DNA of 64,000 nt from the NCBI GenBank assembly GCA_000004695.1, contig CM000155.2, positions 2,400,001 to 2,464,000 on the forward strand, read 5' to 3'. The notes under the pieces were generated by a model. That model was not told where the DNA came from. It searched no databases and worked only from the letters and a program-made list of their open reading frames with translations. Below are positions 1 to 64,000 of this stretch, piece after piece (positions within the stretch are counted from its first letter, which is position 1; each line of letters opens with the position of its first letter). The position numbers and the translations under genes were made by a program. This DNA comes from Dictyostelium discoideum (taxonomy: Eukaryota).

Positions 1-254
1 TTTATTTATGTACAAGGGTCGAATATTTTATTTTATAGTTTAATGTTTGGAAAGTTTTTTTTTTATTTTCTTTTTTTTATATAAAAAAAATACAATTTAA
101 AATTTGAAAATTAATATGGTAAAAGTAATTTCGAAATATTGAAATAAAAAGGAAAAAGAATACTATATAAATATCTTTTTTTTTTTATATATATATATAT
201 ATCGCTATTTTTTTTTTTTTTTTTTTTTAATATATATTGAATTTTTTTTTTATA

Positions 255-261
<7 letters not shown>

Positions 262-314
<53 letters not shown>
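262..314. repeat. Poly(dT) homopolymer tract of about 53 nt. A matching poly(dA) of about 50 nt lies at 705-754.
   Basis: The homopolymer runs are visible directly. They are typical of Dictyostelium intergenic/promoter DNA. Confidence 0.9.
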
Positions 315-317
<3 letters not shown>

Positions 318-703
318 GGTAATTTTATTTTAATGGGGGGGGTAAAAAAATGATTTTTGATATGTTAATTATGATAAGTGTGTAGGTGCTTATAAAAGAG
401 TTTTTATTACCTATTTAAGTATTTTTTCCGGTGTTAAAATTTTTTTTATTTGTTTAAATATAAAAAAAAAAAAAAAAAAGAAAAAAAGGATTGTATGGAT
501 TTAAAAATATAAAATAATTTAATGGGCGATATATAATGTACAACAAATTTAAATAAAAATAAAATATTTATATATATATAAAATAAAATAAACAAATAAC
601 AATAATAATAATAATAATAAATAAATAAATGGTAATGTTGTGTGTGTATGTGGTTGTGTATTGTTATTTAAAAAACAAAAAAAAAAAAAAAAAAATTTAA
701 AAA

Positions 704-756
<53 letters not shown>

Positions 757-1277
757 AATAAAAAAAAAATTAAAAAAAAAAAAAAGTTGTAGGTGTTATT
801 AATATTAATAACTTATTTTTGGTTGATCTTGATTTTTTTTCTTGATCTCATATTTTAATAAAAACCATCCAATAAAATAAAATGATATATATCATATATT
901 ATGGCAGCATGGTGTGTGGATATTATTAGAAGTTTGTGTGTTAGTGGTGATAAAAATAAAAAATAAAAAATTTTAAAATTAAAAAATTAAAAAATTAAAA
1001 AAAAAAATTAAATTTTTTTAAATACAAACCTACCTCTCTCTCTCTTTTTTTTTTTCTAAAGAAACTGATCTTTTTTTTTTTTTGGTTTTTTTTTTTTTTA
1101 TTGGGGTATTTTTTATTTTTTATTTTTTTTTTTTTTATTTTTTTTTTTATTTTTTTTTATTTTTTTTTTTAATCAATCATTTCCAGATTTTTTTTATTTT
1201 TTTTATAGGCAATGGGTCAATAAAAAAAAAAAAAATATCCAATCAATAAACCTCCGTAGGTTAATTTATTATTTTCT

Positions 1278-1308
<31 letters not shown>

Positions 1309-1590
1309 GTTCATATTTTTTATTTTATTTTTTTTCTTTTACTTTTTTTTTTTTTTTTATTATTTTTAAAATTAATATTAATTTTTTTTTGGGGGGTCAA
1401 TGATAATGATTGTGGTTGGGGTTGTAAGCTTAGATCTGGTCAAATGTATTACTCCATAATATACTTGGCGATGAATGGAAAAGATCCTCAAGTGCAACTC
1501 ATCCAGATGTATATAATAATGTAAAAATTTTCTAAAAAAAAAAAAATGATGTAATTAAAAATAGAAAATTTTTTCTAATTTTTTATTTTT

Positions 1591-1680
1591 AAAATTAAAT
1601 TTATATTTTGTGAAAAACATAAAATTAAATTTATATTTTGTGCAAAACATAAAATTAAATTTATATTTTGTGAAAAATAA
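1591..1680. repeat. Three tandem copies of a 30-bp unit (aaaattaaatttatattttgtgMaaaacat) in intergenic DNA upstream of eIF3e.
   Basis: Copies at 1591-1620, 1621-1650 and 1651-1680 differ by 1-3 bases. The track ORF 1555..1800 (minus) is just this repeat translated (TKYKFNFMF x3). Confidence 0.9.
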
Positions 1681-1981
1681 AATAAATAAATAGAAAAAAA
1701 AAAAAAATAAAAAACCTTTTTTTTGGAAACTAAAAATATTTATTTTTATTTTTATAAAATTATAACCCAATTTTTGTTGAGTGTTTCTTTCCAAAACCAT
1801 TTAAGCAATGATTTAAAAATAAAGATAAAATAAAATAAAATATAATATATATTATAAAAGTCATAAAAAAAAACGTGAAAAAATTTTGTACTTCAATCAA
1901 AATTTTTTTTTTTTTTTCAATTTTTTCTTTTTTTATTTTTTTTTTTTTTTTCAATTTTTTTTTATTTTTCATTTTTTTTTT

Positions 1982-2016
<35 letters not shown>

Positions 2017-2070
2017 ATCGTATTGATATTCCCATACTATTTATTCAAAAATATTTAGCCAAACCATAAA

Positions 2071-3845
2071 ATGGAATACGATTTAACCAAACAAATATGT
2101 TCATTCTTAGATGCACATATGATGCTTCCATTAATTAACTATCTCAAAGTAAAGATCAATAAATAAAAATAAAAATTTAAAAAAAAAAACACATAATAAT
2201 AATAATAATAATAATCTTTATCTTTATTTTTTTTTATTTTTTATATTTAGGATACTCAACAATATCAAGAGAATGAAATTAATAAAGCAATGGCAGATAT
2301 TTTATCACAAACTGGTTGTTGTGATTATGCAATCAATGCTTATGAATCAATTGGTAGAGATACAGCACCACTCCAAGCCAAAAAACAAGAATTGGTTGGA
2401 GAACTTAATAAATTAAAGGAACAATGTTCATTTGTAACTCAATATATTGAATCAAAGAAACAACAAAAAGAACAACAAAAAGAATTAAAAGAACAACAAA
2501 AAGAACAACAAAAAGAAAAAGATACAGATAAAACTACACCAACTACTACAGATGAAACAACTACCACCACCACTACAGCACCAACCACCACCACTACTAC
2601 AACAACAACAACTATTACACCAATTACAGTTATTCCATTTTCACAATTATTAGAGAAAATTACACCAGAAATTTTAGATAGTATATATAGATTTTCAAAA
2701 TTATTATTTGAGATTGGACAATATGGATCAGCAAGAGAACATTTAGAGATTTTCCTTCAATTATCACCAACCCATCAAAATAAAGACAAGAGATTATCAG
2801 CATTATGGGGTATCCTCGAATCAGATATCCTCTCATTGAATTGGGGTCAAGCAGTTGGTGACATTTCACCATTACAAGATCAAATCGATTCCAATGGTAC
2901 ACCAGTTGAACAATTGGGTCAAAGAGCATGGTTAATTCATCGTGCACTCTTTGTCTACTTTTACAACCCAGAATCACGTTCATCATTGGTTGATTTACTC
3001 TTGGAGGATAAATATTTAAATGCCATTCAAACCACTTGTCCACACATTCTTCGTTATCTCGCCGTTGCCATCATTGTCAATAAAAAGAAACAACAATCAA
3101 ATGTTTTCCAACGTATTTTAAATGCACTCGTACGTGTCGTCGAACAAGAAGCTTACGTCTATCGTGATCCAATCACTCAATTCATCTCTAGTCTCTTTGT
3201 CAAATTCAACTTTGAAGATGCTCAAGCTCAACTCATTCTCTGTGAAAAAGTTTTGAAAAATGATTTCTTCCTCAATACCTGTGTCGATGAATTCATGGAA
3301 AATGCTCGTGTTTGTGTCTTTGAAACTTATTGTAATATTTTAGAATCAATTGATATTGAGTAAGTTTTATATTATTATTAAATATATATTTAAAATTACT
3401 ATTTATATATATATTAATATATATTTTTTTTTTTTTTTTAAAAAAAACCAATAGTATGTTATGCAAAAATTTAAGAATTGATCCAGAATCATCAGAGAAA
3501 TGGATCGTTGAAGCAATTAGAAATACTAGATTCTCTGCAAAGATTGATTCAGCAAATAATCAAATTAAAATGTTTACTCAACATAATTCCTATCGTCAAG
3601 TTATGGATAAGACAAAAGCATTATTTAATCGTGGTATCGAAATGGTCGTAGGTATCAATGAATCTAGAAGTCAACAAAATAGAAAAGGTGGTGATAACCG
3701 TAAGAATCAACGTGGTCAAAATAGAAATCAACAAAATCAACAAAACCAACAATCTAATGAATCAAATGAAACAACAACAACAACAACAACTGCAGCAGCA
3801 GCAACAACAACAACTACTACAACTGCAACTCCAACTTCCGCTTAA
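2071..3845 (+). CDS. eif3E: Eukaryotic translation initiation factor 3 subunit E (eIF3e/Int-6). Three exons: 2071..2148, 2251..3359, 3455..3845.
   Basis: Exon 1 MEYDLTKQICSFLDAHMMLPLINYLK matches the eIF3e N-terminus ([26 protein letters not shown]). The central exon carries the PCI-region motifs NAIQTTCPHILRYLAVAIIVNKK and DPITQFISSLFVKFNFEDAQ. The last exon LRIDPESSEKWIVEAIRNTRFSAKIDS aligns with human [27 protein letters not shown]. Introns are gtaaag..tttag and gtaagt..aatag and keep the frame. There is an Asn/Gln/Thr-rich C-terminal tail. Confidence 0.9.
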
Positions 3846-4470
3846 ATTTTATTATTAAAATTTTAATAACACACACTCATCCATCCACCATCATCTGAAA
3901 TAATAAAATCACGCCGCACACTCCGCACCCACATCCGCACCCACATCCGCACCCATCACTTTCACATTTATTCATTCATTCATTTAATATTAATATAGAT
4001 AGAGATAACGATATAGATATATAATATCAAATGATACTATTTGTTGATCGATTTTTATATAAAAAAAGAAAAAAAGTTAAAAAAAAAAAATAAAAAAATA
4101 AAAAAAAAAAAATAAAAAACTAAAAATATAATTAAAGAAACGTTTTAAAATTTTTATTATTTTATTTTATTTTATTGATTTGTTGTTGTTGTTGTTTTGT
4201 TTTAATCAGTCTGTTGGAATGAATGAATGAATGAATTTTCTTTCTTCAAACAAATTCGGAATAAAAGTTATTTTTAGATAAAAAAAGAGGACAAAATCTA
4301 AAAATAAAATTTTTAACAAAAAAAAAAAAAAAATTAAAAAAAAAGAATGGATTACATTAATTTTTTTTCAACTTTTATTAAAAATAAATAAAATTAAATT
4401 TTTGCTATTTGTTGTTTATTATTTCTGTTTACAATTATTTTTATTAATCTTTTTTTATAATTAAAAAGGT

Positions 4471-4512
<42 letters not shown>

Positions 4513-4645
4513 TGTAAGTATTTATCCAAAAACGGAAAAAGGTTAAAACTAATTTTTTTTTTTTTTATTTTTTTAAATTTTTAATTTTTTTATTTTTCAA
4601 CTTTTTTTTTATTTTTTTTTTTTGTTTTTATTATCGCTTTAACTA

Positions 4646-4678
<33 letters not shown>

Positions 4679-4734
4679 TCTAAAAATTAAAATTAAAATA
4701 TATAAAAAATTAAGAATATTCCAAGGAGGTTGAA

Positions 4735-6126
<1,392 letters not shown>

Positions 6127-6224
6127 ATAAATAAAATAATGTAAAATTAAAAAAAAAATAAAAAAAAAAATAAAATAAAATTATTATTATTATTATTATT
6201 ATAAATAGTTTATTTTTCAATTAA

Positions 6225-7517
6225 TTATTTTAAAGTTTTTAAATATTCTTTTAAACCAATTAAATTCTTTCTTTGAAGTTGTTTTGGAATTAATTGTAAA
6301 ATTGGATTTCTATTTAATTGAATATCTTGTAACCAATTCATACGAATGATTTCAGTTGGTAATTGTTCTATTTTATTATTTGAAAGATCAATTTCATATA
6401 ATGATTTCATATCTATAATTGATTTTGGTACGATTATAATTTGATTTTCATTTAATTCAATTCTACATAAATTTGTTAATTGAGATATATTTGAAGGTAT
6501 TTCTTGTAATTCATTGAAATTTGCTGATAGTGTACGTAGAGTTAACATTATTTCACAAATTGGTTCTAAAGATTCCAATTGATTACCACTGATATAAAGT
6601 TCAGATATTGATTTCATAGTTGATTGAATACCAATTCTGTTTGCTTCCTCCATCCAATTTGAAAATGATTTAATTTTATTATTATCTAAATATAGAATTG
6701 ATAATGATACTAAATTTATAAATTCAAATGGTATTGATTCCAATTGATTATTTGAACAATTTATTGATATTAAATTTACACAATTTAAACCGATTGAATT
6801 TGGTATCGATGTTAATTGATTCGATTGTAAATCTAAATATTTCAATTGTTTACAATTACCCAACTCGTTTGAAATCATTGTAATTGAATTGAATGATAAA
6901 TTTAAATTCTCTAAATAATGTAATTGTCCAATCTCTTTTGGTACATCTTTTAATCTATTATTTGATATATCTAATTCTCTTAATGTTATACAATTTAATA
7001 CAGCCCATGGAATTCTTAAAAATTGATTAAATGAAATTGTTAATGATTTTAAATTACATGGTAATCTATTTGGTGGTCCATCAATATTTAAATTACCAAT
7101 TTCATCACCATCATCGTCAATATTTAAATCATCACCAGTCATTTGATTTCTATCCAATGATAATTTCTCTAAATTTACTAATTCACTTAAATTTGGGAAT
7201 GATTTTTTTAATTTATTTGATGCTAATGATAAATATTTTAAAGTTAATAATTGATTAATTGGACAATAGGATTTATCATTTAAACCTGAACATAATGTTG
7301 AATCTGTAATTTCATTCTTTGATAATATTAACTTTTCAATCCTTTTTAATTTACTAATACAATTGATATCATTGATTTGATTCTGATATAAATTCAATAC
7401 TTCAATTGAATTTGATATTATTGAATAATCACCAATTATCTTTGGTATTGATGTTAAATTATTTTGACTTAAATCTATCTTTTTAATATTATTTAAATTA
7501 TTTAAATTATCTTCACA

Positions 7518-7548
<31 letters not shown>

Positions 7549-7610
7549 TCCTCTATAAATTCTAAATCATTATTATTTAAATTTTTAAAACTCCAATCAA
7601 TTTCAATTGA

Positions 7611-7656
<46 letters not shown>

Positions 7657-7686
7657 GCATTATTACTATTAGCATTATTATTATTA

Positions 7687-7747
<61 letters not shown>

Positions 7748-8333
7748 ACATTATTTGATTTAATAGTATATCTCTAATATCGATTATTGGAGATCTTGGT
7801 GATGATGAAGAAATTGATGAAGTTGCATCATTTGATGAAGAAGTGCATGATCTTGGTGATGTTAAATTTCTTGGTGTATTGTTTCTACTATTTGGTGCTG
7901 AATAATGTTGTTCATCATCATTGATTTTTAATGTTGGTATATCAAGATCTAATTTAAATTGATTATTACCACTAATATTCGAACTATTATTTGTTTTGGT
8001 ATTCTTTGTTGATGAATTCTTTTTATTTGATTTATTATTTGATTTACTATTTGATTTATTACTTTTATTACTATTTCCACCACTACCACTACTTCTTTGA
8101 TGTCCAACTGAATTGTTTGTATTATTATTATTTATATTATTATTATTATTATTACTATTATTATTATTATTATTATTTATTTCAAATTGATCTCCTAAAG
8201 GGGGCTGAGAATATATTAATGATTTTGATCTTGTTCTATTTATACTTGTAGGTGGTGGGGAGTATATTGATGATGATACAACTGTTGAGTTTGATCTTTT
8301 TCTAGATATTGAACTTGAATGATGATTACCCAT
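6225..8333 (-). CDS. Leucine-rich-repeat (LRR) protein with an N-myristoylation-type N-terminus and long poly-Asn linkers (Shoc2/SDS22-class LRRs).
   Basis: 702-aa single ORF. The N-terminus MGNHHSSSIS fits the MGxxxS myristoylation consensus. The N-terminal half is low-complexity (Ser/Asn/Thr). The C-terminal half has about 18 tandem LxxLxLxxNxL(xx)IP repeats (LKYLDLQSNQLTSIP, LYEIDLSNNKIEQLP, LSELYISGNQLESLE). Confidence 0.85.
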
Positions 8334-8938
8334 TTTTTTTTTTTTTTATTTTTTTTTTTATTTATTTTTTATTTTTTATTTTTTATTTATTGTAGTTTTA
8401 ATATTTTTATGTGAATTGAAAAATAAAAATAAATAAAAAAAATAAAATTATGATAGCAATAAGGATTTTATTTTTTTTTTTAATTTTTTTTTTTTTTATA
8501 TGGATATTATTTAATTACTAGTAATAATTATTGTTATTAGTATTCTATTATACTAGAAAAAATAAAATGAAAATCTATAAAATATTTATGTATATATATA
8601 TATATATATAATAATTTTTTTTTTTTTTTTTTTTTGATATTTTTATAACTTTAAAGAGTTTAAGGAAATTTTTTTTTTTTTTTTTAATTTTTAAAAATTC
8701 TAATTAAAACTTAATTTTTTAATTAGTTTTTTTTTGAAAATTTTAAAATTTATATGTATCAATTATATAATTACAAATTAATTAATTAAATTTTACCTTT
8801 TAAAACATAAACATTCATAAACCAATTATAACAAACTGCCACAAGATAATGAATTTTTTTACATATGATAACAAAAAAAATATAAAAATATAAATATAAA
8901 ATTATATAGATCACTTTTTAGTTAATTTTAAGCTTTAT

Positions 8939-8960
8939 TGTGTGTGTGTGTGTGTGTGTA
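8939..8960. repeat. (GT)n dinucleotide microsatellite in the LRR / hypothetical-gene divergent intergenic region. A second degenerate run lies at about 8995-9018.
   Basis: tgtgtgtgtgtgtgtgtgtg, then later gtgtgtgtgtgggtgtg. Confidence 0.85.
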
Positions 8961-9636
8961 TTGTTAATATGTAATTAAATAATTACAATTATTTGTGTGT
9001 GTGTGGGTGTGATACTATTATTTTTAGTTGTGTGGTAAAGAGATTATTATTATTATTTTTTTTTTATTTTTTTTAAAAAAAAAGGACACTGTGAGTGAAT
9101 TATTAATAAATAAAAATTAAAATTAAAATAAATTTAAATACACCGTGAGTGAATTATTAATAAATTATGAAAATAGGTATAGGCTGGGATTATAAATGAA
9201 TTTATAATAAAATGATTACAATTAAGAATACACGTAGGAAATTTAGTTTCTCGAGTAGCTATTAACAGTCGTAATGAGCCAAGAAAAACACAAGATTGAA
9301 TAAAATATCTTATTATTGTCTTTTAAAATTAATATTGATGAAATAACTCTAAATTATATCATTAATATATGAAAATGAAAAATAAAAATAATAATTTCTT
9401 TTAATAGAAAAATAAAAATAAAAATAAAAAAAAAAAAAATAAATAAAATAAAAAAAAAAAAAACAAATAAATAAATAAAAAAAAATAAATTAATAAATAA
9501 AATTTTCAAATATATATATTTACCCCCCACAAAATACCACCACATTTGTTTTTACAATTTTTATTTCATTTTTTCCTTTCTTTCTTTTTTTATTATTTTT
9601 AGCTCTAGCTTAATTATATTCCAAAATTAAAGAATA

Positions 9637-9667
<31 letters not shown>

Positions 9668-9868
9668 AATGAAAAAAAGTGAAAAATCAGATGATGATGA
9701 ATCTTAACTGGTAAATAATTTTTTTTTTTTTTTTTTATTTTATCTATAAAAAGATATTTTTTTTTTTTTTTTTTCCCCCACAAATTTGTAAACAACCAAC
9801 GAAATTAAATTTAATTTTTTTTTATTTTTTTTATTTTTTTCAATTTTTTTTTAATTTATCATTTAAAT

Positions 9869-13081
<3,213 letters not shown>

Positions 13082-13793
13082 TAAATTATATTTTTAAATC
13101 TTGGGAATAAATATTTCCTTTTCTTTTTTTTAAATTAATCCTTTTTTAAATAAACGGATTAATTCCAACAAAATCTTCAAATGTATCGATTTAATTTTTT
13201 TTTTTTTTTTATTTTTTTTTTTTTTTTTAATTAATCCTTTTTTTATTTTTTTATTTTTTTTTTTTTTTTTTTTTTTTATTATTTTTTTTAATTTTTAATA
13301 TAATGGTTTTAAAATAAAAAAAATTAAATAAATTAAAAATTATAATTTTTTTTTTTTTTTTTTTTTTAATTAGATTCTTTTAAAAAAAAAATTAAAATAA
13401 TATTAAAAATAGGAATTAAATAAATTAAAATATTGATAAAATCTTGAATCTAAGGATAATGAAAAATAAAAAAAATAAAAAAAATTTATTGAATTTCCTA
13501 TTAAGTTAATTTCCTGTTTTAGTGTTTTTTTTAAAATAAAAAAAAAAAAATAATAAAAAATTAAAAATAAAATTTAAAATAAAAAAAATAAAATATAAAA
13601 ATAAAATAAAAAAAAAATTTTAATAAACTATAGTCTTCGAATGAACTAATAAAATAAAAAGTAAATATAATTATTTAAATATTTATTTTTATATACATAT
13701 ATTTAAATATTAATAAAAAAAATTTTTATTTGGGAAAAAGAAAAAAAAAAAAAAAAAAAATTGGAAAAACGATTTAAAGAAAAAAAATAAAAA

Positions 13794-14951
13794 ATGGGAA
13801 TTGAACAAGAAACTAAAGATGATTTTATTTCAATGTCACATGAAGGTGAAAGATTGAGTAAAGAAGCCAAAATTGAAGCAGATAGATTGAGTAAAGAAGC
13901 CAAAATTGAAGCAGATAGATTAAGACAAAATGTCAAATTAGAAGCTCAAGAAATAAAAAAAGATATTGAAAATCAAGCTCATAGTTCATGGGATACAGTT
14001 AAAGATGGTGCTAAATCAGTTCAAGACTATATCGTTAGTGGATTTGAAACTGTTAAACATTCAATTACAACCGATCCAGATGAATTGGCAATGGAACATT
14101 TGAAGGATAATATCAATGAAAAGATTGAAAATGTAGATAAAGAAGGTTCATCCATCCTTGGTGAAATTACCGATTTCTTTAAGGGAACCGCCGAAGAAGT
14201 CAAAATAGAAACAGATAAAATTGGTATGGGTGCATTCAATGATAGTGATCCATTTGTTGGTGATGTCCATAAAACATTCAATAAGACCACTGATAACTTA
14301 AAGGATGAAGCATCTAAACTCTCCAAAGATGCCAAATACCATTCAAATAGACTCTATGATGAATCTGGTAAAATCTACAAAGATACAAAGAATGAATCTG
14401 GTAAACTCTACAATGAAGTAAAGAAAGAATCTGGTAAACTCTTTAATGAAGCCAAGAAGGAAACCAATAAACTCTACAAAGATACCAAGAATGAAGGATC
14501 CAAATTGGCAACCGATTTAAAGAAGGATGTTGAGCAATTTGCTGATGAATCTAAAAAGATTGCTGCCGATATTAAAAACATTGCCAATGATACTTATCAA
14601 GGTATAACCAATGATGCATCAAAGAAAGCAAATGAACTTAAAAAGAAAGCAGGTGAAACTCTTGATGAATCTGCTGGTGCCATCGAACATCAACTTGATC
14701 TCTTCAAGAGAGATTTCAAATATCTTAACCAAAGAAGTGGACTTATCTATAGTGGTTTTGGTTTGGTTGGTGGTTATGGTGCTTCAAAATTCTTGGTTCC
14801 TAATGCTTCTCCAATCACTAAATTAACTTTAATGGCCGGTTTTGCCTCATTGGGTGCTTACTATGGTCTCCATCAACCATTCAATAGAACCATTGATAAT
14901 TCTCTCAATAGATTAAATAATAAAAAAGAAGAAATCAAAAAGAAATGGTAA
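13794..14951 (+). CDS. 11-mer amphipathic-repeat protein (LEA-group-3 / perilipin / apolipoprotein-like) with a C-terminal hydrophobic hairpin.
   Basis: 385-aa ORF. It has an exact 33-bp tandem duplication encoding RLSKEAKIEAD x2, then many degenerate 11-residue repeats (KDTKNESGKLY / NEVKKESGKLF / NEAKKETNKLY / KDTKNEGSKLA). The hydrophobic Gly/Pro-containing segment GLIYSGFGLVGGYGASKFLVPNASPITKLTLMAGFASLGAYYGLHQP is followed by a basic tail. Confidence 0.7.
   Translation: MGIEQETKDDFISMSHEGERLSKEAKIEADRLSKEAKIEADRLRQNVKLEAQEIKKDIENQAHSSWDTVKDGAKSVQDYIVSGFETVKHSITTDPDELAMEHLKDNINEKIENVDKEGSSILGEITDFFKGTAEEVKIETDKIGMGAFNDSDPFVGDVHKTFNKTTDNLKDEASKLSKDAKYHSNRLYDESGKIYKDTKNESGKLYNEVKKESGKLFNEAKKETNKLYKDTKNEGSKLATDLKKDVEQFADESKKIAADIKNIANDTYQGITNDASKKANELKKKAGETLDESAGAIEHQLDLFKRDFKYLNQRSGLIYSGFGLVGGYGASKFLVPNASPITKLTLMAGFASLGAYYGLHQPFNRTIDNSLNRLNNKKEEIKKKW
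13851..13916 (+). repeat. Perfect 33-bp tandem duplication inside the CDS, encoding RLSKEAKIEAD x2.
   Basis: agattgagtaaagaagccaaaattgaagcagat occurs twice in a row. A third copy begins agattaagacaa. Confidence 0.9.
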
Positions 14952-15199
14952 AGAATAAAAAAAACATTTAAATTAAATGCTATTTGAAAAAAAAAAAAAA
15001 AAAAAAAAAAAAATAATAAAAAAAAAAAAAAAAAAAAAAAAAGAGATACAAAATCCAAATGCCACAAACACTGTTATGTATTTATTTTTTAAAAATTTTA
15101 TTTTTTTATTTTTGAAATTTTTAAATTTTTCTTTTCTTTTTTTTTTTTAATTTTTTTTTTTTTTTTCTTTAGCACAAATAAATATATATACGCATTTAA

Positions 15200-15583
15200 A
15201 TGAGTAATTTGCCTCCAATTGTAGATAATGAAAAAGAAGGTAGATTTGAAATGAAGTTTGATAATGGGGAAATTGCCCATTTAGATTATATCATTCACAA
15301 AGGAGGGGAGTATGATTTAACACATACATTTGTTCCAAATAGCCAAAGAGGAAAAAACATTGCATCTCTTTTATCAACTGCTGCTATGAACAAAGTTAGA
15401 GACAATCAAAAAAAGGTTGTCTTATCTTGTTCAGTATGTATTTAAATTTTTTTTAAAAATAAAAAAAATATTGGAAATCCAAAAAATATAACTCTAATAG
15501 TAAAAAAAAAGTATATCTCAGATACATGGTTACCAAAAAATCCAGATTATATCAAATATGTTATTAGATTAATTAAAAAATAA
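15200..15583 (+). CDS. NATD1-like protein (GNAT-fold, about 102 aa). Two exons: 15200..15433, 15511..15583.
   Basis: Exon 1 ...GRFEMKFDNGEIAHLDYIIHKGGEYDLTHTFVPNSQRGKNIASLLSTAAMNKVRDNQKKVVLSCS resembles human NATD1 ([49 protein letters not shown]). With the intron gtatgt..aaaaag the second exon reads YISDTWLPKNPDYIKYVIRLIKK*, matching the NATD1 tail [20 protein letters not shown]. The unspliced reading ends VCI*. Confidence 0.65.
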
Positions 15584-15987
15584 AAGTTTTTCTTTTTTTT
15601 TGTCTAATATGAATTTATAATTGTCCAAAAATAAAAAAATAAAAAAAAAAAATGAAACTATGAAGTTAGAGCAATAAATATAATGTTTTTATTTTATTTT
15701 TTTGTAGCAAATAAATAATTTATTTTTGGTTTTTTTTTTTTTTTTTTTTTTTTGGTATTGTTTAATAAAAATACATATTTTATTTTTACGAGGTGATATC
15801 ACACTTTTTTTTTTTTTTTTTTTTTTTTGTAATGGCTGTACAAGATAGGAACGATACACTATCGAACTATTAATTATTATTGCTTCTATTATTGATTTTT
15901 TTTTTTTTTGTTTTGTTTTTGTGTTGTTTTTTGTTATAATAATTAAATTATTGAATTTTTTTTTGTTTTTTTTTTTTTTTTTTTTAC

Positions 15988-16846
15988 CTAAAGGATTAAA
16001 CAATCACCACCTTTAAACTTTTTAAGGATACCACCTTTTTTATCTTTCTTTGATCTGCCTGGCTCTTTGAGTGATTTTTTGATTTCTCTAACCACTTCAA
16101 AGAAACATTCATCCACATTCAATCTTTTCTTGGCAGAGGTCTCCAAGAATGGAACAGAGAAAGATTTAGCCAATTCACTTCCTTCACCTTCAGTAACTTC
16201 ACGAAGGTTTTCTAAATCACATTTGTTACCGACTAATACAATTGGAACTTTATCATTATCTTTTACTCTAATGATTTGTTCTCTAACAACATTAATTTCT
16301 TCAAAAGAAGTTCTGGATGTTACATCATAAACACATAAGAAACCTTGACCTGTACGCATATATTGGTCTCTATATTATTTAATATTTTAAAAATATTAAT
16401 ATTTTTTTTTTTTGATCTTTTTTTTTGATTTTTATAAAAAAAAAAAACCACCAATCAAAATATATCGAGAATGAAGATAATTTGATTTGCTAAATAATTT
16501 ACTAAATTGAATAAAATCAACATACCTCATAGCACTGTAATCATCTTGACCTGCAGTATCTAAAATATCTAATAAACAAGTATCTTCATCGACTTGACAT
16601 TGTCTACGATAACTGTCCTCTGTTTTAAAATATATATGTTTTTTAAAAAAAAAGAGAAAAAAAAGAGAAAAAAAAAAATATATTAATAAAAATTCTTTAT
16701 GATTTGTGATCAAATGATTAATACAAACCTATTGTTGGATCGTATTCCTCAATAAAGTGATTTTGGATAAATTGGATAGTAAGTGCACTCTTACTGTTAA
16801 AATAATTTAAATAATTATTGTGGTTAGTTATTTAGTTTTAAATTAA

Positions 16847-16882
<36 letters not shown>

Positions 16883-16883
16883 T

Positions 16884-16914
<31 letters not shown>

Positions 16915-17008
16915 GATATTTATTTATTTATTTTCAAAAATAAAATAAAACTTACCCAACACCACCACCACCCATAACAACTAATTTATATTCATTTGAA
17001 ACTGACAT
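15988..17008 (-). CDS. rasB: Ras-subfamily small GTPase, 197 aa (RasB-like). Four exons: 17008..16956, 16793..16729, 16619..16526, 16369..15988.
   Basis: Spliced product [18 protein letters not shown]|[22 protein letters not shown]|[31 protein letters not shown]|[25 protein letters not shown]...[21 protein letters not shown]...[20 protein letters not shown]. It has the P-loop, the switch I YDPTIEDSY, DTAGQ, NKCD, SAK and a polybasic CAAX box (CLIL). All four junctions are GT..AG and frame-consistent. The rasB identity comes from memory of the Dictyostelium RasB sequence and is not database-checked. Confidence 0.88.
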
Positions 17009-17706
17009 GGCTTTCTATAAGTAAAAAGGATATGTATAAAGTTTTGATTTTTTTTGCTGTGCGTGTTTGATTATTTCTAAATTAGTTGGAGGTTTTTTTT
17101 TTTTTTTAAAAAATATTTTTTTTTTTGTGTGAGTATAGGAATAAAAAATAAAAAAAATAAAAAAAAAAAAAAAAATTTGAAAAAAAAATAAAAAAAAAAA
17201 AAAAAAAAATTATTTTTAAAAAAAAAAATAAAATAAAAAAAAAAAATAAAAAATAAATATAAAAAATTAAAATTATCATCAAAACAAAAAATTAATTTGC
17301 GACTTACTTTTTTGATTATGACTTTTTACTATTGGAATTGTTTTATTTATTTATTTATTTTTTTATTTTATTATTTTTTTTTTTTATTTGTACTATTATT
17401 ATTTTATTTTTAAAATTTATTAGTTTTTTTTTTTTATTTTATAAAAAAAAATAAAAAAAAAAAAAAATAAAAAATTTTAATCAAAAAAAAAAAAATATTA
17501 AAATTTTTCAAAGAATTCATTGGATTGAAAGTTTTTATTCATTTTTTAAAATTTGATATTTTTGGATTGGAATGGGTGGTTCAAAAATTGAAAAAAAAAA
17601 AAAAAAAAAAAAAAAGATAGGAATGGGGTAGTTGGAAAAAAATAAAAAAATAAAAAAAAAAGGAAATTCAAAACAATGTTTTTGGATAGTTATTGAATTC
17701 CTTAAA

Positions 17707-17744
<38 letters not shown>

Positions 17745-18201
17745 CAGTATATTCAATACAATATCTTTATTATACTCAGAACCCTTGGCAAACCATCAAT
17801 CGATGTTAACTACTGGAAACATGATTGTGTGACCAAAAGCGATCAAATTAATATTCAATGGCGAAAAATACTATTACTTTCTCGACTTTATAATGACTAT
17901 CATCAAATCTCATCTCTGGAAGTCATATATTCGCTTCGAAAGATGCACTACTGAAAGAGTACTACTCAATACTTAAGAATCTATTAATTTCTTAATTAGA
18001 CAACTAAAGAATAATAAAAAACGCACCATTTGTCAAATTCAACAAAAGTCTCTTTAAATTCAAATTCCTTTATCCAAATTAATTTCTAATTCCAACTTTA
18101 AAAATCTCATACTTTTTTTTTTAATAATTAAATTTTAAACATTTGGATTATTATTTTTTTTTTTTTAAATTTTTTTTTTTAATTTTTATTATTTAAAATT
18201 T

Positions 18202-19728
18202 TTAATATCTACGACCACCATAATTTCCACCTCTATTACCGCCTCTATTACCACCACCATTTCTACCACCACCATTTCTACCACCACCACCATTTCTACC
18301 ACCACCATTTCCACCTTTCATATTTTGTCTATTTCTAATTGCGTTAATATCTAAAAATTCAGAAGGAACCTCTTGTTCGGATCTTTGTAAGAGATTAGTT
18401 AAATCACCAACCAATTCCATATCATCTAAAGAGTTATTTGAGAGAATTGAATGAGATGTACCGAGGGCACCTGCTCTACCGGTACGACCAATACGATGTA
18501 CATAAGTTTCACAATCAGAAGGTAAAGAGAAATTAATGACATGACTAATGCCTTTAATATCTAAACCTCTAGAGGCAACATCAGTTGCAACAACAATATC
18601 TAAACGTTTATTTTTGAAATCTTGAACGATTCTTTCACGTCTATTTTGATCGACATCACCGTGAAGGGTATCGATTCTAACGTTATCACCATTGGATTGA
18701 ATGTAATGTTTCAAGGTATCGGCACCTTTTTTGGTCATTGTAAAAATAAGAGTTTGTGCTTTTTCATCGGCTGAATAGATTTCACCCAATGTATCCATGA
18801 GGGCATCAACTTTGTCAGCATCGGTTGGAACGATTTTGAACTTTTGACTGATATTTTTATTGGCTGTCAATTGACTGCTACCGATTTGTAATCTAATTGG
18901 AGTTCTAATGTGTTTTTCAGCGAATGAGCTTACTTTCTTTGGCCAAGTTGCAGACCAATAGAGTACTTGTCTATCTGGACGAATTGAGTTGAAAATACCA
19001 TCAATTTGTTGTTCAAAACCCATCTCCATTAATCTATCTGCTTCATCAACGACTAAGAATGAAATATTCTTGAGGGATAAATCACCACTTTCCATAAAAT
19101 CGATAATTCTACCTGGAGTACCAACAACGATCTTTGGACGTCTAGACAATTGAAGTTGTTGAGAACGTCTTGGGGCGCCACCATAGATTGTGGCGATTTC
19201 AATATTTACCAATCTAAGATATTGTTCGGCTTCTTGATTGATTTGATTTGCCAACTCACGAGTTGGTGCAACTACTAATACCGATGGTCCTGGATAGTAG
19301 GATTGACGTGGTTGTGCCAATATATGTTCGATTGCTGGTAAAATGAATGAAAGTGTTTTACCTGAACCTGTCTTTGAAATACCCAACATATCACTACCTG
19401 ACAAGGCAATTGGCCAACCTAAACTTTGAACTGGTGTTGGTTTTTCAAATTTTTTAGATAAGAAATTTTTAATTGTACTTTGGAATGGAACTGACTCTAT
19501 GGTATCAATTGGTTTTGGTAAATAAAAATTATTTTCCTTTTTAATTGATATCTCAAACTCTTTAATAAAATCCATTGTTTCTTGTTGATCCTCTGTTGGT
19601 AAATCTATTAATCTCTTTCTAATTGGTGCCATATTTTTTAATTCATCATCCCAATTAATTTCTCTTTTTTTATTCCCAAAATTATCAAAACCATTATTTG
19701 ATTTACTATTATATCCATCATTATTCAT
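18202..19728 (-). CDS. DEAD-box ATP-dependent RNA helicase of the DDX5/DDX17/Dbp2 type with a C-terminal RGG/RNGGG repeat tail.
   Basis: 508-aa ORF with all helicase motifs: Q-motif FEKPTPVQ, motif I GISKTGSGKT, Ia PTRELA, II VVDEADRLM (DEAD), III SAT, V, and VI HRIGRTGRAG. The C-terminus is GGNGGGRNGGGGRNGGGRNGGGNRGGNRGGNYGGRRY. The frame stays open for about 55 codons upstream of the ATG with no Met, so a further 5' exon or a long 5' leader cannot be excluded. Confidence 0.93.
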   Translation of the reverse strand: MNNDGYNSKSNNGFDNFGNKKREINWDDELKNMAPIRKRLIDLPTEDQQETMDFIKEFEISIKKENNFYLPKPIDTIESVPFQSTIKNFLSKKFEKPTPVQSLGWPIALSGSDMLGISKTGSGKTLSFILPAIEHILAQPRQSYYPGPSVLVVAPTRELANQINQEAEQYLRLVNIEIATIYGGAPRRSQQLQLSRRPKIVVGTPGRIIDFMESGDLSLKNISFLVVDEADRLMEMGFEQQIDGIFNSIRPDRQVLYWSATWPKKVSSFAEKHIRTPIRLQIGSSQLTANKNISQKFKIVPTDADKVDALMDTLGEIYSADEKAQTLIFTMTKKGADTLKHYIQSNGDNVRIDTLHGDVDQNRRERIVQDFKNKRLDIVVATDVASRGLDIKGISHVINFSLPSDCETYVHRIGRTGRAGALGTSHSILSNNSLDDMELVGDLTNLLQRSEQEVPSEFLDINAIRNRQNMKGGNGGGRNGGGGRNGGGRNGGGNRGGNRGGNYGGRRY

Positions 19729-19733
19729 AAAAC

Positions 19734-19764
<31 letters not shown>

Positions 19765-19897
19765 GTTATTTTGATAATTATTAGTCTCTCCAAATGATTG
19801 AGTTGATCCTTCACTTCTTCTTTGAAATGATGCAAATAATGGTTCTGTTGATCTAAATGTACTTATACTTCTTATACCATTTGTATGTTTTATTGCC

Positions 19898-19934
<37 letters not shown>

Positions 19935-20375
19935 TCAAAAATTTAATTTTATTTATTAAGAGTATATATATTTTAAATCATTACTTACATTTTTAAATAA
20001 TTTAATTCCCAACATTTTTAAAAAAATATATATGTTTAAAAATAATTATTATTAACTATTTATTTTTTCAAATATGTTGAACAAAATGAAATAAAAAACG
20101 AAAAAAATTATTTAAAAAAAACAAAAAAACGAAAAAAATATTTTTTATTTATTTTTATTTTTATTTATTTTAATTTTTTTTTTTTTATTTCGGTTTTTCA
20201 GTAACTGTAAATTGCGTGTAAAAATATCAAAACTAAAAAGCAGTAGGGGTGTTGGTTGAGAAAAAAAAAATATATATATATAAAAAAAAAAATTAAAATA
20301 ATTATTGTAAAAAATAAATAATTAAGAAATTTTTATTTTCAACTCTCTTACCAATATTCCATTATACAAAAAACT

Positions 20376-20416
<41 letters not shown>

Positions 20417-20534
20417 AAAATTAAGGTTATTTTTAGAATTATTTTAATTAAATCTTTTTTTTTTTTTATTTTTTTTTTTTATTTTTTTTTTATTTATTTT
20501 TTTTATTTATTTTTTTTTTTAATTTTTTATTTTA

Positions 20535-23498
20535 TTATCTTGGTTTTAGTTCTGATTGTGATTCTTGTGCTTTTGTAATTTGTTTGACTTTATATTTCAA
20601 AGTTTGAGTTGTTGGTAAACGATTTCTAAAGTAAATAACAGTACCAATAATAGCAGCACCACCAGCAATACCAACTACAATACCAACGATTGCACCAGTT
20701 GACAAACTTGATTTACCACCATTACCACCATTACCACCATTACCATTACCATTATTACCATCACCAACATTTCCACAACCATCACTTCTAATTAATAAAC
20801 CAAAGTTTTTACCAGAATTACTACTACTTGCGGAATAACATGATGGTAATGATTTCTCTTCTCCACTTGTTGGGTCATAGGTACCAAATTTAATTTCACC
20901 AAATCCAGTACCAGATAAATTTTCATAATTTATTAAAGTTTGATTAAATACTTGAGTTGAATTTGTTGAATTTGTAGTTGTTGGTGTTGGTGTTGGATTT
21001 AATAAACTATCAATGAAATATTGATTAATTCTAATTATTAATGTTGAATTATTAATTGTTGCATTTTTACCAATATTAATAAATGTTGAATTGGTTAAAC
21101 TATCTAAAGTGAAAATGAATTGACCATTTTCAGAATTTAATTCACCACTGACATTTAATGTACCAATGATAGCTTTATCACCAACAATACCATCGGATAC
21201 TGATAATGAGGAATTAATGGTACCAATGCCATATAAAGAACCATTTGATAAATTAATAGTTTCATCTGAGTGAACCAAAGCATCATCTAAAACTAATAAT
21301 CCACCATCTTGATTATAGGTCTTGATGGAAGTTTCTTTGGAGATTTTAACATTACCACCTTTATTAACAAATGGAACTAAAACTTGAATACCATTTTCAC
21401 CACCAAACATTTCAATAGTACCAGAGTTTATAAATGATTCGCCACCAGTATTATTAATTGGTAATACATTTGATTGTAGAATGAAATGAGCATCATTTCT
21501 TAAACTACCACCTTCATTAATGATAATATCACCCAATGTTGTAACTTCACCAAAACTATTAAATAATTGAGTATTTAAAAGTGATAATGATGAACCACTA
21601 TTTAATTTCAAAGATCCTTTCATAATTGTGATTGATGTATTATAGGTTGTCATATTTGAATTATTTTCAAGTACCATTTCACCTTCAACAATTTTCATTG
21701 ATCCAAATTCAATTAGAAAATTTGCTCCTTCATTATTTGTAAATGTACCATCAATTACATAATCACTAGTTGATGTTACTAATGTTCCATAGTTTCTAAA
21801 TTCACCACCAACTGTAACATTTGAATAGAAAATAAATAAACTACCAGTCTATTAAAATTTTTTTTTTTTAAAAAAAAAAAAGTTGTTAGTAGGTTAAACA
21901 ACCAGATGTTTTTTTTTTTTTTTTTTTATTAAAAAAAAACTTACGTTAATGAATGAACCAGTCACAGATAATAATGAATTATTAAAAATATTTGAACCAT
22001 TTAAATTTTGAGTAAAATCATAATATTGACCTTGAATATAAAATTCAGAATTTGCAACAACAAATGAGGATTTTCCAGAGAATGAAGTATAATTGGTAAC
22101 TTTAACAATTGAATTTACAACTTCAAATAATGATGAATCCATCATATTAAGTACTTGATCAATTGACATTATACTATTACTCATACTAACTCTGGAATTA
22201 TTGTAAAAAACAGATTCTTGAGCGATTGTCATTGTTGAGTCAAAAATTTCCAATGCAGAGTTATCAGATGTAAGTAAATGAGCATCTAAAATACCAACAC
22301 TTCCCATTTTAAATTGTAATAAACTATTATCACGAACAAAAAAGAATCTATTCCAATTGGATGGAATTTCTGGAATACTGATTAAAAAGGTGGAATTTTC
22401 AACATAAATCATTGAATTACCCAAAGTTGCAAATTGACTCATAATATTAATTTCAGAGTTTGAAATTAAACCACTACTTGCACCATCAAATAACAATGAT
22501 TTACCTGTTGTCAATTTGGAATTATAAAGACCCAATAAAGAATCACCATCAAATTCAACCTCATCATTAAAAGTTACATTTGAATTTTCTTTGATAAGTA
22601 TCAAACTTGTTAATGAACTTCCACTAACAATAATTTGATGTTTACAATCAAATACACTATTTAAAAAGACCAATTGACTATCAACCCATCTACTAATTGG
22701 AACTAATTTAACCAATCCAAAATCAACAATACTATTTTCAAAAGTTAATTTGGTTTTATTTCCAGTCAAGAGCATACTATTGTAAATTGATATTTTTGAA
22801 TCTTTAATATTTAAAAGTGATCCATCTTTTACTACAAATTTATTAAGAGTGTTATTGATAACAATAGTACTTTGAGAAATGACATCCCATTGAGAATAGA
22901 GATCAATAAATGCATTTTCAACCAACATTGTAGCATTTGACATGAGAAGTAGGGAGAGTGTATAGTCTAAATAAAATCCGGAAACCAAGGTATCTTGAAT
23001 AACCCAACCTACTCCACCATAAATACTAACACTTGCATTTGGAGCATAGAAATGTTTACCCAATGTTCTTAAAGTACAACCTGCGGCACAAATTAAAGTT
23101 TCAGCATCGATTCTGAAATCTGGATTTTCTAATGGATCGCCACTAATATTAAATATTACTTCTTGAGGGGCAAATTGGTCTTTGACTTGGAATAGTGCAG
23201 TTTGAATACCATATTTGGAATTAAAGTTTGTTGAATAATTAAAACCACCAACATAAATTTTAGATGCAATAGCTTTTTGATAGTGGTTGGTTACTATTTG
23301 ATTGGAAACTAATGTTAAGTATGTTTCATCATTTAATGTTGGAAGTGTTGTTTGGCTACTACTAATATAATCATACCAATTATTATTATCACTCCAATCT
23401 CCAACATTTACAGAAAAAAAAAGTTTAATATCACAACTAATAAAATTTAATAAATTTATTATTATAAATAAAAAAATTATTATATTATTATTATTCAT
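20535..23498 (-). CDS. Large secreted/type-I membrane protein of about 955 aa (signal peptide, Asn/Thr/Ser-rich repetitive ectodomain, single C-terminal TM, short basic tail). Two exons: 23498..21946, 21848..20535.
   Basis: The N-terminus MNNNNIIIFLFIIINLLNFISCD is a signal peptide. Exon 1 ends ...TGSFIN|gtaagt. Exon 2 starts at ttttaatag|ACTGGTAG and continues in frame into the downstream ORF (…GSMKIVEGEMVLENN…). There are many N-x-S/T sequons and repetitive beta-strand-like Ser/Asn/Thr segments. A Gly-rich stalk GNGNGGNGGNGG precedes the TM GAIVGIVVGIAGGAAIIGTVIYF and RNRLPTT... I see no homology to a named family. Confidence 0.65.
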
Positions 23499-23603
23499 TT
23501 TTTAATTTTAAATTATTCTTATTTTCCAATTATTTTTTTATTTTTTTTTTATTATTTTATTATTTTTTATTTTTTTATTTTTTATTTTTTTAATTATTAT
23601 TAT

Positions 23604-23650
<47 letters not shown>

Positions 23651-23846
23651 TTTGTTTATTTTTTATTATTATTTTATTTTTTTTATTTATTTTTTTTTAT
23701 TTTATTCTATTATTTTTTTTTTTTTTTTTTTCTTTTTTTTTTTTTTTGATTTATTTATTTTTATTTTTTACTATTTTACAAAATCCAAAAAAAAAAAAAA
23801 AATTAATAAAATCCCAATTATCTTTTTTTTTTTTTTTTTAAAAATG

Positions 23847-23879
<33 letters not shown>

Positions 23880-24395
23880 TTTTTAAACCAATTTATAAAT
23901 TTCTGGTTTTGTGATTATATTTTTTTTTATTTTTTTTTTCATTTTTTTTTTTTTTTTTGGTTCAATATTATTTTTTGATATTTATATTACCCTCTTGAAA
24001 TTAAAATAAAAAAAAAAAAAATCAACATACAAAAACCCGAAAAAAGATTTTTTTTGGAAGTCAATCTATTAAAATATCCGAAACCCACTGGTGTTGATAT
24101 TTTTTCATAGTTCAACATTGTAAGATAACTGTTTACAATCAATTTTAGTATTGGAATGGTGCGATATTTTCATGTTTTTTGATAAAATTTCTTCCCAAAA
24201 AAAAAAAAAAAAAAAAAAAAAAATAAAAATAAAAAAATTTTTTTTTTTTTACATACATATGAAACAAAGGACCCGCCTCGAAAAATAAAAAAAAAAATGA
24301 AAAAAAAAATGAAAAAATAAAAAAGATTTTTTTAAGGCTTCTTTTTTAAAAAAATCGTTTTTGGGGTTACAATATTTTTTAATTAGCACCAGGCC

Positions 24396-24426
<31 letters not shown>

Positions 24427-25490
24427 TTATATAGATGGTTATTATAAAAATAGAAAATATCTTTTTTTTTAAAAAAAAATCTATTAATGAAAAGGTATGT
24501 AGGATATTATTTCATTAATATTTTTTTTCATGCTCCAAAAATAAATATCCTTTCCTAAAAAAAAAAAAAAAAGTTTTAATATCAGTAATTTAAAAAATAT
24601 TATTGTCCCTAAATTTTTTAAGTTTTTTAATATTAGTTTTTTTTATATTTAGTTTTTTTTTTTTTTTTTTTTTTTTTTTTCAATATATTTATTTAACAAA
24701 GGAATTTCTTTTTATTCATATTTTTTTCTTTTAAAATTATTTTTAAATCAAAGAGAACACCTTTATCACCATTGATAAAATTTAATAAGGAATTCAAAAC
24801 ACCCAATCCACACGATTTTTGAATATCTGTGTGGGGTTATGCTTATATCTGGATATGATTTTTTTTATTTTTTATTTTTTATTTTTTTTCTTTTCCCACA
24901 ATTTCTTTTTTTGTTAATTTTTTAAAATTATTTTAAAAATGAATATTTTATTTAAAATAAAATAAATTAAAAACAAAATTAAATTAAAAATAAAATTAAA
25001 AATTAAAAAAAAATAAAAAAAATAAAAAAAAAAAAAATAAATATTACTAAATTAAAAAAAAAAAAGAAAAAATAAATAAATAAAAAAAAAAAATGAAAAA
25101 TTTAGTCCATGGAAATTAATTTTAAAATTATTATTGAAATAAAAAAAATTGTAGTAAAATATATAACATAGAAGGGATATATTTGTATTAGATTATTTAA
25201 AAAATTTATTTTTTTTAAACTTAACCATTTAACCATATTTTTAATAAAAAATTAAAATTATTAAAAATATTACATTTTAAAATAATTTCTTCCAAAATTA
25301 TTATTGCTTTAATAATTATTTTTTTTTAAGAAATATAGTAAATAACACCTTTTTTAAAAAAGGTAAGTTCATATTATAAATTATTTTACACTTTTTGTTT
25401 TTTTTTTTACTTTTAATAATTTATTAATTTTTTCTTTTATTATTGTTTTATATAATTATTTTTTTGTTTATGTTCGAAAAAAAAAGTGTA

Positions 25491-25521
<31 letters not shown>

Positions 25522-25522
<1 letters not shown>

Positions 25523-25979
25523 TGGGAAGTGACACAATTGAAAGTTATCACCCAAATAATAAAGGTGGATTTAGTACTAGTTCAAAACCTTACACATTAA
25601 ATAATATTCAATATCATACACCACCACCACTACCACCACATCCACAAGTTAATGAAGATTCACCATTGGTATCAAGACAAGAAAGAGATTATCCAATTGA
25701 GTCATCAATAGATATTGGTGAAGGGGTTCATGCTATAGTAGATTATAGGATTAAGGATAAATTGGATTTTTATTCATTATGGGGTAATATTCTTTGTTTC
25801 TCTCAACTTGTTTTAGGTTCATTTTTATACTTTTCAAGTGGATTAGATTCTTATTTCATTTTAACAACAATCGCTCTTGTTTCTCATACTTTAAGTTGTT
25901 GTTTAGGTTTATATGCAATTGCAATAAAACATATTCTTTTACTTATAAATGTAAATATTAAAATTAATTTTAATTTTAA

Positions 25980-26023
<44 letters not shown>

Positions 26024-26469
26024 TTAAAAAAATTATATAGTATACAGTATATGCATTTTTAATATTAGGAGTTAACATTGCAGTTTTCGTTTTATCAATT
26101 TTATCAATGAAAGATAACTATCCTTGGTTTTTATTCATTGGTGGTTTATTAATTTTAAACCTTCAATTCTTTGGATTAAGATATATTATCTCATTATCTC
26201 TATTATTAAGAGATTTACAAAAAAAAGAATCATTTATTCAAGCTAGTATTGTTACTGGTCCAAATCCACAATTAATCTCTCAACCTCCAAAACAACCAAA
26301 ACAGGTTTATCAAACATTTTATCCAGGATTACAATCTCAACAACAACAACAACCTCAACAACAATATTATTATTATACAACACCATTAACAACCACTACA
26401 AATCAACAAAATACAACCCCAACAACTTCAAATCAAAATCAAAATTCAAATTTATCTTATAAATTATAA
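25522..26469 (+). CDS. Small multi-pass membrane protein of about 285 aa with a Pro-rich N-tail and a Gln/Thr-rich C-tail. Two exons: 25522..25950, 26041..26469.
   Basis: Likely start MGSDTIESYHP; the track ORF's upstream MYKKKKKK is poly-A translation. Exon 1 ends AIKHILLLIN|gtaaat. Exon 2 starts at tatatag|TATACAGTA, reading YTVYAFLILGVNIAVFVLSILSMKDNYPWFLFIGGLLILNLQFFGLRYIISLSLLL. There are four predicted TM helices. The C-tail is QQQQQPQQQYYYYTTPLTTTTNQQNTT. Confidence 0.55.
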
Positions 26470-26563
26470 AAATAAATAAATAAATTGTTTCATTAAATTA
26501 TTTTTAACATTAAGGTTTTTTATTTTTTTATTATTACTTTTTTTTTTTTTTTTTTTTTTTCTA

Positions 26564-29500
26564 TTATTTATGATAATTTAAGAAATAAATATTACCATTT
26601 TTATCAGCAGTAATAATTTGATTTTGATGAATATCCATTGAAGTTATTGGTGATTGATGGATAAATTCATTTTCAATTGAGGAAGTTGAGAAATTCCAAA
26701 CTATTAATGAACGATCATTTGAAACTGAAACTAAACGAGTGGAATCTAAGAATTTTAGAGAGGTGATTGAAGATACTTGAGTGGTAAGAATACGTCTTAA
26801 TTTACCAGAGGCAATATCCAATAATTCAACAGTACCATCAAATGTACCAATAGCAAGGTATTTATCATTTGGTGAGAATGATAAAGAGGTTACATAACTT
26901 GAAGAGGTTTGATGAGTAACTGGTTTATCATTAAGTGGTGAAAAGATTTTAACTTGTTTTGTTCTTGAACCAGCAGCTAATAAATCACCAGATGTTGAGA
27001 ATTCAACAGATTCTACCCAATCATCGAATGAAACGATTGGATCAAAATATTTTTCACTACAATTGAGAAGATTGACACAATTAGTCCATGTTGAGAAAGC
27101 GAATAAATCGATATAATCTGGTGATTCAGTTGATTGTATGTTTAAACTTGGGTGGGCTGAAGATCTGGTGATCTTACCATTGGTTTTTTCTTTATGTAAA
27201 ACTGTTTTCCAATCCTTTGAATAGACTTCCAATGTACCATCTTGTAAACCAATGAACAATACACCACTACGATTGAAGGAACATGTTGTAACTGGTGATT
27301 CAAAGATCATTGTTTTCAAGTTTATATGAGTTTTAGCGTCCCAAATATTTAATACACAATCTTGACCACAAGTTGCGACATATTTACCATCCTTTGAGAA
27401 AACACATTGATTAATGGAACCTTTATGTGCGGATGTTGTGGCTGTTGCTGAATTGAATTCCCAAAGTTTAACTGTACCATCATCTGATGAAGATGCAATT
27501 GAAAGGGTTACTGGAGCATCAGATGAAGATGAGAATGATGAGAATGATGAGAAACTTGAACTACCACCACCACCAGAGTTTGGATTGAATTGAACTTGTT
27601 TAATTGGACCAGAATGACCAGTTAATGTAGCTAAACAAGAACCAGCAACTGGATACCAACTCTTTATGATACCATCATCTGATGAAGAGAAAATTCTACC
27701 AGAGGCATCGGAAGAGCTTACAACATCACTAATACGAGTTTGGTGACGAAGGGAAGTAATTTCAGAACCAAATTGAGCATCCCAAACTTTTACACTACCA
27801 TCAAAGCTTGCACTGATAATGTATTTTTGATCCTTTGTAAAGAATGCTTTTTCAATTGAACTTGAGTGACCCTTTAGACATAGTAGCTCTTTTTGAGTTT
27901 TAATATTCCAAACACGTAAATTGAAATCCCAACCACCAGAAACCAATTTCTTTGAATCTGGTGAGAAAGTACAAAAGTTTACCCAATCAGTATGACCTTT
28001 GAGACGGAATAATAACTTCTTACTTGAGCAAAGGTAAACTGCAATTGAACAATCACGAGAAACAGTAGCAATATATTTACCATCAGGTGAGTAGACACAA
28101 TGTTTGATTGTATTGGTTGAACCTTCTGTTGATAAAGTTGTAGAGGTTGTAAATCTTGACCAAACCTTTGTACTATAATCATCGGAACAAGAGATGAGTT
28201 CACATTCATTGGTTGGATTAAATGAGATACAATTGATTGGATCGTTATGAGCTTTTTCAATTGTATATTCAGCTTTATGAGTTTGAACATTCCAAACTTT
28301 AATAAGTAAATCTTCAGAGGTTGATGCAATTAAATTACCACTTGGAGAGAAGGTAATACTAGTGATTGCACGAGTATGACCATGAAGTTTTGCAACTTCA
28401 CGATATATTGTATTTGAAGAGACATCAAATAATCTAACGGTACAATCGGTGGCACCAACTGCTAATAATGGTTGAGTTGGAGAGAATGCTAAACAATTGG
28501 CCCAACAATCACCTGGAATTAAAAAGTTGGTTAATTGAGTACCCAAAGTTGAAGACCAAACCTTTGCAGTTGCATCATCTGAACCAGTGACAATGTAGTT
28601 ACCATCATTGGACAATGAACAATGATTAACTGATTTACTATGATTACCCATTACAGAGATTAACTTTTGAGAGTTGACATCGAATAGTAAAACATCATTC
28701 TTCATTGTGGTTGCAAGGATTTGTTTAGAGTTTGCACTAAATTTACAAGATTTAATTGAGCCATAAGATAAAGATGCATCGATTACATGTTTTAATCTAT
28801 CTTTAGCGATTGTATCGAATGGGTTCCAAATTTTAATGGTACCATCCCAAGAAGAAGATGCAATTAATGTACCATCTGGAGACCAACAACAACTATTGAC
28901 TGGTTTTGAATGGGCTGATCTAAAGTTTCTAAAGATATTCTTATCAGAGGTATTGAAAATGATAATTGAAGAATCCCAAGCACAACTCATAAGTAAGTTA
29001 TTGGCAGTTGGAGAGAATTCACAATAGTTTACGGCACGACTATGATCTTTGAATTGGTGGATTTGATTACCAACAATTAAATCCCAAACGATAACTGTAT
29101 TATCCCAACTTGAACTTGCCAAAGTTTTACCATCATCAGAGAATGAGAAACAAGAGATCCAATTTGAATGGCCAACCAATGTTAATAACTCTGAACCATT
29201 CGAAGCTTTGAAAATATGAATGATTGAATCTTTACCAGCAGAGGCAATCATTGAACCATCACGTGAATAACAACAAGCGGTTGCACCGTCTTCTAAACCA
29301 GTTATAGTTTGTTTACAACTATCTTTAATTTGTGGTTTATTCAACCATTCGATCCAAGTTTTATGTTTTAAACCACCAGATTCACTTGCGGCAACCTTAT
29401 GACAATAGGATTTATTTGGTTGATTGTAAGCTTGTTGGAATGTTAATTCTGGTGATTTTGAAAGGATGTGAGTATTGGCAGAAATGAAACCACAGAAATC

Positions 29501-44119: not shown

Positions 44120-46355
44120 TTATTTTGTTTCAACAATATACTCATTCTATCAAATCATCTATATATTATGTATACTAACTCAATTTTATTTTATAATTTT
44201 TTTAGTATCCATTATTTACACAAAATGTAACATCATTCTTTTGTAAAGCTGAAGAATCAATTAAACAAGGTGTTTCAATGGAGAATGAACAACAATTTCA
44301 ATATTTGGTAAAGGATGTAACAACAATTCTTCATCTCTTTGGAAGACTTGCTGACCAATTTGTTGTTTCATTTGCTCAAACTTTTACTGCTGCAAACTTT
44401 ATATTTCAAAAATTATTGGATATGTGTTTATTCTCTGTAAATCAATACATTTATAAATTTGGTAGTGATTGGGAAAAATTGTATTGTATCATTTTTTTTA
44501 TTTTTTTTATTTTTTTTATTTTTTTTATTTTTTTTTTTTTTGAAAATACTAACATTTTTATTATTATTATTACAGACAAATCGAATTATTATGTACAATT
44601 AGATCATTTTGTTTTTGGTTAGCAGAATATGGTAATCAAGTTAGAGCAATAGTTGGTCAACAACCAGATTTCGATAGTAATATCACCAAATTAATTAGTA
44701 TCATAGTACCATTATTTGAACGTAATGCACCAGAGAGTATTTTAAGCTCTGCTGGTAAATTATTAATGTCATTGGCTACAATTTCAAAACCCTTAAATTT
44801 ATTCACTCAAATGGATATGTTAATTAGTAATATTCATAACATTTGTGCTCCATTATCTCCATCAATTCAATCTATATTATATCCAGCTATATCCTGTACA
44901 ATTTTATTACCACCTTCAAATGTTAATTTATCACAACAAGTAAGTTTTGTTTTTTTTTTTTTTTTTTTAAAAAAAATACAATTAACTAATCAATTTATAA
45001 AAAAAAAAAAAAAAAAAATTAATTATAGTGGGATCAAAGAAGACCAAAATATTCACCATTTATTAAAGGTATTACAGCATCATTTTTAGAGATTCCACAA
45101 ATTCCAAATTTTGTTGAAGGTAAAATATTTTGTAAAGAAGAGTTGATTCAAAGAGTATTAAGAGTTTTAAAGGTTGTTACTGCAATCATTAGGACTGTAC
45201 CAGAAGTTACTCAAGCAAAGAGTATTTTACATGATGGTATTCAAGATACCTTAAAAGTTACTTTAGGTTTATTTAGAGTTTATATTAGTTATCCAAGTAT
45301 GTACATTATATAATAATAATTATTTTATTTTCTAAAAAAAAATATTTATTAATTCTAAATTTTTTTTTTTTCATAATAATAATAGTCGTATTGGAAGCTA
45401 TTTTAGACTTTTTCTTTGTATTGTTTGAATTTTTAAAAGCACAAGTTGGTGTTGTTTTTACCCAACAAACAATTTCGTATGTATTTACATTTATTTTTAT
45501 GAATGATGAAAAAGAAAATATATTAATAATTTTTTTTTTATTTAATTTAAACAGAACATTTTTAGATATTTTAGGAGGTGATAATTTAAATCAATTATTA
45601 AGTAGTGGTAATGATACAGGTATTTCAATTATAAAGAAATTAATAGAGATTCTTACATTTATAGTTCAACAACCAGGTAATAGTTTTGAAAGTTTATTAG
45701 GATCAACAATCGAATTTTCAATGGAGAAATTATATCCAATGATTGCAAATACCTCATCAGTATTAAGATCACCATTTTTCACATTACTTTATAGCATATT
45801 GGATAATCATTGGAAACAATGTCAACAAATTCAAATCAATAGTATATTAACATCATTCCAATCAATTTTCAAACAAAATGATGTAAATTTATTCAAACAA
45901 AACTTGGATCATTTTGAAAAATTAAATTCAAAATTAAAACTCTATGAAAAGATCTCTTCAATGGAACCTGTCTTTGGTTGTTCTTTCATTAGTATGTTTT
46001 TCGATGTTTTAATCTCTGATACTCAATCAGTACACACTGATGATATCATTGTCACAATTTATAGATTCGCTTCTCTAAACTTTGATAAATTCTTTAATGA
46101 GGTAAGTAGTATTTTTTAAAATTAAAAAAAAATATAAAATAAAAAAATATTCAAAGGTATTAATTCATTTATTTATTTTTTTTAACAATAATTTAGTTTT
46201 TCACAACATTTTTGGTTCAAAAGAATCAATTATCAAATGAACAAAAACAAATTTTAAGATCAAATTTTTCAAATGCAATAGATCAACCAACCTTTTCAAC
46301 AAATATGACACAATTTATTAATGATTTTTCATATTTTTCTTTTATCAACAGTTAA
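41945..46355 (+). CDS. xpo6: Exportin-6 (XPO6/RanBP20) orthologue of about 1047 aa, 11 exons: 41945..42041, 42406..42635, 42758..42874, 42971..43268, 43386..44083, 44206..44480, 44576..44939, 45029..45296, 45386..45476, 45555..46101, 46197..46355.
   Basis: Collinear similarity to human XPO6 across all exons. ...TTDNPKRKEI|DTILNNYKAQSDSYEHVQYYLVHSDNQYVIWFSLSVIEDKVNKAW matches TTNERKREIEELLNNFAQQIGAWRFCLYFLSSTRNDYVMMYSLTVFENLINKMW. NVLPQFIISKLGQVIADIGRYEF matches TLPYFIRNKLCKVIVDIGRQDW. LECLNEIVSKNLVPKGFESFLMRIFHQ...HLGRIETNPNFPIPDFLGLLFQYSFFQ...CIDIWSTFLDYL matches MSCINELMSKNCVPMEFEEYLLRMFQQ..HLRRIESYSQFPVVEFLTLLFKYTFHQ..CLDIWTLFLDYL. KSIEVVAKVTEL matches QSLEVVAKVMEL. The last exon FFTTFLVQ...RSNFSNAIDQPTFSTNMTQFINDFSYFSF matches FFAAFLPEF...GRNFKMDRDLPSFTQNVHRLVNDLRYYRL. 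All junctions are GT..AG with consistent phases. Intron 1 is about 364 bp. Confidence 0.9.
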
Positions 46356-46844
46356 ATATTCATGGTAAATAATAAACATCATCACGCCACTAATAAAAAT
46401 AATAATAAAAAAATAATAATAATAATAATAGTATACATCATCCAAATTATCTAAAAATTCGTAAATATAACCAACCCTCTGTCAATTATAATATCCAATT
46501 AAAAAAAAAAAAAAAAGAAAGAAAAAAAAAAAAAAAGAAAAAAAAAAGAAAAAAAAAATAATAATAATTATACATATATATATCATGCAAATACAAAAAT
46601 GAATGAATTCAAAAAAACAAAAAAACAAAAAAACATAAAAAAAAAAAAAATACCATAAAAATAGGGATCTTTAAATAAAATCCTCAAATCATTTCAAATA
46701 ATATACAAATAAAAAAAAAAAAAAAATAAAATAAAAAAAAACAAAAATAAAGAATAAAAAAAAAAAGATAAACAAAAAAAACAAAAAAAAAAAATTATAA
46801 ATCTTATATATAACATTTATAAATTTTAATTTTAATTTATTTTA

Positions 46845-47502
46845 TTATTGCATAAGTTTATGTTTATTTAATTCTACATTCTTTGAATACCTAAAACTAT
46901 AAAATTTATAAGTTTCTGGTCTCTGTTTTGTTCCATAATTTCCTAAAAATTGTTGATCAACTGGAACAATATGATTCTCAAATCCTCTTTTTGTCATTTC
47001 ATCAATAAAATATGAGACACCCTAATTAAAACAAACAATAAAATAAAATTAGAAATTAGAAATTAGAAATTAGAAATTAGAAATTAGAAATTAGTTATAC
47101 ACTTTTGTATTTCCAGGTTTTCTTTTTTTTTTTTTTTTTTTTTTTAAAAAAATAATAATTACATCTCTGTCATCTGATAAAATTTCATAAAAAATACCAT
47201 CCTCTTTTAAAAACTTTTGAATAACTTTAATTAAATTGCCAACACTTAACATTGAATAAGTTAATTCACTTCCAAAAATAATATCATATTTTGTATCATC
47301 TGTATTTGTATCAATTTCATCCCAATTTAAATTAATAACTTTAGTTTTATTTCTTATATTTTCTAAATCTAATGATTTATCAACACTATTTGCTTCTTCA
47401 TCATCACTATCAAATCCATCTTGTTGTTTTGCATTTAATTCAATATTATATTTTAAATTTTCAACTAACTAATAATAATAATAATTAAATAAATAAACAA
47501 AT

Positions 47503-47549
<47 letters not shown>

Positions 47550-47917
47550 TACTAAGAATGATTTAAGTCTTACAGGATTCAAATAATCAGATAATGTAAC
47601 ATTTTTTGAATAATAAGCAGAAAGGATACCTGGTAAACCTGTACCACTACCTAATTCTAAAACTGTTTTATCTGTAAATGCATCTTGATTCTTATAAACC
47701 CATCTTGATAAAATAATTGCTGCATCCCATGTAGAACAACCAATACCACCTTCAATGATTGACATTTCCCTTAAGAAGATCTCCTTTTCCCATTCTCTTT
47801 CTTTTTTATCATATTTACCGAATCCAACAGTTCTTCTTTTATAATGATTGGCTCCTAATGCATATTCTTTCCAATCAATACCTAAATTACCCATTTTTTC
47901 TCTTCCGTTTAACATTT
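46845..47917 (-). CDS. Class I SAM-dependent protein-lysine methyltransferase-like protein (Methyltransf_16 / METTL21 / FAM86 type) of about 274 aa. Three exons: 47917..47574, 47468..47163, 47021..46845.
   Basis: Exon 1 has the motif-I region GGIGCSTWDAAIILSRWVYKNQDAFTDKTVLELGSGTGLPGILSAYYSKNVTLSDYLNP. Exon 2 has LVENLKYNIELNA...NLNWDE...YDIIFGSELTYSMLSVGNLIKVIQKFLKEDGIFY (motif post-I/II, the D/E-x-x-Y region). Exon 3 is GVSYFIDEMTKRGFENHIVPV.... Introns are gtaaga..ttattag and gtaatt..ttaattag. Intron 2 carries (AGAAATT)6. Confidence 0.8.
47051..47092. repeat. (AGAAATT)6 heptanucleotide tandem repeat in intron 2 of the methyltransferase gene.
   Basis: agaaattagaaattagaaattagaaattagaaattagaaatt, six perfect units. 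Confidence 0.9.
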
Positions 47918-48077
47918 TTTACTTTAGTTTTTTAATTGTTTGTAAACAATTTTAATTAAAAAAAAAATAAAATAAAAAAAAAAATTAAAAAAAAAAAATA
48001 TCGTTTTTTTGAAAAATAAAAATAAAAAAAAAAAAAATAAAAAATGAAAAAACGAAATTTATTTTTATCTTTTTTCA

Positions 48078-49662
48078 ATCAGAACTGATGATTGTAAATT
48101 ATCATCAAATACATTAAAATTATAATGATTTTTAACAGCTGTTATTTTAAAATTTAATAAAATATTTGAAATTGCAATATAAATCTCATCACTTGAAAAA
48201 TTACAAGAGTTGCTTTTAAAAAAGAAAAAAAAAAAGTTAGTATTTGGTTGATAATTTTTTTTTTCTTTTTTTTTATTACTTACAAATTAATTGATTGGTT
48301 ATTATAATTTAAAAATCTTTTTGGATTAAAATTAAATGGATCATTAAAATATTTTTCATTTAAATTCATTGACTTATGATTTATAATTATTTGGGAATCT
48401 TTTGGAATAAAATAACCATTTACCAAACTATCTTTTTTACAAGTAATTGGTGACGATAATTGATCCACTGGATTTAACCTTAAAACTTCTTTACAAATAG
48501 AATTTGTAATGGGTGTATATGATTTATCAGATAGTTTTATAATATTTTCCCCAACACCATTATATAAAAGTTTTGTATTAATAACGGATTTCAATTCATT
48601 AAAAGCTAAATATTGATAGTCTTGATCTTGTGCAATTAATACAAAAAAATTTTCAATAACTTTTGATATACTTTCGGATTTATTTAAAATATAGTCTGTA
48701 CATTTATAAACTACTTGTTTTTTAATTTTTTCTTTTGTTTCAAAACTATTTTCTTTATAAATAATAATATCCATAAAATCTTTTAAACTAATTTAAATTA
48801 AAGTATAAATTGTAAATAATATTATTTATTATTAAATTATAAAAAAAAAAAAAATCAACTAACCTTTGATCAATATTTGATATATGGTAATAAAATTGAT
48901 TTTCAATAAAATTAGTTATTGAATTTAAATCACTAGAATTTGACTTTTCTTTATTCTTATTAATTTCATTCACCAATTTCATTATTTTTTTTATTTCTTT
49001 ATAATTTTCATTCTTTAAATCAATATTAAATAATAATTTAAAGATAATGGAAAATGAAAAAATTGAACATAATAATTTTGGTTCAAACTGTAATAAATAG
49101 TTGTTAATAATAATTTCCGTAAACTAATAATAATAATATTATTATATTATAAAAATTACCTCTTTATTGTTTTTTATACTACAATTCATTGACTGAATTA
49201 AATTAATTGTACTTTCATTAAAAACCAAATTTATTAAATTTGATTTTAAATTTAAAATAAAAATATCTCTTTTAATATATTTAGGTTTTTCTTTTATAGT
49301 TTTTTTCATTTCTTTTTCAATTAAAGGATCACTAATTATTACTGTAAATACTTCACCTATCCAAACTCTAAAAATTCCTTTTTTAAAATAATTTTCTAAT
49401 TTGTGAAAATATAAAATTTTATTTTTACCAATTTGTAAATTATTTCCAAAGAATGGTATAGGAAAACTTGGACCATCTAATTCATTTTTAAATTTTGGTC
49501 TATACAATATATACTTATTATTTAAAAAAAAATATTAAAAATTTGATTAATTCTTTTTTTTTTTTTTTTTTTTTATAAACAATTTTCAATAATAATTACA
49601 CATTTAATAAAAAATTGAAACATTAATATTGAAATAAATATAAAAACAAAAGTTTCAATCAT
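48078..49662 (-). pseudogene. Cytochrome P450-like locus, probably a pseudogene or highly degenerate paralogue. It has an N-terminal membrane anchor, a Pro-rich hinge, a K-helix ExxR and PERF-like motifs. It also has an in-frame TAA, no canonical I-helix, and a degenerate heme-binding loop.
   Basis: Exon 1 (49662..49600) MIETFVFIFISILMFQFFIKC|gtaatt. The next segment (49513..48864) reads YILYRPKFKNELDGPSFPIPFFGNNLQIGK...GIFRVWIGEVFTVIISDPLIEKEM, the P450 N-terminal PxxGN/hinge pattern. A single in-frame TAA at 49144..49142 sits in the same frame that continues to ...HISNIDQ, and no phase-compatible GT..AG pair removes it. Exon (48787..about 48296) has CKEVLRLNPVDQ (ExxR), GYFIPKDSQIIINHKSMNLNEKYFNDPFNFNPKRF (compare xGYxIPxGT..W.DPxxFxPERF). 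The last exon gives FNSCNFSSDEIYIAISNILLNFKI where FxxGxRxCxG is expected. The Cys is kept but Gly/Arg are lost. An AGxDTT-like I-helix is not detectable (IAQDQDYQ). Confidence 0.65.
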
Positions 49663-50059
49663 TTTTCTCTATAAAAAAATTTTAGTTAATTTATATGATA
49701 ATATTTCTTTTAATAATAGTTAGTTTAAAAAAATAAAAAAAAAAAAAAAACTTTTATAATTAATTATTTTATTTTTTTTATTTATTTTATTTTTATTTTT
49801 AAAGATTAATATCTTGGTTAAATTTTCCTAATAACATTTTTTTTTCAATTTCAATGGAATGTTTTATTACTACGGGTCAAATAGTTATTTATCTACTAAA
49901 TCTTTATTTTATGTGTGGTTAATTTTTTTTTTTTTTTTTTAATAAAATTCAGAACCACAATTTAAAAAAAAAAATTTTAAAATTTTTTTTTTTTTATGTC
50001 TATTTTCTTAATAATATTTATTTATTTATTTATTTATTTTTTATTTTTTAAAAAAAAAA

Positions 50060-51353
50060 TTAAGAAATATTATTATTGTTATTGCATGAGAGATATAATG
50101 AATAGATTCTATCACATTGCTTTAGGTGTTCTATTGTTTCAACTACGCAATTTTTCATAGAACATGACCTTTTATTTAAGTTGGGATATTCTTCACCATT
50201 CAAAAATGCACATTTATTTGAAACATAACAAAAATTTCTAGATTTTTCACTTTCTTTACAAAGAGGAGTCATTATTAAATCTTTTGTAACACATCTATTT
50301 GTTGAACCATCACAAATTTCATCATCATACAAGCAACCATCGTATCTACAATTAAAGGTTTTAGTTTCATTTCTTGGTAGACATTTAAATTCATTTAAAT
50401 TTGGTTTCACTTGTTTACACTAAAATAAAATTATTATTATTATTTAAATTAAAATTAGTTGTTTGTAAATAAAAATTATTAAAATATTAAAATTTTAAAA
50501 AAAATAATTACAACTAAAGATTTTGAAATATCGCATTGATCATTTGGTGTAGAATCATGACCAAAACAAGTTTGACCCCTTTGTAAACTATACTTTTCAA
50601 TACACTTACCACCTGCACAAACAGTACTTAATGGACATTCAAAATTAAACGAACAAGTGGAACCAATGGTTTTAACTGGAACACATCTTGCATTTGGACA
50701 TCCGTTCTGACTGTAGTTTAAACCACAAATTGAAATTGCATTACAATAAAATTCACTTGGACAATCATATTTATCTATACATTCTTGTGTAGTATTTGTG
50801 CATATTGAATCTTGGCATTTTAATGACCCAACACATTGGTGATTAAATTCACACGGCTTATAGATTATTAAATAAATAAAATAACCTTATATAATGTTAG
50901 AGTACTAATTTTTTAAATAAATAAATATTATTATAAATAATTGTTTTATAAAAAACAAAAACATACCTCACCATAATAAGAAAATTTATAATCAATACAA
51001 TATTGTTCTTTATCATTTCCACTTGGAGAAAAACAACTTAATCCTTGTTTACAATCACTATTAAAAATACAAGGTTCTCCTAGACTTTTTCTATTTTTGC
51101 AAACATAAACTAAATCATCATCACTATCAGAATCTTGCAATTGATCTGCCATTGTTTCATTTTGTAATTGACAAGAATGACCCATTGAACATGGTCTTTC
51201 TAAGTGTTCATCAACACATTCTTCACCTGGTCTAATACATTCTAATATTTTGGGTTTATAAAGATGAAAATCATTTAGTAGTGGTAAATTATTTGATTTT
51301 ACCAAATTTAATAATGCAATAATAATTATTAATAGTAGAAATAATATTTTCAT
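50060..51353 (-). CDS. Secreted cysteine-rich protein of about 363 aa with about 40 Cys in repeated CxxxxC...C modules and an N-terminal signal peptide. Three exons: 51353..50967, 50856..50512, 50419..50060.
   Basis: Signal peptide MKILFLLLIIIIALLNLVKS. Exon 1 ends ...SYYGE|gtatgt. Exon 2 starts at tctataag|CCGTGT, reading PCEFNHQCVGSLKCQDSICTNTTQECIDKYDCPSEFYCNAISICGLNYSQNGCPNARCVPVKTIGSTCSFNFECPLSTVCAGGKCIEKYSL.... Exon 3 starts at ttattttag|TGTAAACAAGTG, reading CKQVKPNLNEFKCLPRNE...CDGSTNRCVTKD...SCSMKNCVV. All phases are 0. Repeated motifs of the GEPCxxNSDCKxGLSC type resemble Dickkopf/colipase/EGF-like disulfide modules, but I cannot make a confident family call. Confidence 0.65.
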
Positions 51354-52127
51354 TTTTTTTTTTTTTTTTTTTTGAATACAATTTTTTTATATTTATTTAT
51401 TTAATTAATTTTTTGTTGTTGTTGCTTTTTTAAAATAATTTATTAAAACCAAATATTGGCATTATATATTTATATATATATATAATATAATATATGGTTA
51501 TAAAAAAAAAAAAAAATTAAAAAAAAAATAAAAAAAAAAATAAATAAATTAAAATTATAAAAAAATTATATAAATAATTAAACAACATAACCTACAATTA
51601 TTTGCTGATTATTTTTAAACAGAAACCTATTAAAAAAAAAAAAAGAAACAATACAAAACTAAACATCGCATTACTAAACAATTTAAAATAAACACCACAA
51701 TACACACATATTTTACTTATTATTTTTTTATTTATTTACAAATCTATAGATTAAATAAAAAAAAAAATAAAAAAAAAAAAATCAATGTTCTTTTTATTTA
51801 AATATTTATTTTTTTATTATTTTTTTTTTATGAATAAATAAATAATTGTTGTAATTATTTTTTTTTTTTTTTTTTTTTTTTGATTTTAATTTTTATCTAT
51901 CTCTATTAATATTTTTTTTTTTTATTTTAATTTATATCTTATTAATTTTTTTTAATTATTTTTTTTTTTTTTTTTTTTATAAAAAAAATATTATTATTAT
52001 TTATTTATTATTATTTATTTATTATTATTTATTATTATTTAATATTATTATAATTTTATTTATTTATTATTTATTATTATTATTTTTTTTTATTATTTAT
52101 TATTTATTATAATTATAATAATTTTAT

Positions 52128-55100
52128 TTAAAAATCATCATAATCATTACCTAATTTTACATATTCTTGAAGTTTCTTTCTGAAATTATCATAACCACTA
52201 TCTAATTGTTTTTGTAATTCAGCACCATCTTCTTTTGTGAGGGAAGCATTAAATTTCAAACCGAAATCCAAAGTTTTAGAGAATTCTTTAATGACTTCAC
52301 TAAGTTTTTGAATGTGTTCAGCATTATGATTTTGATATTGACCTTCAGCAAGGAAAGAGGAACAAATTGCCAATGGACCAGCGTTAACTTGTAAGAGTAA
52401 ACAACCTTGTAAATGAATTTGAAGGGTTTTAGTATTTGCAGGACGAGAATTTAATTCAGCCTTTAAGATGGTCACTTTCTTTTGAATCAATTCGATTGAA
52501 GCTTCGATTGGAGTTAATTCGATCTCTTCTTTCTTTACGATTGGTAATCTCTTTTTCAAGTAAGGGAAATAGTTTGGAGTGGTTAAAATGATTTTCTTTT
52601 TCCATTGTTCAGTTACGTTCTCGCTGTATTGAGTTTTACCATTCTTTGTGAAAGGAATTTCAAAGATGAATTTATTAAGATGAGTATTTTGTTGGAAAGG
52701 TGTAGTTCTCTCTTTTAATTCCTCTGGTAAGAGATAAGGATCCACTGAAATGATTTGAATGTAAATATGTTTAACATCTAAACTTGATAGATCCACTGGT
52801 TTATTATTTGGTAAGAGATGGAATTTATCTTCACCAAATTTATCACAATATTGTTTCTTTAAACGTTCGGATAAATCAGAAAGACGGACATAGTTATTCT
52901 CTTTGTAAACAAATTCTTTACCATGTAAATCTGGAATTAAATCTTGACAATAGAAAGCCACACGATAATAATTTGAAAAGATTCTTTGATTTACAACATT
53001 CTCACTAATGATTTGATTACAAAGTAAGACCAACTCTTGATAGGCATCTCTTTGTTTGGTCCAATCTTTTTGATGTTGATAAGTTGGTAATAAGAGACGA
53101 TAGGTTTCAGCTGCGGATTCAAAGTAACCAGATTTTTGAATTTGAATTGCATCCTTTAGAAGATTAATGAAACCAGTATCGGTGAAATGATCCAATTTAC
53201 AAATTTCACCTTCAACATCCTCCAACAATGATAGATCTGGTAGAGTTAATTCGTTGGCAACATTTGGTGAAACTGTAGTGAAATCGGTGGCTAATAACTC
53301 CTTTGGGAAACGATTTAATAATTTTAGATAACCACTAACCAATGCTGCTGCAATGATTGAAACTTGTGCAGCTTCTTCCATTGACTTTTGTTGTTTTAAA
53401 AATTCTTTAAAACTCTTTAACAAAGTGATACGAAGATCAGGACTTTCAATAAAGGTATTTGATAGATTATAGTATAGATCAGCTTTCATCTCTGGATCAT
53501 AGGAATGTTGCATAATCTTTACATTATTTTTAATTACACCGAATAAACGTTCTTTTAATTCATCTATTTGTTGAGCTATAGTTGGTTGAGTACGAGTAGC
53601 ACCATTTGATGATTGTTGAGAACCAATTGATGGTCTTGATGTCGATGTTGTTGTTGTTGTTGATTTAACATTACCTGATGAAACGCTTGTAGAGTATGAA
53701 GTTTTCAATAAAGAGTTATTACAATTTTGTTTAACAAACTTTGCAATTGAATCTAAACATGCATAGAGATAAGAGAATACGATTTCAACTGATTCAGTTT
53801 GAACATTCTTTTCAACAATTTCATTAAGAATTTGAGAGATTGCAACGGTTGAATGTAATTTCATACGTGAGAAATGACCCATCTCTTTCAAATTATTATA
53901 AATCATTAAATAGATTAAAGTGGTAGCATATTGTCTACTTGGTGAATGTCTACTACAACAATATTTGAAAACCAATTGAGTTAAATTTTCACAGATTGAA
54001 TTATTTTGTTTGAATAAAACATGTTTGAATTCACCAACCAATGTTGCCAATACACTAAACACAGGTTTAATTACAGAGAATGAAAGATCCTGTTTCAATA
54101 ATTGTAAAATGACACGGAATAGAATATGATCGGTATAAGCTACTGTAGTACCTTTTAAAAGATCCGATTTAAATTCTCTAATGAAAACAGTGAAAGCATT
54201 CAAAACGGTTAAAGTTACCTCTTGACAAAGATTACCATACATCATTTGAATTGTTTCTTGAGTAGTTGATCCTTGAGTGAAATCAACAGTTAAGAAAGTT
54301 ACACTACTTGCAAATGCACGTAATCCAGGATTTGGTGATTGTTGAGAATAAGCAGAACCAGTTGACTGACCTAAAACATTTGATGTATCTTTATTTACAT
54401 TTAATAGAGGTGATTGACTACCATTAATTGAATTTGAATTTGCATTTAAATTGCCAATATTTTCTTTATTATTTGAAGTTTGTGATGGTGAATTCATACT
54501 ATTTTTCATACCAGTTGAAGATGCTAATTGTTGTTCAATCATTTGTTTTGCTTTATCAGGTTTAATATTTGAAACATTTTGTTTTACACTACTTTTACTT
54601 GGTTTTTCTTTCTTTTTACCAGGTGAATCAGTATTGGCATCCAATGAAAGATTTGATTGATGAGTTTGAATTGATTTTGAACTACTTTCTAAATCGTCAT
54701 CTTTTTGATTGTATTCTTTTGCATAATCGAAAATTGATAAACAATTTGTAAGAATTTGGAAAAAGATAACATTATTTCTTGGAGTTTCTTTCTTCCACCA
54801 ATCAGAGATCGTATTGGTATTATTTAAATTCTTTACGATATAAATGAAACAAGTTAACCAAGAACGTTGTTCCTCTTGATCGAATTTACTAATGTAGGCA
54901 TCATAATGATAGACAATGATTGGAAGCAATGGGAAGAACAATGCTGCTATTCTTTCTCTCATCGCTGGTGAATTGTAGAGTGGATTTGTATCGATTTTCG
55001 ATATTATCTCACGAAGTGTATTGATTACTTTTAATCTCATCTCTTTATCACGAGCTGGTATCACTGCCGAGACCTCTTGTAACATTAAACCAATTATAAA

Positions 55101-56727
55101 ATGTTTTCTATAGAATACTTGGAATAAATCTTGAATCGATGGGAATGGTGATATTGGTGCGGGTGAATTCAATGCAATAAAAGAGTCATTTGATGCGAGT
55201 ACTCTGAAAAGACGTGATTTCAATTCGGTTAATTCCATAACGGTATTGGAACAATCTAAACCTGCAATATAATTTCTAATGATACGGAATACGAAACCAC
55301 GTGACATTATATCCAATAGATCATTGATAAAATGACCAATATTAACAATGAGTACTTTTGCAACCAATTGTTTTGCACCCTTTAATTGAACTAATAATTG
55401 ATCGAATAAAAAGCTAAATCTATTTAAAATCTCTTCACTAAATCTATTGGTACGATTACGACCTGATTTTAATTGATCACGATTTTGAATATCAGCAATC
55501 ATTGATTTCTTTATTATACCAAATAAAAACCATGAATATTGAATTGATAATAATATTAAATCATCTTGTCTTAATTGATTTGGATTTGGTATTGTTTGAG
55601 TTGTTGATGATGATGATGATGATGATGATGGTGTTGGTGTTGGTGTTGGTGGAGTTAAATTAGTAGTTGAAGAATTTTGTAATGATGATGACGATGTTGA
55701 TGATGCTGGTGGAGGTGATTGAACTATTGGTGTTGTAGTAATTGTTATAGTTGAGGATGAAGTGGTTGAAGCACTATTACCTTCTAATAATTGATTCCAA
55801 ACTTGAATAATATTATCATACAATGAAAAGGAGTGAGAATTTTCACTATTAAATACATAGGTTATATATGAAGTTAAAACATCCTCTGGTACAGAATCTA
55901 ATAGATTCAATAAGACATTAAAAGAATTTGCAGATACTTCAGCAGATAAACTTGTAATTGATTTAAATAATAAACGAATGATTGATGGGAAGAATTGAGT
56001 TTTTAAAGTATTTGGTACAGAAGGTAACTTTTTAATATTTTCATTTAAAAGTGTATGATTTGATTCAATCGATTCCTTTAAGAGATAAGCCAATGTTGGA
56101 TCTTGAGGATAAAGTGAAGAGATAACTCTAGTTTTGAAAGAGAATACCGGTTTTTTATTATCGACCCAAATCTTATGATTGATGGTATCCTTTGAATCCT
56201 TGATATCCTTTGCCTCTTGAGCTAAATAACGTGGGGGAAATACAGTGCCAACTGGTCTCTTATATTTACCATCGCAAATGATACGATCTTGTTCAAACAA
56301 TCTAACCACACTATAACCCAATGGAGTATGCATTGGATTCTCGGATTTCTTTGATTTCTTACAACCTAAATGATAAAATGTCACCAAAAGATGATGATTA
56401 GCCGTTAAATTGGATGGTAAATTAATTTTAATTTCATCAGAGAATTTTGGTTTCTTATTATGATAAACTACAGAGGTCAAGAATGAACAAGTCAATAAAG
56501 GTGTTGTACTTGTACCATGTGTATTCTTCATACCAATGGCTGTGACACTACTATCATCCTCCATCAATTTCACTTCTAAGAATATATTTCTAGCACTTCC
56601 TCTGTCACTTTTAAAATTGGTTAAATTTACACTCTTTGGATAAAAATACAAAACATTTGAAAATGTTAAATGTGGTTCTTTTGATTTTAATATTAATTCT
56701 TCATTACAACTATTATCTGTATGATGA

Positions 56728-56758
<31 letters not shown>

Positions 56759-57644
56759 TATTATTACTATTATTATGATGATAATCAATACCATTACTAC
56801 TATTATTATTTACTCCACTATTATTATTACTACTACCACCACCATTAGTATTATTACCACCACCACCACCAATTGAATTTGAGATTGAATTATTTGTAAA
56901 ATCATTTTTATCACCATCTCTATCTTTTAAAATTAAACTATCACCAGATGCGCTACAAGATATTTTTGAATTGAAATGAAGTATTTCTTTAATGATACCT
57001 TTACCATCTTGACCACTTTGAATTTGTGGTGGTAGAGTGTTTGGTATTTTAGTACGTAATAAATAATCGACTCTACCATTTACATTTTCATTATATAAAT
57101 ATTTATCATCACCAATCGATGATGAAACTTGTAAGATCTTTAAAATACATTCAAATAATGGATCTTTTGATGCTGCGCTACTACTAGATTTCTTCTCTTT
57201 ACTAACGAATGAATAGAGTTGATCAGATTTTGCTTTTATGAAATTGGTAACTCTAATTTCTGCTTCACCTTGATCGAAATTGAATTTTCTATTTTGGTCA
57301 AACAATTCCACACAACCCCAAATGAATGGTTGTTTAAATTTACCTAATCTTGAAACTCCTTCCTTCACCTCTGATTGAATCTTTGTTAATTCCTTTGCTT
57401 TTGGTGGATTAAAATAATGTTTTGTAGTTTCTTCTGGATCACCCAATATCACCTTATCAAAACAAATCACTAAATATAAATCTGAACTCTTTTCACATGA
57501 AAAAATACATTTTTGAATCTTTGTTGGTAATTGATTATCTAATGGATTAATTTGATTTAATGAATTAACTTGTGACTTTTTTTTTAAAAAAAAAAAAAAA
57601 AGAATATATATTAATAAAAATTTTAATATGATTTTTGTATTTTG

Positions 57645-57687
<43 letters not shown>

Positions 57688-58783
57688 ATAATTACATTTT
57701 TTGGTAATAAATCTAAATTTGTACCTAAATCAAAATGAAATTCTTCAGAAATAATACCAACTTCAGGTGATTTAGAATCGGAATCATCTACTTTATTTGC
57801 ATCAAATATAAACATTCTACCAAAAAATGGTTCAAAATTACCAATTTGTGGTTTAAAATCTGTACATTCTACTTTAAATTGAAATTCACTTTTTTTTTTT
57901 TTTTTTTTTTTTTTTTTATTAGTTTATATTTAATTTATATATATATACATATACATATAAATAATAATAATAATACTTACATATTTTCTAAAATTTTTTT
58001 ACCAACTTTTGGTGGATTAATAGTTGGTGATTCATCATTAATATAACAAGTTTGAAATAATGGAATTCTATTTGGAGATTTCATAAATTCAATTGATTTT
58101 TGATCAGGAGTTGGTTGAGTTGAGATTGCAATGATATCAGGATTTAAATCTTTTACAGAATCAGTTGGTGAGATTGAATCGAATTCACCATCTACTGAAT
58201 AGTTTTGAGATTGTAGTGGTTTTAAAGGTTGTGAATTCGATGGTGGTGGTAATGGATCACGAGTGACAACCGTCCAATCTTGGTTAAAGATATTCAATGA
58301 TTCTTGAACACCTTTGGGTAGTTTATCCATAATTGATGTAACCTCTGTTGGCACATTATTACCAACCAAATTTGTAACCCTTTTCTCTGTTGTCAATGAT
58401 AACAGGTCTGGTATTACTGATATCTTTAATGGGTCATTTATAATTGCTTTAGTAAAGAACGAATCTTCATAATCTTCAAATTTATATTCAATATCGATTC
58501 TACTCTTTTTTTTATCTGTATTATTACTTGATGGTGTAATTGGTGATACATTTACATTATTTGATGTATTACTTAAAATTGGTGTGCTGCCTGATGTTGG
58601 GTTATTATTATTACTATTTGGATTTGGTGAGGTTATTGGTTGTCCAAATTGTTGGCTTGCTCCAATTGGTGATTGCGACACTGACACTGAGGATGTAGAA
58701 TTATTGGTAGTAGATCCTACCATTTTTGATGTTGTTGCTGCTGATGTTGAATGACTATTGTTACTCATGGATGATGTATCCAT
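52128..58783 (-). CDS. DOCK-family Rho/Rac guanine-nucleotide exchange factor of about 2150 aa (DHR-1/C2-like region and C-terminal DHR-2/DOCKER domain). Three exons: 58783..57981, 57888..57696, 57575..52128.
   Basis: Exon 2 reads IEFQFKVECTDFKPQIGNFEPFFGRMFIFDANK (compare the DOCK N-terminal EPLFGSLALYD motif). The C-terminal 500 aa carry the DHR-2 signatures: YYRVAFYCQDLIPDLHGKEFVYKE, KHIYIQIISVDPY, FIFEIPFTKNGKTQ, EQWKKKIILTTPNYFPYLKKRLPIV, LTPIEASIELIQKKV, IHLQGCLLLQVNAGPLAICSSFL. Junctions: at|gtaagt..aaaaag|t, aat|gtaatt..aaaaag|tca. The poly(A)-containing intron 57695..57576 is read through in the track ORF as FFFFFFF. The 5' exon (MDTSSMSNN...KKILENM) is Ser/Thr/Asn-rich. Internal low-complexity inserts include GGGGGNNTNGGGSSNNNSG and poly-N, poly-T/S/P. 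Confidence 0.92.
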
Positions 58784-59074
58784 ACCTATTATTTTTTAAA
58801 AAAAAAATATAAAAAAATAAAAAAATAAAAATAAAAGTAAAAAATTAATATTTTTTTTTTTTTTGTTTTTTTCTTTTTTTTTTTTTTCTTTCTTTTTTTT
58901 TTTTTTTTCTTTTTTTTTTTCTTTTTTTATTTTTTTTATATTTTTTTTTTTTCTTTTTTTTATTTTTTTTTTTTTCTTTTTTTTCTTTTTTTTATTTTTT
59001 CTTTGTAAATCTTTCTTACAAAGGAAAAATATTTTTTATAATGCTATTGTATTTTGAAAAAAAAAAAAAGAACA

Positions 59075-59106
<32 letters not shown>

Positions 59107-59346
59107 ATAAAAAAAAAGAAAAAAAAAATAAAAAAATTATAATAGGGTTATAAAAATACAAAAAAAAAAAAAAAAAACACACACACTTACACAAATAAAG
59201 GTGGTGTTATTGTTATTTTGTGATGAAAGATAATTTAATTATATCTATCTTTTTTATTATTATTATTATTATTTTTTTAATTATTAATAATAAATATATT
59301 ATTAATTTTTATTTTTTTTTTAAAATAATTTTTTTTTGAAAAATTG

Positions 59347-59378
<32 letters not shown>

Positions 59379-59733
59379 CACAACAGTTAAAAAAAAAAAA
59401 AAAAAATTTTTAATTTAAATAATTTTCAAATAAAAAAAACATTTCTTGATCAAATTGGGTGCCTATAGGCAAAAAAAAAATAAAAATAAAAATAAAAAAA
59501 AAAATAAAAAAAAAAATAAATTTTTTAAAAAATAAAAAAAAAAAGATTATGGAACCTATAACCTTTTGGATAGGGTCATATCGACTAACTAAGGTTTCAT
59601 GGTATTTAAACAAATAATAAATTAAAAAAAATAAATAAAAAATAAAAAATAAAAAAACAGAAACATTCAAAACAAAATGATTACATTTTTATACTTTTTT
59701 CCAATTATGTTAAAAAAGGTTATATTAATAACG

Positions 59734-59764
<31 letters not shown>

Positions 59765-59802
59765 TAAAATAAAAAAAAAAAAAAAAAAATTATTTTCAAA
59801 GA

Positions 59803-59844
<42 letters not shown>

Positions 59845-60016
59845 ATTTAACCCTTTTTTTTTTTTTTTTTATTTTTATATCAACATAATAATAATGATGA
59901 CTATTTCATTAAATATTTATATTTATTTATATTTGTTTTCTTTATTTTTTGTTTCATGTGTATATGCTTACAAAATTTTAACACTTGTTTGATCAAACAC
60001 CTCTGTCGATAAAACG

Positions 60017-60047
<31 letters not shown>

Positions 60048-60150
60048 CTTTTTTTTTTTTTTTCAATTTTTTTTTTTTATTTTTATTTTTTAATTAAAAA
60101 AAAAAAAATTATAAAAAAATTAATTTGGAATTTCACACATAAATAAATAA

Positions 60151-60692
60151 ATGGATGAAACAGTATATCAAATTAAAGCAATTATAGTATTGGATAATAA
60201 TGGTAAAAGATTATGTAGTTGTTTCTATGATCCACCCGGCACCCCAATAACTCCACTCACTGAAAAGGATAAATTTGAGAAATTAATATTTGAAAAGTGT
60301 AAAACATCGAATTGTAAGTAAAAATTTATAAATTAATTAATAATTTTTTTTTTTTTCCCATTTTTAATTTTTATTTTTTTTATTTTTTATACTTTTTAGG
60401 TGAATTAGAAATAATAGATAATAAAGTTGTTATTGGATCAAAACAAAGTGATGTTTGGATATTTGTTGTTGGAAATTCATTAAATTCAAATGAATTAGCA
60501 TTATTGGACGTTTTAAATACATTAATATCATTATTTAAAAAGGCATGTGCAACTGATGAATCAATTATGATAACCAAAAAAACATTTTTAGAAAATTATG
60601 CTTTAATTAGATTATATATTGATGAAATTGTTAGTGATGGGTAAATATTATTTTATTTTTATTTTTATTTTAATATTACAAATTTAAATCTA

Positions 60693-60740
<48 letters not shown>

Positions 60741-60883
60741 ATATTTACAGAATTATTTTTGAAGTAGATGAAGAAACAATTTTAAATAGAGTTCCAATTG
60801 CTGATAATGCAGCCCAATCACTTAATGAAGCAATTGAAATGGCAAAAGAAAAGGCAAAAGGATTTGGATTTGGATTCTTGTAA
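60151..60883 (+). CDS. Coatomer zeta subunit (zeta-COP; AP-complex sigma-type small chain) of about 178 aa. Three exons: 60151..60313, 60400..60640, 60751..60883.
   Basis: MDETVYQIKAIIVLDNNGKRLCSCFYD...FEKLIFEKCKTSN|C|ELEIIDNKVVIGSKQSDVWIFVVGNSLNSNELALLDVLNTLISLFKK...ENYALIRLYIDEIVSDG|IIFEVDEETILNRV matches zeta-COP ([21 protein letters not shown]...[56 protein letters not shown]...[33 protein letters not shown]). Junctions: t|gtaagt..ttttag|gt, gg|gtaaat..ttacag|a. Confidence 0.9.
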
Positions 60884-61178
60884 ATAATATAAAATATAAA
60901 ATATAGATAATTTTTTTTTTTTTTTTTTCCCCAAACTTAATTATTTTTTTCCAAAAAAAAGATAGAAATTTTAAAAAGATCAATTTCCAAAGAATGTAAA
61001 TAAATAAATAAATATTAAAAATTGTATATAAAATATAATAATATATAAATATTTTTTTTTTTTTTGGTTTTTTTTTTTTTTTTTTTTTGTTTTTTTTTAT
61101 TTATTTATATTGGTAATTTAAAATAAAATCAAGTGAGGTGGTGGTGATGTGGTTAAGAAAATATTAATATATTTTTTT

Positions 61179-61209
<31 letters not shown>

Positions 61210-61260
61210 TTTCCAATGACAATTATTATATGTTATTATTATTGTTATTATTTATTTAAT

Positions 61261-62497
61261 TTAGTTTGATTTTTTAGTTGAGGTAGTTTGAGATTGTGGA
61301 ATGAGAGAGTGGAGTTTTGAAAGTGGTTCTTTGGCAAGAGCACATACTTTAGAGAATTGTTGGTCAATAACTTCTTTCTTTTCAACGTAGAGTCTTGGAA
61401 CAACAAAGGAAACGAGGAAACCAAAGTAGAGGATGGCAGTATTTGATAAACATTTGCTTAAACAACCGATTAAATAAAAAACGATGGCAAATTGAGCAGA
61501 GAGATAAACACTCTTGCAACCAAATACGTCCTTTGCAATACTTAAAACAGTGTTGATTAATTCAGCAACATTATTAACTTGTTTTTCAATGACAGCATCA
61601 TGAATATGGAAACTGAGAGTTTTTAATTGATCACTAAAAATTTGAGTATTTTATAATTTATAAAGTTAATGTTTGTGTGTGTGTGTAAGTATAATGTATA
61701 TATATATATAAATTGTAAATAAATTGAAGAAAATTACTTACGTGAATTGATTATTTAAAGATACACCTTGAACATATTTTGATAAAATTAAAGAGATTAA
61801 ATGGAAAAGTATAGAGGTGATAGTTACAGTGAAAGCTGTATAACCAAAGAGTGAAATTAAGCTATAGTTACAGAAAGAGATGAGAATAAAGACGAGGTTT
61901 ATAATTGCAAAGAGGATACCGGTTTGAACGATATCTTCCCACAAAACGATCTTCTTAACACATTCGAATGATGGATTCTTTTGAACTACTTTGCTGACTT
62001 TGCAAACTTGGCTACACATTGAGAATTCACCATTCATAGAGTATGGACAACCAGAATTACCAGATACAACTTGTTTGACGCCATCCTTAATATCATTAAT
62101 GGTGGCCTTTGCTGATGATGTGGTTGCTTCAATCTTTGATGAGACTACATTACTAACGTTCTCTGCGACTCCCTTTACATCATTCTTTAATTTATTGATA
62201 TCTTCTTTAACTTCTTCAATTGCTGCTTCAACTTTCTCTGTTGCTTCTTCTTTAACTTTTTCAACAGTTTCTTCAACTTGTTGTTCAACTTGTTCAATTT
62301 GTTCTATTTTTTTTTTAATATTATAATTATTAATTATTAATTTAAAGATTAAAATAAATTAAAATAAAAAAATAATTTTATAATGGTAATGATGTTCACC
62401 ATTTCGCACATCAAAAAAAAAAAAAAAAAAAAAAAAAAAACAAATAAATAAATAATTAAAAAAAAAATAGAAAATATTTACCTTGTGTGTCTTCCAT
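61261..62497 (-). CDS. Reticulon-family protein of about 316 aa (N-terminal coiled/acidic region plus a C-terminal reticulon homology domain with two long hydrophobic hairpins). Three exons: 62497..62482, 62303..61742, 61633..61261.
   Basis: MEDTQ|EQIEQVEQQVEETVEKVKEEATEKVEAA... then VKKIVLWEDIVQTGILFAIINLVFILISFCNYSLISLFGYTAFTVTITSILFHLISLILSKYVQG (compare the RHD consensus V.DLLYWRD...SG.VFG..L..L..L...S.ISV.AY.AL.LL.VTI.FRIY). The second hairpin is SVYLSAQFAIVFYLIGCLSKCLSNTAILYFGFLVSFVVPRLY. Junctions: g|gtaaat..aatag|aa, ac|gtaagt..tttttag|t. Confidence 0.8.
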
Positions 62498-63700
62498 TTT
62501 TAATTATGTGATTGATTTTAAAACAATAAACCAAAAGTTTTTTTTTTTTTTTGTAAATGCTGAGTGTGTGTTGGTTTTGTATAAAATTAAAAAAAAAAAA
62601 AAAAAAAAAAGAAATTTTTAAATTAAAAATTTTTTTTTTTTTTTTTTTTATTTTTTTTTTTAATTTTCTCTTTTTTTTTTTTTTTATTGTGAATGGTACA
62701 ATTGAAGTAATTGTAAAGCAACCAAAAAAAAAATTTTTTCTTAATTACTTTTTTTTTTTATTTTTTATTTTTTTTATTTTTTTTTTTTTTTTAATATTAA
62801 ATTTTTTTCTTGAATTTTAATTACAAATATTTTCATCTAATATTTTATTATTCTTATTCTCATCTCTTTTTTTATTTGAATTTTTTTTTATTTTTATTTT
62901 TTTTTATTTTATTTTACTTTTTTTATTTTACTTTTTTTAATTTTTATTTTTTATTTTTCTTTTTATTTTTTTTTTTATTATTTTTTTTATTTATTATTTT
63001 TCAATTATTTATTTTCATTTTTAATTATTATTTTTTGATCTTTAATTATTATTTTTTGAAACTTGAAACTTTTTTTTTAAAAATTTTGTTTATGAATTCC
63101 TAGTTAAAGCAACATGATAATAGTTTAATTTTTGTGTGTAATATTAAAGGAAAATAATAAATTAAAATATAGAAAAAAAAAAAAAATAAAAAAAAAATAA
63201 AAAAAATAAATAAATGGCACATACAAATAATTATTTATTTTCTTTTTATTTTTTAATAATTAAAAAAAAAAAATGAATTTAAAATTTTAATATTTGTAAT
63301 TTTTTTTTTATAAAAAAAATAAAAATGGAAATAATTATTATAACAATTATTTCATTTTTATTTTTTTATTTTTTTTTCATATTTTTTTTTTTTGATCATA
63401 AACCCAGAAACTTCATTTTTTTCATCAATTTTATTTTTTTTTAATTTTTTTTTTTTTTCATTTTATTTTTTATAAATTTTTTTTTTTTTTTTTCATTTTA
63501 TTTTTTTTTTCAATTTTTTTGATCATTTTTTTTTTTTTCGTTTTTTTTTTCATTTTTTCACATAAACTACAAAAAAAACATTTATTTGTTTTTTTTTTAT
63601 TTATTTTTATTTTTTTTTTTTTAAATATATATATTTATTTTTTTAGAAAAAAAAAAAAAAAAAAAAAAAAAATCAAAAAATTTAAAAAAGAAAAAATAAA

Positions 63701-64000
63701 ATGTCATACCAAATTACTAAAATCACTTCAGGTGAATTGAGAAATGGTATTGTCAAAGGTATAAAAACATCAGGTGTTATCAACAATTCATTTGGTGCTG
63801 TAAACTACACAATCAATACTAGTAACACTAGTAATAATATAAGTAATGGAAGAAGATCATATTCAAGCTCACTTTTTGAAGGTGAAGCAATGGGCGGTGG
63901 CGATAACAACCAACCAATAACAAAGAAAGCAAGATCACAAATCATTAGAGAAAAGAAACAAGCTGAACAGATTGAAACACAAAAAGCACAAGTGTTAGGG
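63701..64000 (+). CDS. 5' part of a gene that runs off the right edge of the window (unknown product, basic/Lys-rich start).
   Basis: ATG at 63701 follows a long poly(A) promoter-like tract. The open frame MSYQITKITSGELRNGIVKGIKTSGVINNSFGAVNYTINTSN...KKARSQIIREKKQAEQIETQKAQVLG continues to the end of the window. I see no recognisable domain in the visible 100 aa. Confidence 0.4.
   Translation, partial: MSYQITKITSGELRNGIVKGIKTSGVINNSFGAVNYTINTSNTSNNISNGRRSYSSSLFEGEAMGGGDNNQPITKKARSQIIREKKQAEQIETQKAQVLG

Follow-up and report, generated by a model that had tools for sequence, protein, structure and literature searches.

The gene DDB_G0293060 of Dictyostelium discoideum, located in the stretch of 64,000 nucleotides analysed here (hereafter the window), encodes a protein that begins with three to four long amphipathic alpha-helices, which together take up ca. 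310 residues, and whose C-terminus carries a conserved hairpin module that most resembles the ApoO family (Mic26/Mic27), a resemblance that is not proof. The reading that we favour, with a probability of about 45%, is that of a hairpin-anchored protein that would coat or shape a membrane surface, mitochondrial membranes being likelier than lipid droplets, with the hairpin acting as a divergent ApoO-type anchor. The hairpin domain itself appears to be previously undescribed and restricted to dictyostelids. The location of the relevant features is given in Table 1.

Table 1. Features of DDB_G0293060 and of its upstream region (positions in the window)
Feature	Position	Strand	Basis
Conserved promoter block TTGAATTTCCTATTAAGTTAATTTCCTGTTTTAGTG	13489..13524	+	near-invariant in 5 species
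Second promoter block ATAGT(C)TTC(G/A)AATGAACTAAT, ca. -160 from ATG	13630..13650	+	4/5 species
Complete CDS without intron, 385 aa + stop, DDB_G0293060	13794..14951	+	ORF, match to XP_629298.1 / Q54CC1
Amphipathic helix segment 1, residues 3-90, phase ca. 170 degrees	13800..14063	+	phase scan, AF2 helix H3-90
Exact 33-bp tandem duplication, 2 x RLSKEAKIEAD, residues 20-30 and 31-41	13851..13916	+	TRF, string comparison, orthologues
N-terminal array, four 11-residue units, residues 20-63	13851..13982	+	DNA identities
Amphipathic helix segments 2 and 3, residues 97-150, phase ca. 50 degrees	14082..14243	+	alignment, phase scan, AF2
Long amphipathic helix, residues 153-310	14250..14723	+	periodicity, phase scan, stripe analysis
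Second 33-bp array, residues 185-239, units xxxK(N/K)ESGKLY	14346..14510	+	TRF, unit identities, alignment gaps
Conserved C-terminal module, residues 307-362	14712..14879	+	alignments
Predicted hairpin arm 1, residues 316-332, small-residue stripe G316/S320/G323/G327/A330	14739..14789	+	
Turn, residues 333-342, KFLVPNASPI, invariant (S/A)-P	14790..14819	+	AF2 helix break, alignment
Predicted hairpin arm 2, residues 343-359, stripe M347/A351/G354/G358, YYGL motif	14820..14870	+	
Basic C-terminal helix/tail, residues 360-385, net charge ca. +4	14871..14948	+	sequence; AF2 helix 362-384

In the program-made ORF list the CDS is covered by a single ORF, the product of which is identical to the corresponding entry of D. 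discoideum AX4, annotated as "hypothetical protein". A literature search found no mention of DDB_G0293060 or Q54CC1, and DDB_G0293060 was found neither in the supplement of a mitochondrial phosphoproteome nor in that of a hyperosmotic-shock array, whose old identifiers cannot be mapped to it. Syntenic orthologues were found in five Dictyostelium genomes. For another relative (P0005/P0011, 54% identity), the possibility of an orthologue derived from a contaminant was weighed; within the same assembly it lies on a different contig, of multi-Mb length, among other neighbours, and was therefore treated as a paralog, for which no counterpart was found among AX4 records. Other candidates were discarded. 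The ORF at 2290-3363, which has the same length as P0005 (357 aa), proved unrelated on comparison and is not a paralog within the window; P0008, a 47-aa protein labelled 'YfcA', is unrelated despite a common 90% cluster, which represents a clustering artefact; and the metagenomic P0006, which combines 11-mers of the type EAGKLGxEVSK with one YtxH-like TM helix, is an analogue and not a homologue. N-myristoylation of the invariant Gly2 was also considered but appears unlikely, Glu/Asp at position 6 being an unfavourable context.

Upstream of the gene, the first promoter block sits in a region of 9% GC that is otherwise unalignable. It contains two direct copies of AATTTCCT (positions 13492 and 13508, or -302 and -286 relative to the ATG), and its core recurs at -296 in the promoter of the paralog. 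The window as a whole shows no excess of AATTTCCT (9 observed vs 10.5 expected), so that no regulon can be deduced from it.

Spectral analysis of the window protein gave a hydrophobicity power at a period of 3.667 residues (11/3) with z = 26.8 for residues 1-315 and z = 27.7 for residues 165-310, none of 2000 shuffles reaching the observed power, and the identity autocorrelation peaked at lags 11, 22 and 33. The 11-residue periodicity, which had been named beforehand as the check on the preliminary description and its absence as the refuting outcome, is present (z ca. 27), with no heptad signal in this protein (period of 3.5 residues, z -0.7). Among the orthologues the period peaks at 3.63-3.68, z at 3.667 being 22-26 for P0002 and P0005 and 6.7 for P0004; z is 18 for P0013 of Synstelium, and P0012 of Acytostelium peaks at 3.59-3.63 with z ca. 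20 at 3.6. Over the full amphipathic region, the 3.5 period has z <=1.2 in every homolog tested, and in a sub-region of P0012 (residues 330-640) it gives 2.5, as compared with 20 at 3.6.

The first helical segment terminates at a TTDPDE break, and segments 2 and 3 correspond to the well-conserved non-repetitive part of the chain. The long helix that follows displays an apolar stripe at register positions c, g, j and k, which runs straight along the helix because the repeat is exactly 11/3; no charged residue occurs within +/-30 degrees of this stripe or at its core positions (0/29), and half of its residues are small (Ala, Ser, Thr, Gly). The stripe is bordered by an acidic flank and by a basic and aromatic one (Lys- and Tyr-rich), and the mean hydrophobicity <H> and mean hydrophobic moment <muH> are -0.05 and 0.43, respectively. 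The full-length AF2 model is all-helical with a pLDDT of 42. The alignment behind this model is shallow (six sequences), from which a low pLDDT may merely stem.

A period of 3.6-3.67 fits an untwisted or right-handed coiled coil as well, and the N-terminal part could instead be a hendecad coiled coil of the Scy, FilP or DivIVA-like type, assembling as a dimer or filament and serving as a membrane-anchored structural tether or scaffold. All Dictyostelium orthologues carry a precomputed Pfam match to Scy (PF28068), the NCBIfam Scy model gives an E-value of 4.6e-11, and DivIVA/Wag31 models are matched too. With that NCBIfam model (NF041483), however, the score is 41 bits where 1040 would be required, a 51-residue super-repeat is lacking (no peak at lag 51, with an identity of 0.127 vs 0.221 at lag 11), and a core that is half Ala, Ser, Thr and Gly, with a mean hydrophobicity of ca. 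0, would be weak for stable association; the low AF2 confidence also speaks against it. Because apolipoprotein and phasin models match equally well, the Scy and coiled-coil matches reflect periodicity and not descent, and a coiled coil is considered decidedly unlikely.

The repeats themselves keep a record of how the helix has grown. The exact back-to-back duplication of 33 bp that had been pointed out in the CDS was confirmed by direct string comparison, 13851-13883 and 13884-13916 being identical at 33/33 nt, and by TRF (2.2 copies, 100% match), while random in-frame 33-mers of the CDS have 10.4 +/- 3.0 nt in common. A one-off assembly error is argued against by the presence of the identical 385-aa protein on two contigs. 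In ACTFIR, ACTFIW and D. cf. discoideum, the syntenic orthologue has a length of 374 aa and lacks exactly the 33 nt that are duplicated; judged from these relatives, the duplication is derived and absent from the nearest genomes, and the view that the expansion was very recent holds as well. In the N-terminal array to which it belongs, DNA identity to unit 1 falls from 33 to 22 and then to 18 of 33. Units of the second array (TRF at 14359-14495: 4.2 copies, 79% match) have 20-26/33 nt in common and bear out the degenerate 11-residue repeats noticed earlier. One 33-nt unit of this array, at ca. 14385-14417 (placement ambiguous), occurs only in the D. discoideum clade. As read from the alignment, there are two separate in-frame gains of 33 nt, the one in the second array being older than the duplication at 13851-13916.

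The preliminary description had further assigned the protein to the architecture of perilipins, LEA3, apolipoproteins and synucleins. This stands as regards the chemistry of surface-binding helices and a set of sub-threshold matches, but no family threshold was reached. The only Pfam neighbours, all sub-threshold, are families of amphipathic helices that bind lipid surfaces or are tethered to membranes: Apolipoprotein (8/8 members of the family), ApoLp-III (7/8), Phasin (8/8), YtxH (8/8) and DUF883 (4/8). For Apolipoprotein (PF01442) the window protein scores 29.6 bits and the best family member 52.5, with a gathering score of 90; YtxH (PF12732) gives 16.2 bits vs a cut-off of 37.5, and the best DUF883 (ElaB) E-value is 0.0056. 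In Pfam, Perilipin (PF03036), LEA_4, Synuclein and Oleosin have no match to the window protein at E<=10; LEA_4 (PF02987) is missing both from the 16 families matched by this protein at that threshold and from the 25 with the most frequent matches across the eight members. The apolar face of perilipin 11-mers is described as weakly hydrophobic and rich in small residues (PMC5889406, PMC8064757), and in its physical chemistry the protein corresponds to surface-binding helices of the apolipoprotein, LEA3 and perilipin types.

Along the lines first suggested, the protein could instead be a lipid-droplet or ER-derived coat protein or a desiccation protein, in which a monotopic anchor like that of oleosin or of class I lipid-droplet proteins would hold 11-mer helices that coat the monolayer or protect the membranes of drying spores or cysts. 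In addition to the helix chemistry and to the Apolipoprotein, ApoLp-III and Phasin matches, the flanks of opposite charge, as found in the 11-mers of group 3 LEA proteins, and the Pro-containing turn in the middle of the hairpin are in line with this possibility, whereas the lack of any Perilipin, LEA_4, Oleosin or Synuclein match counts against it. The gene was also not found in a portion of 38,190 characters of the supplement to the Dictyostelium lipid-droplet proteome, which weighs little. The oleosin hairpin consists of ca. 70 uninterrupted hydrophobic residues with a central proline knot, PX5SPX3P; in DDB_G0293060 the arms are ca. 17 residues long with a KD of ca. 1.0, K332 and K343 flank them, and invariance in the turn is limited to (S/A)-P. 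A strongly hydrophobic, oleosin-like form of monotopic hairpin is thus not supported. The hairpin is best matched by ApoO and not by a lipid-droplet protein, and overall we regard the coat or desiccation alternative as unlikely.

What was first described as a 45-residue hydrophobic, Gly- and Pro-containing segment with a basic tail is retained with respect to its Gly and Pro content (44 aa at residues 316-359, 20% Gly, 2 Pro), to its two helices broken by a Pro and to the tail, but the segment is only marginally hydrophobic. For its best 19-mer, KD is 1.05 and the Hessa sum +5.3 kcal/mol; a genuine TM helix encoded at another place in the window gives 2.45 and -0.3. N312, G316, G323, G327, P340, G349, A351, L353, G354, Y357, G358, L359 and P362 are invariant in the module, and AX4 and ACTFIR show zero nonsynonymous differences over residues 263-372. 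Modelled alone, the hairpin reaches a pLDDT of 71 (80-84 in the core) with a turn at residues 335-339. Foldseek of this model against the PDB returned only generic membrane hairpins, all with E > 1; PDB sequence searches, run with the protein alone and with each of two profiles, gave nothing below E 0.01, and no Pfam family was found for the isolated C-terminus. A HMMER search of 1.84 billion representative proteins with the hairpin profile retrieved dictyostelids only (Dictyostelium, Acytostelium and Synstelium), and no further members came out of indexed protein searches, whether started from the C-terminal profile or from P0013. In all cases the module is preceded by the same type of helix, of 95 to ca. 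800 residues, giving proteins of 887 aa for P0012 and 157 aa for P0013.

On the Hessa scale the arms come to +5 to +6 kcal/mol (windows of 19 residues), so that membrane insertion of the hairpin is inferred. Such values predict no spontaneous translocon insertion, and the conserved Gly and Tyr could mediate self-association, so that the C-terminal module might be a glycine-zipper oligomerisation or aggregation module, with no anchoring role, on a soluble hydrophilin or LEA-like protein. Yet two helices of ca. 17 residues, a conserved Pro turn and a basic tail represent a typical membrane hairpin layout, interfacial partitioning of the arms is favourable (-3.9 to -4.5 on the Wimley-White scale), and the membrane arms of genuine ApoO proteins are no less marginal, with Hessa sums of +1.9 to +7.5 vs +3.4 to +6.1 for the dictyostelid family. 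A zipper on a soluble protein is thus held to be highly improbable.

The ApoO family has been reported from opisthokonts only (animals and fungi) (PMC7050145). Its Pfam model, PF09769, was matched by one of the eight family members, P0012 (residues 771-860, 15.6 bits, E 0.016), below the gathering score of 31.4, and had no match to the window protein at E<=10. Alignment of the hairpin to ApoO with hhalign gave a probability of 11% (P 0.0027) with the first profiles and of 44%, below 50%, with deeper ones (P 2.3e-4, score 30.7, 68 columns); the ApoO sequences in these profiles were validated by their Pfam scores only (127, 109, 36.5 and 116.6 bits). None of 120 column shuffles reached 30.7 (11.2 +/- 2.5, maximum 24.3), the best real hairpin decoy scored 19.3 and ElaB 9.1-14.4. 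The exhaustive HMMER search with the hairpin profile recovered no ApoO protein. No N-terminal targeting signal or presequence was found in the dictyostelid family, the N-termini of which are acidic, as are those of yeast ApoO proteins; the lack of a presequence is not decisive with regard to a mitochondrial location. With ApoO as the best match of the hairpin, a mitochondrial membrane is pointed to over lipid droplets or spores. That the hairpin is a true, highly divergent ApoO domain is possible and is proposed tentatively; in that case, MICOS subunits of the Mic26/Mic27 type would for the first time be recognised outside opisthokonts, in the dictyostelid proteins, with a giant 11-mer helix that would coat the crista-junction membrane.

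For a hairpin-anchored surface protein, the following scheme may be suggested. Since neither signal peptide nor presequence is present, the hairpin would insert post-translationally into an organelle membrane, a mitochondrial one being favoured, and its glycine stripes might pack both arms together or drive oligomerisation. The N-terminal chain would be poorly structured in solution and would fold flat on the membrane to which it is tethered, thereby coating or shaping its surface; a pLDDT of 42 is what such folding upon binding would lead one to expect. As 11 residues make exactly three turns, gain or loss of 33 nt lengthens or shortens the helix while the stripe stays in phase. This would explain why every indel observed in the repeat arrays comprises exactly one or more units of 33 nt, and likewise the spread in length of the helical part among dictyostelids, from ca. 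95 to ca. 800 residues.

DDB_G0293060 thus offers a compact natural example of how an 11/3 amphipathic helix evolves by exact three-turn units, one event being young enough for its copies to remain identical and to be missing from the closest relatives. If the ApoO link is true, the accepted opisthokont-only range of Mic26/Mic27 would have to be revised and the origin of these subunits moved back at least as far as the ancestor that Amoebozoa and Opisthokonta share. In the dictyostelid lineage their apolipoprotein-like part would have become a giant, fast-evolving 11-mer helix, able to alter its length at the crista junction via in-phase 33-nt slippage, and Dictyostelium, a tractable model of mitochondrial disease, would gain a candidate cristae-organising subunit. 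If the link fails, the product would still be a candidate for the coating or protection of membranes in a species whose spores resist desiccation.

When compared to known systems, exchangeable apolipoproteins, apolipophorin III and perilipin 11-mers share with DDB_G0293060 the 11/3 amphipathic helices with a weakly hydrophobic, small-residue face. The latter, however, has no signal peptide, Pro-punctuated 22-mers, PAT domain or four-helix bundle, and is predicted to be permanently tethered by its hairpin, unlike exchangeable apolipoproteins; with perilipin, 11-mer periodicity alone is in common, the C-terminus here being a two-helix hairpin. Group 3 LEA proteins likewise consist of tandem 11-residue amphipathic units rich in Lys, Glu, Asp and Ala, with stripes of opposite charge beside the apolar one, predicted disorder and folding on surfaces or upon drying; their consensus (TAQAAKEKAGE-type) nevertheless differs from xxxK(N/K)ESGKLY, and typical LEA3 proteins lack the conserved hairpin. 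YtxH and ElaB/DUF883, which are membrane-tethered stress proteins of bacteria, and phasins also join an amphipathic LEA-like helix to a Gly-rich membrane segment, which is a single TM helix in YtxH and ElaB/DUF883 and a hairpin here, indicating analogy and not membership. Scy and FilP of Streptomyces have a similar periodicity (ca. 3.64-3.67 residues), whereas DDB_G0293060 is eukaryotic, with a weak core and a membrane hairpin, and lacks their 51-residue repeat. Finally, ApoO proteins, APOO being named after a region resembling apolipoproteins A1/A4/E, have in common with the dictyostelid family a helical region that precedes a two-helix hairpin rich in Gly and small residues and of marginal hydrophobicity. 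Both show Y-x-x-L-(x)-N ahead of arm 1, which opens with x-G-phi-I and closes with (G/A)-S-K, then S-x-I-x-K-L followed by G-(L/F)-A-x-L-G, and aromatics then P/Q after arm 2, with LGLATLG identical in P0013 and human APOOL; the amphipathic part of DDB_G0293060 is far longer than that of ApoO, openly 11-mer-repetitive and variable in length.

DDB_G0293060 encodes an amphipathic 11-mer repeat protein in which a ~310-residue, straight-striped 11/3 amphipathic helix is followed by a conserved helical hairpin bearing Gly stripes and by a basic tail. This hairpin anchor is previously undescribed, lineage-restricted and possibly related to ApoO (the Mic26/Mic27 family, PF09769). The listed 385-aa ORF corresponds exactly to the D. 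discoideum AX4 protein XP_629298.1 / Q54CC1, annotated as "hypothetical protein DDB_G0293060", and the window around it is strongly AT-rich with poly-Asn tracts (see Table). Orthologues were found in D. cf. discoideum, D. citrinum, D. dimigraforme, D. firmibasis and two assemblies labelled D. discoideum, ACTFIR and ACTFIW. Four of the orthologue loci were fetched (ACTFIR, D. citrinum, D. dimigraforme and D. firmibasis), and in each of them the gene has a GNAT-type acetyltransferase and a Ras-family GTPase as neighbours. The AX4 and syntenic ACTFIR genes share 96.3% nucleotide identity, with 23 synonymous and 18 nonsynonymous codon differences, none of the latter falling within residues 263-372. 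DDB_G0293060 is a real, intron-less gene under selection.

Features of the DDB_G0293060 region and of the paralog locus (window positions unless a locus is named)
Feature	Position	Strand	Remarks
DDB_G0293060	13794-14951	+	385 aa
Identical 33-bp units	13851-13883; 13884-13916		each encodes RLSKEAKIEAD
Second 33-bp array	14359-14495	+	xxxK(N/K)ESGKLY units; TRF 4.2 copies, 79% match
Promoter block TTGAATTTCCTATTAAGTTAATTTCCTGTTTTAGTG	13489-13524; L004 4700-4731; L005 2165-2196		36 bp; also in promoters of L001 and L006 (L numbers denote fetched loci)
Promoter block ATAGT(C)TTC(G/A)AATGAACTAAT	13630-13650		~160 bp upstream of ATG; conserved in 4/5 species
Small GNAT-like protein (downstream)	15200-15445 and beyond	+	Acetyltransf_CG, PF14542, in orthologous loci
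Ras-family GTPase gene	15988-16713	-	several exons; terminal CAAX-type motif CLIL
Long ORF	10475-13081	+	multiple poly-Asn and poly-Gln tracts (up to ~40 consecutive Asn)
387-aa Ser/Thr/Asn-rich ORF	20535-21698	-	(GN)n tract, then strongly hydrophobic single TM helix and short basic tail; internal hydrophobicity control
Paralog P0005/P0011	L003 5001-6074		GCA_054859385.1, contig JBTAPF010000019.1

Among the neighbours, the GNAT-like gene is apparently split by an intron and in D. dimigraforme (L006) has the opposite orientation to that in the remaining species, and the orthologous product of the Ras-family GTPase gene in other species is a 197-aa protein (Pfam Ras). The low-complexity tracts of the long upstream ORF are typical for Dictyostelium proteins, and the GTG listed as its start is probably not the true one. 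In the intergenic region, which has ~9% GC and is alignable nowhere else, the block TTGAATTTCCTATTAAGTTAATTTCCTGTTTTAGTG is virtually unchanged across five Dictyostelium species and contains two direct copies of AATTTCCT, 16 bp apart and ~300 bp upstream of the ATG. Its core ATTTCCTGTTTTAGTG also occurs at -296 in the promoter of the paralog, and the 8-mer shows no enrichment elsewhere in the window.

The paralog (357 aa, 54% identity to DDB_G0293060) has the same architecture and is present in both ACTFIR and ACTFIW, the ACTFIR copy lying at a different locus beside importin-like and amidohydrolase genes. Its 90% cluster contains no AX4 protein: either the paralog is lost or unannotated in AX4, or ACTFIR and ACTFIW represent a distinct lineage. 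These assemblies are only ~96% identical to AX4 in DDB_G0293060.

The preliminary description had named a lack of 11-residue periodicity as an outcome that would refute it, and this outcome is clearly contradicted: the hydrophobicity spectrum displays one sharp maximum, at 3.667 residues (residues 1-315, z 26.8; residues 165-310, z 27.7), that was reached by none of 2000 shuffles in either region, and no signal at the heptad period of 3.5. A hendecad coiled-coil scaffold would be a rival, less likely reading of such a period. Apolar residues occupy positions c, g, j and partly k of the 11-residue register. In the helix spanning residues 153-310 (158 residues), none of the 29 positions lying up to 30 degrees to either side of the moment on an 11/3 wheel carries a charge, and Ala, Ser, Thr or Gly fill half of them; Glu/Asp alternate with Leu/Ile along one flank, Tyr, Phe, Ala and Lys abound on the other, and mean hydrophobicity and hydrophobic moment are ~-0.05 and 0.43. 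The phase of the stripe is steady inside blocks 1-90, 100-175 and 177-300 and shifts at Pro/Gly breaks; AlphaFold2 interrupts the helix at residues 91-96, 131-132 and 150-152. The full-length AlphaFold2 model is all helix with a pLDDT of 42, a low value that fits a chain without fixed tertiary fold and that comes from a shallow alignment of 6 sequences.

All Pfam and NCBIfam matches of the protein were below threshold, namely Apolipoprotein (29.6 bits vs a cut-off of 90), ApoLp-III (21.6 vs 36.3), YtxH (16.2 vs 37.5), Phasin (14.9 vs 28.8) and, likewise, ATP-synt_B and DivIVA. LEA_4, Perilipin, Synuclein and Oleosin gave no match even at E<=10 in the Pfam scan, and membership of the LEA, perilipin or synuclein families is not supported. 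The same sub-threshold families recur among members (Apolipoprotein, Phasin and YtxH in 8/8, ApoLp-III in 7/8), which indicates that the helix statistically resembles lipid-surface-binding helices, descent from none of them being demonstrated. A precomputed Pfam "Scy" match recorded for the Dictyostelium orthologues reflects the common hendecad period; membership of Scy itself was rejected (NCBIfam score of 41 vs a cut-off of 1040, no 51-residue super-repeat).

The back-to-back RLSKEAKIEAD duplication was found to be exact, as first described, and is recorded on two contigs. Units 3 and 4 of this array, located downstream, have 22/33 and 18/33 nt in common with unit 1, random in-frame 33-mers of the CDS having 10.4 +/- 3.0. 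Exactly those 33 nt are missing in ACTFIR, ACTFIW and D. cf. discoideum, whose 374-aa counterparts are alleles or orthologues. The duplication is therefore derived, and far more recent than the 3.7% divergence that separates these lineages, in line with the very recent expansion initially suggested. In the second array, units have 20-26/33 nt in common and one is confined to the D. discoideum clade, being missing in D. citrinum, D. dimigraforme, D. firmibasis and the paralog. The lineage toward AX4 has therefore gained exact, in-frame 33-nt units independently at least twice. Indels in the repeat arrays are exact 33-nt units. As 11 residues make exactly three turns, gain or loss of a unit would keep the stripe, so that length would be free to vary and slippage products could survive.

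The C-terminal segment is the most conserved stretch of the protein. The preliminary description of a Gly/Pro-containing segment with a basic tail holds for residues 316-359 (20% Gly, two Pro; net charge of the tail ~+4), but their hydrophobicity proved marginal (best 19-mer KD 1.05, Hessa sum +5.3; KD 2.45 and Hessa -0.3 for the bona fide TM helix used as control). Interfacial partitioning is favourable (-3.9 to -4.5, Wimley-White interface scale). A non-membrane oligomerisation module would be a competing but unlikely interpretation of this segment. Thirteen residues are invariant across all members (N312, G316, G323, G327, P340, G349, A351, L353, G354, Y357, G358, L359 and P362), and each arm bears one small-residue stripe (G316/S320/G323/G327/A330 and M347/A351/G354/G358), a classic arrangement for helices that pack tightly against each other in membranes. 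When modelled in isolation, the module is predicted to be a helix-turn-helix (pLDDT 71, core 80-84) that turns at V335-S339, with a basic third helix thereafter; PDB sequence searches and Foldseek with this model gave nothing informative.

In an exhaustive search of 1.84 billion representative proteins, the module profile matched only three at E<=0.001: P0005 (Dictyostelium cluster representative), P0012 of Acytostelium subglobosum (887 aa, partial; E 1.7e-8) and P0013 of Synstelium polycarpum (157 aa; E 4.9e-5). Two more indexed protein searches returned no further members, and on present data the family is confined to dictyostelids. In P0012 and P0013 the module is preceded by Lys/Ala/Glu-rich repeats with a periodicity of 3.6-3.67 and no meaningful heptad signal; since both distant members join them, module and helix type form a conserved couple, the helical part spanning ~95 to ~800 residues among members.

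The lead to ApoO arose from P0012, whose residues 771-860, covering the end of the helical region and the hairpin, weakly match PF09769 (MICOS Mic26/Mic27; E 0.016). Unaccessioned sequences of human APOO, human APOOL, yeast Mic27 and yeast Mic26 served as family representatives, validated only by their PF09769 scores (127, 109, 36.5 and 116.6 bits, respectively; cut-off 31.4). With hhalign, a 6-sequence module profile against APOO and APOOL gave P 0.0027 and a probability of 11% at the expected columns, and the signal rose with deeper profiles, seven dictyostelid C-termini (135 aa) against all four sequences giving a probability of 44% (P 2.3e-4, score 30.7, 68 columns). None of 120 column-shuffled ApoO profiles reached this score (11.2 +/- 2.5, maximum 24.3), the reversed profile gave 16.7, and real Gly-rich hairpin decoys gave 8.6-19.3 (Mic10 9.9, HIGD1A 14.5, ATP synthase c 19.3, ElaB 14.4, P0006 TM segment 15.4, in-window TM helix 13.1). 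Published surveys confine Mic26 and Mic27/28 to opisthokonts (PMC7050145). The Pfam filters for ApoO were passed by only 1/8 members, and the HMMER search with the module among the 1.84 billion representative proteins found no connection to ApoO. The link is suggestive rather than established, true homology having a probability of about one in three to one in two; the protein would be of greater interest if the ApoO/MICOS link were confirmed.

No signal peptide or presequence was detected and the N-termini are acidic. The hairpin could be inserted post-translationally in an organelle membrane, tethering the protein, while the N-terminal chain would fold on the surface of that membrane to form a coat. 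Given the marginal hydrophobicity, the Gly-rich arms and the resemblance to ApoO, the likeliest location is a mitochondrial membrane, the rival locations being lipid droplets, as envisaged in the preliminary description, or the ER. The spore, desiccation and lipid-droplet roles put forward there are candidate functions. The arms of both families are equally marginal in hydrophobicity (+1.9 to +7.5 in ApoO, +3.4 to +6.1 in the dictyostelid family). Finally, a 370-aa, prokaryote-like JGI metagenome protein (P0006) carries the 11-mer EAGKLGxEVSK in at least eight tandem copies, with a single Gly-rich, YtxH-like TM helix behind them, and represents an independent case of a design that couples LEA-like 11-mers to a membrane anchor.

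Follow-up and report, generated by a model that had tools for sequence, protein, structure and literature searches.

In conventional cytochrome P450s, the heme propionates are held by Trp/Arg of the C-helix, Arg/His of beta1-4, and the Arg of the Cys pocket, while the FxxGxRxCxG bulge cradles the thiolate, the Ala-Gly of the I-helix packs on the heme face, and the E-R-R triad stabilises the fold. Heme-less proteins with a P450 fold have so far been described as bacterial helpers of glycosyltransferases. In one of these, EryCII, there is no C or C' helix and G and H are incomplete, while helices I, J, K, K', and L are conserved together with the C-terminal sheets (PMC3391682). The PDGAF family, to which proteins of the EryCII/DesVIII type belong, is described as combining the P450 fold with the absence of heme, its members having the role of chaperones (PMC11703216); they are bacterial, soluble, devoid of the Cys, and encoded beside their glycosyltransferase partner. 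Another bacterial group comprises noncanonical CYPs whose axial ligand is Ser, Sec, Glu, Arg, or yet another alternative, and whose characterised members still bind heme (Nguy et al. 2024 preprint, PMC11703216). For D. discoideum itself, the CYP inventory holds 41–42 full-length genes and 13 pseudogenes named with a P suffix (Chen et al. 2019, PMC6524965, supplementary file 2). Our literature search found nothing specific on eukaryotic heme-less P450 pseudoenzymes.

Here, we describe a P450-like gene located in a 64,000-nt stretch of the D. discoideum genome (assembly GCA_000004695.1, contig CM000155.2, positions 2,400,001–2,464,000; hereafter the window). An earlier note on this DNA had interpreted the locus as a recently inactivated P450 paralogue or, alternatively, as an allele or sequencing error hiding an unusual but functional P450-fold protein. 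The gene lies on the minus strand within very A+T-rich, Dictyostelium-like DNA and spans positions 49662–48065, starting with an ATG at 49662. The spliced model has five exons and four introns, all GT..AG and with 86–93% A+T, and yields a CDS of 1293 nt and a product of 430 aa (Table 1). Every element listed in the earlier note is present in this model, i.e. a P450 start made of a transmembrane anchor (MIETFVFIFISILMFQFFIK) and the hinge GPSFPIPFFGN, the ExxR (KEVLRL) and PxRF (FNPKRF) motifs, and a loop reading INFNSCNFSSDE, where FxxGxRxCxG is absent and the Cys is kept with the Gly and Arg lost.

Table 1. Features of the P450-like gene, in window coordinates.
Feature	Coordinates	Strand	Details
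Exon 1	49600..49662	-	63 nt; ATG; N-terminal transmembrane anchor MIETFVFIFISILMFQFFIKC; helix 2–25 in AF2
Intron 1	49514..49599	-	86 nt; GTAATT..TAAG; 93% A+T; phase 0
Exon 2	49160..49513	-	354 nt; Pro-rich hinge GPSFPIPFFGN, A-helix, beta1 region
Joint of ~27-aa C-helix deletion	49267-49250	-	codons 104–109, in exon 2
Intron 2	49088..49159	-	72 nt; GTAATT..ACAG; 88% A+T; phase 0; carries TAA, TAA, TAG
Exon 3	48864..49087	-	224 nt; E to G helix region
Joint of ~21-aa F/G deletion	48964-48941	-	codons 181–188, in exon 3
Intron 3	48788..48863	-	76 nt; GTTAGT..TTAG; 92% A+T; phase 2
Exon 4	48284..48787	-	504 nt
I-helix segment	48684-48664	-	NKSESIS, in exon 4
K-helix ExxR	48489-48478	-	EVLR, in exon 4
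beta1-4	48453-48442	-	SPIT, replacing LPR/H; in exon 4
PxRF	48324-48313	-	PKRF, in exon 4
Intron 4	48213..48283	-	71 nt; GTAAGT..AAAG; 86% A+T; phase 2
Exon 5	48065..48212	-	148 nt; shortened Cys loop (F)NSCNFSS
Cys385 codon	48205-48203	-	in exon 5
L-helix	48190-48149	-	DEIYIAISNILLNF, in exon 5
Stop codon	48067-48065	-	TAA, in exon 5

The earlier case for inactivation was built on a TAA codon at 49144–49142. This codon does exist, and it lies in the frame of the upstream exon. It had been taken for a single stop, but the same frame also contains TAA 49141–49139 and TAG 49126–49124. Nor can the claim be sustained that no phase-compatible GT..AG intron removes it. Specifically, when all GT..AG pairs spanning the TAA are enumerated, a donor at 49159 (GAG/GTAATTTT) and an acceptor at 49088 (following TTATTACAG) define a phase-0 intron of 72 nt, which joins ..NNKE/FEPKLL.. 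with the frame open on both sides. The orthologous loci L001 (from another D. discoideum assembly), L002 (D. dimigraforme), and L003 (D. citrinum) have intron 2 at an identical position (lengths of 72, 72, 76, and 69 nt across the four genomes, window included). In all four, the spliced CDS has one terminal stop only, the three in-frame stops of the window being intronic, while a retained intron 2 would bring 2–4 in-frame stops into each genome. In D. dimigraforme, the terminal AG of this intron is its sole AG. The 72-nt splice also produces gap-free colinearity with conventional P450s (..KNNKE/FEPKLLCSIFSFSIIFKLLFN.. versus ..SGEPFEPRYY..FKYIFNE..), and the same NNKE/FEPK junction is found in the protein P0001 (98% identity). 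The earlier note had listed transcript evidence for an intron that takes out the TAA in consistent phase as contradicting decay; such an intron is indicated here by comparative evidence. Because the stop codons sit inside an ordinary intron, the locus is not a dead gene.

Public protein models support this structure. An NCBI entry from a D. discoideum assembly (KAM9944417.1) is an exact match to the spliced 430-aa protein, and proteins of 430 aa from 3 further D. discoideum or D. cf. discoideum assemblies fall into the same 90% cluster. These records also bear on the idea that an allele or a sequencing or assembly error masks a normal P450, which we regard as having a vanishingly small probability. 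The only thing that speaks for such an error is the suggestion of the earlier note; against it, the independent D. discoideum assembly has the same intron with TAA TAA and TAG, the exact spliced protein exists in NCBI from another assembly, and the deletions that set the protein apart fall in the middle of the continuous exons 2 and 3 and are common across species.

An older model of window positions 49662–48065 (P0002, UniParc UPI00004E4A7A) has 417 aa. It places a mini-intron of 36 nt at the TAA, thereby inserting FTEIIINNYLLQ, and omits GKNKILYFHKL and LKDFMDIIIYKEN. We rejected this mini-intron on the grounds that its acceptor is missing in D. dimigraforme, that it is shorter than all other introns at the locus (58–216 nt), and that it would add 12 residues without counterpart in conventional P450s; the 417-aa model is probably mis-spliced. 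Two further NCBI models are shorter still, i.e. 371 aa in D. dimigraforme (P0003, L002 5766–7313) and 256 aa in D. citrinum (P0004, L003 5350–7046). Both are suffixes of full five-exon ORFs of 430 codons that are intact in the two genomes, and their N-terminal truncation looks like a gene-calling artefact rather than decay.

Projecting the exon model onto L001–L003 reveals an intact 430-codon ORF in all three, within a conserved gene order (DOCK, a ~355-aa unknown, P450, Methyltransf_16, and Xpo6). The ATG and the exon 1 donor (AAATGT/GTAA) are kept in each. Exon indels are multiples of three only, while introns vary in length and are rich in gaps, and CDS identity is 86–98% compared with 68–90% in aligned intron columns. 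One D. citrinum intron (intron 3, L003 6120–6335) has grown to 216 nt through a long AAT/ATA trinucleotide repeat, the same intron measuring 62–76 nt in the other genomes.

The earlier note had proposed to test for relaxation of dN/dS. Pairwise dN/dS is about 0.2 (0.16–0.23), as obtained with NG86, a simple estimator that we applied here to a very A+T-rich genome and calibrated on a neighbouring gene; bootstrap upper limits are ≤0.37, and no replicate reaches 1. For this calibration we used DOCK, the neighbour, whose C-terminal exon has an omega of 0.05–0.09 at a dS of 0.37–0.43, and the dS of the P450-like gene is equivalent (0.32–0.47). Constraint extends across all regions of the gene (pN/pS 0.16–0.37). 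When the observed substitutions are placed at random, the D. dimigraforme ORF stays free of stops in 0 of 5000 replicates under both the AT-biased and the uniform model, and that of D. citrinum in 0 of 5000 (AT-biased) and about 3 of 5000 (uniform). Together, the intact ORFs, the dN/dS values, and the simulations identify the locus as a selected gene.

For orientation, the nearest conventional P450 pair, P0035 from D. cf. discoideum (L005 1501–3126) and P0040 from D. dimigraforme (L004 1501–3150), has an omega of 0.53 at a dS of 0.395, i.e. its protein evolution is much faster than that of the truncated gene. The L004 locus contains a second P450 gene in tandem, from 3572 onward.

Given these data, the earlier conclusion of a recently inactivated P450 must be abandoned, and we hold a dead paralogue to be extremely improbable. 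It is true that the stops are in frame with exon 2, that the canonical heme and I-helix motifs are absent, and that the NCBI models of D. dimigraforme and D. citrinum are short. Against this, a conserved canonical intron contains the stops, four genomes have an intact ORF of 430 codons, proteins of 430 aa are annotated in four other D. discoideum or D. cf. discoideum assemblies, dN/dS is low at a dS equal to that of the neighbour, and neutral drift closes the ORF in >99.9% of simulations. The short models are suffixes of intact ORFs, and the deletions are common to all species, which makes them old, predating the species split, and incompatible with a recent inactivation.

A transcribed relic without a function of its own, where constraint comes from overlapping regulatory sequence or where divergence is too short to reveal decay, would agree with the restriction of the family to the D. 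discoideum species complex, and no spliced transcript-derived ORF is seen among the members of its cluster. We nevertheless find it quite improbable, as it runs against a synonymous divergence equal to that of the neighbouring gene (dS about 0.4) when the nonsynonymous divergence is not, against constraint in every region, and against an ORF intactness that is highly nonrandom.

The product of the gene has the three-dimensional P450 fold. It matches PF00067 with 119.4 bits (gathering cut-off 22.8, E=2.2e-34), the best stretch covering residues 195–383. Our comparison of motifs with 48 conventional relatives, in an alignment of 52 sequences (A2), finds that the E-R-R triad is kept (E314/R317 in ExxR, P369/R371 in PxRF) at columns that are invariant in 48/48 relatives. 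The L-helix is almost identical to the conventional one (DEIYIAISNILLNF versus DE.Y...SNILLNF) and occupies residues 386–402 in the AF2 model.

Five differences set the family apart from these relatives. The ~27-aa deletion takes out the C-helix Trp (present in 46/48 relatives) together with the Arg/Lys (47/48), and another ~21 residues are deleted from the F/G region. The I-helix had been reported as lost, which is correct for the AGxDTT motif but not for the helix itself, as the homologous stretch is present as CTDYILNKSESISKVIENF. At this place, (A/G)Gx(D/E)T(T/S) is not found: the A-G-x-D/E-T positions read N-K-S-E-S(I), i.e. AGTDT has become NKSES, with N-K standing for A-G, the acid retained, and Thr exchanged for Ser, or for Asn at this alcohol position in D. 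dimigraforme. The beta1-4 Arg/His of 46/48 relatives is Ile here. The Cys-pocket signature FxxGxRxCxG is also missing from the loop, which reads NF----NSC---NFSS and retains the F and one C. This pocket is 7–12 residues shorter, through deletion of the invariant Gly (48/48) and of Gly+2 (45/48), and the place of its Arg (48/48) is taken by N, Y, N, or a gap among the orthologues. Likewise, the coil from PxRF to the L-helix has 13 residues, compared with 20 in P0035.

A missed exon cannot supply what these deletions remove: both large ones are internal to continuous exons, and poly-A/T sequence makes up intron 4. Intron 4 interrupts the Phe382 codon directly before N-S-C, and no coding potential for the absent Cys-pocket residues is found within it. 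A sliding splice site at an ancestral intron, which we also considered as the origin of the Cys-pocket deletion, finds no support, as neither of the two closest conventional paralogues has an intron at this place. A tblastn search with four conventional P450s found no second P450 copy or parent gene in the window.

The Cys of the shortened loop, Cys385, is present in all orthologues with variable neighbours (NSC, YSC, NYC, -TC). The earlier note had cited conservation of the F-N-S-C loop in a family of expressed paralogues as a second argument against decay, and across the orthologues an F-x-x-C loop is indeed kept. In A2, Cys385 falls in the column of the invariant heme Cys, and in the AF2 model it occupies the L-helix N-cap, the usual site of the heme ligand, within a loop of pLDDT 67–69. 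Its placement differs, however, among three alignments (MAFFT with 5 sequences, MAFFT with 52 sequences, and HMMER against CYP3A4), which makes it an ambiguous homologue of the proximal ligand. Moreover, all seven Cys residues are conserved at this shallow divergence, and the conservation of Cys385 is therefore not specific.

An alternative is a working heme-thiolate P450 with a minimal pocket, in which Cys385 would ligate the heme for an unusual reaction, possibly one without O2 activation. This possibility draws on the invariance, the alignment, and the N-cap position of Cys385, on Glu252-Ser253 as a pair resembling the usual acid and alcohol, on the intact ExxR and PxRF, and on an omega of 0.2 that denotes tighter constraint than that of the nearest conventional pair. 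Yet the sequence lacks the three basic propionate anchors, the C-helix Trp, and the Gly and Arg of the pocket, and it has a Lys in place of the I-helix Gly that packs on the heme, an Asn at the alcohol position in D. dimigraforme, and variable residues around the Cys. The disagreement among alignments, the conservation of all seven Cys, and the low confidence of the loop model also count against it, and overall we judge a minimal-pocket enzyme unlikely.

The loss of all canonical propionate anchors, along with the Lys that replaces the I-helix Gly, points instead to a protein that has most likely lost thiolate-ligated heme binding. Two observations sit less well with a heme-less protein: Cys385 is kept in all orthologues, and the acid and alcohol of the I-helix (E-S) are kept in 3/4 species.

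The nearest conventional P450s found are dictyostelid microsomal proteins (P0025 from Tieghemostelium lacteum, P0035 from D. cf. discoideum, and P0040 from D. dimigraforme), and the likeness includes homology over the full length (PF00067), the transmembrane anchor, the Pro hinge, ExxR, PxRF, the L-helix, and a first intron after the anchor. This intron 1 is the only one whose position is approximately common to the conventional paralogues P0035 and P0040. By contrast, scores are only about 150 bits for these P450s, at 28–34% identity, whereas the orthologues reach about 900, and the protein of the window is 50–55 aa shorter than they are; it is without the C-helix WxxxR, part of F/G, AGxDT, the beta1-4 R/H, and FxxGxRxCxG, and its gene has three additional, lineage-specific introns. 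The annotated CYP pseudogenes of D. discoideum are likewise P450-derived, noncanonical, and part of the same genome, but our gene differs from them in having no disabling lesion after splicing and in being under purifying selection.

The anatomy of loss is very similar to that of EryCII/DesVIII-type PDGAF proteins, which are heme-less as the Dictyostelium protein probably is: the P450 fold persists with no canonical heme apparatus, the C helix has gone along with parts of F/G/H, and I, J, K, L, and the C-terminal sheets are retained. Unlike PDGAF proteins, the Dictyostelium protein is eukaryotic and membrane-anchored, keeps a Cys, has no glycosyltransferase neighbour, and is encoded with spliceosomal introns. 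Membership of the PDGAF family was excluded on this basis, i.e. a eukaryotic, intron-containing gene without a glycosyltransferase beside it, whose nearest relatives are dictyostelid P450s. As those relatives are eukaryotic P450s, the resemblance to EryCII-type proteins would be convergent and of independent origin. With the noncanonical CYPs it shares a departure from FxxGxRxCxG within a recognisable P450 fold. In theirs, a pocket of normal length has its axial residue substituted, whereas here the pocket is 7–12 residues shorter, the anchors are lost, and a Cys is kept. We did not place it in the class with alternative axial ligands, as in A2 a Cys stands in the axial column and the pocket has been shortened, not substituted.

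The family is narrow. An exhaustive HMMER search of 1.84 billion cluster representatives returns its own cluster at 800 bits, and the next at 179 bits. All members found belong to D. discoideum, D. cf. discoideum, D. citrinum, or D. dimigraforme, with annotation gaps possible, and the homologue matches in D. firmibasis, D. purpureum, and more distant dictyostelids are conventional P450s. Among the top other hits that we read (P0083, P0084, P0085, and P0087), none is a distant orthologue with the same deletions, all having a normal FGxGxRxCxG. In several dictyostelid-like P450s from public databases (P0005, 591 aa; P0083, 861 aa; P0084, 1164 aa), two or three complete P450 units are fused head to tail, and these most likely represent merged gene models of tandem arrays and not real multi-P450 proteins. 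A literature search found no paper describing the atypical features of the locus, and a search under CYP520B1 and DDB_G0291702, names guessed from ID proximity only, found nothing.

No functional hint is found among the neighbouring genes (DOCK, the Cys-rich unknown, Methyltransf_16, and Xpo6). Upstream on the same strand, window 50060–51353 (-) has a syntenically conserved gene of unknown function (~355–363 aa) with Cys-rich ORFs; it has no Pfam family above threshold, its only hit, to a Dickkopf C-terminal subdomain, being subthreshold (E=0.0019, 18.7 bits versus 27). Further along, a single ORF of 1895 aa at window 52128–57815 (-) represents the large 3' exon that belongs to the DOCK-family gene in synteny, and its constraint between species is very strong (dN/dS 0.05–0.09). 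On the other side, the Methyltransf_16 (lysine methyltransferase) gene at window 47469–47915 (-) begins about 150 nt downstream of the P450 stop, and this tight same-strand spacing is kept in all four genomes. No tRNA was found in a scan of the window.

Overall, the present analysis shows how the gene is built, that it is conserved and under purifying selection, and that its product has a P450 fold with the motif losses given above. The explanation that we favour, and consider reasonably probable, is that of an intact five-exon gene with an anchored P450-fold product that is most likely heme-less and non-catalytic at the ER membrane. Under this explanation, intron 2 would be spliced out with its stops to give a 430-aa P450-fold protein anchored in the membrane by its N-terminus. 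The C-helix, part of F/G, the Ala-Gly of the I-helix, the beta1-4 Arg/His, and 7–12 residues of the Cys pocket were lost before the divergence of D. discoideum, D. citrinum, and D. dimigraforme. The protein, having most likely lost heme binding, would then have a non-catalytic role at the ER membrane, e.g. by binding or scaffolding a partner protein, or by binding a ligand; both the role and the partners are purely inferred. As for the fallback offered in the earlier note, its unusual but functional P450-fold protein is supported, while the allele or sequencing error has no part in it.

For annotation, the locus encodes a 430-aa protein, and it illustrates that in-frame stops beside GTAA..AG in A+T-rich Dictyostelium DNA are usually introns. 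The family is confined to the D. discoideum complex and its function is one that we have deduced, and its significance is for these reasons moderate; the host organism is genetically tractable. Should Cys385, as seems unlikely, ligate heme without the FxxGxR bulge, Gly+2, the C-helix, and the propionate anchors, the result would be a so far undescribed P450 architecture. We give a little better than even chances to a eukaryotic, ER-anchored, heme-less P450 pseudoenzyme that is maintained by selection and convergent with bacterial EryCII-type proteins. If true, a membrane-anchored eukaryotic derivative with the same structural losses would represent an independent repurposing of the P450 fold.
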